Shown here one piece after another: positions 1 to 64,000 of a DNA stretch of 64,000 bases; position 1 is the first letter of the stretch; every line of letters begins with the position of its first letter. A program made the position numbers and the translations under genes. Source of the DNA: an uncultured Candidatus Binatia bacterium (GTDB lineage: Bacteria; Desulfobacterota; Binatia; UBA9968; JAJDTQ01); NCBI GenBank assembly GCA_965242525.1, contig OZ251459.1, forward strand, positions 3,328,001 to 3,392,000, given 5' to 3'. The notes under the pieces are model-generated. The model was given only the letters and a program-made list of their open reading frames with translations, was not told the DNA's origin and searched no databases.

Positions 1-513
1 CCCTGCCACCCGGACGACCCGGAGGACCTTCGCGCCGATCAGGAGGCCACGGTGGCGCGGCTGGCCCAGGCCGCCCGGGCCAACTCCCTGGACTTGCTGG
101 TGGAGGTGGTTCCCTCGAAGTTCGGGCCGGTGGACGAGGCCACCACCGCGGCGCTGGTGGAGCGGTTCTACTCCATCGGGGTCTTCCCCGACTGGTGGAA
201 ACTGGAGCCCACGGCCTCGGACGAGGCCTGGCGCCGCACCTGTGACGTCATCGACGCCAACGACCCCCACTGCCGGGGCATCGTGGTCCTGGGGCTGGAC
301 GCGCCCCTGGACCGCCTGCAGGAGAGTTTCCGGGTCGCGGCCCGGCGCCCGCAGGTCAAGGGGTTCGCGGTGGGGCGCACCATCTTCTCGGAGGCCGCCC
401 GCTGCTGGATGGACGGCCGCATGTCCGACCGGGAGGCGGTGGCCAGCATGGCCGGGAAGTTCGCGCGGCTCTGCGAAGCCTGGGACGAGGCCCGGGCGGG
501 GTGTGCCCCATGA
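1..513 (+). CDS. iolC: 5-dehydro-2-deoxygluconokinase IolC, C-terminal DUF2090 part (5'-partial)
   Basis: Frame open from base 1; WWKLEP and GFAVGRTIF motifs of the IolC C-terminal aldolase-like domain; ATGA overlap with iolD. Confidence 0.85.
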   Translation, partial: PCHPDDPEDLRADQEATVARLAQAARANSLDLLVEVVPSKFGPVDEATTAALVERFYSIGVFPDWWKLEPTASDEAWRRTCDVIDANDPHCRGIVVLGLDAPLDRLQESFRVAARRPQVKGFAVGRTIFSEAARCWMDGRMSDREAVASMAGKFARLCEAWDEARAGCAP

Positions 514-2330
514 GCACGGTGCGACTGACCGCGGCCCAGGCCCTGGTCCGCTACCTCGGCGCACAGGCCAACGAGGACGGCGAGCGCCTGGTGGCGGGCG
601 TGTGGGCGATCTTCGGGCACGGCAACGTGGCCGGCCTGGGCGAGGCCCTGTACCACGCGGGCGACGCGCTTCCCACCTGGCGGGGCCACAACGAGCAGGG
701 CATGGCCCACGCGGCCATCGCCTACGCCAAGGCCCGCAACCGCAAACGGGTCATGGCGGTGACGTCCTCCATCGGCCCCGGCGCCACCAACATGGTCACC
801 GCCGCGGCGCTGGCGCACGTCAACCGTCTGCCGGTGCTGCTGTTGCCCGGGGACGTGTTCGCCAACCGGGTTCCCGACCCGGTGTTGCAACAGGTGGAGG
901 ATTTCCGGGACGGCACCGTCAGCGCCAACGACTGCTTCCGCCCGGTGAGCCGGTACTTCGACCGCATCACCCGTCCCGAGCAACTGCTGACGGCGTTGCC
1001 GCGGGCCCTGGCGACGCTCGTGGACCCGGCCGAGTGCGGTCCCGCCACCCTCGCCCTCTGCCAGGACGTCCAGGCCGAAGCATGGGACTATCCCGAGGCG
1101 TTCTTCCGGCCTCGGACCTGGGCCATGCGGCGGCAACGGCCAGACCCCCGGGAACTGGACCGCGCGGTAGAGGCCCTGCGGGCCGCCAGGGCGCCCCTCC
1201 TCATCGCCGGCGGCGGGGTCCACTACTCCGGCGCCTGCGACACGCTCGCCGCCTTCGCCGAGCGCCGGGGCATCCCCGTGGCCGAGACCCAGGCCGGGAA
1301 GTCGGCGTTGCCGTGGATGCACCCGTGCAACGTGGGAGCCGTGGGCGTGACCGGCGCCGAGAGCGCCAACGCCCTGGCCCGGGAGGCGGACCTGATCGTG
1401 GCGGTGGGCACCCGCTTGCAGGACTTCACCACCGGGTCATGGAGCCTCTTCCGGAACCCGGCCGTCCGGCTGCTGGCCGTCAACGCCGCGGCCTTCGACG
1501 CGGGGAAGCACGACGCCGTGGCGGTGGTCGGCGACGCGCGCACGACCCTGGAAGAACTGGACGCCGCTCTGGGCGGCCGCGTCTTCGCCCTCCCGAACCG
1601 GGCATCGAAGGAGGAATGGGACCGGGCCGCGGACGCCGCCACCCGCGCAACGGACCACGGCGCGCTGCCGTCGGACGCCCAGGTGGTCGGTGCGGTGCAA
1701 CGGACCATGGCCGACAACGGGGTCATCGTCTGCGCGGCCGGCGGCCTGCCCGGCGAATTGCACAAACTGTGGCGCTCGCCCCGCCGCGGCGACTACCACC
1801 TGGAATACGGCTATTCGTGCATGGGCTACGAGATCGCGGGCGGGCTGGGCGTCAAGATGGCTCGCCCCGAGGCCGACGTGGTGGTGGTGGTGGGCGACGG
1901 GTCCTACATGATGATGAACTCGGAGCTCGCCACCAGCGTGATGCTGGGCCTGAAACTGACCGTGGTGGTCCTGGACAACCGGGGCTTCGGGTGCATCGAC
2001 CGGCTGCAACGGGCCACCGGGGGGGCCAGCTTCCACAACCTGCTGGACACGGCCCGGCGCCGGCAGCCTTCGGCCATCGACTTCGCCGCCCATGCCGCGT
2101 CCATGGGGGCCGCGGCGACGCGCGTGGAGAGCATCGCGGGCCTGGAAGCCGCCATGGTCGAGGCCCGCTCCAACCAACGCTCCACTGTCGTCGTCATCGA
2201 CACCGACCCGACGGCGGCCACCGAGGCCGGGGGCCACTGGTGGGACGTGGCGGTGCCCGAGGTCTCGCAGCGGGCCGAGGTGGCCGCGGCGCGCGAGGCC
2301 TACGACGAGGCGCGAAGGAAGCGCCCGTGA
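510..2330 (+). CDS. iolD: THcHDO hydrolase (TPP-dependent) IolD
   Basis: AIFGHGNVAGLG, HNEQGMAHAA, EYGYSCMGYE, GDGSY TPP motif; ATG at 510 overlaps iolC stop. Confidence 0.95.
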   Translation: MSTVRLTAAQALVRYLGAQANEDGERLVAGVWAIFGHGNVAGLGEALYHAGDALPTWRGHNEQGMAHAAIAYAKARNRKRVMAVTSSIGPGATNMVTAAALAHVNRLPVLLLPGDVFANRVPDPVLQQVEDFRDGTVSANDCFRPVSRYFDRITRPEQLLTALPRALATLVDPAECGPATLALCQDVQAEAWDYPEAFFRPRTWAMRRQRPDPRELDRAVEALRAARAPLLIAGGGVHYSGACDTLAAFAERRGIPVAETQAGKSALPWMHPCNVGAVGVTGAESANALAREADLIVAVGTRLQDFTTGSWSLFRNPAVRLLAVNAAAFDAGKHDAVAVVGDARTTLEELDAALGGRVFALPNRASKEEWDRAADAATRATDHGALPSDAQVVGAVQRTMADNGVIVCAAGGLPGELHKLWRSPRRGDYHLEYGYSCMGYEIAGGLGVKMARPEADVVVVVGDGSYMMMNSELATSVMLGLKLTVVVLDNRGFGCIDRLQRATGGASFHNLLDTARRRQPSAIDFAAHAASMGAAATRVESIAGLEAAMVEARSNQRSTVVVIDTDPTAATEAGGHWWDVAVPEVSQRAEVAAAREAYDEARRKRP

Positions 2331-3292
2331 TCCGGTACGGGACCAACCCCGTGGCGTGGTCCAACGACGACGACCCGAGCCTGGGGGGCCACATCCCGCT
2401 GGAGCGGTGCCTGAGGGACGCAAGCCGCATCGGTTTCGAGGGCATCGAGAAGGGCCGCAAGTTCCCCTCGGGCGCCGCGGCCCTGGAGGCGGCCCTCGAG
2501 CCCTACGGCTTGGCCTACGTGTCCGGGTGGCACTCGTTGAAGCTGCTGGAACGGTCGGTGGAGGACGAGAGGTCGGCGCTCCAGCCCCACCTGGACGTGC
2601 TGGTGGAGTTGGGTTGCTCGGTCTGCATCGTCTGCGAGACCACGGGCGCAGTCCACGGCCGGGCGGACACGCCCCTGGCCGGTCGGCCGAAGCTCGCGGC
2701 CTCCGACTGGGGCGGGTTCTGCGCCGACCTGGAAGCCCTGGCCGCACACTGCGCGGACGCGGGCGTCCACTTGGCCTACCACCACCACATGGGCACGGTG
2801 GTGGAGACAATGGAGGACATCGAGGCGTTCATGGACCATGCCGGGCCGCACACGAAGCTGCTCCTGGACACCGGGCACGCGGCCTTCGCGGGCGCGGACC
2901 CCGCGCTCCTGGCGGAACGCTACATGGACCGCGTGGTCCACGTCCACGCCAAGAACGTCCGCCCCGCGGTGCGCCGCCGGGCCCTGGACGAAGGGCTGTC
3001 GTTCCTCCAGGCCGTCCGGCTCGGGGTGTTCACGGTGCCGGGGGACCGCGAGGGCGGGGTGGATTTCCCCGCGGTGCTGCGCATGGCGGCCCGGGGCCGG
3101 TACTCGGGGTGGCTCATATCCGAGGCCGAGCAGGACCCCGCGGAACGGGACCCGGTGTTCTACCAGACGTTGGCGTTGAAGACGCTTCGCGCCATGGCGC
3201 GGGAGGCCGGCCTGGACCCCGCGCCAACGAGCCGTAAAGGAACCTCTGAACGCTCGGGACATCCGGGATGGATTTCCTCACCCTCATCCTGA
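2327..3292 (+). CDS. iolE: myo-inosose-2 dehydratase IolE
   Basis: GTG at 2327 (GTGA overlap); NPVAWSNDD, YHHHMGT, LDTGH, EAEQDP motifs; last ~18 codons come from an inserted repeat. Confidence 0.92.
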   Translation: MIRYGTNPVAWSNDDDPSLGGHIPLERCLRDASRIGFEGIEKGRKFPSGAAALEAALEPYGLAYVSGWHSLKLLERSVEDERSALQPHLDVLVELGCSVCIVCETTGAVHGRADTPLAGRPKLAASDWGGFCADLEALAAHCADAGVHLAYHHHMGTVVETMEDIEAFMDHAGPHTKLLLDTGHAAFAGADPALLAERYMDRVVHVHAKNVRPAVRRRALDEGLSFLQAVRLGVFTVPGDREGGVDFPAVLRMAARGRYSGWLISEAEQDPAERDPVFYQTLALKTLRAMAREAGLDPAPTSRKGTSERSGHPGWISSPSS

Positions 3293-3445
3293 CCGTCCTG
3301 TCTCCGTTCGTCCCGAGCGCAGCGCAACGGAGACCTCCGTTCATCCCGAGCGTAGCGAAGCGGAGACCTCCGTTCGTCCTGAGCGTAGCGAAGCGGAGTC
3401 GAAGGGCGCGCTCATGCCCCTTGGCGCGATTGTTCGGAAGTTCCT
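3238..3445 (+). repeat. MITE-like element family 1 with three internal 33-bp tandem units
   Basis: Ends AGGAACCTCTGAAC / GTTCGGAAGTTCCT are imperfect inverted repeats; CTCCGTTC(G/A)TCC(C/T)GAGCG units start at 3302, 3335, 3368. Confidence 0.8.
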
Positions 3446-3474
3446 GAAGAGGACATGAACGAGGGAGAACTGAA

Positions 3475-4287
3475 TTGACCAGTCTGTTGCGAAGGCCGTC
3501 GGGGAAGACGGGCAAGGTCGTCGAGGTCACGCCCGAGAACGCCGGATGGCGGTACGTGGGGTTCGCCGTCCATGCGCTGAAAGTCGGTGACACCGCGGGA
3601 GAGGCCACGGGCGACCGCGAGGTCATCCTGGTCATGGTCGAAGGCAAGGCCCGCCTGTCCACGCCCGAAGCGGATTTCGGGGTCCGGGGCGAGCGCATGA
3701 GCGTCTTCGAGCGGACCAGGCCCCACGCCGTCTATGTCCCCAACGGGACCCGCTGGGCCGCGCGCGCGGCAACGGATTGCGTCATCGCGGCGTGCTCCGC
3801 GCCCGGGTTCGGAGGCCACCCGGCCGCGGCCATCGACCCGGACGGCATACCGCTGGTGGAACGGGGCAGGGGCGCCAACACGCGCTACGTGCACCCCATC
3901 GCCATGGACGACGCCGACGTTGCCGACAGCCTGCTCATCACCGAGGTCTTCACGCCCCAGGGCAACTGGTCCAGCTATCCGCCCCACCGCCACGACGGCG
4001 ACGAGGGCGGGGACATGACCCATCTGGAAGAGATCTACTACCACCGGATCGACCCGCCCCAGGGGTTCGCCTTCCAGCGGGTGTTCACCGAAGACGGCGA
4101 ACTGGACGAGACCATGGCCGTTTCCGACGGCGACACCGTCCTCGTGCCCCGGGGACACCATCCGTGCGGCGCGCCCTACGGGTACGACCTTTACTACCTG
4201 AACGTCATGGCGGGTCCCAAGCGTCAGTGGCGCTTCCGGAACCACCCCGACCACGACTGGATCTACCGGCGGGACTCGAAGCCATGA
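3475..4287 (+). CDS. iolB: 5-deoxy-glucuronate isomerase IolB
   Basis: GNWSSYPPHRHD, LEEIYYH, YYLNVMAGP motifs. Confidence 0.95.
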   Translation: MTSLLRRPSGKTGKVVEVTPENAGWRYVGFAVHALKVGDTAGEATGDREVILVMVEGKARLSTPEADFGVRGERMSVFERTRPHAVYVPNGTRWAARAATDCVIAACSAPGFGGHPAAAIDPDGIPLVERGRGANTRYVHPIAMDDADVADSLLITEVFTPQGNWSSYPPHRHDGDEGGDMTHLEEIYYHRIDPPQGFAFQRVFTEDGELDETMAVSDGDTVLVPRGHHPCGAPYGYDLYYLNVMAGPKRQWRFRNHPDHDWIYRRDSKP

Positions 4288-5294
4288 ACGGCCCTGTCCG
4301 GCTGGGGCTGTTGGGGGCCGGCCGGATCGGACATATCCATGCGCGGTCCGTTGCGGACGCCGAGGACGCGCGGCTGGTGGCGGTGGCCGACCCCGACGAG
4401 GCGGCCGCGGCCTCCATCGTTCGCATGACCGGGGCCCGCGCCGCGTCCGCGGAGGAGGTGCTGCGCGACCCCGAGGTCGAAGGCGTCCTCATCGCAACGC
4501 CCACCGACCTGCACGCCGGCCAGGTCGAAAGGGCGGCCGAGTCGGGCAAGGCGATATTCTGCGAGAAACCCATCGACCTGGACCTGTCCCGGGCGAAACG
4601 GGGCGTCGCCGCCGCGGTCCGGTGCGGGGTCCCGCTGATGGTGGGGTTCAACCGCCGGTTCGACCCGTCGTTCCGGCGGCTGCGCGACGAGATCGACCGT
4701 GGCCGCCTCGGGGCGGTGGAGCTCGTGCAGATCACCTCCCGCGACCCGGAGCCGCCTCCCATGGAGTACCTCCGACGGTCCGGCGGCCTGTTCCGGGACA
4801 TGATGATCCACGACTTCGACATGGCCCGGTTCCTCCTGGGCGAACAGGTGGTGGAAGTCATGGCCGCGGGTTCGGCCCTCGTGGACCGGGACGTGGCCGC
4901 GGCCGGCGACGTGGACACCGCGGCGGTGGTGCTGCGTTCCGCAAGCGGGCGTCTGTGCCTGGTCTCGAACTCGCGCCGGGCCGCCTACGGCTACGACCAG
5001 CGCATCGAGGTCCACGGCTCCGAAGGCATGGCCCTCGCCGGCAACCCCGTAGCCACGACCGTCACCCGCGCCGACCGGTCGGGGTTCGCCGCGGACCCCC
5101 TCGACGCCTCCTTCACCGCCCGTTACGCCGCGGCCTACCGGCAGGAAATCCTGACGTTCTGCGCGGTGGTCCGGGGCGCCAGCCCGGCGTATCCGGACGG
5201 CGCGGACGGCCTCGCGGCCCTCGCCATCGCCGACGCCGCCTCGGAGTCCCTGGCTACCGGTCGTGCGGTTCAGGTCGGGCAGGTGGACATGTGA
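4284..5294 (+). CDS. iolG: inositol 2-dehydrogenase IolG (Gfo/Idh/MocA)
   Basis: ATG 4284 (ATGA overlap); GAGRIG, CEKPI, GFNRRFD, DMMIHDFD, YGYDQRIEV. Confidence 0.92.
   Translation: MNGPVRLGLLGAGRIGHIHARSVADAEDARLVAVADPDEAAAASIVRMTGARAASAEEVLRDPEVEGVLIATPTDLHAGQVERAAESGKAIFCEKPIDLDLSRAKRGVAAAVRCGVPLMVGFNRRFDPSFRRLRDEIDRGRLGAVELVQITSRDPEPPPMEYLRRSGGLFRDMMIHDFDMARFLLGEQVVEVMAAGSALVDRDVAAAGDVDTAAVVLRSASGRLCLVSNSRRAAYGYDQRIEVHGSEGMALAGNPVATTVTRADRSGFAADPLDASFTARYAAAYRQEILTFCAVVRGASPAYPDGADGLAALAIADAASESLATGRAVQVGQVDM
5011..5277 (+). repeat. direct repeat copy 1 (3' end of iolG)
   Basis: Matches 9682-9948 with about 8 substitutions counted by eye. Confidence 0.95.
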
Positions 5295-5754
5295 CCGGGC
5301 CGCTCGCGTTGTCACTTGTTCCGTATTTGCGAAGGTCTGCAGAATCCGAGGGTCCCGGGTTTCTCTTGTGGAACGTTCTTATCAATTCCTGGCCCGATGG
5401 CATGTCGAAGAGTTGCGCCAGCAACACGTTGACGGTTTCGGATTTCGCCGTCCTGCTGGCAACCCTTATTTCGAGCAGTTTGGCAAGTTCCCTGATTTGC
5501 TGCAATGACAGAGAACTGAGTTGTTGCTCGGCGTTGCTGCGCCCAAGGCCAGGTAGCAGTTCGGCAAGTTCGGCTATCTCACTTTGCCGAAGCCCGTTGG
5601 ATTTCTTCTTGTTATGGGAAACGTCCGGCGCCTCTGCGGTTCGAGGAATACCTTCCGTGTGAACCTGGAACTCGGGTATGGTTCGCAGTACCTTGATTAC
5701 CTCTTCAAGGGCGTCCGCAAGGTCGCGGGATGTCTGGATCTGGCCATTTGGCAT
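5254..5754 (-). CDS. hypothetical protein (166 aa), downstream partner of ParA-like gene
   Basis: ATG at 5754 with AGGAGG RBS, 10 bp after ParA stop; helical content; no recognised family. Confidence 0.6.
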   Translation of the reverse strand: MPNGQIQTSRDLADALEEVIKVLRTIPEFQVHTEGIPRTAEAPDVSHNKKKSNGLRQSEIAELAELLPGLGRSNAEQQLSSLSLQQIRELAKLLEIRVASRTAKSETVNVLLAQLFDMPSGQELIRTFHKRNPGPSDSADLRKYGTSDNASGPVTCPPARPEPHDR

Positions 5755-5764
5755 GATTGACCTC

Positions 5765-6634
5765 CTAGCTTTGCACAACCTTGTCGAAGAACTCCTGGGC
5801 AACTTCGAGCAGTTGGTCTGCATACGCCTGGTCAGGCGACTTGTCGGAGAACGTAATCGGTCCTCGCCAGGACGCCTCTGCCATCTTGACGCTTTCCGAT
5901 ACGAAGTTGTCGAAAGCGACATCCGGGTATGCGCGACGGACCTGCCTTATCCAGTTTTCTTGTGCGATAGTTCCACTGGTTTGGTATTTTATTCTGTTGA
6001 ATATGATGCCACGCCTTGCCGGACCCGGAATCGAGCCGGCCCCGAACCTGATCAGGTTTTTGTTGATTTGAGTCATCATTTTCCCTATGTGCGACTCGAT
6101 CAAGCCTATACCCCTTACCGAGAAGTATTCGGGTAGGCAGACTACTACATAGGAATCGCTAAGCATCAGTGCGTTCTGCGTCACAAGGTTCAGGTTCGGT
6201 GGGCAGTCGATTATCACGAAATCGTACTCTCCCGATTCTATAACCGGGCCGAGTCTGTCCTTGATTATCATCTTGGCCTCGGATGACTGCGCTCCCCATT
6301 TCGTAGCCAGCTCGAGATCGATGGAAAGGAGGTCGAGATGAGAAGGCAGCAGATCCAAGCAGTCGTACAGATCTTTCATTATGGTGGCGGAGACGTCGTA
6401 TTCGCCCTCATTGATTGCGGCTTCGAGCACTTCTTTCAGCGACCCATGCCGCGTCGCCCAATCTTCCCACGCTCCTTCGGTTACGAGGTAGAAGGATGCG
6501 TTCGTCTGAGGATCCAGGTCAACTATCAAAACCTTGAAGTTGAACTTCCTGGCAAGAGTAGCGGCTGTCTCGACCGCTATGGTCGTCTTGCCCACTCCGC
6601 CTTTGTAGTTGATGAAACTGACCACCTGCGCCAT
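5765..6634 (-). CDS. ParA/Soj-family ATPase (orphan)
   Basis: KGGVGKTT deviant Walker A, VDLDPQ, IIDCPP; ATG 6634 with GGAG RBS. Confidence 0.9.
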   Translation of the reverse strand: MAQVVSFINYKGGVGKTTIAVETAATLARKFNFKVLIVDLDPQTNASFYLVTEGAWEDWATRHGSLKEVLEAAINEGEYDVSATIMKDLYDCLDLLPSHLDLLSIDLELATKWGAQSSEAKMIIKDRLGPVIESGEYDFVIIDCPPNLNLVTQNALMLSDSYVVVCLPEYFSVRGIGLIESHIGKMMTQINKNLIRFGAGSIPGPARRGIIFNRIKYQTSGTIAQENWIRQVRRAYPDVAFDNFVSESVKMAEASWRGPITFSDKSPDQAYADQLLEVAQEFFDKVVQS

Positions 6635-6712
6635 GTCGTTCTCCTGGAACCGTTTTGCCTCGGCTGACATGATTGTATCATGGAGAAATCTCAACGCAAG
6701 TTTGGAACAGGT

Positions 6713-6876
6713 ATGGCCGTGTGGAGGTCCCGGCTCCAAGCGCCGCTGCCCAAGGCCAGGAACTCGTCGCGGTTCCTCCCATCGTCGCGGCCAAGGTCGC
6801 CCTTGCCGCTCGCCTGGGGCTGAGCGAGGGCACTGTCCGCAAGCTGCTGAACCCCGGCCACCACTCCCACGTCAGC
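6713..6876 (+). pseudogene. HicB-like antitoxin C-terminal remnant
   Basis: VPAPSAAAQGQELVAVPPIVAAKVALAARLGLSEGTVRKLLNPGHHSHV resembles the HicB C-terminal HTH; no proper start. Confidence 0.6.
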
Positions 6877-8086
6877 GCCCCATCTCACGCGCCTGCCGTC
6901 TGAGGAACCGTCCCAACAGGGGCACGGCGAAGGAATACTTGCCGTGTCGGTTCTTGTACACCAACCCCTGGGACGCCAAGGCGGCGAGCATCTGGCTGAC
7001 GTGGCTGCTGCTGAACGGTTTGTCCGGGGATCGCCTGGATTCCTCCACCACTTCCCGGACGGTGAACTCGTCGTCGCAGTTCCCGAGCTGCGAGACCACC
7101 AATAGCAAGTCCCTCTGCCTGTCCGTTGCCCGCGCCCATCGCCCGGCAAAGAAGTCCGTGTCCAGTTTCCGTTCGACCTCCGCGACGGGAACCGAGGCCC
7201 GTTCCCCCTTGTCGATCCGTTGGATGAAGGCGTCATATACCTCGCGGCAGATGAACTGGATGAAGTACGGATAGCCGCCGGACATCCTGATGATGGCGTC
7301 AACGGAACCGTCACCGAGACGCACCGGACATTCGTCGTCTTCTACCGGTCTCCGAATGGCCTCCTCGCTTTCCCTCTCGTTCAGGCTCTCCAGGAACACC
7401 ACCCTGAACATCCTCTCCGAATAGGTCCGCGTTTCCACCAGCTTGGGGAACAGCGTCGGGAGGCCGGCCAGGACGAGCATCAAAGGCAGGCCCTTCCTTT
7501 GCAGGGACTGGAAACAGTCCAGCAGGAGGGACAAGGGGTACTGCTCCCTGGCCGACTGGTCCGCGAGGTTCTGCGCCTCGTCATAGGCGAAGACGACCCC
7601 GCGCACGGGCTTCGCTTTCGACAGCGCCCTCCACGCAATTTCCAGCACACCCTTGAGCTTGTCGAGGGACAGACCGGAGATGCGGGTGTAGGCATCCACG
7701 AGGGCCTGGTAGTCGAGGACGTGGGAAACCAGCTCCGTGTCGGCTGCGAACCCGACGTTACGGACAGCCTCGGTTCCCAGGACGACGTCCGAGGTGACCG
7801 GCGACAGGTCCGTGCAGAGCCGAACCGCCACGTTGTCCTCGCTCAGGCTCGTGGACTCGGAAAGGTCGGTCCCCACCCACACCCACCCTTGCCGGACGGC
7901 CAGAGGCTTGAACGAGTCGAGGAGAACCGTCTTTCCGACTCCTCGAAGCCCGGTGAGGACCAGGTTGTCGAGGACCGTATCCTGCCGGAGCAGCCGAAGG
8001 AACTCTTCACGCTCCGCCTGCCTCCCGGCAAGGTAGGGCGGCTTGTGGCCCGCGCCTGGCCGAAACGGATTGGAAAACTCCGCCAT
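6872..8086 (-). CDS. AAA_16/STAND-like ATPase with C-terminal winged helix
   Basis: NPFRPGAG..PPYLAGR, GLRGVGKT, YDEAQ, GGYPYFIQ; C-terminal LASQGLVYKNRHGKYSFAVP. Confidence 0.85.
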   Translation of the reverse strand: MAEFSNPFRPGAGHKPPYLAGRQAEREEFLRLLRQDTVLDNLVLTGLRGVGKTVLLDSFKPLAVRQGWVWVGTDLSESTSLSEDNVAVRLCTDLSPVTSDVVLGTEAVRNVGFAADTELVSHVLDYQALVDAYTRISGLSLDKLKGVLEIAWRALSKAKPVRGVVFAYDEAQNLADQSAREQYPLSLLLDCFQSLQRKGLPLMLVLAGLPTLFPKLVETRTYSERMFRVVFLESLNERESEEAIRRPVEDDECPVRLGDGSVDAIIRMSGGYPYFIQFICREVYDAFIQRIDKGERASVPVAEVERKLDTDFFAGRWARATDRQRDLLLVVSQLGNCDDEFTVREVVEESRRSPDKPFSSSHVSQMLAALASQGLVYKNRHGKYSFAVPLLGRFLRRQAREMGR

Positions 8087-8112
8087 GTCGATGTTTATCC
8101 CCGTAAAGCGTT

Positions 8113-8148
8113 TTGACTAACTTTAGCCCTAAGACTAAATTCAGTCAA
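8113..8148. promoter_or_regulatory. symmetric bidirectional sigma70-like promoter / inverted repeat
   Basis: + strand TTGACT-N17-TAAATT (8113-8141); - strand TTGACT-N17-TAAAGT (8148-8120). Confidence 0.5.
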
Positions 8149-8155
8149 TACGAGA

Positions 8156-8285
8156 CTGGCTCCCGAGGAGGATGGCGGCCGTTTCTCCGTCTCGTCCACA
8201 GACGTGCCTGAATCCGTCACCTGCGACGAGGGCCGTGTGAAGGCGCTGACCATGGCCGAGGATGCGCTGGCGTCCGCCTCGCTGG
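8156..8285 (+). pseudogene. HicB-like antitoxin N-terminal remnant
   Basis: Translates LAPEEDGGRFSVSSTDVPESVTCDEGRVKALTMAEDALAS, a decayed HicB N-terminus (FPDVPE...AEDAL pattern). Confidence 0.6.
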
Positions 8286-8316
8286 TCTCCCTCGCGGCGA
8301 GGAAGGGGAGGGTTGG

Positions 8317-8853
8317 CTAACACGACCGACGGACGACCGCCCTCATCACTGCAAGGGCCATACGGCAGTCCGCCTGCGCCCGGTGCGCCGGTCCTGCACG
8401 ATACACACCTTCGCGTACCGCAACGTCAACGAGCCTGTGGCTGCCGTGGGGCCGCGCCCGTTTGTCTTCTGCGCACAGGTCGCGCCATGCGATGGCGCTC
8501 CATCCCAGGCCGTGCCGGTTCGCCGTCTGCCGCAGCATCCGCTGGTCGAAAGGGGCGTTCCACGCCAGCACCGCGCAGGCGCCCGCCAACAAGGCGTTCA
8601 GCTCCCCGTGGACCTCCGGCCATGCCGGAGCGCCCGTTTCTTCCAGCAGGGACCGGGTGATTCCGTGGACCGCCGACACGTCGGGCGGAATGGGACCCAC
8701 CGGCGTCGCCAGGGACTCGAAGCGCAGGTCCCCGGCCGTATCCACCACCGCAACCTCGACCACCTCGGCGCGGTCATCCAGGCCCGTGGTCTCGGTATCG
8801 AGGATGAGCACGTCGTCACGGTCGAGCAGACCGAGCCAATGCCGCGGCTGCAT
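8317..8853 (-). CDS. DnaQ-like DEDDh 3'-5' exonuclease
   Basis: ILDTETTG (ExoI), WNAPFD (ExoII), HRAQAD (ExoIII). Confidence 0.9.
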   Translation of the reverse strand: MQPRHWLGLLDRDDVLILDTETTGLDDRAEVVEVAVVDTAGDLRFESLATPVGPIPPDVSAVHGITRSLLEETGAPAWPEVHGELNALLAGACAVLAWNAPFDQRMLRQTANRHGLGWSAIAWRDLCAEDKRARPHGSHRLVDVAVREGVYRAGPAHRAQADCRMALAVMRAVVRRSC

Positions 8854-8866
8854 CGAGCGCGACGGT

Positions 8867-9280
8867 CTATGGGCGTCTTGCGCCGAACGTGCCCACGATG
8901 TTGGAATGCTCGAACACCCCCGCCACTTCGGCCAGTTCGAGATCCCGTAAACGGACTGTCAGGGATGCCCCGGATTGCGTCTCCCGAAAAGTGCACGCGG
9001 TCGCCTGGCAGGCGGACCGGACCGTGAGCGTAGGCAACTGCGGATGGGTGGTTTCTCCATACATGTTCGAGACGACCAACGAATCGGCGCGCCCCAGGAT
9101 ACCGGCCATACGAGCGGCTTGATCTGTCCTGCTTTTGGCAGGCGGAAACGATCCCGTCAAGCTTCGTACACGATTCACGTCTGGCAGAGAGTTGGTTGCG
9201 GAGGTTCCGCCACCGCCGCCGCTACACGCCGCAACCGCCATCAAGGCCCATGCCGTCAGAAAAGTTCGCAAGATCATCAT
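8867..9280 (-). CDS. putative lipoprotein, probably internally deleted
   Basis: Signal peptide with lipobox AVAA-C followed by SGGGGG; ends in beta-strand-like AGVFEHSNIVGTFGARR. Confidence 0.55.
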   Translation of the reverse strand: MMILRTFLTAWALMAVAACSGGGGGTSATNSLPDVNRVRSLTGSFPPAKSRTDQAARMAGILGRADSLVVSNMYGETTHPQLPTLTVRSACQATACTFRETQSGASLTVRLRDLELAEVAGVFEHSNIVGTFGARRP

Positions 9281-9327
9281 GGACTCCCTGGTTGTGAGAA
9301 AGGTCGTAACGATACAACAAAAGGGGA

Positions 9328-9585
9328 TCTTCCGGCTTTCGTGTGGGTAAGGTAGGATGGAAAGGGGAGGGAAAGGGACCACGCCGTCATTACTCCGCAG
9401 ACGCCCACTCTCGTCATTCCCGCGAAAGCATGTCCTCGCGGAAGCGGGGGCGGGAATCCAGACCCTGCGAGCAAACCCCATAGGTGCCCTGTATGGATTC
9501 CCGCTTTCGCGGGAATGACGAAGCGAGGCTTTCGCGGGGATGACGGGATGGGGAGTATCGCAACCCACACGAATTCCCGAAGCGC
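9328..9585 (+). repeat. MITE-like element family 2 containing dRS3-like palindromes
   Basis: Left end TCTTCCGGCTTTCGTGTGGG, right end CCCACACGAATTCCCGAAG (imperfect IR); internal ATTCCC-N8-GGGAAT units; second copy at 44193-44634. Confidence 0.75.
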
Positions 9586-9681
9586 CACAAAAGGCCGGTG
9601 ATTTCCGCCCCGGAGGTCCTGCGCGGACATGCACCACGGCTCGCAGCCTCGTACAGGCTGCACCAGGAGACGTCAACCCTA

Positions 9682-9971
9682 TCCACGGCTCCGAAGGCAT
9701 GGCCCTCGCCGGCAACCCCGTAGCCACGACCGTCACCCGCGCGGACCGGTCGGGGTTCGCCGCGGACCCCCTCGACGCCTCCTTCACCGCCCGTTACGCC
9801 GCGGCCTACCGGCAGGAAATCCTGACCTTCTGCGCGGTGGTCCGGGGCGGCAGCCCGGCGTACCCGGACGGCGCGGACGGCCTCGCGGCCCTCGCCATCG
9901 CCGACGCCGCCTCGGAATCCCTGGTCACCGGTCGTGCGGTTCGGGTCGAGGACGTGAGCGGTGCTTCGTGA
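9682..9971 (+). pseudogene. duplicated 3' end of iolG (direct repeat copy 2)
   Basis: Near-identical to 5011-5277, lacks the 5' part of the gene, has its own stop at 9971. Confidence 0.9.
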
Positions 9972-10353
9972 CAGGTGCGCTCGCGGTGTGGTTGGGGAAT
10001 GCACGCGGCCTGCGTCGCCCTGAGCAAAGTGTCGTCCTTGTTGTGCGCCGGGGAAACATGTACCTTTGGTAGTGTAGGAATGACATGGTCAAACAGGGTT
10101 GCAGGTCTCCTCATATGCCTGTCCTGATCGAGAGTCGTCGCCTTGACGAAACGGGTCCACGAAGAGGAAACCGGGGCGTCCTGCCCTCCGGGCATCCACA
10201 CCGCGGCGCTTCGGGCGCTCTTCGACAACCTGGAGGACCCGCGGTCCCCGTTGACGCTGGACCCGCCAGCGTCCTATGACCACACGCTTTTACCACAAGC
10301 TTTTCAGGACATGCCGCACGCGGCATGACACGGGCCAGGAAAGGAGGCTCCGG

Positions 10354-11367
10354 ATGCGGAGGGAAGACGAATCGGCTGCGACCGAACCGCGGTCGCGGCC
10401 CTACGCCATGCAGCGTGCGCGAACGGCGTCCGCGCCGGGGCCGACCCATGCCCCGGACGCCTCGACGCCGGACCTTCCCGGTTGCCGGCCGGTGCCCCTT
10501 CCGCAGCGCGACCTCGATGAGTGGGAGGGGCGGCTCGAATACTGGGACGGCGACACCGAGACCGCCTGGGTGGTATGCGAACCCGTGGGCGTTGCCCATG
10601 AACATCCGCTGGGGCGCCTCGCAACGTTGTGTACGCTCATCGCGGAGGCGCGCGGGGCCGCCATCGAGTTCCTGGGCTCGACGGACCTGGAACTGCAGGA
10701 CGAGCACGGGGAACGGCAGAAGATCATGCAAGCCGACCAGTGCGTGTACCTGTATCCCGGGCGGGCGCGGCTGCCGGAAGACGGAGGGATGGTGGTGGGG
10801 AAGCACGACTATCCGGACGTGGTGTTGGAGGTGGACCACACGACGGACGTGCGGCGCTGGAAGCTGGGGATGTACGAGTCCTGGGGTTTCCCGGAGGTGT
10901 GGGTGGAGGTGCCGGAACGACGGTCCCCGAGCCGACCACGAGGTCTGCGGCCGGGGTTGACGATCCATCTACTGGAGGAGGGCCGGTATCGGGAATCGGA
11001 CGAGAGCCGAGCGTTTCCGGGCTGGAAGGCGTCGGCGATCCACGAAGCGCTGGTTGAGGCGGAGCCCACGGCCCGGACGCACGCCAAGCTGGAGCGTGTG
11101 GGTCGGACGCTGGGGAAGCGGGACGGCACCGGCCCGGACGACTATCCGCTGATCCGTTCCCTGCGGGCCGAGAGCCGGGCGGAAGGCGAAGCGAAGGGCT
11201 GGGCGAAGGCGGTGCGCGGGACGCTGCTGTCGCGCGGCATCGCGGTTTCGGAGGAGTTTCCGGCGAACGTGCCCGGGTTCGCGGAGTCCCGGGAGGACGT
11301 CGTCATCGCCGCGGCCTTCGCCTGCGGCAGCGAGGAAGATTTCCGCGTGCGCATCCGGGGCGGCTGA
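10354..11367 (+). CDS. Uma2/DUF820-family putative endonuclease
   Basis: GRLEYWDG, QADQCVY, PDVVLEVD, GFPEVW; AGGAGG RBS before ATG 10354. Confidence 0.85.
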   Translation: MRREDESAATEPRSRPYAMQRARTASAPGPTHAPDASTPDLPGCRPVPLPQRDLDEWEGRLEYWDGDTETAWVVCEPVGVAHEHPLGRLATLCTLIAEARGAAIEFLGSTDLELQDEHGERQKIMQADQCVYLYPGRARLPEDGGMVVGKHDYPDVVLEVDHTTDVRRWKLGMYESWGFPEVWVEVPERRSPSRPRGLRPGLTIHLLEEGRYRESDESRAFPGWKASAIHEALVEAEPTARTHAKLERVGRTLGKRDGTGPDDYPLIRSLRAESRAEGEAKGWAKAVRGTLLSRGIAVSEEFPANVPGFAESREDVVIAAAFACGSEEDFRVRIRGG

Positions 11368-11449
11368 CCGGCTCCCGCGCATTTCCCGGCAGGAGGGGAG
11401 GGCCGGACGAGCCGGAATCGAGCAGAGGTTCCCAAAGGAGGTTCCCATC

Positions 11450-12208
11450 ATGCGTTTGACTGACAAGGTGGCGATCGTCACGGGCGGCGGCGTCGGCATC
11501 GGCCGCGCCTACTCCAAGGGGCTCGCCAGGGAAGGCGCCAAGGTCGCGGTGGCCGACATCCAGGTGGAGGCGGCCTCACAGGTGGCGGAAGAGATCAGGA
11601 AGGACGGCGGAGAGGCCATGCCCGTTGCGGTGGACGTGACTTCGCCGGAAAAGACCCGCGAGATGGCGGAAACCGTGTTGCAGGCCTACGGGCGCATCGA
11701 CGTCCTGGTCAACAACGCGGGCCTCTACACCGCGCTCACCAAGAGGTCTTTCATGGAGATCCCCGAAGACGAGTGGGACCGGGTCATGGCGGTGAACGTG
11801 AAGGGCCTGTTCCTGTGCGTCAAGGCTGTGTACCCGGCCATGAAGGCGCAGCAGAAGGGCAAGATCGTCAACATCTCCTCGGGCACCATCCTGGGCGGGA
11901 CGCCGCTGTTCCTGCACTACGTCTCGTCCAAGGCCGGCGTGCTGGGTTTCACCCGGGCGCTGGCCCGGGAGGTGGGCGCCGACAACATCTGCGTGAACGC
12001 CATCACGCCCGGGCTGACCATTTCCAGCGAAGCCCAGCAGGGGGTCATGACCCCGGAGCAGCGGGAGAACCGGCGGCGCAGCCGGGCATTCCAGCGGGAC
12101 CAGTTCCCGGACGACCTGGTGGGCACGGTGGTCTTCCTGTCGTCCGACGACAGCGACTTCGTCACGGGTCAGGCCATCAACGTCGATGGCGGCCAGTACA
12201 TGCACTGA
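11450..12208 (+). CDS. SDR-family oxidoreductase
   Basis: TGGGVGIG, NNAG, YVSSK catalytic motif, VDGG end. Confidence 0.95.
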   Translation: MRLTDKVAIVTGGGVGIGRAYSKGLAREGAKVAVADIQVEAASQVAEEIRKDGGEAMPVAVDVTSPEKTREMAETVLQAYGRIDVLVNNAGLYTALTKRSFMEIPEDEWDRVMAVNVKGLFLCVKAVYPAMKAQQKGKIVNISSGTILGGTPLFLHYVSSKAGVLGFTRALAREVGADNICVNAITPGLTISSEAQQGVMTPEQRENRRRSRAFQRDQFPDDLVGTVVFLSSDDSDFVTGQAINVDGGQYMH

Positions 12209-12244
12209 TCCGGCCCTCTCCCGGAGGCCCGCAGGGAACCGCGC

Positions 12245-13546
12245 ATGACGGGTCTGGAGCTGGCGGACTACCGGGTGCGCGAGATCCGGTTCGGCCGCGA
12301 GACGCGCTACCGCTCCGGCGTGCTGGAGGTGGACGCCGAGGGCCTCGCCGCCCTGGTCCGGGAGGATCCGCGGGTGCGCTCCGCAGGGTTCGCCGCGGTG
12401 CATCCCGGCGAGAAGGCGCGGGTCACCGGCATCCGCGACGTGGTGGAGCCGCGGCTCAAGACCGCGGGGATCGGGCAGGTGTTCCCCGGGGTCCTGGGGC
12501 CGGTGGCGCCGGTGGGCGAGGGACGGACCCACCGGCTTTCGGGCATGGCCCTGGTCACCGCCGCGGCATACGAAGGCGCGGTTCGCACCGGCACCACGGC
12601 CCAACGCAGCGCCCTGCTCGACATGTGGGGGCCGGGCGCCGAGATGACCCACTTCAGTTCGCTGGCGAACCTGGTGATGACCCTGGACCTGGCCGAGGGC
12701 CTGTCCGCATACGAGGCCCATCAGGCCATGCAGCGCGCGGAGTTCGGCGCGGCCAAGGCCCTCGCCGAAGCCACGTCGGGCCTGGAGCCGGACCGGGTGG
12801 AGGTCCATGACCCGGACGCCGCTGCGCCCCGCCTCCCCCGGGCGGTGCTCATGGTCGGCTGTCTCACGGAAGCCCGGCACGTCCCCTCCAACCTCGCCTA
12901 CTACGGCCTGCCGGTCCAGGAGTCGCTTTCCACCGTGGTCCACCCCAACGAACTGGCGGACGGAGCGGTCACCGCCAACACCATCCGCACCGTGAGCTAC
13001 CACCCGGTGACCTGGGACTGGCAGAACCACCCTCTGGCCCTCGCCCTCATGCGGGAGCGCCGGTTCCGGTTCGCCGGCGTGATCCTCCAGCGCATCGGTT
13101 TCGAGAGCTCCGGGGAAAAGGAGGTCGCGGCCTGCAACGCCGCCCGCCTGGCCGCCTCGTTGGGTGCCGACGCGGCCGTGGTCACCCGCACCGGCTCGGG
13201 CAACGCCTTCATCGAAGTCATGCTGACGGTGCGCGCCTGCGAGGAGATGGGGATCAAGACCGTCCTCGTCACCTACGAATACGGCGGCAAGGACGGCATC
13301 GACGCGCCGCTGCTCTTCTACGACCCGGCCGCGGACGCAGCGGTCAGCACCGGCAACCGGGACACGGCGGTGGAGCTGCCCGCGGCCGAGCGGGTGGTGG
13401 GGGCCTACGACACGCTCCAGACCATCAACTACCCCGGCGCCCCCTTCGTGGCCGCGCAAGAGCCCCTGATGCTGGAGGCCCGGGACGTCATCGTGGGCGG
13501 CATCGACATCTGGGGCGGACGCGACCGGATCTGCCGCCCGTACTGA
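12245..13546 (+). CDS. glycine/sarcosine/betaine reductase component B subunit-like (GrdE/PrdA family)
   Basis: N-terminal LELADYRVREIRFG, RDVVEPR.K, GEGRTH.L, HPNE..DGA, NHP, VSTGN patterns of the GrdE family. Confidence 0.75.
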   Translation: MTGLELADYRVREIRFGRETRYRSGVLEVDAEGLAALVREDPRVRSAGFAAVHPGEKARVTGIRDVVEPRLKTAGIGQVFPGVLGPVAPVGEGRTHRLSGMALVTAAAYEGAVRTGTTAQRSALLDMWGPGAEMTHFSSLANLVMTLDLAEGLSAYEAHQAMQRAEFGAAKALAEATSGLEPDRVEVHDPDAAAPRLPRAVLMVGCLTEARHVPSNLAYYGLPVQESLSTVVHPNELADGAVTANTIRTVSYHPVTWDWQNHPLALALMRERRFRFAGVILQRIGFESSGEKEVAACNAARLAASLGADAAVVTRTGSGNAFIEVMLTVRACEEMGIKTVLVTYEYGGKDGIDAPLLFYDPAADAAVSTGNRDTAVELPAAERVVGAYDTLQTINYPGAPFVAAQEPLMLEARDVIVGGIDIWGGRDRICRPY

Positions 13547-13583
13547 CGGACCCCCCTCCTTGCCCGCGGCCTTCGCCTTCCCA

Positions 13584-13717
13584 GGGGACCTCCGAACGAT
13601 CGAGACGTCCGGGATGGATTCCCCCACCCTGACCCTCCTGTCCCCGTTCGTCCTGAGCGTAGCGGAGCGAAGCCGAAGGACGCGCTCATGCTCCCCCCGA
13701 TTGTTCAGGGTTTCCCC
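13584..13717 (+). repeat. MITE-like element family 1
   Basis: GGGGACCTCCGAACGATC ... GATTGTTCAGGGTTTCCCC with CCGTTCGTCCTGAGCGTAGC core. Confidence 0.8.
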
Positions 13718-13817
13718 AAAGCCTCCATCTTGACGGCCGCCGAGGTCCGGGAGTAACGTGGAGCCACTTCGGACCACGACGCGCAGGGGACGCGCATTGC
13801 CGGGAGGAGCCGTGACC

Positions 13818-15257
13818 ATGGACCATCGAGCCGCAGACATACGCGCCGGGCTGGAGCACCCCGTCATCGACGGCGACGGCCACTGGATCGAGCCGGTCCC
13901 CGTCTTCCTGGAGTACCTGGACGAGGCGGGCGGCCCCGGCGCGGTGGATGCGATCCGGGCGCTGTGGCGCCGGAACCAGGCGTGGTACCGGGCCACCCGG
14001 GAGGAACGCCAACACCGCCGCCTGCGCCGCACCATCTGGTGGGGGGTCACCAGCGATACCCTCGACAAGGCCACGGGCCTCCTGCCAGCCCTGCTCGACG
14101 AACGTTTGCCCGAGTTGGGCATCGACTTCGCGCTGATCTACCCGAGCTTCGGACTTAGCGTCAACGGCATCCTCGACGACGGCCTGCACCGGGCCGGGGT
14201 CCGCGCCTACAACATGATGACCGCGGACATGTTCGGACCGTATGCCGAAAGGTTCGCGCCGGTGGCCATCATCCCCGCCCATACGCCGGACGACGCCCTG
14301 GAAGAACTCGACTACGCGGTGGCGCAACGCGGCTTCAAGGCGGTCATGCTGCGGGGGAACCAGGAGCGGCGCATACCCAGCGCCCTGGAGGGCGCCGACC
14401 CGCAGAAGGCCGCCTGGTACTGCGACAACATCGCCCTCGACAGCCCCTACGACTACGATCCCCTATGGCGGCGGTGCGTGGAGCTCGGCGTGGCCGTGAC
14501 CCAGCACTCGGGCAGCGGCCGCTGGCACGACCGGGCGTCCATCAGCAACTTCACCTACAACCACGTGGGCCACTTCGCCGAATCCAACCACGCGTTCGCC
14601 CGCGGCGTTTTCCTGGGCGGCCTCGTGCGGCGTTACCCGACGCTCAACTTCGGTTTCATGGAAGGCGGCGTGAGCTGGGCCTGCCAGATGTGCGTGGACC
14701 TGGTCGAACACTGGGAGAAGCGCCGCCGGGCGGGGCTACAGTACCCGGGCGCGACCCGTGTCCCGGAGTTGCGCCGCCTCATCGAACGGTACGGCGACGA
14801 AAGGCTGAAGGCCAACGCCGACGCCATCATGGACAACCTGGACGCGTTCCGCCCGGAATGCAGTCTCGAAGAGCTCGCGCGGCCCGAGCACGTGGTGGAC
14901 GATTTCGAGGCCGCGGGGGTCGAGTCAGCGGACGACGTCCGGGCAGTCTTCTCGCACAACTTCTACTTCGGTTGCGAGGCCGACGACCGGGCCGCCATGT
15001 GGGCCTTCGACCCGCGCATGGGAGTCCGGCTCCGACCGGTCTTCAGCTCCGACTTCACCCATTTCGACGTGCCCGACTTCCGGGACGTGCTCCCCGAAGC
15101 CTTCGAGATGGTGGAGAAGGGCTTCGTGACCGAGCAGGACTTCCGGGAGTTCACGTTCACCAACGCCGCCCGCCTCCACACCCGCAACAACCCGGCCTTC
15201 TTCGAGGGCACCGCGGTGGAGCAAGCCGTCGCCGAGGAGCTGGGGCTGGAAGGGTGA
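13818..15257 (+). CDS. amidohydrolase family 2 protein
   Basis: IDGDGH metal motif, YPS, EGGVSW, GCEADD, SSDFTHFD. Confidence 0.9.
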   Translation: MDHRAADIRAGLEHPVIDGDGHWIEPVPVFLEYLDEAGGPGAVDAIRALWRRNQAWYRATREERQHRRLRRTIWWGVTSDTLDKATGLLPALLDERLPELGIDFALIYPSFGLSVNGILDDGLHRAGVRAYNMMTADMFGPYAERFAPVAIIPAHTPDDALEELDYAVAQRGFKAVMLRGNQERRIPSALEGADPQKAAWYCDNIALDSPYDYDPLWRRCVELGVAVTQHSGSGRWHDRASISNFTYNHVGHFAESNHAFARGVFLGGLVRRYPTLNFGFMEGGVSWACQMCVDLVEHWEKRRRAGLQYPGATRVPELRRLIERYGDERLKANADAIMDNLDAFRPECSLEELARPEHVVDDFEAAGVESADDVRAVFSHNFYFGCEADDRAAMWAFDPRMGVRLRPVFSSDFTHFDVPDFRDVLPEAFEMVEKGFVTEQDFREFTFTNAARLHTRNNPAFFEGTAVEQAVAEELGLEG

Positions 15258-15275
15258 GAGAGTGGACAGGCAGGT

Positions 15276-15821
15276 TTACGCGCTCCGCAGAGAATCAAAT
15301 CGAACTACCCGTCCGACGGAGATGTTGACCGTGATGTCTTCGTGTTCCTCCGTCGAGGTGGATAGCCCACGGCTCGATGTAACCCGTTGCTTGTCGAGCC
15401 TCGGACTGATCTTCTCGCCAATCAGGAAATATCGTGCGTCCACTGACCTGTAGGATTTCAGGCGGCGGTGGATGCGACATACGGAACGAAGGTATTCCAG
15501 GAGCGGCAGCGATCTTCGCAGTTGTTCCATAGGCTTCTTCTCGTCAAGGCTCAATGTACTCTTCAATTCGACGAATATGGCGACGTCCTTGCCGTCAACC
15601 TCGCAAACCAGTAAGTAATCACAGATTTGCATACAATCGCTGTTCTTGAAGCCTTTCTGTAGATGTCCAATCCTATCCATGTCTATCGCAACGACGTCCG
15701 AAGGTATTCCAATCACCTCGACTTCCATTGCTGCTTGACGCTCGCGAAGAATCAGCTTGCCGTCTGTTGGCTGTACCAGGGCCTTGTCAGTCAGGATCTC
15801 CCTGATATGCGCATTCAACAC
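15276..15821 (-). CDS. hypothetical protein with PD-(D/E)xK-like motif, partner of ABC-type ATPase
   Basis: ICDYLLV...IFVELKS followed by EQLRRS; starts 4 bp after ATPase stop. Confidence 0.65.
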   Translation of the reverse strand: MLNAHIREILTDKALVQPTDGKLILRERQAAMEVEVIGIPSDVVAIDMDRIGHLQKGFKNSDCMQICDYLLVCEVDGKDVAIFVELKSTLSLDEKKPMEQLRRSLPLLEYLRSVCRIHRRLKSYRSVDARYFLIGEKISPRLDKQRVTSSRGLSTSTEEHEDITVNISVGRVVRFDSLRSA

Positions 15822-15825
15822 GGTT

Positions 15826-17271
15826 TCACACCTCGGAATCCTGCGGGAGTCGTGACGACAGATCGTTTGCCGCCTTGTTGATCTCGTCTATGGTCTTGTC
15901 GAAGACCGGCATGTTCACGCCGAACCTGTCCACCTCGCACCTGGTAAGGCCATTGCCCTCCGCCACGTAGGCCCGGATCGAATCCGGGTCGAGGAAGTCG
16001 TCCGCTCCGTATTTGAGCTTACGGATGACTGCATCCTTGTCCGCGAATGACTGGCTCAGCATGACCAGGTTGTTGATCTCCTTGATCAGGTAGTCGCTGT
16101 GGGTGGTGATGAGGACCTTCAGGCCCGCTTTCACGAACCTTGCCAGCAACCGCGCCAAGAGTATCTGGTTGGCGGTATCGAGATGGCTCTCCGGTTCGTC
16201 GATGATGAGGAGGCGCCCCCTACCGGCTGCGTGCCGCAGGAAGAAGTAGAGGTCGGACAATCCGCGCGCCGAAGAGGAAGCGAGATGCAGCGGTATGTTG
16301 AAACTGCGTTTCCTGTCTCGTGTCTTCGATCTGAATCGAATGTCGTCGCCGGAGTTGCTGTAATAGCCCTGCATCATCTCCTTGATGCTGTCGAACAGCT
16401 TCTCTTCGTAAATTTCGCTATTTGCCCCCCGCAGGTCCGGGATGCTTCGAGTGTAGTCGATGTTGTCCTTGATGGGGAGGGCATAACGGCTCGTGGCCTT
16501 GTTCATGAAGAAGAAAGGAGAGACCCTATCTCGACTTTTGTCGTCGCCCAATTTCTGCAACAGATCGACCAGTTGATTCTTGGTGAAGTCGAGCTCCCTG
16601 TAGAAGAGCGAAATGCCGAAGCGCTCAGCAGACAGAATGAACGGTTCGGGAAGATCCCCCGCAAGCAAGAACTGAAAGTAATAGCGCTGGATGTAGTATC
16701 GGAGAAAGGCTAGGGCTTCGCCCTTTATCCTGTCAACGGTTATGACGACGTTATTTCCGTCGTATTCGATGGAGAGAGATCCCTCGTCAGAAGAATTGAC
16801 TCTGATAGAGCGAATATCGTTACGGTTACGCCCGCTGAACTCGACTTCAACGGAAGAACCCTCGAAGTCACCGCCTTGGGAGCTGAAGACACCAGGCAGA
16901 CCTTGCTTCGAGAAAATACGCGCCACCGCCTGGATCAATATCCGGCGCTGCCGGTGGAGGGTCTCCTCGTCCAACGGGAACTCGGCTCGGCCTTCCCGGA
17001 TCATGTCTTCGGCAATGCTCTCGAAGTCAGGGAATTGAGCTTGAGTCTGTTTCCTCGAGAACAGATCGGCCTCAAGCCGCCCTATGCGGCTTTCCAGGAA
17101 TCCTTCCCACATCTTCAGGAACCCATACAGCGAGTACACGATGTACGTCTTGCCGGTGTTGTTGCGGCCGGCGATGACCGTGAGGTCGCCCAACTCCAGG
17201 GCGGCGTCCTCCACCGGTCCAATGTTTCGGAACCGGAACTCGATGGGTTGTGGCTTGTCGGGTTCCCGCAT
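15826..17271 (-). CDS. AAA_15/AAA_21 (ABC-type) ATPase
   Basis: FRNIGP, GRNNTGKT, AERFG, ASSS degenerate signature, IIDEPESHLD, ITTHS. Confidence 0.9.
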   Translation of the reverse strand: MREPDKPQPIEFRFRNIGPVEDAALELGDLTVIAGRNNTGKTYIVYSLYGFLKMWEGFLESRIGRLEADLFSRKQTQAQFPDFESIAEDMIREGRAEFPLDEETLHRQRRILIQAVARIFSKQGLPGVFSSQGGDFEGSSVEVEFSGRNRNDIRSIRVNSSDEGSLSIEYDGNNVVITVDRIKGEALAFLRYYIQRYYFQFLLAGDLPEPFILSAERFGISLFYRELDFTKNQLVDLLQKLGDDKSRDRVSPFFFMNKATSRYALPIKDNIDYTRSIPDLRGANSEIYEEKLFDSIKEMMQGYYSNSGDDIRFRSKTRDRKRSFNIPLHLASSSARGLSDLYFFLRHAAGRGRLLIIDEPESHLDTANQILLARLLARFVKAGLKVLITTHSDYLIKEINNLVMLSQSFADKDAVIRKLKYGADDFLDPDSIRAYVAEGNGLTRCEVDRFGVNMPVFDKTIDEINKAANDLSSRLPQDSEV

Positions 17272-17391
17272 CCTGGCTGGCCTCAGGCGGTGGACTTCAG
17301 GAAGGACACGGAGGTTTTTCCGGCCTTGGACTCTCCATGCGCCGGCAACAGCCGCCGTGGAACGGCCGCGGACGCACAGGAGATCCCCCGG

Positions 17392-18405
17392 TTACCCCTC
17401 CAGTCCCAGGCCGTAGAAGCGGTTGCAGTTGTCGAAGAAGACTTTGCGCTTCTGGGCGTCCGAGATGTCGGTGCGTTCGCGGACTTCACGGGTGGCGTTG
17501 GGCCAGATGGTGTCCCAGTGGGGGTAGTCCGCGGCGAACAGCCACATGTCGTCGCCGAAGCGGTCCATGCAGTAGGGCAGCATGGCGTCGTCCGGGTCGA
17601 AGCTCACGTACACCCGGCCGCCGGTCACGTACTCGCTGGGCTTGGCCTTGAGCAGCGGCGCTTCCTCGCTGCGCCGCTCGTAGTGCTCGTCGATGCGGTC
17701 GAGCCAGTAGGGCAGCCAGCCGCACCCGGCCTCGAAGAAGCCCACCTTCAGGTTCTGGAAGCGCTCCAGCACCCCGGAGGTGAGGATTCCCAAGAACGCC
17801 TGCATGATCTCGAAGGAGAAGCTCACGGTGTGGGCCTGGAGGAAGGTCTCCCAACGGTCCTGGCCCTCCGCGCCCCAGGAGTTGCCGTGGAAGCACACGG
17901 GTATGCCCAGGCGCTCGGCCTCCGCGTACAGGGGCCAGAACTCTTCGGCGCCCAGGTTCTTCTTGTGGCCGTGGGTGTGGAGCATCACGCCCGGGTGGCT
18001 CCACTTGTTGACCGCGCGGTCGAGCTCCTCCACGGCCGCGGGCACGTCCTTCAGGGATACGGTGGCAACGCCCTTCATGCGCGGGTTCTGCTGCTGTATC
18101 TCGCCGATGTAGTCGTTCCAGGCGCGGGCCAAGGCCTTCTGGAGGTCGCTCTGGGGCACGAGGCAGAGGTTCAACCCCATGGTCGGATAGGTGACCGTGA
18201 GTTGGATGCCCTCCACGTCCATGTCCTCGAGGTAGCCGTCCATCCCGATGGTCTGCTTGCCCATGCGTCCGAGGAAACGGTCCCAGCAGTCGCTGGGAAA
18301 GATCCCCTGGCGGACGCGCCGGAACTCCTCCGGTATGCGCGAGCGGTAGTCGTCTGCGGTCTCACGGATGTGCGAGTCGGAATCCAGCACGGGATATGCG
18401 GCCAT
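17392..18405 (-). CDS. amidohydrolase family 2 protein
   Basis: LDSDSH, YPT, FEAGCGW, AADYPHWD. Confidence 0.9.
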   Translation of the reverse strand: MAAYPVLDSDSHIRETADDYRSRIPEEFRRVRQGIFPSDCWDRFLGRMGKQTIGMDGYLEDMDVEGIQLTVTYPTMGLNLCLVPQSDLQKALARAWNDYIGEIQQQNPRMKGVATVSLKDVPAAVEELDRAVNKWSHPGVMLHTHGHKKNLGAEEFWPLYAEAERLGIPVCFHGNSWGAEGQDRWETFLQAHTVSFSFEIMQAFLGILTSGVLERFQNLKVGFFEAGCGWLPYWLDRIDEHYERRSEEAPLLKAKPSEYVTGGRVYVSFDPDDAMLPYCMDRFGDDMWLFAADYPHWDTIWPNATREVRERTDISDAQKRKVFFDNCNRFYGLGLEG

Positions 18406-18495
18406 ACGGGTTCACCTCCACGGACAGGGGTTGATAGCAGTGTCCATACGGCAAGACGCCGCCCCGTGTCAACGTCGGCGGGACGGCCGGGGCCG

Positions 18496-18843
18496 TCACC
18501 CGGCGGGGCGGTAGAGCCGGTCGGTCTTCGCGGCCATGATGAAGTCGTTGCGGTGCAGGTTGCGGATCTTGTGGGTCCACCAAGTGACGCGGACCCGGCC
18601 CCATTCGGTGACGATGCGCGGGTGGTGGCCCTCGGCCTCGGCCACGCCGCCCACCGCGGCGCTGAAGGCCAGGGCCTGGGCGAAGTCCTCGAACCGGAAG
18701 AGCCGATCCAGCTTGGGGACCCCGTCCTCCTCGACCACGGCCCACTCGGGGGTCTGGGGCTCGAACTCCCGGATATCTTCCGGGGTGACCGCCGGGGCGT
18801 CCGCCCGGCACGCGACGCATTTCTCTTCGGTCAACCGGCTCAT
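18496..18843 (-). CDS. phhB: pterin-4-alpha-carbinolamine dehydratase
   Basis: AEAEGHHP, WWTHKI, DFIMAAK. Confidence 0.92.
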   Translation of the reverse strand: MSRLTEEKCVACRADAPAVTPEDIREFEPQTPEWAVVEEDGVPKLDRLFRFEDFAQALAFSAAVGGVAEAEGHHPRIVTEWGRVRVTWWTHKIRNLHRNDFIMAAKTDRLYRPAG

Positions 18844-18916
18844 GGCCTGTCCTCCGTCCGGCGTGGGTCCACGGGTATCGACTCGACCGGGGCGGCGCTT
18901 CTCCTGCGGCCCCCGG

Positions 18917-19483
18917 TCACGACTCCGCCAGCGCCTTGCGGAAACGGTCCCGGCGCTCGGTGTCGTACAGGCGGCGGAAGTTCTCCGGGTAGTCCTCTCC
19001 CGGCTCCACCTTGAGATCCACCATGATGGGACCGTCTTCCCTGAGCAGGGCGTCGAGGCTCCGGTCCCATTCCTCCACGTCGTCGAACGTGTAGGTCCCG
19101 GCGTAGCCGGCTTCCCGGGCCAGGCCGGTGAAGGTGAAGCCGCCCCGGTGCGGGATGGGGACGGCGCCGTTGGTCTCGTAGGTGCCGTTCTCGCACACGC
19201 AGTGCACCAGGTTCCTGGGCGCGGCGTTGGCGATGGTGACGATGCTGCCCAGATTCATGAGCAGGCTGCCGTCTCCGTCCAGCACCACCACCCGCTTGTC
19301 GGGCCGGCCCAGGGCCAAGCCCAGGGCGTGGGACGAACCCTGTCCCATGGCGCCGGTGAACGTGTAGTTGAGGTCATGGGGCGCGATGTGGACCCATTCG
19401 TTGGCCGCCTTGTACACCGCCACCACGATCTCGTCGGTTCGGTGGCGCGCCAGCGCCTTGAGGCACTCGTCTCGTTTCATCAT
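18917..19483 (-). CDS. TPP-binding subunit, sulfopyruvate/phosphonopyruvate decarboxylase beta-like (ComE-like)
   Basis: GAMG, LGLAL, DGDGSLLMNLG TPP motif. Confidence 0.85.
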   Translation of the reverse strand: MMKRDECLKALARHRTDEIVVAVYKAANEWVHIAPHDLNYTFTGAMGQGSSHALGLALGRPDKRVVVLDGDGSLLMNLGSIVTIANAAPRNLVHCVCENGTYETNGAVPIPHRGGFTFTGLAREAGYAGTYTFDDVEEWDRSLDALLREDGPIMVDLKVEPGEDYPENFRRLYDTERRDRFRKALAES

Positions 19484-19485
19484 GG

Positions 19486-20007
19486 TCAGATGGGCTCCCG
19501 TCCGATGAGCATGACCACCGGTCTCGACTCCGCATACGCCTGCTCCACCGCAGGCGCCACCTTGTCCACCTCGTGGGGCGCCTCGATGAGGTGGTGCTCC
19601 ACCTGCATGGCGTCCAGCACCGGCTCGACGATGCGCAGACCGTAGCGCTTGGACTGGGTGGGCGGCACCCCGGGCTCCTTTTGGAGCATCCCCACCATCA
19701 TGCACACCGGATTCCTTCCCTCCATGGCCACGCCGCGAACGGCGTTGATGGAGTCCAGCAGGCCCGTGTACTGCATCAGCAGCAGCGCCCGGTGCCCCGC
19801 GGAATAGAGGCCGCTGCAAATGGACACACCCTCGTCTTCCTTGCACACCTGCACCACCCGGAAATCGGGGTCCTTGAGCATGGTCTTCAGCACGCCCTCG
19901 CTGGTGGTGCGGTCCGGCAACGCCACGATGAACCGGATGCCGGCGCGCTTGATCTCCCGGATCAGGTCACGGGCCTTGAGCCTGTCGGCGTCGTTGTCTC
20001 CGGCCAC
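19486..20007 (-). CDS. decarboxylase alpha subunit-like (ComD-like)
   Basis: GTG 20007 with AAGGAGG RBS; ALPD, KEDEGVSICSG, LLMQYTG. Confidence 0.8.
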   Translation of the reverse strand: MAGDNDADRLKARDLIREIKRAGIRFIVALPDRTTSEGVLKTMLKDPDFRVVQVCKEDEGVSICSGLYSAGHRALLLMQYTGLLDSINAVRGVAMEGRNPVCMMVGMLQKEPGVPPTQSKRYGLRIVEPVLDAMQVEHHLIEAPHEVDKVAPAVEQAYAESRPVVMLIGREPI

Positions 20008-20136
20008 GCCTTTCCTCCTTCCGTCCTCTTCGGTGCGGCGTCCATGCGCGTTCGCACCGGGTCTCCGCCATCCGACCTCTATACTATGGCGCTCCCTCCG
20101 AGGAAAGGCTTGGGGAACCCCAAAGAAAGCACTGGA

Positions 20137-20188
20137 TGGATTCCCGCTTTCGCGGGAATGACGGGGTGTGGGCGTCTGCAGGAATGAC
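20137..20188 (-). repeat. dRS3-like palindromic repeat (partial family-2 element, reversed)
   Basis: TGGATTCCCGCTTTCGCGGGAATGAC. Confidence 0.8.
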
Positions 20189-20405
20189 AAGGTTTGTTAC
20201 GAAAGCACGTTAACCGAGAAGACCCCATTGGGATCATGCGCACAATGCGTCTTCGGTCAAGTCCGATTACCTGCGGATCGGACGTCATGCAACGCTGTCG
20301 CTGGCCCCCGCGAGCCTCATGCCCGCTGCCGTAGGCCTGACGCACGATCTCTCGTCACGGTCCGCGGTATGGGGAGAAGCCTCATCCGCGGCGAGGACCC
20401 GGACG

Positions 20406-21215
20406 CTACCGCCCCTGCCACACGGGCGGGCGTTTTTCGACGAAGGCTCGCGGGCCTTCCCTGCTGTCGTCGGTGGTGAGGACGAGGGTGGCGAGGTCGG
20501 ACTCCAGCCGCAGCGCCTGCTCCAACGGCAGGTCTGCGCCCTTGTGGACGGATTCCTTGATGTACCTCAAGGCCAGAGGCGCACCCCTGGCGAAGGACGC
20601 GGCCATCTCCCGGCCCGCTTTCGGCAGTTCGCCGCCAGATACCAGCTTGTTCACGAGCCCGATGCGGTAGGCTTCCCGAGCGTCCAGGAGTTCCCCGGAG
20701 AGGCAGACCTCCAGCGCCTTGGCGATCCCCACGATGCGGGCGAGCCGTTGGGTCCCGCCGGACCCGGGCATGAAGCCCATGCGGACCTCGGTGACGCCCA
20801 GCCGGGCGTCGTCCGCGGCGATGCGCACGTCGCAAGCCATGGCGATCAACAGGCCGGCGCCCACCACGTAGCCGTGCAGCAGCGCGATGGTGGGTTTCTG
20901 CACCGAGGCCACCGCGTCCATGGGCGAGTGGGCGCCCGGCGTCTGCCGGGCCTGCCGGACTTCCAGCGGAGACGCCGCGCCCGCGTCGGCGTTGCGGCGC
21001 GCTCGCTCCTTCAGGTCGCCGCCCACGGAAAAAGCCTTCTCGCCGGCGCCCCGGAAGAGGACCACCCGGACGTTCCCGTCCGACTGGGCCCGGTTGCAGC
21101 ATTCCATCAGGCGCTGCCGCATGTCCTCGTTGATGGCGTTCATCGCCTCCGGGCGATTCAGCGTGATCCACGCCGTCTGCTCCTCGACCTCGTACAGGAC
21201 CATTTCGTCGTTCAT
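20406..21215 (-). CDS. enoyl-CoA hydratase/isomerase family protein
   Basis: ITLNRPE..NA, AFSVGGDL, PGSGGTQRL, AFVEKRPP. Confidence 0.93.
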   Translation of the reverse strand: MNDEMVLYEVEEQTAWITLNRPEAMNAINEDMRQRLMECCNRAQSDGNVRVVLFRGAGEKAFSVGGDLKERARRNADAGAASPLEVRQARQTPGAHSPMDAVASVQKPTIALLHGYVVGAGLLIAMACDVRIAADDARLGVTEVRMGFMPGSGGTQRLARIVGIAKALEVCLSGELLDAREAYRIGLVNKLVSGGELPKAGREMAASFARGAPLALRYIKESVHKGADLPLEQALRLESDLATLVLTTDDSREGPRAFVEKRPPVWQGR

Positions 21216-21253
21216 CGGCTACCCCCGCGCATCTTCATGGCGTCTTCACGAAC

Positions 21254-22249
21254 TCACGGACGTTGCGCGAGCCGATAGACCCGCGCCGCGGTGTCGTGGA
21301 ACAGCGCGTTGCGTTCCGCGTCCGTGTACCCTCGGGCGACGATCTCGAAAGCGTTCCAGACAACCGCGTAGGAGCACGACACCCGCTCCACCGGGAAGTT
21401 GCTCTCGAACATGCAGCGGTCCGGGCCGAACCGCTCGATGCAGAAGTCGAAGTACGGTCGCATGGCCTCCGCGATCTCTGCGGACCCGGGTCCCTCCGTG
21501 CGCTCATGCCAGTCGTAGCCCGAACGGAGGGAGCCGAGGCCGCCCAGCTTCAGCGCCACGTTGGGGCACGACGACAGGTCCGCCATGGCCGTGCTCCATG
21601 CCCGGAAGACCTCGTTCCGCTTGCCCTCGTAGGGTCCCAGACCCAGGGGTCCGCCCACGTGGTCGAGGACGAAGGCGAGGCCGGGAACGGCGCGCGCGGC
21701 CTCCGTGAGCTCGGGGACCTGCGGGTGGTAGAGCCAGGCGTCGAAGCTCAGGCCGAGGCGTTGCAGGCGCGCCAGCCCCTTGCGGACCTTCGGGTCCTGG
21801 AGCATACCGGCCCGGGCCACGCTTCGGAACGAGCCGGAGGCGTCCCACATGGTCGAGTAGCGGATGCCGCGCAAGCGCGCGGGGCTCGCCTCCAGGTGCG
21901 CTTCCAGCACGCGGTCCACCGCGTCGCCCAGGGCGAGGTCGGCGTAGCCCACGATGCCGGCCGCTACCGCGGCGGCCGTCTCCGCGCGCTCGTTCTCCGC
22001 GGCGACCCGCTCCAGGAACTCCGTCTCCCCCACCGGCCGCAACTCCGGTGGGCCGGCGCCGCGGTACATGGCGCCGCATTCCACCGCCACGCTCGACACG
22101 ATGCGGTGGCCGCCGCCCGCGTCGCGCAGGAAGTCGGCCAGCAGGTACGGGTTGTCGGGGCGGCGCCACAGGTGGTGGTGCGGGTCGCAGATGGCGAGGC
22201 CGGGATCCAGCGGGGCTTCGTCCACGGCGCCGCTGGCGGCGTCGGTCAT
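21254..22249 (-). CDS. amidohydrolase family protein (lactonase-like)
   Basis: ICDPHHHLW, LDHVGGP, KLGG, FESNFPV. Confidence 0.9.
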   Translation of the reverse strand: MTDAASGAVDEAPLDPGLAICDPHHHLWRRPDNPYLLADFLRDAGGGHRIVSSVAVECGAMYRGAGPPELRPVGETEFLERVAAENERAETAAAVAAGIVGYADLALGDAVDRVLEAHLEASPARLRGIRYSTMWDASGSFRSVARAGMLQDPKVRKGLARLQRLGLSFDAWLYHPQVPELTEAARAVPGLAFVLDHVGGPLGLGPYEGKRNEVFRAWSTAMADLSSCPNVALKLGGLGSLRSGYDWHERTEGPGSAEIAEAMRPYFDFCIERFGPDRCMFESNFPVERVSCSYAVVWNAFEIVARGYTDAERNALFHDTAARVYRLAQRP

Positions 22250-22507
22250 GGTGGCCCACCGCGGCTGACGGTTGCTCGTACTGTGCTTTGGAGTCTGGTA
22301 CACAAGGGTCTGCCCTCGACGGACGAGCCGACCCCGGCTGAGGAGGTCCCGTGGATTTCGCGTTGGCCCATTGCCCTGTCCGGTCCCTGTCCCGGGGCGC
22401 CGCCACGGAATATCGAGAAGGCGCGCCGGTTGTCAACCGCGGCGCGCTGCGCTCCTGAACCCTCATCGGGGTTGCCATGAACGAAGCCTCGGACAAAATT
22501 TGAATTA

Positions 22508-22677
22508 AGGAACCTCTGAACAATCGGGATAGAGGGCATGAGCGCGTCCTTCGACTTCGCTTCGCTACGCTCAGGATGAACGGAGGACTCCGTTTGCGCT
22601 ACGCTCAGGATGAACGGGGATAGGAGTGTCAGGGTGAGGGAATCCATCCTGGACGTCTTGATTGTTCAGGGGTTCCT
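22508..22677 (-). repeat. MITE-like element family 1 (reverse orientation, two internal units)
   Basis: AGGAACCTCTGAACAATC ... GATTGTTCAGGGGTTCCT, 17/18 inverted match. Confidence 0.85.
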
Positions 22678-22709
22678 GTAGGAAAAAGGGCAAGAAACGA
22701 GGAAACGCC

Positions 22710-23813
22710 ATGCCGACGAAATCCCGCGCCGCAGTCTTGGTGGAATCGCGCAAGCCCCTGGTGGTGGACGAGGTGATCCTCCCGGACCCGGCGCCGGACC
22801 AGGTCCTGGTGAAGCTGTTCGCCAGCGGCATCTGCCACTCCCAGCTCCACCAGATCCGGCGTTCGCCCGAGGAGCAGCGGTCGAAGCTGCCTGCGCTGCT
22901 GGGCCACGAGTCCACCGGCGTGGTGGCGGCCAAGGGCCGGGACGTCACCCACGTCAAGGAGGGCGACCGGGTCTTCACCACCTGGATCGACCGCAACGCC
23001 CCCGAGTCGCCGCTGCCGCCGGTCTCCCACGCCCTCAACCAGCGACCGCCCATCCCGGCCACCTGGCGGGGCCGGTCCATCTGGGCCTCGGCGTCCACCT
23101 GGGCCGAGCACCTCGTTGCGTCCGAGCGCGTGGTGGTGCCCATGGACGACGACGTGGACACGGAGGTCACCTCCATCATCGGCTGCGCGGTCATCACCGG
23201 GTCGGGAGCCATCCTCAACACGCTCCGGGTCCGCCCGGGCCAGTCGGTGGCGGTTTACGGCGTGGGCGGCATCGGCATGTGCGCCATCTCGGCTGCCGCG
23301 GTGGTGGACGCCCATCCGCTGGTCGCGGTGGACGTGGACGACGAGAAGCTCGCGTTCGCCAGGCGCTTCGGCGCCTCCCACGGGGTGAACGCCGCCCAGG
23401 GGGACCCGGTGGAGACGATCACCGAACTCACCCGCGGCGGCGCGGACTACGCCCTGGACGCGGTGGGCCATCCCGCCACCCAGGAGCAGATCCTGCGCTC
23501 GGTGCGCACCGGGGCTCCCGGGCTCCAGCGCGGCGGCACCGCCCTGTTGATCGGCCTGCCGCCCTCCGGCGCGACCCCGCTCATCAACACCAACCTGTTC
23601 GCCGGCGGGCGCTACTTCACCCGCACCCACGGCGGCGACTGCCGGCCGGACCGGGACTTCCCCACGTTCGTCCGCTGGTACCGGGAGGGGCGGCTGAAGC
23701 TCGACGAACTGGTGACGCGCCGTTACACCCTGGACCAGGTCAACGAGGCAGTGGCCGACCTGGAGGAAGGGAAGATCCTGGGCCGGGCCATCTTCACCTA
23801 TGGGAACCCCTGA
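22710..23813 (+). CDS. zinc-dependent alcohol dehydrogenase (MDR)
   Basis: GICHS, GHESTGVV, GCAVITG, GVGGIG. Confidence 0.92.
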   Translation: MPTKSRAAVLVESRKPLVVDEVILPDPAPDQVLVKLFASGICHSQLHQIRRSPEEQRSKLPALLGHESTGVVAAKGRDVTHVKEGDRVFTTWIDRNAPESPLPPVSHALNQRPPIPATWRGRSIWASASTWAEHLVASERVVVPMDDDVDTEVTSIIGCAVITGSGAILNTLRVRPGQSVAVYGVGGIGMCAISAAAVVDAHPLVAVDVDDEKLAFARRFGASHGVNAAQGDPVETITELTRGGADYALDAVGHPATQEQILRSVRTGAPGLQRGGTALLIGLPPSGATPLINTNLFAGGRYFTRTHGGDCRPDRDFPTFVRWYREGRLKLDELVTRRYTLDQVNEAVADLEEGKILGRAIFTYGNP

Positions 23814-24010
23814 ACGATTGCCCCCGTTCGTCCTGAGCGTAGCGAAGTCGAAGGACGCGCCCATGCCCCCTCTCCCGATTCTTCAGGGGTTCCGAAAGTG
23901 GATTCCCGCCCCCGCTTCCGCGAGGACAGGCTTTCGCGGGAATGACGGGGATGGGCTTTCGCAGGAAGGACGCGCTCATGTCCTCCTGTCCTGATCGTTC
24001 AGAGTTTCCC
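23803..24010 (+). repeat. cluster: short family-1 element (23803-23893), dRS3-like variant (23899-23946), family-1 right end
   Basis: GGAACCCCTGAACGAT...GATTCTTCAGGGGTTCC; TGGATTCCCGCCCCCGCTTCCGCGAGGACAGGCTTTCGCGGGAATGAC. Confidence 0.75.
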
Positions 24011-24069
24011 ATGCGTGAGGGAGGCGCGGCGCCCGCGTCCCGCTCATGGACGGCCACGGAGGACGGCTC

Positions 24070-25107
24070 ATGTACATCGACTGCGACACCCACTATTTCC
24101 CGGTGAGGTTCCTGGAGGGCATCGGCGAGCGGTACCCCGAGTCGCCCCGGGTGGTGCGCGACGGCGACGAGGTCAAGTCGGTGCTGCCGGACGGCACCCT
24201 CATCAAGAACCAGGCGCCCAAGGGCCGCTGGGACCTGGACGTGCGCGTGCGGCAAGCCGACTTCGAGGGGTTCGACAAGCACGTGCTCATACCGGAGAAC
24301 CGGGAGCTGCTGTACACCTGGGACCGGGACCTGGGGTGCGAGCTGGCCCGGCGCTACAACGACGCGGTGGCCCGGGACCTGGAGGAATGCGCCCATCCGG
24401 AACGCTACATCGGCGTGGGCTGGGTGTTCCTGCCGGACGTGGAAGAGTCCTGCAGGGAGCTGGAGCGGATGGTCCGCACCCTGGGACTCGAGGCGGTGAA
24501 GTTCATGGGCGGCTTCGAGGACGCCAACCTCGGGGCGGAGCGGCTCTGGCCGTTCTACGACAAGGCGTGCCAACTCGACGTCCCCATCCTGGTGCACGAC
24601 ACCGCGTCCGACCGCCAGGGCCACCCCAACCCGGCCCTGGTGGGCATCGAGCAACTGTTCCTGGAAGCCGACGACAACGCCCTGCCGTTCCTGCTGGCGT
24701 TCCCCTTCCGCTACATCGTCGATATGGGAAGCCTGATCCTGCGCGGTGCGCTGAAGGAGTTCCCCAAGCTCCGGATCTGCTTCGTGGAAGGCTCCGCCGC
24801 CTTCGTGCCCTGGCTGATGAACCGGCTGGACATGGACCCCAACGGCCGCCGGAAGCTCGGCAAGGCCCCCAGCGAGTTCTTCGGCCAGATATGGGTGTCG
24901 GCCTTTGCCGCGGAGACCTCCATCCGCTACGCCTGCGACTTCTGGAAGGACCACAACCTCACCGTGGGCAGCGACTACCCCCACAACGACCCTTCGGGCA
25001 CCTGGAAGGAAGGCACCGTCCGCATGGTCCGGGAGCTCGACGGCATATCCGACGAGGACAAGGAGAAGATCCTCGGCGGCAACGCCATGCGCCTGTTCGC
25101 CATGTAG
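24070..25107 (+). CDS. amidohydrolase family 2 protein
   Basis: IDCDTH, VEGSAAF, GSDYPHND, ILGGNA. Confidence 0.9.
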   Translation: MYIDCDTHYFPVRFLEGIGERYPESPRVVRDGDEVKSVLPDGTLIKNQAPKGRWDLDVRVRQADFEGFDKHVLIPENRELLYTWDRDLGCELARRYNDAVARDLEECAHPERYIGVGWVFLPDVEESCRELERMVRTLGLEAVKFMGGFEDANLGAERLWPFYDKACQLDVPILVHDTASDRQGHPNPALVGIEQLFLEADDNALPFLLAFPFRYIVDMGSLILRGALKEFPKLRICFVEGSAAFVPWLMNRLDMDPNGRRKLGKAPSEFFGQIWVSAFAAETSIRYACDFWKDHNLTVGSDYPHNDPSGTWKEGTVRMVRELDGISDEDKEKILGGNAMRLFAM

Positions 25108-25273
25108 CAGGCGAAAGGGAACGCGCCCGGAAGGCAGCGCGGTCCGTTGGGTGGAGCCGCGGGTTCGCGCCCCGGGTTCGCGCCTTGCCATCCGCCCTGC
25201 CATTGGGATAAGAGAAGCGGCAGAACCGCGCGCGGAGGCGCGTCCTCCAAGACCGCAAGGGGAGTACCAGCCC

Positions 25274-26152
25274 ATGGATTACTACGAGCCCAGGACCGTG
25301 AACGAGGCGCTTTCCCTCCTGGACCGGTACGGCGACCGAGCCGAGGTCATCGCCGGCGGCACCGACGTGATGGTGGATATCAAGTACAAGGACGAGCCGG
25401 GTTGCCTGGTGAACATCAAGCGCATCCCCGACCTGGACTCCATCCGGGAGAACGGCGGCGGCGTCCATATCGGTCCTTTGGCGACCATCCACGAGATCGA
25501 GGAGAGCGGCTTGGTGCGCGAGCGGCTGCCGCTGCTGTGGCAGGCGGCGCACCAGTTCGCCTCGCTCCAGATCCGCAACACCGCCACCATCGGCGGCAAC
25601 ATCTGCCGGGCCTCGCCTTCCGGCGAGACCTTGGCGCCGCTGCTGGTGCTCGAAGCCCGGGCGGAGATGGCCTTCCCGGACGGCGCGCGCACCGAACCCT
25701 TCCGCGACTTCTTCCGCGGCCCCGGCGAGACCAGCCTGGGGACCGGGGGCCTGCTCACGGGCGTCCACGTGCCGTTCCCGGAGGCGGGAAGCCGGGCCGT
25801 CTATCTCAAGCACGCGGTGCGCGGCCCCATGGACATCGCCATGGTGGGGGTCGCGGTGATGGCGGCGCCCAACGCGGACAAGACCGCCCTGGGCGACGTG
25901 CGCATCGGCCTGGGGGCGGTGGCGCCCACGCCCATCCGCGCCGCCCGGACCGAGGCGCTGGTGCGGGGCAAGGCCCCGGACGCCGCCCTGGTGAAGGAAG
26001 CGGGCGCCATGGCGGCTTCCGAATCGAGTCCCATTACCGACCAGCGCAGCAGCGGCGAGTACCGCGGCTGGATCGTGGAGGCCCTCACCCGCCGGGGGCT
26101 GGAGCAGTGCTGGCGCGCGATCACCACGGGCGGTCCCGAGGAGGTGGCATGA
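25274..26152 (+). CDS. xanthine dehydrogenase-family FAD-binding (medium) subunit
   Basis: IAGGTDV, QIRNTATIGGN, GAVAPTP. Confidence 0.92.
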   Translation: MDYYEPRTVNEALSLLDRYGDRAEVIAGGTDVMVDIKYKDEPGCLVNIKRIPDLDSIRENGGGVHIGPLATIHEIEESGLVRERLPLLWQAAHQFASLQIRNTATIGGNICRASPSGETLAPLLVLEARAEMAFPDGARTEPFRDFFRGPGETSLGTGGLLTGVHVPFPEAGSRAVYLKHAVRGPMDIAMVGVAVMAAPNADKTALGDVRIGLGAVAPTPIRAARTEALVRGKAPDAALVKEAGAMAASESSPITDQRSSGEYRGWIVEALTRRGLEQCWRAITTGGPEEVA

Positions 26153-26628
26153 TGAGCCTGGAGATTACCCTCACGGTCAACGGCAAGACCCATACGGCCG
26201 CGCTGGAGCCCGCCGCGGCGCTGGTGGACTTCCTGCGCGACACCCTGGGCTACAAGGGCGTCAAGCTCTGCTGCAACACCGGGGAATGCGGCGCGTGCAC
26301 CATCCTCATGGACGGCAAGCCGGTGAACTCCTGCGTGGTGCTGGGAGCGGACGCCGCGGGCGCCGACATCGTCACGGTGGAGGGCATCGCCGATGGCGAC
26401 CGGCTCCACCCGGTGCAGCAGGCGTTCATCGACACCGGCGCGGTGCAGTGCGGCTACTGCACGCCGGGCTTCATCGTGTCGGTCAAGGCGCTGCTCGACC
26501 GCTCGCCGCACCCCTCCGCGGAGGAGGTGGAGGAGGCCATCTCCGGCAACATCTGCCGGTGCACGGGCTACACCAAGATCTTCGACGCCGTGGAGCTGGC
26601 CGCCAAGCAACTCGAGGGAAGGAGTTAG
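26149..26628 (+). CDS. xanthine dehydrogenase-family 2Fe-2S (small) subunit
   Basis: CNTGECGACT, QCGYCTPG, NICRCTGY. Confidence 0.95.
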   Translation: MMSLEITLTVNGKTHTAALEPAAALVDFLRDTLGYKGVKLCCNTGECGACTILMDGKPVNSCVVLGADAAGADIVTVEGIADGDRLHPVQQAFIDTGAVQCGYCTPGFIVSVKALLDRSPHPSAEEVEEAISGNICRCTGYTKIFDAVELAAKQLEGRS

Positions 26629-26633
26629 GAGCC

Positions 26634-28919
26634 ATGGCAAAGGCTGCACACACGGTCCTGGGGACCAACATGCCCCGCATGGGCGGGGTGGAGCGCGTGG
26701 TGGGCAAGGGCATCTACGGCATCGACCTGAACCTCCCCGACGCCCTCCACGGCGGAGTGCTGCGGAGCGCGCACGCCCACGCCAGGATCGTCCGCATCGA
26801 CACCGGTGCGGCCAAGGCGCTGCCCGGGGTGCGCGCGGTGGTGACCGCGGCGGACGCGCCGGACGTGCGCTACGGCCGCTCCTACATCGACCGCTACATC
26901 CTCGCCCGGGACCGGGTGCGCTACATGGGCGACCCGGTGGCCGCGGTGGCCGCGGACAGCCCGGCCCTGGTCAGGGAGGCCCTCAGGAAGATCGAGGTGG
27001 TTTACGAGCCGCTGCCGGTGGTGGTGGACCCGGAAGCGGCCATGGAGCCGTCGGCGCCCACCATCCACGAGGACATGCCGCTGCCCAAGAACCTCCCGGA
27101 AGGCGCTCACGTGAAGAACGTGTGCGGCTACGCCCTCGTGGACATGGGCGACGCCGAAAAAGCCATGGCGGAAGCCGACTTGGTGGTGGAGGAGGCGTAC
27201 GAGACCAGGATGATCCACCCCCAGTACCTGGAGCCGCGCATCGCCGCGGCCCGGCCCGAGGAGGACGGGCGCATCACGGTGTGGGCCAACGCCCAGGCGC
27301 CGTTCCCGGTGCGCACGGAGGTCGCCTCCCTCCTGGGGTTGCCGCTGAACCGCGTGCGGGTCATCTCCACGGACATCGGCGGCGGCTTCGGCGGCAAGGG
27401 CAGCGGGGTCACCTCCAGCGCCGGGCTGGAGCCCGTGTGCGCGCTGCTGGCCCTGGCCGCGGGGCAGCCGGTGATGATCGTGCTGGACAAGGCCGAGGAG
27501 ACCGTCTCCACCACCATCCGGTCCGGCGCGAAGATGTGGATCAAGAGCGGCGTCCGGAAGGACGGCGCGCTGGTGGCCCGCCAGGGCAAGGTGGTGTACG
27601 ACGCCGGCGGCTACTCCGGCTTCGGCAACCAGGCCGGTGGCCGGTGCACCCAGATGGTGGGCGGCTGGTACCGGGTTCCCAACGTCCGCATGGAGGGCTA
27701 CACGGTCTATACCAACAAGCAGGTGTGCGGCCCGGTGCGCGGCCCGGGCGGCCCCCAGGCCGCGTTCGCCCTGGAGTCCCACATGGACTCCATCGCCGCC
27801 CGGCTGGGCATGGACCCCATCGAGTTCCGCCTGAAGAACGCGCCGCAAGCCGGGGACGGCATCGTCGGCGTTCCCAAGCTGCGGGACAGCTCTCTGGGCG
27901 AGACCCTGCGCATCGCCGCGGAGAAGATCGGCTGGGGCAAGGTGGAGTTGAAGGAGAACCAGGGCATCGGGTTCGCCACCGGCGCGTGGATCGAAGGCGC
28001 GGGTCCCGGCGGCGGCGCGGTGGTGAAGGTCAACGAGGACGGCTCGGCCACGGTGCACATCGGCAAGGTGGATTACGGCACCGCGGCCCGCTTCGGCATC
28101 CCCATGATCGTGGCCGAGGAGCTGGGCATCCCCACGGACGACGTCACCGTGCTGAACGTGGATACCGACGCCAGCCCCTGGGACGCCGGTACCGTGGGCA
28201 GCCGCTCCATGCTGGTGTCCGGCAACGCCGTCAAGCTCGCGGCCGAGGACGCTCGCAACCAGCTCCTGCGCATGGCCGCGTCGCAACTGGAAGCCAGCCC
28301 CGAGGACCTGGAGATCCGGGACCGGCAGATCCGGGTGAAGGGCACGCCGTCCCGGTCCGTGCCGCTGGCCTCGGTGGCCACCGCGGCCCACAACGAGATC
28401 GGCGACGTCATCGGCCGGGGCTACTTCGACTCCAAGGCGTCCCAGGCCGACGAACGCGCCCGCGGCAGCTCCCAGCCCTTCACCACCCACGCGGCCCTGG
28501 TGGAGGTGGACACGGACACCGGCAACGTGAAGGTGCTGAAGTACGTGGCCGTCCACGACGTGGGTTTCGTGGTCCACCCCAAGGCGGTGGACGGACAGAT
28601 CGAGGGCGCCGCGGCCATGAGCCTGGGCCAGGCGTTGTGCGAGCAGGTGGTGCACGACGACCTGGGGCGGACCCTGAACCCCACGTTCGTCGATTACCTG
28701 ATGCCGACCGTCAACATGCTGCCGCGCATCGAGGCGGTCACCGTGCCCGGCTATCCCGGGGCCGGACCCTACGGCACCAAGGGGGCCGGGGAGATCGGTT
28801 CGGTGCCGCCCATGGCCTGCATCGCCAACGCCATCCGCAACGCCACCGGAGTGCGCATCCACAAGCTGCCCCTGAGCCCCGAGAACGTGCTGCGGGCGCT
28901 CCGGGAAGCCGGGCAGTAG
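26634..28919 (+). CDS. xanthine dehydrogenase-family molybdopterin-binding (large) subunit
   Basis: GGGFGGK, PVRGPGGPQ, GQIEG, KGAGE. Confidence 0.93.
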   Translation: MAKAAHTVLGTNMPRMGGVERVVGKGIYGIDLNLPDALHGGVLRSAHAHARIVRIDTGAAKALPGVRAVVTAADAPDVRYGRSYIDRYILARDRVRYMGDPVAAVAADSPALVREALRKIEVVYEPLPVVVDPEAAMEPSAPTIHEDMPLPKNLPEGAHVKNVCGYALVDMGDAEKAMAEADLVVEEAYETRMIHPQYLEPRIAAARPEEDGRITVWANAQAPFPVRTEVASLLGLPLNRVRVISTDIGGGFGGKGSGVTSSAGLEPVCALLALAAGQPVMIVLDKAEETVSTTIRSGAKMWIKSGVRKDGALVARQGKVVYDAGGYSGFGNQAGGRCTQMVGGWYRVPNVRMEGYTVYTNKQVCGPVRGPGGPQAAFALESHMDSIAARLGMDPIEFRLKNAPQAGDGIVGVPKLRDSSLGETLRIAAEKIGWGKVELKENQGIGFATGAWIEGAGPGGGAVVKVNEDGSATVHIGKVDYGTAARFGIPMIVAEELGIPTDDVTVLNVDTDASPWDAGTVGSRSMLVSGNAVKLAAEDARNQLLRMAASQLEASPEDLEIRDRQIRVKGTPSRSVPLASVATAAHNEIGDVIGRGYFDSKASQADERARGSSQPFTTHAALVEVDTDTGNVKVLKYVAVHDVGFVVHPKAVDGQIEGAAAMSLGQALCEQVVHDDLGRTLNPTFVDYLMPTVNMLPRIEAVTVPGYPGAGPYGTKGAGEIGSVPPMACIANAIRNATGVRIHKLPLSPENVLRALREAGQ

Positions 28920-28956
28920 GCCCGCGGGCGAGCCCCGGGCGCGTGGCCCCTTGCCG

Positions 28957-30297
28957 ATGACGCGAACGCGCGGCGGCCCCTTCCGCCGGCTGTCGAAGCT
29001 CTACTACGGCTGGCGGATGGTGGGGCTGTTGTCCCTCATCCGCACCATCGGCGGCGGCGTCCACGGGTTCGGCTTCACCGTCTTCTTCCTGCCCGTCAGC
29101 GCCGAGTTGGGCATCAGCCGGGCGGCCACCTCCTTTGCCTTCTCCCTGGCCCGGGCCGAAGGGGCCATCGAGGGTCCGCTGGCGGGTTGGCTCATCGACC
29201 GCTTCGGCGCCAAGCCCGTCATCCTCACCGCCACGCTACTGTGCGGCGTGGGCTACCTCCTGCTCGCCGGCATCGACGGCTACGCCGGCTTCGTGGCGGT
29301 TTACGTCGGGGTGGTCTCCCTGGCTTTCATCCCGGGCTTCGTGCACGCCCCCGCGGTGCTCATCACCCGATGGTTCACCCGCTATCGCGCCCGGGCGTTG
29401 ACCTGCCTGAGCGCCGCCATGCCCATCGGCGGCGTCCTGGTCACGCCCCTGCTGGCGCTGGCCCTCCAGGCCTGGGGCTGGCGCACGGCCGCGGCGCTCA
29501 CGGGCTGCCTGTTCCTGGCGGCGGCAGCGCCGTTGACCCTGGGGATTCGCCCGTCGCCCGAGAGCATGGGCCTGCCCCCGGACGGGGACGGAGCGCCGCC
29601 GCCTGCCGCGGGACGGGGCGCGGCTCCGGGACGGTCCGCGCCGGAGTCCCGCCCGGAGCCGGACTACACCGTGCGCGGCGCCATGCGCACCTCGGTGTTC
29701 TGGCTGTTCGTCCTGTGGATGACCGCCCGGAGCGCCGCCTACACCATCGTCATCGTGCACTTCGTGCCGTTGATGGTGTGGAAGGGCATGACCGAGCAGG
29801 GCGCCGCGTTCCTGCTGTCGGGGTTCGCCTTCATGAACATCGTGGCCCACTTCGTCCTGGGGTGGATCGCCGACCGGACCAACAAGATGCGCTTGGTGAC
29901 CCGGTGCATGGCGCTCTCGTCCATCGCCGTCCTGCCGCTCCTGTGGACCGACGCCCTGTGGGGCTCGTTGCTGTTCGCGGCCCTGTTCTCCGTGCTGGAT
30001 GCGTCCATCCCGGTGGTGTGGGCCGCGGTGGGCGACTTCTTCGGGCGCAGACGCTTCGGCACCATCCGCGGGAACATGAGTTTCTTCTACATGTGGGGCA
30101 GCTTCGCCGGCCCCACCATGGCCGGCGTCATCTATGACCGGTACGGCAGCTACGCCGGCGTGCTGTGGTTGTTGCTGGGCCTGGTGGCGGTCTCCGGCGC
30201 GGCCACGGGCCGCCTGGTGGAGCCGTGGAGCCGTCTTGGCCGCGGCGCGGATGATCCGCACGGCACGGGCGCCGACCTGCCCAGCGTCGATGGCTGA
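28957..30297 (+). CDS. MFS transporter (OFA-like)
   Basis: YYGW start, GWLIDRFG motif A, about 12 hydrophobic segments. Confidence 0.9.
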   Translation: MTRTRGGPFRRLSKLYYGWRMVGLLSLIRTIGGGVHGFGFTVFFLPVSAELGISRAATSFAFSLARAEGAIEGPLAGWLIDRFGAKPVILTATLLCGVGYLLLAGIDGYAGFVAVYVGVVSLAFIPGFVHAPAVLITRWFTRYRARALTCLSAAMPIGGVLVTPLLALALQAWGWRTAAALTGCLFLAAAAPLTLGIRPSPESMGLPPDGDGAPPPAAGRGAAPGRSAPESRPEPDYTVRGAMRTSVFWLFVLWMTARSAAYTIVIVHFVPLMVWKGMTEQGAAFLLSGFAFMNIVAHFVLGWIADRTNKMRLVTRCMALSSIAVLPLLWTDALWGSLLFAALFSVLDASIPVVWAAVGDFFGRRRFGTIRGNMSFFYMWGSFAGPTMAGVIYDRYGSYAGVLWLLLGLVAVSGAATGRLVEPWSRLGRGADDPHGTGADLPSVDG

Positions 30298-30320
30298 CCG
30301 CTGTCGGGAGCGAGGGGAAG

Positions 30321-30971
30321 ATGAACAGGCAGAAACGCACCGCCATCTACGGCCGCCTCCGGGAGCGCAACCCCCGTCCCGAGACCGAGCTCGACTGGGT
30401 GGATCCTTTCGAGTTGCTGGTGGCGGTGGTGCTGTCGGCCCAGGCCACGGACGTGGGCGTCAACAAGGCCACCGCGAAGTTGTTCCCGGCGGCCAACACG
30501 CCCGAACAGATCCTCGCGCTGGGGACCGACGGGCTCAAACGCTACATCCGCACCATCGGCCTCTTCAACAGCAAGGCCGAGAACATCATCAAGACCTGCC
30601 GCATCCTCATGGACCGGCACGCAGGCCAGGTCCCGCGCAGCCGCGAGGCCCTGGAGGCCCTGCCCGGCGTGGGCCGGAAGACCGCCAACGTCATCCTCAA
30701 CACCGCCTTCGGCCAACCCACCATCGCGGTGGACACCCACATCTTCCGCGTGGCCAACCGCACCCGCCTGGCCCGCGGCAAGACGCCCCTGGAAGTCGAG
30801 CAGCGCCTGACCCGCCTCACCCCCCCGGAGTTCCGCAAGGACGCCCACCACTGGCTCATCCTCCACGGCCGCTACGTCTGCAAGGCCCGCAAGCCCGAAT
30901 GCCCCACCTGCTTCCTCGCCGACCTGTGCGAGTTCCCGGACAAGACGCGAGAACCGGCGTCCGAGCCGTGA
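30321..30971 (+). CDS. nth: endonuclease III
   Basis: LSAQATD, LPGVGRKTA HhH, VDTH, C-x6-C-x2-C-x5-C Fe-S motif. Confidence 0.97.
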   Translation: MNRQKRTAIYGRLRERNPRPETELDWVDPFELLVAVVLSAQATDVGVNKATAKLFPAANTPEQILALGTDGLKRYIRTIGLFNSKAENIIKTCRILMDRHAGQVPRSREALEALPGVGRKTANVILNTAFGQPTIAVDTHIFRVANRTRLARGKTPLEVEQRLTRLTPPEFRKDAHHWLILHGRYVCKARKPECPTCFLADLCEFPDKTREPASEP

Positions 30972-31003
30972 CCGCTACGGGTGGGGTCCGATTTGGAAAC
31001 GGC

Positions 31004-31237
31004 TCAATCGGAAAGTGCGCCGAAAAATTTCTCCTTGTTTGAGAACCTCGCTCGATCTTCTTCGGTAGGTGGGTTACTCTGGTAGGGTGGACAGTGGTAG
31101 TAGTAGGTCCGCACGACGCTTGATCTCGCGGCTATTGCCGAAACGAAAGCCCCATAGTCGATTCGCTGTCTGTTGAAGTGGTCGTCGAGCAGCTTGTCGA
31201 TGTATCCCCCATCAAGAAAGACAACCGATCTGTCCAC
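31004..31237 (-). pseudogene. truncated NYN (LabA/DUF88) PIN-like RNase
   Basis: VFLDGGY...RTYYYHCPPYQ N-terminus; stops after ~77 aa before the QKGVD/SGDSD motifs. Confidence 0.75.
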
Positions 31238-31265
31238 GAGGTGCGTCTCCTGTCGGCACGAAAAG

Positions 31266-31347
31266 GAGAGGGGTCCCTTGCAGGACCCCTCTCTCATGAA
31301 AAGCCCGACATCCAGAGTGAACGCCGGGGGGTATAAACAGCGGCGTT
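31266..31347. other. two stem-loops in the leader of the NYN remnant
   Basis: GAGAGGGGTCC/GGACCCCTCTC (31266-31293, 11-bp perfect) and AACGCCG/CGGCGTT (31320-31347). Confidence 0.55.
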
Positions 31348-31566
31348 TGCACGCCTGAAAGATAAGCTAAACCCACAGGCCGCTCGTGTCAAGACCCAAG
31401 GGGCGTCGTCCAGGATCTTGAGGTCGCCGGTTCATAGAGGGCGCCCAGCCGTTCGTGGCGAGGTTGTCCGTCTTGGCGCGGTTCTCCGCCACCGTGTTGG
31501 ATTCCGAGGACTTCCAAGCTATCCTGCTTTCTCAGTACCGACAGACTACCGCAGTGCTGACCCGCC

Positions 31567-34098
31567 ATGAACGAAGCCACAGCGCGCATCAAGATCAACA
31601 GACTGCTGGAAGCGGCCGGATGGCGGTTCTCCGACGAAGGAGACCATCGGGCCAACATCCGCCTCGAATCCGGCGTCACCATTGAACCGGCCGGTCTCGA
31701 CGCCCTCGGAGACAATTTCGAGAAAACCGCCCAAGGATTCATCGACTTCCTTTTGCTGGACGCCAAGGGATTCCCACTGATCGTTCTGGAGGCCAAGGCC
31801 GAGAACAAGAACCCGCTGGTAGGCAAGGAACAGGCGCGCAGGTACGCCCGCGCGCAGAACTGCCGTTTCGTGATCCTCTCCAACGGCAATCTGCACTACT
31901 TCTGGGATCTGGAACGCGGCAGCCCATACATCATCACCACGTTCCCCAGGCCGGAGTCGGTAACCGGCTATCGGGAAGTAACGCCCGACCCGCAGCGCTT
32001 GGCGGAAGAACGGGTCAGCGACGACTACATTGTCCTGACCCAGCGCCCCAATTACGCGTCGGAAGCGGCTTGGAAGAGTGAAGCCGAACGCCCCATCTTC
32101 ATCCGCGCCCATAAGCTGCGCTTTCTGCGTCCCTACCAACTGAATGCCGTCCTTGCCTTGCAACGCGCGGTCCGGGACGGCAACGACCGCTTTCTGTTCG
32201 AGATGGCTACCGGCACGGGCAAGACGCTCACTGCAGCCGCGGTCATAAAGCTGTTCCTGCGCTCCCGCAACGCGCGCCGCGTGCTGTTCCTAGTGGACCG
32301 TCTGGAGTTGGAGGATCAGACCCATAAGGTTTTCACCGCGTTGCTTTCCGTCGACTTCCAGACGGTCATCTACAAGGAGAAGCGCGACGATTGGCGGCGC
32401 GCCGAGATCGTCGTCAGCACGGTCCAATCCCTGCTGTTCAACAACAAGTACCAGCAGCTCTTCTCGCCCACGGATTTCGATCTGGTAATCTCCGACGAGG
32501 CGCATCGCTCCATCGGCGGTAACGCCCGGGCTGTGTTCGATTATTTCGTGGGCTACAAGCTCGGGCTCACCGCGACCCCGCGCGACTACCTGAAGGGTGC
32601 AGACCCCCAACGAGCCGCCAGTCATCCACGGGAGGCTGAGCGCCGGTTGCTGCTGGACACTTACCGTACCTTTGGCTGCGAGAGCGGACAGCCCACCTTT
32701 CGCTACTCGCTGTTGGACGGCGTGAAGGATGGCTACCTGATCAGCCCGACGGTGGTGGATGCGCGCACGGACGTGACCACCCGGCTCCTGTCCGAAGAAG
32801 GGTTCGTGGTCTCCTTCACCGACGAGACGGGCGACGACCGGGATGAGGCATACAGGCAGCGCGAGTTCGAGAAGCGTTTCTTCTCCGAAGCCACCAACCG
32901 CTTGTTCTGCAGGACCTTCTTGGAGAACGCCTTGCGCGATCCGGTTAGCCGAGAGGTGGGCAAGTCCATCATCTTCGGAGTCAGCCAGAACCATGCCGCC
33001 AAGCTCGTCCATATCTTCAACGCGATGGCCCATCGCATGTTCCCTGGCAAGTATCAGTCCGACTTCGCCGTGCAGGTGACCTCGCAGATACCGGACGCCC
33101 AGCCGTTTACCGTGAACTTCACCAACAACAACCTGCTGGGCTCGGGCAATTTCCTGCCCACGTACAGGAGCAGCAAGGCCCGTGTCTGTGTTACTGTAGG
33201 TATGATGACCACCGGGTACGACTGTACCGACGTCCTGAACCTTGGCATGTTTCGGCCCATTTTCTCGCCCACCGATTTCGTCCAGATCAAGGGCCGCGGC
33301 ACCCGCAGGCACCGGTTCCTCGACCAACTCCACGATCCGGCGCTCGCAGAGAACGTCAGGCAGCCCGAAAAGACCGCCTTCAAGCTCTTTGACTTCTTCG
33401 CCAATTGTGAGTACTTTGAGGAAGAATACGATTACGACCAGGTCATCGACCTGCCCAAAGCCGTCACGGACAACGGGCCAACCGACGGTGTTGTGGACGG
33501 GCCGCACACAGTGTTGGAAATATACGAGCATTCGGGTCCGGACGACTTGTCAATGGTGAAGGAAGAAACCATCGGCGTCGAGGGCATGAAGATCGACCGC
33601 ATGTTCTTCGAGCGGTTCGAGGATACAGTGAAGGAGAATGGATTCATCGCCACGTGCGTCGAAGCCGGGGAGTGGGAGAAAGTGATCGAGTACGTCAACC
33701 GGGAAGTCTTCGACAAGCCGGAGGAATACTACAGTTTGGACAAGCTTCGCAGAGCCGCGGCGGTGGACCGTCGCCTGACCCTGCGGGAGATCCTTGAAAA
33801 GGTCTTCGGCCTCATCCCGCGCTTCAAGTCGAGGGACGAGTTGCTGGAGGAGGAGTTCGCCAAGTTCGTCGCCGATTACAAACCCAAAGAGGCGACGGCC
33901 ATCCCCGCCCTCAAGACTTACTTCAAAGCGTACGCCACCAGTAACCAGATCCGCGACATCATCGAAAGCCGTAACTACACAGACCTCGCCACCAACCCGG
34001 CCTTTTCCACCCGGGACTTTCGCGCAGTGCCAGAGAGATACCGCGCCATCATCCCGAATTACATCAAGGACTACGTGCCACTGAACCAGTTCGCCTGA
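31567..34098 (+). CDS. hsdR: type I-like restriction subunit R (EcoKI/EcoEI-type)
   Basis: IDFLL...LEAK nuclease, QARRY, MATGTGKT, DEAHRS, TATP, QIKGRGTR. Confidence 0.9.
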   Translation: MNEATARIKINRLLEAAGWRFSDEGDHRANIRLESGVTIEPAGLDALGDNFEKTAQGFIDFLLLDAKGFPLIVLEAKAENKNPLVGKEQARRYARAQNCRFVILSNGNLHYFWDLERGSPYIITTFPRPESVTGYREVTPDPQRLAEERVSDDYIVLTQRPNYASEAAWKSEAERPIFIRAHKLRFLRPYQLNAVLALQRAVRDGNDRFLFEMATGTGKTLTAAAVIKLFLRSRNARRVLFLVDRLELEDQTHKVFTALLSVDFQTVIYKEKRDDWRRAEIVVSTVQSLLFNNKYQQLFSPTDFDLVISDEAHRSIGGNARAVFDYFVGYKLGLTATPRDYLKGADPQRAASHPREAERRLLLDTYRTFGCESGQPTFRYSLLDGVKDGYLISPTVVDARTDVTTRLLSEEGFVVSFTDETGDDRDEAYRQREFEKRFFSEATNRLFCRTFLENALRDPVSREVGKSIIFGVSQNHAAKLVHIFNAMAHRMFPGKYQSDFAVQVTSQIPDAQPFTVNFTNNNLLGSGNFLPTYRSSKARVCVTVGMMTTGYDCTDVLNLGMFRPIFSPTDFVQIKGRGTRRHRFLDQLHDPALAENVRQPEKTAFKLFDFFANCEYFEEEYDYDQVIDLPKAVTDNGPTDGVVDGPHTVLEIYEHSGPDDLSMVKEETIGVEGMKIDRMFFERFEDTVKENGFIATCVEAGEWEKVIEYVNREVFDKPEEYYSLDKLRRAAAVDRRLTLREILEKVFGLIPRFKSRDELLEEEFAKFVADYKPKEATAIPALKTYFKAYATSNQIRDIIESRNYTDLATNPAFSTRDFRAVPERYRAIIPNYIKDYVPLNQFA

Positions 34099-34117
34099 AT
34101 CGTGAGGAGGAACCGCC

Positions 34118-36120
34118 TTGCTCGACTCCACCACCAAACACCGTATTGACACCGCCCGTGATATCCTCGTGGGCAAGGTGCCTGACCCCAAGAGTCAGGT
34201 GGAGCAGATCACCATCGCGCTCATCTATAAGTTCATGGACGATATGGACGCCGAAAGCGAGGAGTTGGGAGGACGGCGCAGGTTTTTTGCCAACAGGTTC
34301 GCCCGCTACGGCTGGACGAAGTTGATGCGCTCCGGCCTGGGGGGGCACGAAACCCTGAACCTCTATGCCGAAGCCATCACCCGTATGCCCGAGAACCCCG
34401 GCATTCCACCCCTGTTCCGCAGCATCTTTAACAATGCCTACCTGCCCTACCGCGACCCGGAGACCTTGCGCGCCTTCCTAAAGGTCATCAACGAGTTCAC
34501 CTATGACCACTCGGAGCGGCTGGGAGACGCTTTCGAGTACCTGCTGTCCGTCATGGGTTCCCAGGGCGACGCTGGCCAGTTCCGCACCCCGCGCCACATC
34601 ATCGACTTCATCGTCGCCATCATCGACCCGAAAAAGGATGAGACTATGCTCGATCCGGCGTGCGGTACCGGAGGTTTCCTCATCTCCTCTTACAAACACA
34701 TCCTGAAGACCAACACGGACGAGGACGGGAACAGCACTCTCACGCCCGAAGACCGCCGCCGACTCGCCGTCAACTTCAAGGGCTACGATATCTCTCCCGA
34801 CATGGTGCGCCTCTCCCTCGTGAATATGTACCTCCACGGCTTCGCCGACCCGCACATCTTGGAGTACGACACCCTCACCAGCCAGGAACACTGGAACGAG
34901 TACGCCGACGTCATACTGGCCAACCCCCCTTTCATGTCACCCAAGGGCGGCATCCGCCCACACAACCGGTTTTCGGTCCAGTCCAAGCGTAGCGAAGTCC
35001 TGTTCGTGGACTACATGGCCGAGCACTTGAACCCTACTGGCCGAGCCGGAATCATCGTACCCGAAGGCATCATCTTCCAGAGTCAAGGCGCACACACGAA
35101 ATTGCGCCGGATGCTGGTAGAGGATTTCCTCGTAGCGGTCATTTCATTGCCAGCCGGCGTGTTCCAGCCCTATTCCGGCGTGAAGACCTCGATCCTGATC
35201 CTGGACAAGGCGCTGGCCAAACGGACAAACCGCATCGCTTTCTTCGGGGTGGAGAACGACGGCTACGATCTAGGAGCACAGCGACGACCGATCGAGGAGA
35301 ACGACTTGCCACGCGTAACGGCCGAGATCGTAGAGTATCTGGGCCACTCGCGAACCGATAAATTCCTGAACGCTGCCGAACCGATACGCGCCGGGCAAGT
35401 GGCGGAGCCTAGGGGTACGTATACGACGGTCGAACCGTCCAGAGGCTTTCAACCTAATAGCGGACTCATCGTCGAGAAGGAACAAATCGCCACTCTTGGA
35501 GGCTATGGCTTGAATGCGGTGCGTTATCAGGAAGGCGACACCCGCAAGAAGAAATCAAAGTGGCCACTTGTGAAAGTTAAGGATGTGTGCCAAGCTATTT
35601 TGGGTGGTGGCACTCCTTCTACGAAAAACGAAGAGTACTGGCAAGGGAAGATTCCTTGGATCACAAGTGCCGACATCGTAAATCTCACGACTGCGAGACC
35701 ACGTCGATATATCACGGAGAAAGCAATAAAGGAATCGGCCACCAACTTGATCCCCAAAGACAATGTGGTAGTTGTAACAAGAGTTGGCCTCGGGAAACTA
35801 TTCAGGAACAGTTTTGATATATGTATTAGTCAAGACTCACATGGGTTGATCGTGAAAGATGGAGTCAATGCGGATTATCTGGTACAGATACTGAAAGACA
35901 AGGTGAAGGAATTCAAGAAAAGCAGTCAAGGTTCGACCATACAGGGAGTTACAAAAAGAGACTAGCCGAAATTGAGATACCTCTTCCTCCGCCGATCGTA
36001 CAACGAGAAATCGTAGAAGAGATAGAGAGGTGCCAAAAAGTTATAGACGAGGCATTAGAATTGGTAACGCAGATGAACAGCAAAATAGAGACAACCCTAA
36101 CGCGAGTGTGGGAATCATAG
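34118..36120 (+). CDS. hsdM: N6-adenine methyltransferase fused to a single HsdS half (TRD); frameshifted near 35953-35960
   Basis: GQFRTP, DPACGTGGF, NPPF; then GGGTPST/IPWI TRD; frame stops at 35965 but the -1 frame continues LAEIEIPLPPPIVQREIV...TRVWES* to 36120. Confidence 0.85.
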
Positions 36121-36124
36121 TTTT

Positions 36125-37792
36125 ATGAGAGAGAATCAAATGTATTGGGATATTCCGCAAATTGTCGGCGAGCCGCTGCATATACCTATCACTGGCGGCG
36201 ACCGGATTTTCATCGTAGGTCCCAACGGTTCGGGAAAATCAGCGTTGATTCAGCACTTTGTCTCGTTACATGGGTCTCAGAATCAGCCTCAGGAAATCCA
36301 ACGTATTGCAGCGCATAGGCAGACATGGCTTACTTCGGGAAGCATTGATGTTACACCGAAGAAACGCAGACAGTTTGATGAAATCTTTAAGACATATGAA
36401 ACCGATCCTGCCTCACGATGGATGGATAGGAGTCCGCACGAGAGACAGTCAGCGGTGCTCTTTGATTTGGTTGCGCAAGAGAATGATCGAGCCCGTCGCA
36501 TTACTCGTCAAGTTGACGATGGAAAGGAGTGTGAAGCGAAACGAATCGCTGCTAGAACAACATCTCCTTTCGCTCGACTCAACGATCTATTACAATGTGG
36601 AATGTTGACAATCACACTTGAAGATTCGCTTGGGGAAGAGATACTGGCTCGGCATCGAGGTACGGAAACCTCCTTCAGCATGGCGCAGATGTCGGATGGG
36701 GAACGAAATGCTGCTATTATTGCCGCTAATGTATTGACTGTGAAACCTGATACTATATTGTTAATCGATGAACCGGAGCGGCATTTGCACAGGTCGATTA
36801 TTGAGCCTTTTCTTTCTGCCGTGTTTGAACAACGACAAGACTGTGCGTTCATCATTTCGACACATGAGCTCGCCCTGCCGATTGCCAATCCAAGAGCACA
36901 AGTTCTTATGGTTCGATCATGTAGATGGGGGGCGGATACTGCAGAAGCGTGGGATGCGCAACTTCTCAAAGCAAGTCCGGAACTACCGGAAGATCTGAAA
37001 CGCTTGATCCTGGGTGCTCGAAGGAGAATTTTGTTTGTCGAGGGCACCTCAGGCAGCTTAGACCTACCACTTTATACTACTCTATTCCCGAAGGTCTCCG
37101 TGGTGTCGCAGGGGAGTTGTACTGATCTCCTAAGGGCCGTAAAAGGCTTGCGAGAGACTACAAACCTGCATCACGTCGAGGCATTTGGTCTTATTGACCG
37201 GGATAACCGCGGAGAGGATGAGGTTAAACAATTGTTTGATAATGGAGTGTTTGCTCTCGAAGTGTACTCAGTGGAAGCGCTTTACTATTCTCTGGACGCT
37301 ATTGAAGCGGTGGCTCGTTGGCAAGCGAATTCATTCAGGTGCAGCGCCGATGAGATGATCGCGTCTGTGAAAGAGGAAGCATTGCGTGTCTTGGAGGAAA
37401 GCGATTTGGCAGAAAGAATGGCAGCACGACGAAGTGCCGGTCGGATACATGCTGAATTATTGTCACAAATGCCTGATTGGAAATACATCAGAGACCATAG
37501 GGGTAGCAGATTCAAAGTTTCCGTGGAGTCTCCGTACTCAGAGGAACTGGAGCATTTTCGCAAACTTGTTGCCGAAAAGAGATTGGATGAACTCGTCGCA
37601 CGCTATCCGTTACGCGAGAGTCGTCTATTCAATACCATTGCCAACGCTTTGAAGTGTCGTTACAGAAGTGACTACGAGCAGATGGTGCTTTCCCGGCTTA
37701 GAGACGCCGAGAATCTGGCTCAGAAGCTGAAACAACGCGTCGGCCCTCTCGCGACGGAGCTTGAGCGGGCTACCTCCCGGGAAGCAGGCTGA
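36125..37792 (+). CDS. ABC-type ATPase fused to DUF4435/TOPRIM-like domain (PARIS AriA-AriB fused-like)
   Basis: GPNGSGKS, MSDGER, IDEPERHLH, STH; C-half LFVEG...D and GLIDRD TOPRIM-like acidic motifs. Confidence 0.8.
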   Translation: MRENQMYWDIPQIVGEPLHIPITGGDRIFIVGPNGSGKSALIQHFVSLHGSQNQPQEIQRIAAHRQTWLTSGSIDVTPKKRRQFDEIFKTYETDPASRWMDRSPHERQSAVLFDLVAQENDRARRITRQVDDGKECEAKRIAARTTSPFARLNDLLQCGMLTITLEDSLGEEILARHRGTETSFSMAQMSDGERNAAIIAANVLTVKPDTILLIDEPERHLHRSIIEPFLSAVFEQRQDCAFIISTHELALPIANPRAQVLMVRSCRWGADTAEAWDAQLLKASPELPEDLKRLILGARRRILFVEGTSGSLDLPLYTTLFPKVSVVSQGSCTDLLRAVKGLRETTNLHHVEAFGLIDRDNRGEDEVKQLFDNGVFALEVYSVEALYYSLDAIEAVARWQANSFRCSADEMIASVKEEALRVLEESDLAERMAARRSAGRIHAELLSQMPDWKYIRDHRGSRFKVSVESPYSEELEHFRKLVAEKRLDELVARYPLRESRLFNTIANALKCRYRSDYEQMVLSRLRDAENLAQKLKQRVGPLATELERATSREAG

Positions 37793-37800
37793 ATCAATGG

Positions 37801-37850
37801 GCTCTTCCGGCTTTCGTGTGGGTAGGGATAGGGAGGAAAGGGGGGGTGAG
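37801..37850 (+). repeat. isolated left end of family-2 element
   Basis: GCTCTTCCGGCTTTCGTGTGGGTAGGGA. Confidence 0.65.
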
Positions 37851-37882
37851 ACAGGGTAGAGGGAGCGGCAAGGGAGGGAGCA

Positions 37883-38215
37883 ATGCGCTACGTCGCGCTC
37901 ATCCACGGTGGTGACGGTTCCGGTTTCGGCATCAGCTTCCCCGACTTTCCCGGATATGCGTCGGATGGCGACACCGTGGAGGAAGCCTTCCACCGCGGCG
38001 CCGAGGCGCTGGCCTTTCACATCGAGGGCATGATCGAGGACGGAGAAACCATCCCGGAACCGCTCGGCGTCCAGGAGGTCAGGGCCGATCCGAGCCTTGC
38101 GGAATGGCGGGAGGGCGCGGACGTGGCCTTCGTTCCTCTCGTCCTCGACAAGGGTTCCCCGTGACGTGTCCGCGTCTCTCTGGATTACGGTTCGCTGCAG
38201 GCCATCCACAAAGGG
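37883..38215 (+). pseudogene. HicB-family antitoxin with in-frame stop
   Basis: YVALIH...FGISFPDFPG...GDT; TGA at 38162-38164 followed in frame by RVRVSLDYGSLQAI (start of RHH domain), then truncated. Confidence 0.7.
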
Positions 38216-38226
38216 CACTCATGGCC

Positions 38227-38415
38227 TCATTTGAGTACTTCCACCCCAAGGTCCCTGCATATCTTCTTCGCTAGGATGTCCTTTATCTCGGAATGCCGTG
38301 GAATCGCGGAACGCTTGTTCAAAGCAGGGTTGTGCCACCACGAATGCTTGCGGCCTTCCCGCAGGAGGTCACACCCCCGGCTTCGTAGATACTGCAAGAG
38401 TTCGTTTCTCTTCAC
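38227..38415 (-). CDS. hicA: HicA-family mRNA interferase toxin
   Basis: REGRKHSWW, AIPRHSEI, 62 aa basic protein. Confidence 0.88.
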   Translation of the reverse strand: MKRNELLQYLRSRGCDLLREGRKHSWWHNPALNKRSAIPRHSEIKDILAKKICRDLGVEVLK

Positions 38416-38624
38416 AGGGTGACGGTTTCTTCCCTGAAGTCACTTCCCGCCGCCTTCAGGGCATCCCGCCGGTTGAATTCCAGTGCTTCCCGGAGCGTTA
38501 CCGCCAAGGTGTCCATCAACTCTTCATGGGTCCTTTCCTGGCAGTTCACTCCGGGCACTTCTTCGATCCATCCCAGCCACCAGTCGCCTTCCTGCTTGAC
38601 GACGGCGGTATATTCCTTTTCCAT
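38412..38624 (-). CDS. hicB: short HicB-family antitoxin
   Basis: YTAVVKQEGDWWLGWIEEVPGVNCQ; GTGA overlap with hicA. Confidence 0.88.
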   Translation of the reverse strand: MEKEYTAVVKQEGDWWLGWIEEVPGVNCQERTHEELMDTLAVTLREALEFNRRDALKAAGSDFREETVTL

Positions 38625-38777
38625 GGTGGTTGCCTCCGTACCAGGCCCCGTGATGCGGTCGGCTGCGCCGAAGCGGGTTTTCAGGTGCTGCCGGTCTGAG
38701 GGTTCAAGTCTATACTGTCGGTCCGGGATCATGCAACGTCGCTGTCGTTCTGCCTATTTCACGACACGCTCCCGCAC

Positions 38778-40166
38778 TCACCTGAGCACGCTCATCACCG
38801 CACGTGCGTCCACCACGTGGACGCCGGCGCGGGTGCGCGGAGCAGCGCCTCCCGGGACGAACAGCGCATGGCAGACTTCGGCGTTCCCGACATGGGGCAG
38901 GTTTCGGAGGGCGGCAAGGGCGCCGGCTCCGGACGGGGCGGCCGGCTTCACGGACCACTTGACTTCGCCCACCAGCAGCCGCCGGCCGTCCACCGAGAAC
39001 GCGACGACGTCCAGTTCCGGCTCATGGCCCCGCCAGTACCTTTGCGCGGGCTCCCACGGGCCGAGTTCCGCCAGCCTGGTATCGGAGCGGTGCAGCAGGG
39101 GTACGGCCATGCGGCACAACTCTTCCCAGGCCAGGGACTCCAGGCCGGGGCAGTGCCGGTTCCAGTAGCGCAACCGCGTCTCCCGAGGCGCCGCGGCAAG
39201 GGCGGCCCGGTGGGGGGCGACCACCCGGAACCACAGCCGGAGAAAGGGGTCGTCGATCCGGTAGAGGCTTCGCTTGCCCGACTTCGGGTCGCTCCCGAAG
39301 GGCGTCTCGCGGCGCACGAACCCCATCTCCATCAGGGACGCCAGGGGCTTCGACAAGCCGGATGCGGGTTTGCCCAGACGGCTTGCGACCTCGCTGACCC
39401 GATGCGCGCCGTTGCCGATGACGTCCAGCACCGGGCGTAACGCAGTAGCCGGGGGCGTTTCCTCCCGCAGCAACCGGTCGGGCTCTCCATGCAGCGGTCC
39501 TGCAGGGTCGAGGACCAGGGCGTCCACCGCAGCGTCGCAATCGTCTCCGAAGGGTTCGGCCAGCTCCCAATAGCGGGGCATCCCGCCCCACAGCGCATAC
39601 GCGGAGACCAGGGCGCGGAGGTCGTCGAAGGGAAAGACCCGGGCAAGGTGTCCCGGTTGCAGCGGGCGCACGGCAAAGGCTTCCGCGGCCCGGCCGTACA
39701 GGGGCGCGGCGGCGTCGAGGATGGCGCTGCGCATCATGTGCTGGCTCGACCCGCAGACCACCAGCTTCAGCCGACGCTCCGGGCGGTCCAGCCAGTTCTG
39801 CAGGACGCCGGCCAGAGCAGGGTCCGCGTCGAGGAGGTAGGGCAGTTCGTCGAGTACGAACGGCCCCTGCCAGCCGGCCCGCTGGGCCTCCGCGTCGAGC
39901 CGCGTCAGGAACGAGCGCCAGTCCGGGTATTCGACGTCGGCAAAGCCGGGGAACCGTTCGGCGACCGCTCCGGCCAGGTAGCGCCGCTGCACCGGAGGCG
40001 CGGACTGGTCGGCCACCGCGTAGAGGCCGTCGTGACGCCGGGTCCACTCGATGAGCAGGCGTGACTTGCCGACCCTGCGGCGCCCCCGGACGACGGCGAA
40101 GGCCCCGGGCCGCAAGAGCACGCGGTCCAGTCGGCGCATCTCTTCCGCGCGGTCGAGGAACTGCAT
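38778..40166 (-). CDS. archaeal-type ATPase with DUF234 / C-terminal PD-(D/E)xK domain
   Basis: FLDR, GRRRVGKS, LDELPY, GGMPRY, DPFLRLWF, ELDVV...GEVKW. Confidence 0.88.
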   Translation of the reverse strand: MQFLDRAEEMRRLDRVLLRPGAFAVVRGRRRVGKSRLLIEWTRRHDGLYAVADQSAPPVQRRYLAGAVAERFPGFADVEYPDWRSFLTRLDAEAQRAGWQGPFVLDELPYLLDADPALAGVLQNWLDRPERRLKLVVCGSSQHMMRSAILDAAAPLYGRAAEAFAVRPLQPGHLARVFPFDDLRALVSAYALWGGMPRYWELAEPFGDDCDAAVDALVLDPAGPLHGEPDRLLREETPPATALRPVLDVIGNGAHRVSEVASRLGKPASGLSKPLASLMEMGFVRRETPFGSDPKSGKRSLYRIDDPFLRLWFRVVAPHRAALAAAPRETRLRYWNRHCPGLESLAWEELCRMAVPLLHRSDTRLAELGPWEPAQRYWRGHEPELDVVAFSVDGRRLLVGEVKWSVKPAAPSGAGALAALRNLPHVGNAEVCHALFVPGGAAPRTRAGVHVVDARAVMSVLR

Positions 40167-40302
40167 GGAACTATTATGTGGGTCGGTATTATGCCTGTCA
40201 ACATAACCTCTGGATACGCGCCGGCGGCAGCGAACTCCGCTCGACTTGGGGATTGACACGCCGCCGCCTCATCGCCTACCTTTGTCGCCGAACGCCAATC
40301 GT

Positions 40303-40346
40303 CCCCGTTCGTCCTGAGCGTAGCGAAGCGAAGTCGAAGGACGCGC
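40303..40346 (+). repeat. family-1 core palindrome
   Basis: CCCCGTTCGTCCTGAGCGTAGCGAAGCGAAGTCGAAGGACGCGC. Confidence 0.8.
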
Positions 40347-40415
40347 TTCCCCGCGGGGAGAGGGAGTTCGAGCCGGAATCGACCAGACGTCCCCAAACCC
40401 ACGAGAGGCGCCGTT

Positions 40416-41678
40416 GTGACCACACCCGACACTCCCCTGGAACCGGAAAAGCAGTCCGCTCCGCCGGACCCGGAGAAGCAGCCTGCGATGGTGCGCGTGG
40501 ACTCCTACGCGGAGTGGCGCAACCGGGAGGGGGTCCCGCTGGTGGGCGGGATCTACATCGAGGACATGAAGGCGGTGGAGGTGGGGCCGTGGCCGCGCAA
40601 GGGCGACGGGGTCAAGGGCGCGCTGTGCTACCTGGACGGCGACAACGGCGGCGACGAGCACATCGTCGAGCTGGCGCCCGGGGGCTACACCGCGCCGTTG
40701 CGGCACATGTACACCGAGGCCATCTACGTGGTGTCGGGCCACGGCTCGTGCTCGGTGTGGCGCGAGGGCGGGGAGAAACAGACCTTCGAGTGGGGGCCGG
40801 GAAGCTATTTCGTTCCGCCCACCAACGCCTGGCACCAGTTCTTCAACGCCAGCCTGTCGCAGCCCGCGCGCTGGTTCTCCGTCACCGACCTGCCCCAGCT
40901 CCTGCGCCAGTGGGCCAGCGAGGACTTCATCTTCCACAACCCCTACGACTTCGACGACCGCTACCGGGGCGAGCCCGACTACTTCAGCGCCGAGGCCAAG
41001 CTCTACCGCGGCCGGGTGTGGGAGACCAACTTCATCCCGGACATCCGCAAGCTGCCCCTCTACGAGTGGAAGAGCCGAGGGGGCGGCGGAACCAACGCGT
41101 TCATGGTGATGGGCGCCGGGATGATGGAGTCGCACGTGTCCCGCTTCGAGTCGGGCTACTACAAGAAGTCCCACCGCCACGGCCCCGGAGCGCACCTCTA
41201 CATCATCGAAGGCGAAGGCTACGTGCTCGCCCAGCGGGGCGACGAGCCGCGCATCCGCTGCGACTGGAAGGAGGGGAGCCTCTACCTCTCCGGCGCGGGC
41301 CAGGGCCTGTGGCTGCACCAGCACTTCAACGTGGGCGCGACCCCGGCCACCTACCTGGTGATGAACCAGGGCCTGTCGCGCAAGTACGCGGTGAACCGCT
41401 GGCAGGCCCAGGAATCCACGGTGCTCCGCACCGGCGAGGTGAGCGGCAAGAAGGGCGGCTACCAGGTGGAGTACGAAGACGAGGACCCGGAGGTCCACCG
41501 GATCTTCGAGGAAGAGCTGCGGCGGCGCGGGCTTGCCTGCAAGATGAAGAACATGGTGCCTTGGTGCACGGGCGAGTCCGGGGCGGAGGCGGTCAAGGTC
41601 TTCTTCCCGGACGAGCACGGGAACCTGCCGGGCGAGCATGGCGTCCTCCCGGACGAGGAGGGGAGCTTCGTCGATTGA
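40416..41678 (+). CDS. bicupin protein (gentisate dioxygenase-like fold, function unknown)
   Basis: RHMYTEAIYVVSGHG...WHQFFN and HRHGPGAHLYIIEGEG...LHQHFN. Confidence 0.8.
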   Translation: MTTPDTPLEPEKQSAPPDPEKQPAMVRVDSYAEWRNREGVPLVGGIYIEDMKAVEVGPWPRKGDGVKGALCYLDGDNGGDEHIVELAPGGYTAPLRHMYTEAIYVVSGHGSCSVWREGGEKQTFEWGPGSYFVPPTNAWHQFFNASLSQPARWFSVTDLPQLLRQWASEDFIFHNPYDFDDRYRGEPDYFSAEAKLYRGRVWETNFIPDIRKLPLYEWKSRGGGGTNAFMVMGAGMMESHVSRFESGYYKKSHRHGPGAHLYIIEGEGYVLAQRGDEPRIRCDWKEGSLYLSGAGQGLWLHQHFNVGATPATYLVMNQGLSRKYAVNRWQAQESTVLRTGEVSGKKGGYQVEYEDEDPEVHRIFEEELRRRGLACKMKNMVPWCTGESGAEAVKVFFPDEHGNLPGEHGVLPDEEGSFVD

Positions 41679-41688
41679 CGGGCCGGCC

Positions 41689-43203
41689 ATGCACGACATC
41701 GCGGACGAACACGACCACGACGGACCTTCCCCCGATGACGAGGAAGGACACCCCCTGTGGAAGCTCGACACCATCACCCTCACCAGCGTCGGCATCGACG
41801 TGGGCACGGCGACCTCCCAGATCCTGTTCTCGCGTCTGGTGCTGCGGCGGATGGGACGGGAGTTGTCCAGCCGCTTCGTGGTCACGGACCGGGAGACCCT
41901 CTACCTCTCCCCCATACGCTTCACCCCCTACACCCCGGACCGTGAACGCATCGACGACGCGGCCCTGGGCCGTCTCGTGGACGCCGCCTACGGGGAGGCC
42001 GGCCTCACCCCGGACCACGTGGACACCGGAGCCATCATCCTCACGGGCGAAGCCATCCGCCGGGACAACGCCCGGGCCATTGCCGACCTCTTCGCCGAGC
42101 AGCGGGGAGACTTCGTCTGCGCCACCGCGGGCCACAACTTCGAAGCGTTGCTGGCCGCCCACGGGTCCGGCGCAGTGGCCTGTTCCGCGGAACGGGGATG
42201 CCGCGTCCTCAACATCGACATCGGCGGCGGCACCACCAAGCTGGCCCTGGCCGAGGCCGGGCGGGTGCTCGGCGCCGCGGCCTTCCACGTGGGCGGGCGG
42301 CTGCTCGCCACCGACGGCGACGGGACCATCACCGTGCTGGAGCCGGGGGGCAGGACCCTCGCCCGGCGCGCGGGGCTGGACTGGAACGTGGGCGACCGGG
42401 CCGACCCCGACGACGTCCGGCGGCTGGCCGGCCACATGGCGGACGCGGTCCTGGCCCTCGCCCGGGACGGCGGCGACGCCACGCCCGACCTGGAGCCGCT
42501 CTGGCTGACCCCGCCCCTGGATGGCGGCGGCCAATGCGACGCGGTGGTCTTCTCCGGCGGGGTGGGCGAGTACGTCTATGGCCGGGAGCGCGAGTCCTAC
42601 GGCGACCTGGGGGCGCCGCTGGGCAAGGCGTTGCGGCAACGCATGGACCACGGCGCGTTGCCGGGAAGCCTGGTGGCCGCCCGCGAATGCATCCGGGCCA
42701 CGGTCATGGGCGCGGCCCAGCACACCGTGCAGGTGTCCGGCAACACCATCCACCGCTCGGACGACTCGCTGTTGCCGCGCAAGAACCTCCAGGTCCTGCG
42801 TCCGCAGGTGGACCTGGAAGGCGACATCGACCCCGAAGCCATGGGCCGGACCGTCCGGGACCACTTCCGCGCCTTCGACCTGGTGGAGGGCGAGGCCGAG
42901 GCGGCGCTGGTCTTCGCGTGGCAGGGACCGCCCGCAGCCGCCCGCCTCGCAGCGTTCTGCCGCGGCCTGCTGGCGGGCCTGCCGGCCACCGTGGAGCGGA
43001 GACGCCCCCTCTACCTGGTGTTCGACCACGACATGGCCGGCCTCGTGGGCACGGTGCTGAAGCAGGATTTCGGCATCGAGGCCCCCGTCCTGGCCCTGGA
43101 CGGGGTCACCCTCCGGGACTTCGACTTCATCGACCTGGGCAGGGTGCTGGAGCCTTCGGGCGCCGTCCCCGTCACCATCAAGTCGCTGGTGTTCCGGTTC
43201 TAG
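41689..43203 (+). CDS. EutA-like reactivating factor (ASKHA ATPase)
   Basis: SVGIDVGTATSQILFSRL, TGAIILTGEA, NIDIGGGTTK, IRATVMGA, DFIDLG, VPVTIKSLVF. Confidence 0.85.
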   Translation: MHDIADEHDHDGPSPDDEEGHPLWKLDTITLTSVGIDVGTATSQILFSRLVLRRMGRELSSRFVVTDRETLYLSPIRFTPYTPDRERIDDAALGRLVDAAYGEAGLTPDHVDTGAIILTGEAIRRDNARAIADLFAEQRGDFVCATAGHNFEALLAAHGSGAVACSAERGCRVLNIDIGGGTTKLALAEAGRVLGAAAFHVGGRLLATDGDGTITVLEPGGRTLARRAGLDWNVGDRADPDDVRRLAGHMADAVLALARDGGDATPDLEPLWLTPPLDGGGQCDAVVFSGGVGEYVYGRERESYGDLGAPLGKALRQRMDHGALPGSLVAARECIRATVMGAAQHTVQVSGNTIHRSDDSLLPRKNLQVLRPQVDLEGDIDPEAMGRTVRDHFRAFDLVEGEAEAALVFAWQGPPAAARLAAFCRGLLAGLPATVERRRPLYLVFDHDMAGLVGTVLKQDFGIEAPVLALDGVTLRDFDFIDLGRVLEPSGAVPVTIKSLVFRF

Positions 43204-43315
43204 GCCCATATCCCTTCTCGAAGAGAATCTTGCATCTCCGATCCCCTCTTCGAAGGAGGTTCCGTATCTCAGCGCCAACGGACAGACGGCTGAACGTGGC
43301 GGGCCGAGAGCGGGA

Positions 43316-44086
43316 GTGAAGACGATGGGAATCCTTGTGGAAAAGACCGGCCGTGCGGCCTCCCTGGTCATCGACCGGCCGCCCCTGAACGTGCTCGACT
43401 TGGCCTTGCTGCGGGAACTGCGGCAGGCCCTCGACGAGGTGGAGCGGGACGACGGGGTGGACCTCGTGACCATGAGGGGCGCGGGCGAACGCGCGTTCTC
43501 GGCCGGCGTGGACGTGAAGGACCACACCCGCGCCCAGGTCCCCGAGATGCTCGACCTGGTGCACGGCGTCGTACGGAAGCTCTTGAGCCTCCCTCAGCCC
43601 ACGGTTGCGGTGGTGGACGGCCTCTGCCTGGGCGGAGGCTGCGAGCTGGCTTCGTCCTGCGACCTGGTCCTTGCCAGCGAAGAGAGCGTGTTCGCCACGC
43701 CCGAGATCACGGTGGGCTGCTTCCCGCCGGTGGCGCTGGCCCGGTTCTCCTCGCAGGTGGGGTATCACCGGGCCGCGGAGATGATACTCACGGGCCGCCG
43801 CCTGTCGGCCCATGAAGCCGCGTCCATGGGGCTGGTGAACCGCGTGGCGCCGCGAGACCGGCTGCCCCGGGCGCTGGCGGAGCTCCAAGACGACCTCCTG
43901 GACAAGAGCCAAGCGGTGCTGCGCATCACCCTCAAGGGCCTGCGGGAGACCGGCCTCGAGGGTCTCTCCGCGGCCTTGGCGCGTTCCGAACGGATCTACC
44001 TGGAAGAGTTGCTGGAGACCGAAGACGTGGAGGAAGGCGTCCGCGCCTTCGTGGAGAAGCGCAAGCCCAAGTGGCGGCACCGTTGA
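43316..44086 (+). CDS. enoyl-CoA hydratase family (dienoyl-CoA hydratase-like)
   Basis: RPPLNVL, AFSAGVDV, CLGGGCEL, PEITVGCFPP. Confidence 0.9.
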   Translation: MKTMGILVEKTGRAASLVIDRPPLNVLDLALLRELRQALDEVERDDGVDLVTMRGAGERAFSAGVDVKDHTRAQVPEMLDLVHGVVRKLLSLPQPTVAVVDGLCLGGGCELASSCDLVLASEESVFATPEITVGCFPPVALARFSSQVGYHRAAEMILTGRRLSAHEAASMGLVNRVAPRDRLPRALAELQDDLLDKSQAVLRITLKGLRETGLEGLSAALARSERIYLEELLETEDVEEGVRAFVEKRKPKWRHR

Positions 44087-44750
44087 GGAACCCCCGGACA
44101 TGGAGGGCTGATTCCCCGACCCTCCCGTCCCCGGTTCGTCCTCGTCCCCGTTCGTCCCGAGCGTAGCGAAGCAAAGGAACCTCTGAAAAATGGCTCTTCC
44201 GGCTTTCGTGTGGGTAAGGTAGAAGGGAAAGGGAAGCGACATCTCCGCGGACACTCACCCCGTCATTCCCGCAAACGCCCCACCCTCCGTCATTCCCGCG
44301 AAAGCGGGAATCCATCCACTTTCCTCGCTCTCGTTGTACAAACGGAACCCCTGAACAATCGGATAGAGGCAAGGCCCGTCCTTCGACTCCGCTACGCTAC
44401 GCTCAGGACGAACGGAAATAGGGGCGTCAGGGTGAGGGAATCCATCCTGTATGTCTCGATTGTTCAGAGGCCCCAAACCCTCATACAGGGCGCCCACGGA
44501 GTTTGCTCGCAAGGTCTGGATTCCCGCTTTCGCGGGAATGACGTGAAGGGGCTTTCGCGGGAATGACGAGGCAGGGCTTTCACGGGGAGGATGAAATGGG
44601 GAGTGTCGCAACCCACACGAATTCCGGAAGCGCCTGAAAAATCGAGACATGGAGCATGGGTTCCTTCACCCTGACCCCTATCTCCGTTCGTCCTGAGCGT
44701 AGCGAAGCGAAGTCGAAGGACGCGCTCATGCTCCCCCTGTCCCGATTGCG
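44086..44750. repeat. nested repeat cluster: family-2 element (44193-44634) containing a reversed family-1 element (44344-44472), flanked by family-1 fragments
   Basis: Ends and cores match the copies at 9328-9585 and 22508-22677. Confidence 0.8.
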
Positions 44751-44756
44751 CGACGG

Positions 44757-45740
44757 TCAGGCGGGTTGGCTGGCCAGCGTCCGGCGCACCGCGGCAACGA
44801 TGTCGTCCTTGCCCGGCACGAACCGGCCCTCCAGGGGCGGGGAGCAGGGGACCGGCGCGTTGGGCGCGGCGACCCGGAGGATCGGAGCGTCCAGGTAGTA
44901 GAGGGCTTGCTCCTGGACCCGGGCGGCGACCTCGGCGCCGACGCCGCCCTGCTCCACCGCCTCGTGGGCCACGATGAGCCTCGACGTCTTCCTCACCGAG
45001 TCCACCAGGGTCTCCACGTCCAGCGGCGCCAGACTGCGGAGGTCGATGACCTCCACGGAGACGCCTTCCCCGGCCAGCGCTTCGGCCGCTTCCAGGGCCG
45101 GCGCGACCATGTGGGAGAGCGCGGCCACGGTGGCATCGGCGCCGGACCGGAGCACCGCGGCCTTGCCCAAAGGCAGGCTGCCGCGGTCCTCCGGGACCGG
45201 CCCGCGGGAGAAGTAGAGGCCCCGGTGCTCGATGAACAGCACCGGGTTGTCGTCGCGGACCGCGGCCTTCAGCAGCCCTTCGGCGTCCGCGGGACTCGAC
45301 GGCATGACCGCCTTCAGGCCGGGCACGTGCAGGAACCACGACTCCAGGCTCTGGGAATGGTGCGCGCCCATGTTGCCCTTGACCCCGCACTGGACCCGCA
45401 CGGTCAGGGGCACTTTCAGTTGTCCGCCCGACATGTAGTGCAGCTTGGCCGCGTGGTTCACGAGCTGGTCCATGGCCAGCGTGATGAAGTCCACGAACAT
45501 GACCTCCACCACCGGACGCAGCCCGGACAGGGCCGCGCCGACGGCGATGCCCATGACCGCGCCTTCGCTGATGGGAGTGTTCACCACGCGGTGGCCGCCC
45601 AGTTCCTCGGCGATGCCCCGGGTGACCCCGAACGGTCCTCCCAGGGCCACGTCCTCGCCAAAGACGTACACCGATGCGTCCCGCCTCATCTCCGCCAGCA
45701 ACCCCGCGCGGACCGCTTCCAGGTAGCTCATTTCCGGCAT
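44757..45740 (-). CDS. 2-oxoacid/acetoin dehydrogenase E1 beta subunit
   Basis: GEDV, NTPISE, EVMFVDF, HHSQS, EVIDLRSL. Confidence 0.92.
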   Translation of the reverse strand: MPEMSYLEAVRAGLLAEMRRDASVYVFGEDVALGGPFGVTRGIAEELGGHRVVNTPISEGAVMGIAVGAALSGLRPVVEVMFVDFITLAMDQLVNHAAKLHYMSGGQLKVPLTVRVQCGVKGNMGAHHSQSLESWFLHVPGLKAVMPSSPADAEGLLKAAVRDDNPVLFIEHRGLYFSRGPVPEDRGSLPLGKAAVLRSGADATVAALSHMVAPALEAAEALAGEGVSVEVIDLRSLAPLDVETLVDSVRKTSRLIVAHEAVEQGGVGAEVAARVQEQALYYLDAPILRVAAPNAPVPCSPPLEGRFVPGKDDIVAAVRRTLASQPA

Positions 45741-45747
45741 ACGGACC

Positions 45748-46740
45748 TCAAGCATAGACTTGGGTTGCGGCCTCCCGGGGCTTGGGCCAGGGAGACGAAA
45801 GGGCGAACCGCGCGGCTTCCTCCACCAGCGCCCGGGCGTCGCTCTCCGCCTCCTCCAGGTCCTTCGGGGAAGCGGCTTTCCTCCGCTTCAGGACGCGGGT
45901 GAAGCGGGCGATGGGGTCCTTCTTCTTCCAGTCGGCCAGCCGAGACAGCTCCCGGTACTTGCCGGGGTCGCCCTCGTAGTGCCCCCGGAGACGGTAGGTC
46001 AGGCATTCGACGAACGCGGGACCCTTGCCCCCGCGGGCGCCGCGCACCGCCCGGTCCAGGGCGCCGCGCACCGCCAGGACATCGTTGCCGTCCACGGTGG
46101 CCGCGGAGATGTCGTAGGTCTCCGCATGCCGGGCGAGCCGCTCCACCCGCGTGTGGGCGGACAGCGGCGTGAACTCGGCGTAGCCGTTGTTCTCGCACAC
46201 GAAGACCACCGGAAGCCGCCACAGGCTGGCGATGTTCAGGGACTCGTGGAAGGGGCCGGCCTGGCCGGCGCCGTCGCCGAAGAACACCACCGCCACCCGC
46301 CCGGCGCCCTTCTCCCGGGCCGCGAAGGCCGCGCCCAGGGCCAGCGGCGCCGTGCCCGCCACCACGCCGCTGGCGGTGACGAACCCGGACTCCGCGGCCG
46401 CCACGTGCATGGACCCGCCCTTGCCGCGGCAATAGCCGGTGGCCCTCCCGGCGAGTTCGGCCATGAGCCGGTTCACGTCCGCGCCCTTGGCGATGGCGTG
46501 CCCGTGGGACCGGTGGCCGCCGAAGACCGTGTCCTCCCGGTCGAGCACGCTGCACGCCCCCACCGCCACCGCCTCCTGCCCGATGCCGAGATGGAGCAGG
46601 CCCACGATCTCCCGGGCCGCGTAGAGCGCGGACACCTTCTCCTCGAAGGCGCGGATCACCCACATGCGCCGGAGCAGCGACACCAGGTCCCGGTCACCGT
46701 CCCGGCGCGCCGCGGAACGCCCTTGCCCGGTTGCCTTCAT
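45748..46740 (-). CDS. 2-oxoacid/acetoin dehydrogenase E1 alpha subunit
   Basis: GQEA, HRSHGH, GKGGSMH, FFGDGA, CENN, TYRLRGH. Confidence 0.92.
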   Translation of the reverse strand: MKATGQGRSAARRDGDRDLVSLLRRMWVIRAFEEKVSALYAAREIVGLLHLGIGQEAVAVGACSVLDREDTVFGGHRSHGHAIAKGADVNRLMAELAGRATGYCRGKGGSMHVAAAESGFVTASGVVAGTAPLALGAAFAAREKGAGRVAVVFFGDGAGQAGPFHESLNIASLWRLPVVFVCENNGYAEFTPLSAHTRVERLARHAETYDISAATVDGNDVLAVRGALDRAVRGARGGKGPAFVECLTYRLRGHYEGDPGKYRELSRLADWKKKDPIARFTRVLKRRKAASPKDLEEAESDARALVEEAARFALSSPWPKPREAATQVYA

Positions 46741-46741
46741 G

Positions 46742-48280
46742 CTACTCCTTCCGTTGGCTCCGCGGGTCGTCCAGCGGCGTCCTGGGTCCGTCCAGGGCCA
46801 GCCGCCGGAAACGCGCCCGGTCCACCTTGAAGTCGTGGGCGTCGGTCTCCGGCCATTGGTAGAACGCGTCCGGGATCTTGTAGCGCGGCAGGGTCCGCCC
46901 GAGCCAGGCGGCCAGCGCCGCGGCGCCGGGACGCTCCCCCCGTGTCTGCACGAACGCCACGCACCGCTGGCCGAACTCCTCGTCGGGGATGGGCGCCACC
47001 ACCGCCCGGTCCACCCCGTCGTGGTCGGTCAGGGCGCGCTCGATCTCCTCGGGGTGGATGGTCTCGCCGCCGGAGAAGAAGCGGTTGTCGCGCCGGCCGA
47101 TGACCGTCAGGTAGCCGTCCTCGTCCACGCGCCCGAGATCCCCGGTGGCGAACCAGCCGTCCGGGGTCAGGGGACGCATCAGGCTCCCGCCCTCCACGTA
47201 GCCCATGAACAGGGTCTCTCCGGCCAACTGGATCTCCCCCTCGCCGCCGATCCGGAGGCGGCGGTACGGCAGCAGCTTCCCGGAAGTGAGCCGCTGGGCG
47301 GTGGTGGAACCGGGTCCCGCGGTAGCCACCTGGGAGGCCATCTCGGTGCAGCCGTAGCTGGCGAACACCGGCAGACCGCGAGCGCCCGCCCGTTGCAGCA
47401 GTTTCCGCGGGACCGGGCTGCCCCCCAGGACGATGCAGCGGAGCGAAGGGTAGCGCACGGACTCGGGCCGCTGCAACAACCTGTGGAGCTGGGTGGCCAC
47501 CACCGACAGGTGCGTGACCTCGTAACGGTTCAGGACCGCGTCCAAGGTCTCTCCCCGGTCCGGCATCACCACCGCGGCCCCCGCCAGCAGGCAGCGGAAG
47601 AGGATACCGAGCCCGCCCACGTGGTAGAGCGGCAGGTCCAGCAGCCAGCGGTCCCCGGCCGCCAGCGGCAGGTTCCGGTTGGATCCCAGGGCGTTGTAGT
47701 AGTGGTTGCCGTAGGAGTGGAGCACCGCCTTGGGCGCGCCGGTGCTGCCGGAGGTAAAGACGATGGTCGCGGCGCGGCCGAGGGGCATGGCGGAACCCTG
47801 GGTATCCTCGACCAAGGGATCCCTGTCCGCGGCGAATTTGCGGCCGGCATGGGATTCGGCAAGATCCATGTGCGTATCGGCGACCGGCGAGGCTCCGGCC
47901 GCGGCAAGGTCCCGGCCCCGGATCAGGGTCGCGCGGTCTCCGAGCCCCTGCTCGTCCGGGACCTGGGCCACCAGCTTCCGGCAGTCGATGCGCCGCAGCA
48001 GGTCGGCCACCGGGCGGTTGGGCAGGCGGGTGTTCATGGGACAGCACACCGCGCCCAGCCGGAGCAGCGCCAACAGCCAGACGAGGTAGTCCGGGCTGTT
48101 GGGCGCCAGTACGGCCACGCGCTCGCCGGGGGCGCAACCGGCCCGTCGCAGGGCAGCGGCCGCGGCGGCGACGCGGCCGCGGAGTTCGGCGAAGGAGAGG
48201 ACGCGGTCGCCGCGCACCACCGCGGGGCGGTCGCCGGAATGCTCGGCCGCTTCTTCGAGGGGGCAGCGGACCTCAGTCAT
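46742..48280 (-). CDS. menE: o-succinylbenzoate-CoA ligase
   Basis: FTSGSTGAPK, LPLYHVGG, SYGCTEMASQ, TGDLG, SGGETIHPEEIE; follows menC. Confidence 0.9.
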   Translation of the reverse strand: MTEVRCPLEEAAEHSGDRPAVVRGDRVLSFAELRGRVAAAAAALRRAGCAPGERVAVLAPNSPDYLVWLLALLRLGAVCCPMNTRLPNRPVADLLRRIDCRKLVAQVPDEQGLGDRATLIRGRDLAAAGASPVADTHMDLAESHAGRKFAADRDPLVEDTQGSAMPLGRAATIVFTSGSTGAPKAVLHSYGNHYYNALGSNRNLPLAAGDRWLLDLPLYHVGGLGILFRCLLAGAAVVMPDRGETLDAVLNRYEVTHLSVVATQLHRLLQRPESVRYPSLRCIVLGGSPVPRKLLQRAGARGLPVFASYGCTEMASQVATAGPGSTTAQRLTSGKLLPYRRLRIGGEGEIQLAGETLFMGYVEGGSLMRPLTPDGWFATGDLGRVDEDGYLTVIGRRDNRFFSGGETIHPEEIERALTDHDGVDRAVVAPIPDEEFGQRCVAFVQTRGERPGAAALAAWLGRTLPRYKIPDAFYQWPETDAHDFKVDRARFRRLALDGPRTPLDDPRSQRKE

Positions 48281-49364
48281 GCCGCGCCTCGCGCAACAGC
48301 GCGCAGTCGATGCGGTGGTCCCGGGCCAGGTCGTCGTTCCAGGACAGGGCGTCCGGTCGGAACCGGATGCGCGGCCGGACCACGTCGGCGTCGAGCCAGC
48401 GGTAGGTGTCGAGGCCCGCGGGGACTGCCGCGCCGGTGGAGTCCCAGGCGAACCCTGCCACCGCCAGCGTCCCGACGCCGCTCTCGAAACAGCCGCTCGC
48501 CACCGGGCGCACGCCCAGGGCCAGCGCCTTGGCGGCCCATTCCCGGGCCCTTGCCGCGCCGCCCAGGAGCGTGGGCTTCAACACCACCGCGCCCACCTCC
48601 TGGCGTCCTTCCAGGTCGTCGGGTCCGAGCTCCAACAGGCTCTCGTCCAGCCCCACCGGGATGCCGGTGGCGTCGAAGAACTCTCCCAGGCGCGCCGGGT
48701 CGCGCAGGGGCTCCTCCAGGTACTCGACGCCCGCGTCGCCCGCCGCCTTGCCGAAGGCCACCGCCTGCTCCAGGCTCCAGCTCCGGTTGGCGTCCAGCCG
48801 GAGGCTCACGCCTTGCCCCACCGCGGCCCGCACCGCCCGCGTCAACTCCGCGTCTTCCGCCGCCCCTCGACTCCCCACCTTGAGCTTGACCGCGCGGCAA
48901 CCCGCGTCCCCGAGTCGCGCGGCCTGCCGCAGCACTTCCTCCCGGGACCCCATCAGCAGACCGTTGACCGGGACTGCGCCGTCGAAGCCCGGCAACTCCC
49001 CGTCAGTCCCCGTGCGCATGCGCCGCGACAGGCTCGCCAGCGCGGTCTCCAGGCCGAAACGCACCGACGGCGAGGCCGCCTCGGGCGGCTCGCGGCCCAG
49101 CCACGATTCGAGGTCGCCGCCGCCGGGCTCGAACCCCGCGCCTCCCAGACGCCGGGCAAGGGCGGTGAACTCGGCCGCGGCGTCGTCCACGCTCTCGCGG
49201 CTGAACCCGGGCAGCGGCGCCGCGTCGCCCCAACCCCACGCCCCGGAATCCGCCTGCACCCGCACCAGCAGGCCCGTGCGCTCGCGCACCGCCCCGCCCG
49301 CCAGCGGCAGCGGCCGCGCCAGCGGCAGGCGGTAGCGAAAGATCCGGCAGCCCTCGATCCTCAT
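48273..49364 (-). CDS. menC: o-succinylbenzoate synthase
   Basis: APLPGFSRES, KLKVG, RLDANR, YLEEP, LDESL, LKPT. Confidence 0.92.
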   Translation of the reverse strand: MRIEGCRIFRYRLPLARPLPLAGGAVRERTGLLVRVQADSGAWGWGDAAPLPGFSRESVDDAAAEFTALARRLGGAGFEPGGGDLESWLGREPPEAASPSVRFGLETALASLSRRMRTGTDGELPGFDGAVPVNGLLMGSREEVLRQAARLGDAGCRAVKLKVGSRGAAEDAELTRAVRAAVGQGVSLRLDANRSWSLEQAVAFGKAAGDAGVEYLEEPLRDPARLGEFFDATGIPVGLDESLLELGPDDLEGRQEVGAVVLKPTLLGGAARAREWAAKALALGVRPVASGCFESGVGTLAVAGFAWDSTGAAVPAGLDTYRWLDADVVRPRIRFRPDALSWNDDLARDHRIDCALLREARHD

Positions 49365-49454
49365 GATGCTAAGGTTAGCCAGGCTAGGAGCCTGTCCGAG
49401 TAAGGAATCCTGGATTCCAGGTCAAGCCTAGAATGACCGGACGGAACTTCTCCC

Positions 49455-49480
49455 GTCATTCCCGCGAAAGCGGGAATCCA
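49455..49480 (+). repeat. dRS3-like palindrome
   Basis: GTCATTCCCGCGAAAGCGGGAATCCA. Confidence 0.85.
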
Positions 49481-49554
49481 GAGGAAGCGAGCCCCACTTC
49501 CCCGTGGCGGGTCGCTTCCCTTTCATCGTGTTCCATTTTATTTCTCCTTCCCCC

Positions 49555-49652
49555 TTTTCATTGGCTACTTCGCCAAGTATAATCTGTCTCAAGGGTAAAG
49601 CATGCCCTAACCGATGTCAATACCCGACAGTTTATTTTTGTCGAACTCGACA
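49555..49652. promoter_or_regulatory. overlapping opposed sigma70-like promoters and candidate operators
   Basis: + TTTTCA-N17-TATAAT (49555-49583); - TTGACA-N17-TACCCT (49620-49592); palindromes TTGGC-N6-GCCAA (49561-49576), TGTC-N7-GACA (49615-49629), TGTCGA-AC-TCGACA (49639-49652). Confidence 0.5.
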
Positions 49653-49659
49653 TTAAAGG

Positions 49660-50010
49660 ATGCTTGCTCTGTCTGAAATCTTTCAACAACGTTTAAGGGC
49701 TGCTAGGGGTACACGCGAATGGAGCCAAAGCGATTTGGCTAAACGCGCGGGTTTGCCGCCTAGCTCGATTGCCCATTTTGAAACCGGACCGCGCAAGCCG
49801 TCTTTCGAAACCCTGCGTCGCTTGGCTAATGCCCTAGAAGTTACGACCGATTATCTTCTAGGGAGAGTCGAAGATCCAGGTCTTGCCGAATCAGGAGATC
49901 CGCTCTTCCGTGATATTGGCAACCTGACCGGCAGTGATCGCGACCTAGCGAGAGACTTCCTCAAAATGTTGACGGAACGCAGTTCGGCTAAGCAAGGGAG
50001 GATCAAATGA
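49660..50010 (+). CDS. XRE-family HTH regulator (CapH-like)
   Basis: SQSDLAKRAG...IAHFETG.RKPS...LANALEVTTDYLLGR. Confidence 0.9.
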   Translation: MLALSEIFQQRLRAARGTREWSQSDLAKRAGLPPSSIAHFETGPRKPSFETLRRLANALEVTTDYLLGRVEDPGLAESGDPLFRDIGNLTGSDRDLARDFLKMLTERSSAKQGRIK

Positions 50011-50190
50011 ATGTGCCCTTGGTTTAGAGTTAGCCAAAAGGATGGGGGGAGCTATCCAGGGTTTTGAAATTCAACCTTGCCCGTCACCTCTCTTGAAATG
50101 GCAGGACTCCACGATATCGTCTGGAGCCGAAACTCGGCATCGCCACAGGGGTGTCAGGAATGCTGTCTGTACTGGGAAGTCATTTGCTGA
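50007..50190 (+). pseudogene. decayed ImmA/IrrE (CapP-like) metallopeptidase N-terminus
   Basis: ATGA overlap and GGAGG RBS, stop after 6 codons; shifted frames give LPVTSLEMAGLHDIV and EPKLGIATGVSGML, resembling LPVDP...GVSGML of this family; HExxH region absent. Confidence 0.55.
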
Positions 50191-50222
50191 GCAGATCGTT
50201 ACCGCTATAACGGAGTCATCAA

Positions 50223-51092
50223 ATGGCTACGGGAAAAAGCTCGACTGTCTATCGCGCCCTTAGCTTGGGTGCGGGAGCGCAGAGTTCTGTTTTAGCACTC
50301 CTGCTATCTCGATCCGACCCCCATTTAGCTAAGCTTGGGTATCACAAGCCCAATGCCGCCATCTTCGCTGATACCGGATGGGAACCTGAGTATGTGTATC
50401 GTCATTTGGACTGGCTTGAGGGACAGCTTCGGTATCCGCTGATCCGAGTGTCCGAAGGCAATCTGAGGACTAACCTTAAACAGGCCCGCACTGTGTCAGG
50501 TCATCGTTTTGTTGATGTCCCCTTATTCATAGTCGATGGGGACGGCAGGAAAGGGATGTTACGCCGACAGTGCACCACTCACTACAAAATCAGGCCGATT
50601 TATCGACAGATCCGAAAGCTTGCCGGAGGACAGCCTAGTCGACCGTTCCCCAAGGACACCCATGCTGAAATATGGCTCGGGATTTCGCTGGACGAGGTCG
50701 GCCGCATGAAGCCGAGCAAGGAACCGTGGGTAGAACATCGATGGCCGCTGGTGGACATCGGCATGACACGTCAAGATTGTATCGAATGGTTTCAGTCTGA
50801 GTATCCAGACCGCCATCTACCTCGGTCGGCCTGCGTCATTTGCCCGTATCGTTCAGACAAACATTGGTTGGAATTGAAACGACATGAACCTACTAGCTAC
50901 AAAGAGGCTGTGCAATTCGACCGCTGGCTCCGAAGAAGCACCGAGACACCTCTACGCAAACTGCTGAACGGTCGCCCATATCTGCATTCGGCTCGGCGAC
51001 CCCTCGCCAGCGTCATGAAGGAACGGAAGACGGAAGACGTGGGCGATATAAATAACTTCAACAATGAATGCGAGGGTCTCTGTGGTGTCTGA
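50223..51092 (+). CDS. Cys-rich PAPS-reductase/PP-loop-like protein (phage-type subfamily)
   Basis: LSLGAGAQSS variant PP-loop, IFADTGWEP, RQCT..YKI.PI, PRSACVICPY, terminal ECEGLCGV. Confidence 0.75.
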   Translation: MATGKSSTVYRALSLGAGAQSSVLALLLSRSDPHLAKLGYHKPNAAIFADTGWEPEYVYRHLDWLEGQLRYPLIRVSEGNLRTNLKQARTVSGHRFVDVPLFIVDGDGRKGMLRRQCTTHYKIRPIYRQIRKLAGGQPSRPFPKDTHAEIWLGISLDEVGRMKPSKEPWVEHRWPLVDIGMTRQDCIEWFQSEYPDRHLPRSACVICPYRSDKHWLELKRHEPTSYKEAVQFDRWLRRSTETPLRKLLNGRPYLHSARRPLASVMKERKTEDVGDINNFNNECEGLCGV

Positions 51093-52332
51093 AACAGAGG
51101 CTGAAACAATCAGGCCAAGATATTCCTTATATCCCTACCAGCGTCAGGTGCTGGCCGACGTTCTTCGTGCCCTATCGTTTTCCGAACGTCGTGTGCTTGC
51201 TCATCTTCCTACTGGCGCCGGGAAAACCAGAATCGCAGCCCATGCTGCTTGCCATATGCTCAACGATCACGACACAGACAAGTCTCTTGTAATTTGGTTA
51301 GCGGCCACAGAGGAACTCTGTGAGCAAGCAGCAGAGCAGCTTTCAAGGGCATGGATTTATCTGGGACGACGAGATGCCTGCATCCATCGACATTGGGGAA
51401 CAAAGTCGGCGGAACTACGGGACCTCCATTCGGGGTTTTTGGTGACAGGTCTTGCTAAACTTCGCTCCGCCGCTTTTTCAGATAACACTCTCCTTGCGCA
51501 TCTTGCACACCGCGCTGCTGCGGTCATTTTTGACGAAGCCCATCAGGCAATTGCAGCAACCTACTCCTTTATTACAGAGCAACTATGCAGTGTAAAGCCA
51601 CCTCTTCTTGGTCTTACAGCCACGCCGGGACGAACCGCGAATCTCACTGACGCAGATTATCTCCTTGCTAACATGTTCAATAATAACAAGGTTTCCATAG
51701 ACCCAAGGGGACACGGCAACCCTGTTACCTATTTGATCCAGAATCGCTACCTAGCCGATCCGCGATTTGTGTCTGTCAGATTCGATTCCGCCGCGTCGAT
51801 TATTGACCCTTTACCCGGTACAGACTACCGTACAGAAGACCTTGACGATTTGGGCCGCAGCCGCGAGCGCACGCGCAAGATTGTAGATCTCGCCGTGGCC
51901 GCAGCGGAGCATCACCCTCGTACAATCATGTTTTGCCCTTCCGTTGAGAGTGTTTTGGAATGCAACAAACTCCTTCAAGCCAGGTCGGTCAAGACGGCTG
52001 TAGTCACGGCTCACACACCAAAGGAAGAACGTCGTGAAATCATCGAGACGTTCAGAAGTAACGACAGAGAGCACATGCTAATACTTAATTATGGCGTGCT
52101 CACTGCAGGTTTCGATGCCCCTCGTACCCGCTGCGTCATCATCGCACGCCCGACCACTTCGCTGGTACTTTACTCGCAAATGGTCGGTCGAGCTATGCGT
52201 GGCCCGATGGCCGGGGGAAATTCCAAGGCCGAAATCTTTACGGTTACTGACACCAACCTTCCAGGGTTTGGTTCTGTGGTTGACGCCTTTACAAATTGGG
52301 AGGATCTATGGACGACCAACTCGCCGAATTAG
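51085..52332 (+). CDS. SF2 DEAD/DEAH helicase (ResIII-like)
   Basis: LPTGAGKT, DEAHQ, GLTATPGR, GFDAP, QMVGRAMRG; start uncertain (51064/51082/51085). Confidence 0.9.
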   Translation: MSETEAETIRPRYSLYPYQRQVLADVLRALSFSERRVLAHLPTGAGKTRIAAHAACHMLNDHDTDKSLVIWLAATEELCEQAAEQLSRAWIYLGRRDACIHRHWGTKSAELRDLHSGFLVTGLAKLRSAAFSDNTLLAHLAHRAAAVIFDEAHQAIAATYSFITEQLCSVKPPLLGLTATPGRTANLTDADYLLANMFNNNKVSIDPRGHGNPVTYLIQNRYLADPRFVSVRFDSAASIIDPLPGTDYRTEDLDDLGRSRERTRKIVDLAVAAAEHHPRTIMFCPSVESVLECNKLLQARSVKTAVVTAHTPKEERREIIETFRSNDREHMLILNYGVLTAGFDAPRTRCVIIARPTTSLVLYSQMVGRAMRGPMAGGNSKAEIFTVTDTNLPGFGSVVDAFTNWEDLWTTNSPN

Positions 52333-54179
52333 AAAACGCAGACCGCAGCCTTTTTCCGAGCGACTATACAGTACAGGCTCTTCGAGACAGTCGGTATCAC
52401 AATACCGCCTATGCCATTGCTGAACTCATTGATAACTCGATAGAGGCAAATGCTGCAAGAATCGATTTTCTTTGCATGGAAGAACTACAAAGCGTAGGCC
52501 CTCAGACACGGAGACGAATCTCAGGAGTTGCCATACTGGACGACGGTGAGGGAATGGAAGTAAGGACACTCCTTGAGGCTCTTAGATTTGGGGGAGGAAC
52601 ACGACACAACTCGGATAGAGGAATCGGCAAATATGGCATGGGTCTCCCCACATCCTCGATGTCTCAATGCAAGAGAGTTGACGTATGGACTTGGCAGGAA
52701 GGGGTGGACTCAACTTGGCATTCCTATATCGATGCGGACGATATTGCTAACGGGAACCACAAGGTGCCTGTTCCTGATCGACAACAAATACCCGAGACAT
52801 GGCGAATAGCCGGAAGCGATGAAATCTATGGACATCGCACCGGTACTCTTGTCGTGTGGAGCAAGCTAGACAAGGTTCAGTGGAAAACTAGCCGTGCGAT
52901 CATCGACAATACCTCCCGCGAGGTAGGTCGTATTCATAGGCACTGGATTCATGCGGAAATGACCAAAATACGAGTCGTTTCTTTCCCTGCTAACCGGCCT
53001 ACAGAGCCAGATACGGGTCCCTCCTATATTGTAGCAAACGATCCTCTTTACTTGCTGAAGCCCACTTCTACTCCTCACCCTTGGGATGATAAAGAGATGT
53101 TTGTAGAGTGGTGTCCCCCAAGAGAATACCCGTGTCAAGTTGAGGGTCGAGAACACAGGATTTGGGTAAAATATTCTATCGTGAAACCAGAGGCATTGAG
53201 GACGGAGAGAGTTACACAAAACCCAGGCAACGAAGCCCACGGGAAACACGCTAGACACAACATCGGGGTATCTGTTGTACGAGAAGATAGGGAAATTGTT
53301 CTTGAAGATGCTTTTCTCAGAGAGGGCGGCAGTACAGACCTTCCTCAGAATCGCTGGTGGGGTTGCGAAGTACTATTCTCTCGAGGTTGCGATGAGTTGT
53401 TTGGTGTAGATCATAATAAGCAAATGGTGGCAAATTTTACGCAGGCAGCGAAAACTCTTACCCGTGACGATCGTGACCCTCATGTGATCCTAGAGGAGAT
53501 GGGGATTGATGAAGAGGACATCATTCACAGGATAGTGGGAGACATCCGAAACCAAACGCGGGCCATGATGGATGCCATTCGGCAGATGTTTGAGCAGCGT
53601 CGAAAGTCGGTTGACGATGGTGGGCGTACCAGTAGGCATAGGAACCCAGAAGATAAAGCTATAAGGATCGCTACTGACGCGGATCGGGACGCTATAGCAG
53701 CCGGTGAAGAGCAGCCGACTAAGACTGATATAGATCGTGAGCAAATTCCGCCTCAAGAACGACAGGAGCGCCTCGTAGAACAGTTCATTGAAGCCGGACA
53801 ACCCGGCCAAGACGCGGAGAAGCGCGCGAAGCTGCTGATACAGGAAGATTTGTCCTACCAGTTCAGCTCGGAACAGGGAGACGGATTTCAGATTTTCAAG
53901 GTACGTTCTTATCAAGGAATTTTGCACATCAAGCTCAACACGGAGCATCCAATCTATGACCTTCTCAAACATATTGAAAATGATCTTCCGGAGAATGGAG
54001 ATGAGGCGGATCCCAGGTTTCAGGCCAGTGTTGCGATCAGATTATTGCTATCTTCCTGGGCTCGGATGGAAGACCAGACAGAGGCACAGCAGGAACGAGC
54101 ACGTATTCAAGATACTGCCATGAACTGGGGGCGTCAAGTAGACAAGGCTATCCGCCAACTGCGTGACAGAAGCCGATGA
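52308..54179 (+). CDS. MORC/GHKL-family ATPase (HATPase_c_3)
   Basis: AIAELIDNS, DDGEGM, GKYGMGL, GTLV; GGAGG RBS before ATG 52308. Confidence 0.88.
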   Translation: MDDQLAELENADRSLFPSDYTVQALRDSRYHNTAYAIAELIDNSIEANAARIDFLCMEELQSVGPQTRRRISGVAILDDGEGMEVRTLLEALRFGGGTRHNSDRGIGKYGMGLPTSSMSQCKRVDVWTWQEGVDSTWHSYIDADDIANGNHKVPVPDRQQIPETWRIAGSDEIYGHRTGTLVVWSKLDKVQWKTSRAIIDNTSREVGRIHRHWIHAEMTKIRVVSFPANRPTEPDTGPSYIVANDPLYLLKPTSTPHPWDDKEMFVEWCPPREYPCQVEGREHRIWVKYSIVKPEALRTERVTQNPGNEAHGKHARHNIGVSVVREDREIVLEDAFLREGGSTDLPQNRWWGCEVLFSRGCDELFGVDHNKQMVANFTQAAKTLTRDDRDPHVILEEMGIDEEDIIHRIVGDIRNQTRAMMDAIRQMFEQRRKSVDDGGRTSRHRNPEDKAIRIATDADRDAIAAGEEQPTKTDIDREQIPPQERQERLVEQFIEAGQPGQDAEKRAKLLIQEDLSYQFSSEQGDGFQIFKVRSYQGILHIKLNTEHPIYDLLKHIENDLPENGDEADPRFQASVAIRLLLSSWARMEDQTEAQQERARIQDTAMNWGRQVDKAIRQLRDRSR

Positions 54180-55033
54180 CTATGTACGGTTGGCCGGGAG
54201 ACTTGTTGGCCGGCGTTTGTTCACGTGCCCAATATTTGATTATCGCAGCGCCATACATCAAGTCCGACGCTCTTGTCAGGGTTCTAGCTGACGTTAATCC
54301 AGGAGCCTCTCTTGTCTGCATCACGAGATGGAATCCGCATGACCTCGTTACAGGTGCATCCGATGTGGAATGTCGTACCATTGTCATTAAGCGAGAAGGT
54401 TTCTTTAGACTTCATCCGTCACTCCATGCGAAATACTATCGAGCAGACAATGTGGTTTTAATTGGATCCGCTAATTTGACATCTTCCGCATTAGGCTGGA
54501 CACGTCAACCTAACCTGGAGATTCTTTGTCGTCCGGAAGATGATTTCGACGCTGACGCCTTTCAACAGTCTCTGTTCGATGGATCGAGAGAAATTGATGA
54601 TGAAGAGTTCAAATCTTGGAAATCCATTGCAGATATGACACTTCAAGGTAGGAGAAGAGTGGTTGACGAACCTCCTAGACTTGATACCTGGAGACCGGCG
54701 ACTCGCGACCCCAGACACTTGGAGTTCGCGTATCAGGGGAAAGACGATGAAATTGCTTCGTTCGACGAGCAACGAGCGGCACAGCGTGACATGCGGACTC
54801 TTCGGATTCCTCCAGGTTTGACCAGCGCGCAGGTTCGAACCTGGATCTCAGGTTGTCTTTTTGCCGCTTCCTTCACCAACACCATACTCCGGCTGCATAA
54901 TATGGAAAACTTAGATGTATCTCGTTCACTTGCAGACATCTACAAACTCAGCGTCACTGATGCACGAAGGGATATGGAAACCGTCCAAAATTGGCTTTCA
55001 TTCCTTGCTCCACAGACTTTGACTCGAACTTAA
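54176..55033 (+). CDS. phospholipase D-family (single HKD) nuclease-like protein
   Basis: IIAAPYI, LHAKYYRAD....GSANLT...N.E; ATGA overlap with MORC gene. Confidence 0.85.
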   Translation: MTMYGWPGDLLAGVCSRAQYLIIAAPYIKSDALVRVLADVNPGASLVCITRWNPHDLVTGASDVECRTIVIKREGFFRLHPSLHAKYYRADNVVLIGSANLTSSALGWTRQPNLEILCRPEDDFDADAFQQSLFDGSREIDDEEFKSWKSIADMTLQGRRRVVDEPPRLDTWRPATRDPRHLEFAYQGKDDEIASFDEQRAAQRDMRTLRIPPGLTSAQVRTWISGCLFAASFTNTILRLHNMENLDVSRSLADIYKLSVTDARRDMETVQNWLSFLAPQTLTRT

Positions 55034-55110
55034 AATCGATCCTCTTCCGATTCTCCTCGTGCACGGTCCGCATGTCCACTCCTATCGAAGGGGCTCATAC
55101 CAAGAGATCC

Positions 55111-56007
55111 TCACAGGACCCAACCGACGGAGAAGAGCGCGCTGTACAACAGGAGCAGCTTGGCCGTGTAAGCGAGTAACGGGTTCAACGAAGGCCCCTC
55201 GGAGACGAAGATCCTGCGGAAGGCCGGCAGCGCCGCGACCAGGACCGCGGCCGCGGCCGCGGACCAGGGACGACGGCCCGAAGCGAGGTAGAGGGCGAGG
55301 GGCAGCAGGCAGGCGGCCACCACCGCGGCCACGTATTCGGCGCGGACGAAGCCGCGTCCGAAACGCACGGCCAGGGTCCGCTTGCCGGTGCGCCGGTCCT
55401 CGTCCGCGTCCCGGAGGTTGTTGACCGCGAGGATGGCCACGGACAGCAGGCCCGGCGCCAGCCCGGCCGCCGCCACCGTGGCGTTGACGCTCAGGGTCTG
55501 CACGTAATAGGTCCCGGCCACCGCCACCGGTCCGAAGAACACCAGCACGAAGAGGTCGCCGAGCCCCAGGTAGCCCAGCGGCCGCGGTCCGCCGGTGTAG
55601 AGCAGCCCCGCGGCCACGGAGGACAGGCCGATGAGGGCCGCGGGCCATCCGCCGCGCCACACGAGGTAGAGGCCGCCCAGCAGGGTGAGGGCCAGCACCG
55701 CGGCGATGCCGCGCTTCATGGTCCCGGGGGCCAAGAGCCCGGCCTGGGTGACCCGCAACGGCCCCTGGCGGGACTCGGTGTCCGCGCCCTTCTCGAAGTC
55801 GAAGAGGTCGTTGGCGAAGTTGGTGGCCACCTGGATCAGCACCGCGCAGGCCAGCGCCGCCAGCGCCGAAGGCGCGTGGAACCCGCCGTCGTCCACGGCC
55901 ATGGCGGCGCCCACCACCACCGGGGCCACCGAAGCCCAGAGGGTCTTGGGTCTCGCCGCCAGGAACCAGACCGCGGCGGGGCCCGGCGGCTGGGCGCGGG
56001 TGCTCAA
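55111..56007 (-). CDS. menA: 1,4-dihydroxy-2-naphthoate polyprenyltransferase
   Basis: AARPKTL, NFANDLFDFEKGAD, YTGGP, NNLRDA..D...GKRTLAV. Confidence 0.95.
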   Translation of the reverse strand: MSTRAQPPGPAAVWFLAARPKTLWASVAPVVVGAAMAVDDGGFHAPSALAALACAVLIQVATNFANDLFDFEKGADTESRQGPLRVTQAGLLAPGTMKRGIAAVLALTLLGGLYLVWRGGWPAALIGLSSVAAGLLYTGGPRPLGYLGLGDLFVLVFFGPVAVAGTYYVQTLSVNATVAAAGLAPGLLSVAILAVNNLRDADEDRRTGKRTLAVRFGRGFVRAEYVAAVVAACLLPLALYLASGRRPWSAAAAAVLVAALPAFRRIFVSEGPSLNPLLAYTAKLLLLYSALFSVGWVL

Positions 56008-56035
56008 CGTTCCCCCGTGGCTTTCGCTCGCGGTC

Positions 56036-56857
56036 TCAAGGACGCCGGGGGAACTTGGAGAAGTCCGGCTTGCGCTTCTCGACGAAAGCGTTCCTGCCCT
56101 CCTGGCCCTCTTCGGTCATGTAGAAGAGCATGGTGGCGTTGCCCGCGAGCTCCTGCAGGCCGGCCTGGCCGTCGCAGTCCGCGTTGAACGCGGCCTTGAG
56201 GCAGCGGATGGCGATGGGGGAGTTGGCCAGGATCTCGCGGCACCATTGGACCGTCTCCTCCTCCAGCCGCTCGTACGGCACCACCGCGTTCACCAGGCCC
56301 ATGTCCAGGGCCTGGGCGGCGCTGTACTGGCGGCACAGGTACCAGATCTCGCGGGCCTTCTTCTGTCCCACGATGCGGGCCAGGTAGGTGGCGCCGTAGC
56401 CCCCGTCGAAGGAGCCCACCCGCGGGCCGGTCTGCCCGAAGACGGCGTTGTCCGCGGCGATGGTAAGGTCGCACATGACGTGCAGCACGTGGCCGCCGCC
56501 CACGGCGTAGCCCGCCACCATGGCGATGACCGGCATGGGGCAACTGCGCATCTGGCGCTGGAAGTCCAGCACGTTCAGCCGGTGCACGCCCGCGGCGTCC
56601 TTGTACCCGGAGTCCCCCCGCACCTTCTGGTCGCCGCCGGAGCAGAACGCCTCCCTGCCCGCGCCGGTGAGGATGACCACCCCGACGGTGTGGTCGTTGC
56701 GCGCGTCGTCCAGCGCCCGGATCATCTCTTCCACGGTCAGCGGCCGAAAGGCGTTCCGGACCTCCGGGCGGTTGATGGTGATCTTCGCGATGCCTTCGGT
56801 CTTGTGGTACAGGATGTCGGTGTACTGCCCCGCCTCGCTCCATTGGATGGTTGCCAT
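56036..56857 (-). CDS. menB: 1,4-dihydroxy-2-naphthoyl-CoA synthase
   Basis: [34 protein letters not shown]. Confidence 0.97.
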
Positions 56858-56902
56858 GCTCCAGACCTCGATGTGACGCCCCCGGCCGCTCCGGCGCCCG
56901 GT

Positions 56903-57742
56903 TCAGGCTGCGGACCCGTCGGCCGCAGTGCCCCGGCGTCCTCCAAGGGACGCCAAGTACTCGCGCAAGGTGCGAGAGTACGCCTCGGGGTTCTCGAAAT
57001 GTGTGTTGTGGCCCGCGTCCGGGACGGTCGCGAGCCTGCCCTTTTCCGACAGGCTTACCATATCCCGCATGGTTTTTCCGTAGGCCGGGTCGAGCTCCCC
57101 CACCACCGCCAGCCAAGGCGCCGGCAGTTCCGCCAGCCGCGGCCACAGGGACGGCTGGGATCCCGTGCCCATGCGGCGGAGGGACCGGGCCAGGGCGGCC
57201 GGGTCGTTGCGCCGCCGCCGCTCCATCATGGCGCCGAAGCGCGTCTCGTTCCTGCGGATGGAACGGAACAGGGACTGCCGGTACCATTCCTCCAGGAACT
57301 CGGGGAGACCCTGCCGTTCCAACCGCAGCGCCTGGGACTCGTCCCATCCCCGCCGGCGCTCGCGTTCGTCCTCGGAATCCAGCCCGGGAGACGCGGACTC
57401 CAACACCAGTCCGCGGCAACGGCCGGGGTGGTTCGAGGCGAGCCACAGGGCCAGCCGCCCGCCCATGGAATAACCCACGGGCACGCATCGCTCCACGCCC
57501 AGGCGGTCCAGCACCGCCAGCAACGCAAGGGCCGCCCGGGGCATGGGGTAGAGGCGCGCCGAGCATCCGGCGCTCAGCCCGTGTCCCGGAAGGTCCACCA
57601 GGATGCGCCGGTAGTCCGGGAACGCCTCCGCGACTTCCGCCCAGTCCCGGCCCGACCCCAGGAAGCCGTGGAGGAACAGCAGCGCCGGGTCCGTGCGGCT
57701 CCCGCGGACCTCGTAGTGCAGTCCATGGGGGTCGGCCGCCAC
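56903..57742 (-). CDS. menH: SHCHC synthase
   Basis: LHGFLG, DLPGHG, GYSMGGR, LESASPG, GHNTH. Confidence 0.92.
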   Translation of the reverse strand: MAADPHGLHYEVRGSRTDPALLFLHGFLGSGRDWAEVAEAFPDYRRILVDLPGHGLSAGCSARLYPMPRAALALLAVLDRLGVERCVPVGYSMGGRLALWLASNHPGRCRGLVLESASPGLDSEDERERRRGWDESQALRLERQGLPEFLEEWYRQSLFRSIRRNETRFGAMMERRRRNDPAALARSLRRMGTGSQPSLWPRLAELPAPWLAVVGELDPAYGKTMRDMVSLSEKGRLATVPDAGHNTHFENPEAYSRTLREYLASLGGRRGTAADGSAA

Positions 57743-57743
57743 G

Positions 57744-59501
57744 CTAGACCCCTTCCAGCGCCGCTTGCCGCAGGCCCATGTGGAGGCCGCGGTTTTCTTC
57801 GCGCCGGGTCCGCACCTCGATGAGGGTTGCCGCGGGTCTGCGCCGGGCCTCGTCGTAGGCCGCGGTGAACTCGTCGGTGGTCGAGGGTCGGGCGTAGGCC
57901 GCGCCGAACAAGGCCGCGGCGTGCTCGAAGGTCAGGCCGTGGGGGGCCGCGAAGTAGCGCTCGAACACGTCCGGGAACCCGGCGATGGGAAGGAACGAGA
58001 AAATCCCTCCGCCGTCGTTGTTCAGGATGACCACGACCAGGGGGGTACGGAGGTCCCGGGCGAGGCTCAGGGAGTTGAGGTCGTGCAGGAACGCCACGTC
58101 CCCCACCAGGAGCGTCGTGGGCCGGCCCAGGCCCCGGGCGAACCCCGCGGCCGTGGCGATGGCCCCGTCCACGCCGCTGGCGCCCCGGTTGGCGGCCACC
58201 GCGGGGGGCTCGTCGAGCCTTGGGCAACCAAAAGCGTCCATGTCGCGGACGGGCATGCTCGACGCCAGGAACAGCCCTTCGCCCGCGCCCATGCGGCGCG
58301 ACACGAGCCACGCCACCTTGGGCTCGTTCAAGCCCCGGTCTTGGTTGAAGCATTCGGCGAAGCCGCGCCCCACGCGCTCGGACGCCTGCCGCCAACCGGC
58401 CAGCCAGTCGGCGTCGCCCGCGGCCTGCCCGACCCGCTCCTTCAGGGACTCGCAGAAGGCCGCCACCGGCAGCCGGAGCCGCTGCGTGGCCCGGTGGATG
58501 GGGTCCTGCCGGTGGGGGTGGTCGTCCACCACCACGTAGTCACCGGGGCGGACCGCCTCCAGGTGGTCCATGAGCCGTCTCGAAGTCAACCGCCCTCCCA
58601 GATGGATCACCGCCTCGATACGGCGCCGCCGCATGAAGGTCTCGGAGAAGAGCAGGGTGTCGTGGTAGGGCACGGAGTTCCCGGGCCTGCCATCCAGACG
58701 GAGACCCGAGGTCACGTCGGGCAGGAGCGGCCAGCCCAGGGACACGGCGAGGTCGGCGGCGGCCCGGCGCGCCGCGGGGTCGGCGAGGCGTCCAGCCACC
58801 AGGATGCCGCGGGGTCGGCGTCCCGCCAGCGCCGCCAGCCGGTCCAAGGCCTCCCGGCTTGGCCGGGCGGACGCGTTCTCGTAACGGGTGTAGGGGCGCT
58901 CCCCGGCGCGCCAGGCTTCCAGCGGCGCAAGGCAGGGCTCCGGGTCCTCGCCCTCGTCCGTGGGCGCCAGAGGCTCGCGGAACATGCAGTTGAGATGCAC
59001 CACGCCGCCGGACGGACCGCGGCAACGGCTCACCGCCTGGTCGACCGTGGTCAGGACCACCGAGGGATCGACGCTCCGGGAAGGACACGGCAGGGTCGCG
59101 GACCATTCCGCATAGCCGCGGAAGAACCGGACCTGGTCCATGGTCTGGTTGGCCCCGGCGTCCTGGAGCTCCGGCGGGCGGTCGCCGCTCAGGACCAGCA
59201 GCGGCGCGCGCTCCAGCGACGCCTCCACCACGGCCGGCCACACGTTGGCCAGGGCGCTGCCCGAGGTGGTGACCACCGCGGCCGGCGCGCCCGCGGCCCG
59301 GGCGTGTCCCAGTGCGTGGAAGGCCGCGCCGCGCTCGTCGTAGTGGACGACGGCGCGGGCTTGGCGGTGGCGCGCTGCCGCCACTACGAGGGGCGCACTG
59401 CGGGACCCGGGGGCTATGCAGAAGGTGTCGATGCCGTTGCGGACCAGCTCTTCGACGAGCAGCCCCGCCCACAGGTGGTTCAGGTTGGCGGCCCCGGTCA
59501 T
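57744..59501 (-). CDS. menD: SEPHCHC synthase
   Basis: APGSRSAPL, DERGAAF, DRPPEL, NRGASGVDG, NNDGGGIF; ATGA overlap with menF. Confidence 0.95.
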   Translation of the reverse strand: MTGAANLNHLWAGLLVEELVRNGIDTFCIAPGSRSAPLVVAAARHRQARAVVHYDERGAAFHALGHARAAGAPAAVVTTSGSALANVWPAVVEASLERAPLLVLSGDRPPELQDAGANQTMDQVRFFRGYAEWSATLPCPSRSVDPSVVLTTVDQAVSRCRGPSGGVVHLNCMFREPLAPTDEGEDPEPCLAPLEAWRAGERPYTRYENASARPSREALDRLAALAGRRPRGILVAGRLADPAARRAAADLAVSLGWPLLPDVTSGLRLDGRPGNSVPYHDTLLFSETFMRRRRIEAVIHLGGRLTSRRLMDHLEAVRPGDYVVVDDHPHRQDPIHRATQRLRLPVAAFCESLKERVGQAAGDADWLAGWRQASERVGRGFAECFNQDRGLNEPKVAWLVSRRMGAGEGLFLASSMPVRDMDAFGCPRLDEPPAVAANRGASGVDGAIATAAGFARGLGRPTTLLVGDVAFLHDLNSLSLARDLRTPLVVVILNNDGGGIFSFLPIAGFPDVFERYFAAPHGLTFEHAAALFGAAYARPSTTDEFTAAYDEARRRPAATLIEVRTRREENRGLHMGLRQAALEGV

Positions 59502-60847
59502 TGCGGAAGGTTCAGGGCGCGGGTGAAGTGGCCGATCTTGTAGTCGAGCTCGCGCCATTCGTCCCCGGGCGCGGACCCGGCGACGATGCCCGCGCCGGCG
59601 AAGACCGAGAGCGTCGAGCCTTCCACCAGCCCGGAGCGGATGGCCACCGCGAACTCGGCCCGGTCGCGCCCCACCCAGCCCACGGGTCCAGCGTACCAGC
59701 CCCGGTCGAAGGGCTCGGTCTCGCGGATCCGTCGGACCGCCAAGTCCGTGGGGTAGCCTCCGACGGCCGGCGTGGGGTGCAGCGCGTCCACCAGGTCGGC
59801 GTCGCCCACACCGTCCCGAAGCACGCCCCGGAACGAGGTCATGAGGTGCTGGCACTGGCGCAGTTTCACCACCGACGGGCCGGCGTCCGCGCTCAGCGAG
59901 CGGCACAGGCGCACCATGCCCTCCCGCACGCCCCGGGCCACGTAGTCCTGCTCCCGCCGCTCCTTCTCGCTGGCCATGAGGTCCCGTTCCAGTTGCCGGT
60001 CCAGGGAGACGTCGTCGTCGCGCACGCGCGTGCCCGCAATGGCCTCGCACAGAACCTGCCGTCCGTCCCGGCGGTAGAGCCGCTCGGGCGAGACCCCGAG
60101 GAAGGCGCTACCGTATGGGTCCGGGATGAAGCAGAAGCGGTAGCAACGGGCCGCCCCGGGAGACAGGGCTTCGAGACACGCCCAGGGGTCCAGCTCCCCG
60201 GTGAACCCGAAGGTGGATCTCCGGGCGAGCACGAGTTTCTCCAGAGGCCCCTCGGACAGGAGGGCGAGGGTCCCGGTCACCGCGGCCTCCCAGCCGCTCC
60301 GGTCCGGCAGGTCCCGGCGCTCCCCCGCGGCCGCAGGGACGCCCTCCGAAGCCGCGGGATGGAACGCCAGCGTGTCCACCTCTTTCAGCAGGGCGTCCTC
60401 GGCGGTCTCCGAACACAGCCACTGGCAAGCGAGCATGCTGTCCCCGCCTCGTTGGCTCAACTCGAACCGCGGCAACACGAAACTGCAGGTAGCTAAGCCG
60501 CGCCAAGCCGGAGCGCACGCCCTCCCGCGGTCGAACCGCATTCCCCCGAAATAGCGCGTCCCCGCGCCCCCGGCGTCCAAGCGCCGGCGCAACTCCTCGA
60601 ACAGCGCATGGACGCCGGCCGGGCCGGCGCACGCCGTCATGTCCGCGGCGCCGACCCCGGCCACCTCCTCGCCGCCGTCCCGGTCGGCCCAGTACGTCTT
60701 GACGGCGCGGGGGTCCTGCGCCCGCAGCCATGCCAGGGCGTCGGTGGGCGGGATCGGGGTCTCCACCCGGACGATGCCGGCCGGGCCGAGCCGGGAACAC
60801 TCCCGCTGGATCCGATCCCGCAATCTCTCCCGCAGGTTGCGTTCCAT
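59498..60847 (-). CDS. menF: isochorismate synthase
   Basis: KLVLAR, SPERL, EAIAGT, KERREQ, LHPTPAVGG, RGWYAG, AGAGIV; start uncertain. Confidence 0.92.
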   Translation of the reverse strand: MERNLRERLRDRIQRECSRLGPAGIVRVETPIPPTDALAWLRAQDPRAVKTYWADRDGGEEVAGVGAADMTACAGPAGVHALFEELRRRLDAGGAGTRYFGGMRFDRGRACAPAWRGLATCSFVLPRFELSQRGGDSMLACQWLCSETAEDALLKEVDTLAFHPAASEGVPAAAGERRDLPDRSGWEAAVTGTLALLSEGPLEKLVLARRSTFGFTGELDPWACLEALSPGAARCYRFCFIPDPYGSAFLGVSPERLYRRDGRQVLCEAIAGTRVRDDDVSLDRQLERDLMASEKERREQDYVARGVREGMVRLCRSLSADAGPSVVKLRQCQHLMTSFRGVLRDGVGDADLVDALHPTPAVGGYPTDLAVRRIRETEPFDRGWYAGPVGWVGRDRAEFAVAIRSGLVEGSTLSVFAGAGIVAGSAPGDEWRELDYKIGHFTRALNLPQ

Positions 60848-61005
60848 TCGGGCTTCCGTCGGCCCTTCCGTCCCTTCAGGGTCTCGTGCGGGTCGTGACA
60901 CTCTCCCCCCACGTGATGAGGCGCGCTTCCCTCCCGTTCCGACCATGCCGTTCCCGGTTCGCCATTGCGGGGAACTCCGATTCCCTCCCCACAGCCCCGC
61001 CGCAT

Positions 61006-61090
61006 CCCCCTCCCTGTCCCTCCCCCTCAAGGGGGGAGGGGACGCCAAGCCGCAAGCCCTTGCCGCTCTTGTACACGAAAGCCGGAAGAG
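61006..61090. repeat. GC hairpin repeat plus isolated family-2 end
   Basis: CCCTCCCCCTCAAGGGGGGAGGG hairpin; ACACGAAAGCCGGAAGAG (61073-61090) is the reverse complement of the family-2 left end. Confidence 0.6.
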
Positions 61091-61167
61091 TCCCCAAACG
61101 CAGACGGGCGGCCGGTAGTCTCTGCGCCTACCGGCCGCCCGTCTGGCTCGGGAACCGCCCGGGAGCG

Positions 61168-61620
61168 TCAGTTCCCGGCGAGCTCCTTCCTGATGTTGTC
61201 GATGAACAGGTTGAGCATCTGGTCGGCCTTCTTGCGGATGATGGGCTGGCCGAACTCGCCGATCTTGCCGAGGATGTTGACGTCGGTCTCCACCGTCAAC
61301 TCGGTTTCCCCGGCGCTCAACTCCTTGAGCGACATGGTGGACTTTCCGCGCATGGCCCCGGCCACCCGGCGGTCTTCCGCCTCGGCCCGCAGCGCCGCGC
61401 GCCAGGCGTCCCGATCCTTCTCTTCCAGGACGATCCTGCCTTGCAGGCTCAAGGCGATGGGTCCCACCCGCACCTTCAGGGTCCCCTGGTAAGTGTCCCC
61501 GTCCACCTGCTCCACGTCCTCGACTCCGGGCAGGCATCCGGCCACCCTGGGGATGTCCATGAGGAGTTGCCACAGGGGCTCCCGTCCTGCCGGCACCGTT
61601 GCGCTCTGGCTGAATTTCAC
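61168..61620 (-). CDS. CoxG/SRPBCC-family protein
   Basis: VAGCLPGVE, LKVRVGPI, GKIGEFG. Confidence 0.88.
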   Translation of the reverse strand: MKFSQSATVPAGREPLWQLLMDIPRVAGCLPGVEDVEQVDGDTYQGTLKVRVGPIALSLQGRIVLEEKDRDAWRAALRAEAEDRRVAGAMRGKSTMSLKELSAGETELTVETDVNILGKIGEFGQPIIRKKADQMLNLFIDNIRKELAGN

Positions 61621-61643
61621 TTGGGTCCTCCCCCCTCCGACGT

Positions 61644-62507
61644 TCAGGCGTTGGCGATGGCGCGCTCCAGCGCGCGCCGGACGAACACCGCGGCCATCTG
61701 GGTCTTGTAGGACGCGGATCCCCGGAAGTCGCTCACCGGGTCGGTGGCTTCCCTGGCCTTCTCCCCGGCTTCCCGAAGCCCCTCGGGCTTCACCGGCTGG
61801 CCCCGGAGCACGGCCTCGGCGTCCGCGGCGCGCACCGGCGTGGTGTTGACGCTGCCCATGGCGATGCGCACGTCCTCGATCGTGGTCTTGCCCGGGTCCA
61901 GGGTCACCACCGCGGCTGCGCTGACCGTGGCGTAGTCGTCCGCGGAGCGCGGCAGGAACTTGAGGTAGGCCCCGCCGCTGTGGGCGGGCATCAACGGCAC
62001 GTTGACGCCGCTCAGGACCTCGTCCGGCTCCAGCACGGTCTCGTAGTAGTCTCTGAAGAAGTCTTCGGCCGCTACCGTCCGGCTGCCGCGGGAGGAACTC
62101 AACTCGAAGGAGGCGCCCAGGGCGATGAGCGACGGCGGCGGGTCCTGGTTGGGGTCCGCGTGGGCGAGGCCGCCCCCCACCGTGGCCATGGTGCGCACCC
62201 GCTGGGTGGCCACGTGGTGGTAGGTCTCGGCCAGCATGGGCAGCTTCTCCTGCACCACCGGGGAGGCGTCCAGGGCGGCGTGGCTCATGAGGCCGCCGAT
62301 GTGCACGCTGCCGTCGTTCTCGGACACGCCGCCCAGGTCCGACACGTTGCGGAGGCTGATGACGCACGCGGGCTGCACGAGCTGCTGCTTCATCATGATG
62401 ACCAGGGCGGTGCCGCCGGCGATCAGCTTGCCGTCGGGTCCCAGCTCCTTCAGGGCCGCGTGGGCCTCTTCGAGGCTTCCCGGAGTACGGTAATCGAAAG
62501 CGATCAT
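61644..62507 (-). CDS. xanthine dehydrogenase/CoxM-family FAD subunit
   Basis: IAGGTAL, ATVGGGLAHADP, DFRGSASYK. Confidence 0.92.
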   Translation of the reverse strand: MIAFDYRTPGSLEEAHAALKELGPDGKLIAGGTALVIMMKQQLVQPACVISLRNVSDLGGVSENDGSVHIGGLMSHAALDASPVVQEKLPMLAETYHHVATQRVRTMATVGGGLAHADPNQDPPPSLIALGASFELSSSRGSRTVAAEDFFRDYYETVLEPDEVLSGVNVPLMPAHSGGAYLKFLPRSADDYATVSAAAVVTLDPGKTTIEDVRIAMGSVNTTPVRAADAEAVLRGQPVKPEGLREAGEKAREATDPVSDFRGSASYKTQMAAVFVRRALERAIANA

Positions 62508-62986
62508 TCCTCGACCCCTTGCCCGGCGAACTCGTGCGCCTTCTCGATGGATTCGATGATCTTGTAGTAGCCGGTGCAGCGGCACAGGTTGCCCATCATC
62601 CAGTCCTTGATATCTTCCTCGTTGGGCCGGGGGTTGCGGTCCAGCAAGGCCTTGGCCGCCACCACCTGGCCGGGGGTGCAGATGCCGCACTGGAAGCCGC
62701 CGTAGCGGATGAAGCTCTGCTGCACCGGATGGAGCTCGCCGTCCCGGGCCAGCCCTTCCACCGTGGTCACGTCGTGCCCGTCGGCAAAGACCGCCAGGGC
62801 CAGGCACGAGCTCACCATCTCGCCGTCCATGAGCACCGTGCACGCGCCGCACACGCCGACGCTGCACCCTTCCTTGGTTCCGGTGAGGCCCAGGTCGTAC
62901 CGGAGCACGTCCACCAGCAAGCGGTTGGTGGGCACGTCCAGTTCGTGCTCCGTCCCGTTGACGCGAAACTTGATCTTCTTGTCCAT
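62504..62986 (-). CDS. CoxS-family 2Fe-2S subunit
   Basis: GCSVGVCGACT, QCGICTPG, NLCRCTGY. Confidence 0.95.
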   Translation of the reverse strand: MDKKIKFRVNGTEHELDVPTNRLLVDVLRYDLGLTGTKEGCSVGVCGACTVLMDGEMVSSCLALAVFADGHDVTTVEGLARDGELHPVQQSFIRYGGFQCGICTPGQVVAAKALLDRNPRPNEEDIKDWMMGNLCRCTGYYKIIESIEKAHEFAGQGVEE

Positions 62987-63164
62987 GAAATCCGTCTCCG
63001 ATCGTGGGGTTTGTTGCTCGGAGGGTCTGGGGATACCCGAAAAGCCGCTCCGTTATAGGAAGAATCAAGGCAAAGTGCAAGCAAGGCTCCGGGGCTTGGC
63101 TCCCCGCTTCGTTCCGGCGTCCCCGGAGCGCATGCGTCCCGCCGCAGGGGGTGGAACGGGCGGT

Positions 63165-63746
63165 TCAGGCGCTTTCCACGGGCTTGTCCATGAACCGGCC
63201 GATGCGCTGCGCGAGGTCTTCCAGCCGTTTGCCGCCGCCCCGGTCCAGCAGCACCGAACGCGAGTCGGACAGGAGCAGGCGGAGCGAGCGGGCCGGAAAG
63301 GACTTGCGCCCTGCGGTGGAGCCGGCCACGGCGTAGCCGCTGTAAACCTGGTCGTCGGCGAGCTTCAGGCCCCGGACCTCGTGGAAGTCCAGGGTCAACC
63401 GGCGCCGCCCCAGCAGGCTGGCGCGGGTCATATGGACCTTGCCCGCGCGCCGGTCGATGCGGATGGCGCGCTTGAGCGTGAGCAGGAACAGGGCAACCCC
63501 GAAGAGGACGGCGTTCATGGCCGGGAAGTACCACAGGTTCCCCACCGGGCTGTGGAGACCCTGGGCGCGGATGGCCTGGAACACCGGCGCCGACAGCAAC
63601 AGCAGCAGGACCGCGATGCCCAGGCACAGGGCCGCGGGGAAGCGTCCGCCGCGCCAGACCAAGCGGATCTCGTCCTCGCCCGCAGGTTCCGTGCGGAACC
63701 CCAGCCGGTTGCCGATGGACTCGAAGTGTCGCGGGTCGCCTGTCAT
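63165..63746 (-). CDS. hypothetical membrane protein (2 TM plus PH-like C-terminus)
   Basis: Two hydrophobic segments; genome-typical GC3 bias. Confidence 0.65.
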   Translation of the reverse strand: MTGDPRHFESIGNRLGFRTEPAGEDEIRLVWRGGRFPAALCLGIAVLLLLLSAPVFQAIRAQGLHSPVGNLWYFPAMNAVLFGVALFLLTLKRAIRIDRRAGKVHMTRASLLGRRRLTLDFHEVRGLKLADDQVYSGYAVAGSTAGRKSFPARSLRLLLSDSRSVLLDRGGGKRLEDLAQRIGRFMDKPVESA

Positions 63747-63788
63747 AGCGGTGACCGGCCCCGGGCCGCCCGCCGCGACCGGACCGGG

Positions 63789-63965
63789 CTATTGCTCCGG
63801 CTTGACCCCGTGCTTTTGCAGCGTCCGGTCGGAGCGGTCCCGGATATCCTGCTGCGCACCCCGGGCCTGGGCGCGGATCTTCTCGCCGCAGGTCTGGCAG
63901 ATGCCGCCGTTCAGCGGGGCGACCTTGGCGCACACCATGCAGCGCTCCCGTGGCTGCCTCTCCAT
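63789..63965 (-). CDS. small CxxC-CxxC zinc-ribbon-like protein
   Basis: CMVC...CQTC, 58 aa. Confidence 0.5.
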   Translation of the reverse strand: MERQPRERCMVCAKVAPLNGGICQTCGEKIRAQARGAQQDIRDRSDRTLQKHGVKPEQ

Positions 63966-64000
63966 GGCACCGAGCTTAACCGAAAACACGGGACGAGAAA

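Follow-up and report, generated by a model that had tools for sequence, protein, structure and literature searches.

Four overlapping genes on a foreign island in the window (the whole 64,000-nucleotide stretch of DNA analyzed) encode a PAPS-reductase-fold enzyme, an SF2 helicase, a GHKL ATPase and a PLD-family nuclease (PAPS, HEL, GHKL and PLD), and we consider that this cassette is, on balance, probably a compact modification-dependent restriction system, a variant of phosphorothioate-type restriction-modification (R-M) and a relative of the Ssp (single-strand DNA phosphorothioation) systems. The island occupies 49.4-55.1 kb of the window, interrupts a vitamin K2 (men) operon between menC and menA, and has a GC content of 51% compared with 71-72% for the host. 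It contains a CapH-like repressor, a capP remnant and the four intact genes, which overlap successively by 29, 25 and 4 nt; all island genes lie on the + strand and the neighboring men genes on the - strand. The features are as follows.

46742-48280, - strand: flanking AMP-binding gene (menE-like), by domain match
48273-49364, - strand: flanking MenC_N/MR_MLE_C gene (menC), by domain match
49555-49583, + strand: promoter-like site, TTTTCA, 17-nt spacer, TATAAT (promoter scan, 10 of 12)
49561-49576, + strand: inverted repeat TTGGC-N6-GCCAA within the promoter-like site, candidate CapH operator
49615-49629, + strand: inverted repeat TGTC-N7-GACA, candidate operator 5' of the capH start
49639-49652, + strand: inverted repeat TGTCGA-AC-TCGACA, candidate operator 5' of the capH start
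49660-50010, + strand: CapH-like XRE-family HTH repressor, 116 aa (PADLOC capH, Pfam HTH_3)
50007-50222, + strand: capP remnant (IrrE/ImmA-type metallopeptidase), pseudogene (alignment with the capP of locus L018)
50223-51092, + strand: phage-type PAPS-reductase-fold enzyme, 289 aa, proposed modification component (phrog_424, fold)
51064-52332, + strand: RadD-like SF2 (DEAH) helicase/translocase, 422 aa (NCBIfam, PDB, motifs)
52308-54179, + strand: MORC-like GHKL ATPase, 623 aa, with a long C-terminal region (HATPase_c_3, PDB profile)
54176-55033, + strand: predicted single-HKD PLD-family nuclease, 285 residues (motif, fold)
55111-56007, - strand: flanking UbiA gene (menA-like), by domain match
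57744-60050, - strand: flanking TPP enzyme gene (menD-like), by domain match

Windowed GC was 0.48-0.54 across 49500-54999 and 0.67-0.75 in the flanks, with values of 0.508 for the cassette and 0.709 and 0.720 for its two flanks. The open reading frames, the GC content and the flank strands all bear out an earlier sequence-only reading, which had described four co-oriented, overlapping, low-GC genes opposite the men operon. The gene boundaries given there stand for PAPS, GHKL (whose frame is open from a TTG at 52296) and PLD, but the helicase start placed near 51085 is better set at 51064, as homologues align from residue 1-2 of that longer form. The island was present in none of the 12 same-genus genomes searched; in all 12, menC and menA adjoin each other, with a gap of 4 to about 320 bp in the five genomes where it was measured. 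The island was thus horizontally acquired.

Of 47 related loci fetched, 34 show PAPS-HEL-GHKL-PLD in the same order and with the same spacing, the remaining 13 being contig-end cuts, fragments or distant relatives, and the survey of homologue neighborhoods proposed in the sequence-only reading therefore came out in favor of co-occurrence. These 34 loci are drawn from at least six phyla with a patchy distribution, and their proteins are 42-83% identical to those of the window. The PAPS gene is present in every locus whose sequence extends upstream of the helicase (34/34), and no neighboring gene is common to more than 4 closely related loci. The distance matrices of the four genes are correlated (33 taxa), with Mantel r values of 0.78-0.95 that none of 999 permutations equaled. 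Common ancestry pushes these values upward, as do the two outliers L042 and L044. Among the 33 loci with a flank on either side, 32 have a cassette lower in GC than both, and at L028 the cassette is lower than the single flank; decayed copies occur at L047 and L055. Homologues number at least 1958 for GHKL and at least 7414 for PAPS, and identity is 66-89% for the best 120 of the former and 71-100% for the best 120 of the latter, all of them unnamed; this abundance, together with the strong conservation (66-89% across phyla) among the matches listed, suggests recent, intense horizontal spread. Taken together, these results support the four genes as a conserved, mobile and co-evolving unit. A chance mosaic of unrelated genes, named beforehand as the refuting outcome, is ruled out by the 34-locus synteny and the Mantel correlation; two of the four Pfam matches do fall under their gathering scores, but given the shared order and spacing in at least six phyla, the correlated divergence and the gene overlaps, we attach next to no weight to this explanation.

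The first protein was recognized by phrog_424 (7.5e-40), while Pfam PAPS_reduct gave 19.3 bits, under the Pfam cut-off of 22.5. The folds nearest to its AF2 model (pLDDT 87) are PAPS reductase 7rge (Z 13.1), NcsA, CysH and APS reductase. Four cysteines are invariant in the family (C117, C204, C207 and C287), of which three, in R-Q-C-T and C-x-x-C, are positioned as in [4Fe-4S] sulfurtransferases and the fourth lies within a flexible C-terminal tail, E-C-E-G-x-C-G. The gene had been likened to DndC and SspD, a comparison that does not extend to orthology. The PADLOC SspD model (PDLC02782) scores the window protein at 51.8 bits (2.2e-14), compared with 303-395 bits for true SspD proteins, to which it is 23-25% identical; the SGGKDS PP-loop is replaced by S-L-G-A-G-x-Q-S in the family (S-L-G-A-G-A-Q-S in the window); and a 100/100 branch parts the first protein and the phage enzymes from 8 SspD sequences. 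The low score, the lost motif and this branch rule out an SspD or DndC orthologue. ATP-pyrophosphatase chemistry has been reported for SspD and DndC, and because the PP-loop, including its Asp, is lost, such chemistry cannot be assumed for the first protein.

Relatives of this enzyme were found in 51 phage records at 30-42% identity and with the same motifs, and they occur as single genes within replication modules across diverse phages. Among the PHROG 424 phage "PAPS reductases," Thermus phage P23-77 ORF3, Pelagibacter phage HTVC034P gp12 and Geobacillus phage PK5.1 gp43 are 38-42% identical to the window protein over their full length. The phage proteins share its S-L-G-A-G-x-Q-S, R-Q-C-T, S-x-C-x-x-C-P-Y and E-C-E-G-x-C-G-V motifs and fall on the same side of the 100/100 branch, but their genes, unlike that of the window, are solitary, with no helicase, GHKL or PLD gene. 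The solitary occurrence of this clade in phage replication modules makes a one-gene modifier plausible. At L042 and L044 the PAPS domain is fused to DUF6339, a component of another candidate system, PDC-M33.

The helicase carries Pfam ResIII/DEAD/Helicase_C domains, and its PTGAGKT, DEAH and QMxGRAxR motifs are invariant in 17 sequences. Its best solved relative is RadD (6jde, 2.2e-39), followed by the SauUSI helicase (3.6e-17); the NCBIfam RadD model matches at 1.2e-32. The GHKL protein matches HATPase_c_3 (5.8e-21), and its E39, N43, D78, G82, G107, G110 and G112 are the same in all 20 sequences compared. Against the PDB, its profile matches MORC2 (1.7e-9), MORC4, MORC3, SMCHD1, MutL and TopoVI-B within residues ~25-130 only, and Pfam Morc6_S5, for an S5-fold transducer domain behind the GHKL domain, gave no match, although Morc6_S5 occurs in 20% of the members of one similar ESM Atlas cluster. 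The description of this protein as a MORC ATPase therefore appears apt solely for its N-terminal GHKL part. The PLD protein consists of an HKD part (residues 1-125) and an all-helical C-terminal domain (126-285); Pfam PLDc_2 gave 24.5 bits, under the cut-off of 27, while H84, K86, G97, S98 and N100 are invariant across 16 homologues and the Asp position of the family motif HxK(x)4D(x)6GSxN is variable. Foldseek placed its AF2 model (pLDDT 89) nearest to the SauUSI PLD domain (6.1e-4), NgoAVII R (8.4e-4) and Zucchini, so that the predicted fold is closest to those of two restriction enzymes that depend on ATP, SauUSI and NgoAVII. No recognized phosphorothioate-reading domain was found in any cassette component, the C-terminal regions of PLD and GHKL included.

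No model in PADLOC v2.0.0 (2023) or NCBIfam r20 (June 2026) names the cassette, in keeping with the earlier view that it matches no nameable system, but the helicase-GHKL-nuclease trio does have relatives in a known setting. Of 11 metagenome or viral loci with a more distant trio, 10 place it within or next to a bona fide sspABCD cluster; among 10 plasmid loci examined, 8 carry a gene annotated as PAPS reductase no more than 9 kb away. Trios adjoining PADLOC-confirmed Ssp genes are 30-47% identical to that of the window; the order at L049 is SspA-B-C-D-HEL-GHKL-PLD, and further examples lie beside Ssp genes at L059-L063, L050, L053, L054 and L052, as well as on plasmid A of Trichormus variabilis ATCC 29413 and on a Hymenobacter plasmid. 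On plasmids the trio adjoins TA modules, transposases and other restriction genes. Judged by these sequences, the cassette is a streamlined relative of the Ssp-linked module rather than a system unconnected to known ones. Like SspABCD-SspE and SspABCD-SspFGH, it joins a PAPS-reductase-fold enzyme to an ATP-dependent restriction module, and homologues of its trio are embedded in true sspABCD clusters, sometimes with SspE-like or SspFGH genes. Unlike Ssp, the island has no SspA, SspB or SspC, and its enzyme, with SGGKDS lost, belongs to a clade different from that of SspD. SspC (large ATPase) gave no match in the island, and PDLC02781 found none in its own genome, which is 98.96% complete (this model matched 1 of 14 control genomes); SspB (DUF4007) gave no island match, and PDLC02768 matched neither its own genome nor any control genome. 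SspE, SspF, SspG and SspH had no PADLOC match at E<=0.01 among the six island ORFs.

Operons combining MORC/paraMORC ATPases with an SFII helicase and a nuclease have been predicted to be R-M systems (Iyer, Abhiman and Aravind, 2008; PMC2292703, in the portion consulted). The likeness is considerable: in both cases a GHKL ATPase stands beside an SFII helicase and a nuclease, HKD nucleases included, and the operons are laterally mobile. The GHKL protein of the window has intact ATP-binding motifs, and this neighborhood is conserved at 34 loci. In contrast, the published operons use DNA methylases where the window has a PAPS-reductase-fold enzyme, and neither Dnd nor phosphorothioation occurs in that portion of the text. 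Both the Dnd-linked PbeA, an HKD nuclease fused to an SF2 helicase, and SauUSI, which matches the window helicase and the PLD model alike, pair an HKD/PLD nuclease with an SF2 motor; in the window the two are separate proteins with the GHKL gene between them. Other named systems were rejected. For Dnd (DndABCDE-FGH) and PbeABCD, PADLOC gave no match to DndC, DndD or DndE, PbeB, PbeC and PbeD are absent from the island, and PbeA matches by its helicase part only (3.9e-20, profile positions 242-426 of 672). BREX type 4 lacks any match to BrxP, BrxC, PglZ or BrxL in the island, where BrxHI (1.3e-5, to the helicase) is the sole BREX match by PADLOC. DISARM is represented by neither member of its DUF1998 helicase pair, DrmA and DrmB, and DrmC matches PLD weakly (PADLOC 7.5e-7; NCBIfam 20.3 bits, cut-off 133). 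The MZA system, which requires an MzaB equivalog alongside MzaA, C, D and E, is excluded because the NCBIfam MzaB model reaches 63.8 bits where 850 are needed, and over the N-terminal GHKL part only.

The XRE regulator noted previously is indeed an HTH gene, but it is of CapH type and accessory to the cassette, and its CapP partner is a pseudogene. PADLOC capH matches the HTH protein at 6.2e-27 over profile positions 5-101 of 103, and Pfam HTH_3 at 6e-16. The gene is 85% identical to the capH of sister locus L018, where an intact capH-capP pair lies directly upstream of the cassette (capP by PADLOC, 2.9e-66). The promoter-like block, the best-scoring of the region, is conserved upstream of the L018 capH, and the alignment also retains the two inverted repeats nearest the capH start. 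In the window, capP meets a stop after 6 codons and has lost about 650 bp relative to L018, leaving a remnant of ~215 bp. Alignment with the L018 gene is confined to the opening ~50 nt of that gene and to a weakly matching segment at 50121-50165 (E 0.017); a 73-aa ORF at 50042-50263 has no family match among Pfam, PADLOC, NCBIfam and PHROG profiles. The window resembles CBASS and other defense operons in a CapH that matches nearly the whole PADLOC model and differs from them in having no intact pair. In CBASS, CapP cleaves CapH after DNA damage and the operon is turned on; with capP a pseudogene, the cassette in this strain may be silent and the operon locked off. That this copy is silent or being lost, its repressor no longer removable, is possible though rather unlikely. 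Other capP-like matches in the genome are weak and partial (best 6.4e-16, in ORFs of 395-682 aa) and fit such a fate, as do the intact capH of the window and the intact pair of L018. Yet the four structural genes are full length with intact catalytic motifs, indicative of continuing selection, and read-through or a second promoter is possible; moreover, capH/capP is missing from 33 of the 34 other cassette loci (present in 1), so that cassette expression does not generally depend on it.

In the restriction system that we favor, the first protein would tag the DNA of its own cell with a sulfur-based mark, most probably a phosphorothioate in the backbone, with sulfur drawn from a housekeeping cysteine desulfurase. 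The other three proteins would make up the restriction module: a RadD-like SF2 motor, a MORC-like GHKL ATPase that perhaps uses ATP to clamp or loop DNA, and an HKD nuclease presumably working as a dimer; this module would read the mark and nick or cut DNA recognized as foreign. Transcription would be controlled by the CapH-type repressor, normally relieved by the CapP protease that is broken in this strain. DNA modification, the nature of the mark, the protein that reads it and phage restriction are what we infer here. The trios beside complete sspABCD lend comparative support to a modification component joined to a restriction module, and the modification-coupled restriction proposed earlier survives to that extent, though not with its first gene as an SspD or DndC orthologue. 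More tentatively, and less likely than not, the first protein could be a one-protein DNA sulfur-modification enzyme and the trio a third, unnamed restriction partner of sspABCD beside SspE and SspFGH.

A defense system without self-marking would read the same genes differently: the PAPS-fold protein would be a sensor or effector, acting for instance on nucleotides or on sulfur- or otherwise modified phage DNA, in a Type IV-like or abortive system against phages carrying a homologous enzyme. Its degenerate PP-loop, its greater nearness to phage proteins than to SspD, the missing SspB and SspC of the island (SspC also unmatched in the genome), best folds among which are PAPS/APS reductases, enzymes whose ligand is a sulfonucleotide and not DNA, and the fusion to DUF6339 of PDC-M33 all point this way. 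We nevertheless consider it unlikely, because the slot upstream of the trio holds complete SspABCD in homologous loci, making a marking function the simplest analogy, because finding the enzyme at every one of the 34 loci is as expected of an obligatory antidote or modifier, and because the phage enzyme's place in replication modules fits DNA modification. A mobile DNA-repair or recombination module composed of a RadD-like helicase, a MutL-like GHKL ATPase and a nuclease, not concerned with immunity, is suggested by the match to the repair helicase RadD and by the inclusion of MutL among GHKL ATPases. This seems very improbable: the RadD score (113 bits) is far under the equivalog cut-off of 720, the cassette is foreign in GC, strain-specific and patchy across phyla, it is tightly linked to Ssp defense genes and, on plasmids, to TA modules, transposases and restriction genes, and it bears a CapH/CapP-type defense regulator.

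Culturable hosts of the Ssp-linked trio include Trichormus variabilis ATCC 29413 (plasmid A) and Pannonibacter phragmitetus BB, so that the question is directly testable. If the reading is right, a restriction partner would be named for part of the sspBCD clusters without one: 2211 of 2678 lack sspE/sspFGH, and additional partners have been proposed for them (PMC8092258, in the portion consulted). A single PAPS-reductase-fold protein, with neither SspB/SspC nor DndD/DndE, would then supply the self-mark, the biochemistry of DNA sulfur modification would be simplified, and a widespread phage family annotated merely as "PAPS reductase" would gain a testable function. Were the one-protein modifier confirmed, the cassette would be the smallest R-M system of phosphorothioate type, or one of a chemically new thio type, and hundreds of solitary phage "PAPS reductases" would be self-protective modifiers that mimic or evade such systems.

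Between 49.4 and 55.1 kb of the window the GC content falls from ~71-72% to ~51%, and this low-GC stretch holds six ORFs, all on the + strand, flanked by - strand genes with MenC, MenE-like (AMP-binding), MenA (UbiA) and MenD-like (TPP) domains. Four of the six form a cassette in which consecutive genes overlap by 29, 25 and 4 nt. The coordinates of the sequence-only reading were correct overall except for the start of the helicase gene, which is most likely at 51064, since homologue alignments begin at residue 1 or 2 of the resulting protein. The cassette genes, and a repeat at the left edge of the low-GC island, are as follows.

49448-49492, REP-like GC-rich palindrome with an ATTCCC-N8-GGGAAT core, in the host menC-menA spacer
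50223-51092, + strand, gene 1, PAPS-reductase-like
51064-52332, + strand, gene 2, helicase
52308-54179, + strand, gene 3, GHKL ATPase
54176-55033, + strand, gene 4, PLD nuclease

The flanking menC and menA genes are adjacent in all 12 same-genus genomes searched, with a gap of 4 to ~320 bp in five of them, and apart from the short host repeat the island has no match in these genomes; it is therefore a strain-specific insertion. The REP-like element has ~58 matches in the window's own genome and many in the same-genus genomes. At the island borders a tRNA, an integrase and flanking direct repeats were all looked for and none was found, nor did alignment with the empty sites of the same-genus genomes give a clear target-site duplication. 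A tRNA-Ala(GGC) called by ARAGORN at 55822-55896 (- strand) lies inside the menA/UbiA ORF (55111-56007) and was taken as a false positive, probably an artefact of GC-rich coding DNA.

The sequence-only reading took the four genes for one system, and a survey of homologue neighbourhoods bears this out. Database searches gave at least 1958 relatives of gene 3, the best 120 of which are 66-89% identical over their full length and without a name, and at least 7414 relatives of gene 1, the best 120 with 71-100% identity and none with a precomputed Pfam domain. Clustering of the GHKL proteins gave 466 clusters. From named genome records we took 47 related loci (Latescibacterota, Binatia, several Chloroflexota lineages, Gemmatimonadetes, Acidobacteria, an Oceanicaulis MAG and others), and all four genes occur in identical order and spacing in 34 of them, with identities to the window of 42-83% (PAPS), 53-79% (helicase), 41-74% (GHKL) and 35-70% (PLD). 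The other loci comprise two whose contig ends after the third cassette gene (L030, L039), five decayed fragments or contig-end pieces (L045-L048, L055) and six distant relatives (L049-L054). The cassette loci have no flanking genes in common beyond four near-identical Latescibacterota contexts, and where two flanks are available (33 loci) the cassette has a lower GC content than either flank in 32, the exception being L042; it is also below the single flank of L028. Furthermore, divergence runs in parallel in the four proteins, whose pairwise distances are correlated (Mantel r 0.78-0.95 over 33 taxa, with no permutation out of 999 as high as the observation), although these values are inflated by shared descent and by the outlying loci L042 and L044. 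A chance mosaic of four genes is refuted by the conserved order in 34 loci together with the correlated distances, this inflation notwithstanding. In some lineages the cassette has evidently decayed, as in three loci from Caldilineaceae and Chloroflexota MAGs, where no more is left than fragments of GHKL and/or PLD, or a GHKL match limited to residues 130-591:

L047, 8001-8933
L055, 8001-9021
L041, 8390-9754

The close copies (L009-L044) come almost only from MAGs of uncultured Latescibacterota, Binatia, Dehalococcoidia/SAR202, Caldilineaceae, Gemmatimonadetes and Acidobacteria. Such a mix of lineages is typical of marine sponge-associated consortia, and if the mix is indeed sponge-associated, it would point to spread within one habitat. 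IMG/VR contained no close copy of the cassette, only distant GHKL relatives of at most 36% identity.

Gene 1 encodes a PAPS-reductase-fold protein. Its match to Pfam PAPS_reduct (19.3 bits) is under the threshold of 22.5, while it matches PHROG 424 "PAPS reductase" at 7.5e-40 and the PADLOC model of SspD, a component of the sspABCD DNA phosphorothioation defence, weakly (2.2e-14). The AlphaFold2 model (pLDDT 87) has PAPS reductase 7rge as its nearest fold (Z 13.1, rmsd 3.6 over 161 residues), with the [4Fe-4S] thiolase NcsA, TilS, CysH and APS reductase also close. The best PDB sequence match of the gene 1 profile is chain C of 21fy ('PptA', 270 aa, PAPS-reductase-like; 2e-4), which is likewise the best match of true SspD (5.2e-9); literature searches gave nothing relevant on this "PptA". 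Cysteines C117, C204, C207 and C287 are invariant in 16 gene 1 homologues and C283 is nearly so, and the PP-loop reads S-L-G-A-G-x-Q-S, whereas true SspD proteins keep the canonical S-G-G-K-D-S. Identity to SspD is only 23-25%, compared with 38-42% over the full length to solitary phage "PAPS reductases". We found 51 records of these related enzymes in very different phages, including Pelagibacter phage HTVC034P, Geobacillus phage PK5.1, Thermus phage P23-77, Salisaeta phage SSIP-1 and Mycobacterium abscessus prophages. Three aligned phage proteins share all gene 1 signature motifs, including the altered loop and a C-terminal E-C-E-G-x-C-G-V, and in the three phages inspected the gene sits in a replication or recombination module with no SspA, SspB or SspC beside it. 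In a maximum-likelihood tree, a branch supported at 100/100 parts eight SspD from 19 cassette, phage and fusion sequences, and the sister of the window's protein is that of L018, the closest relative with context (99/92). Gene 1 is not SspD.

At two loci the gene 1 domain and DUF6339 form one fusion protein. DUF6339 is component C of PDC-M33, a PADLOC candidate system whose other components, PDC-M33A and PDC-M33B, are encoded upstream:

L042, 2380-6731, PDC-M33 (A, B, C = DUF6339) fused to phage-type PAPS, then helicase, GHKL and PLD
L044, 2476-6736, the same arrangement

Through this fusion the cassette is linked with a candidate system that is itself uncharacterised; we found no literature on DUF6339.

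The remaining genes encode a helicase, an ATPase and a nuclease with their signature motifs preserved. Gene 2 is an SF2 DEAH helicase. Among solved structures it comes closest to RadD (2.2e-39), with the SauUSI helicase second and type I R subunits after that, and its homologues show no variation in motifs I, II and VI. Gene 3 carries an N-terminal GHKL domain (HATPase_c_3, 5.8e-21) with invariant ATP-site residues; its best solved relatives, MORC2, MORC4, MORC3, SMCHD1, MutL and TopoVI-B, match over residues ~25-130 only, so the MORC likeness is seen for the N-terminal GHKL part alone. Pfam gave no match to an S5 domain (Morc6_S5), and the ESM Atlas gave only generic "ATP-binding protein" clusters, a similar one of which has Morc6_S5 in 20% of cases. 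Gene 4 has an intact single HKD motif, and in structure comparison of its AlphaFold2 model (pLDDT 89) the N-terminal domain most resembles Zucchini and the PLD nuclease parts of two restriction enzymes, SauUSI and NgoAVII. The model shows residues 126-285 as an all-helical domain, for which structure comparison and the ESM Atlas gave no family, the latter returning only generic "PLD family" clusters. A complex prediction for the products of genes 3 and 4 scored 0.02 (mark, 0.32), which speaks neither for nor against binding.

The helicase-GHKL-PLD trio also occurs apart from the phage-type enzyme, as seen in the informative distant GHKL relatives (30-42% identity, full length). At L049 the trio follows SspA, SspB, SspC and SspD (PADLOC 2.4e-98, 1.8e-100, 1.7e-300 and 1.1e-106), and the order at L059 is SspD-helicase-GHKL-PLD. 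L060-L063 have the trio or a pair, and SspC and/or SspD no more than 8 kb away. At L050, L053 and L054 the order is SspG-SspH-helicase-GHKL-360-aa nuclease-like protein, SspD and SspC being encoded on the opposite strand. L052 (1316-9824) represents a further variant of the Ssp-linked module: SspC-SspD, then two paralogous GHKL genes with a 155-aa ORF between them, and no helicase. No Ssp gene lies on the 9.9-kb contig of L051, leaving an Ssp gene in view at 10 of the 11 distant-relative loci. Among plasmids, 28 records match the GHKL query, 13 of them over at least 80% of its length, and the best 10 were inspected (H26-H31, H33, H35-H37; H32, a second Trichormus strain, was left out). An annotated PAPS reductase gene lies within 9 kb in eight of the 10, and in seven of these it is joined by a DUF4007 gene and/or, at the SspC position, a protein of >1000 aa. 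PADLOC confirmed SspB, SspC, SspD and an SspE-like protein on a Hymenobacter plasmid, and SspD and SspA on plasmid A of Trichormus variabilis ATCC 29413, where SspD, a DndB-like protein (768 aa), helicase, GHKL, PLD and SspA are co-oriented at 325261-333737 (L079). The exceptions are L084, with an incomplete gene table and a cysteine desulfurase only, and L088, with an FtsK/SpoIIIE giant protein that is SspH-like and no PAPS gene in view. With Ssp genes at 10 of 11 loci and a PAPS gene on eight of 10 plasmids, the trio of helicase, GHKL and nuclease regularly accompanies sspBCD. The modification slot before the conserved trio thus has three kinds of occupant: SspABCD, the phage-type enzyme alone, or that enzyme fused into PDC-M33. 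T. variabilis ATCC 29413, a culturable model cyanobacterium, is a convenient carrier of the Ssp-linked trio, which is also present on a plasmid of Pannonibacter phragmitetus BB.

According to the SspFGH paper, 2211 of 2678 sspBCD clusters are without a known partner (PMC8092258). The partners named in the available parts of the literature are SspE and SspFGH, with DndFGHI and PbeABCD for Dnd (PMC8092258, PMC11931770, PMC10853773); in one of these sources, as far as available, the synthesis genes named are those of dnd, ssp and brx type 4 alone, and the partners DndFGHI, SspFGH and SspE (PMC11931770). The claim that the cassette matches no named system held against PADLOC v2.0.0 and NCBIfam release 20, neither of which gave a system-level assignment. 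Membership of MZA was rejected (GHKL reaches 63.8 bits on MzaB, in its N-terminal part alone, where the cut-off is 850), as was that of DISARM (PLD matches only DrmC, weakly), Pbe (the helicase matches only generic SF2 parts of PbeA, and also of DinG and DpdF), Dnd (no PADLOC match to DndC, DndD or DndE) and BREX-4 (none to BrxP, BrxC, PglZ or BrxL). The four-gene set is not described in the available parts of PMC12839542, PMC10853773, PMC12914056 and 10.1101/2025.09.30.679545, and that of PMC12287305 holds nothing relevant to it. Literature searches for a defence set of PAPS reductase, helicase, phospholipase D and GHKL returned no description of the cassette, and those for MORC with PAPS reductase, or PAPS reductase with anti-phage HATPase/helicase, nothing relevant; among the titles listed on SspABCD none concerned a helicase-GHKL-PLD partner, and no match listed combined DndC/SspD with MORC/GHKL/paraMORC/HATPase. 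Sulfur-mark R-M and MORC-helicase-nuclease R-M are known in kind; no library or literature searched has this set of four genes or names the trio as a partner of Ssp, though either may already be described elsewhere.

The best-supported reading, built on analogy, is that the cassette would act as a modification-dependent restriction system. Gene 1 would mark self DNA with sulfur, as suggested by its likeness to SspD/DndC and its position in the operon, and genes 2-4 would work together as an ATP-driven machine that scans and cuts, comparable to SauUSI and PbeA, which join PLD and SF2 parts. The part of gene 3 in this machine would parallel the MutL-like role proposed for prokaryotic MORCs (PMC2292703). 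The trio would then either attack unmarked DNA, in the manner of SspFGH, or be stimulated by the mark, in the manner of SspE. The chief alternative gives gene 1 the role of a sensor or effector instead of a marker. Several observations count against the modification-dependent reading: the PP-loop Asp is lost in gene 1, a profile search of the window's own genome found no SspC, and no phosphorothioate-reading domain was recognised in any cassette protein. The SspB profile had no match in that genome either, yet it had none in any control genome.

Expression of the cassette would involve a repressor/protease gene pair, capH/capP, that lies upstream. The HTH protein of the island matches the PADLOC CapH model nearly end to end (6.2e-27), and at L018 a capH 85% identical to the window's and a capP (PADLOC 2.9e-66) directly precede the cassette, the promoter region and capH having ~77% nucleotide identity between the two loci. 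The pair is accessory, as it is missing in 33 of the 34 other cassette loci. The conserved upstream region and what follows capH in the window contain these features:

49555-49583, promoter-like site enclosing an inverted repeat
49615-49629, palindrome TGTC-N7-GACA
49639-49652, palindrome TGTCGA-AC-TCGACA
50007-50222, capP pseudogene remnant with an early stop

The three upstream repeats are candidate CapH operators. The window's capP has a stop after six codons and, compared with L018, where capP is intact, lacks ~650 bp, and a 73-aa ORF at 50042-50263 is probably no gene. Other capP-like matches in the window's own genome are weak only and lie in longer proteins. The damage to capP may lock the operon off in the window's strain.
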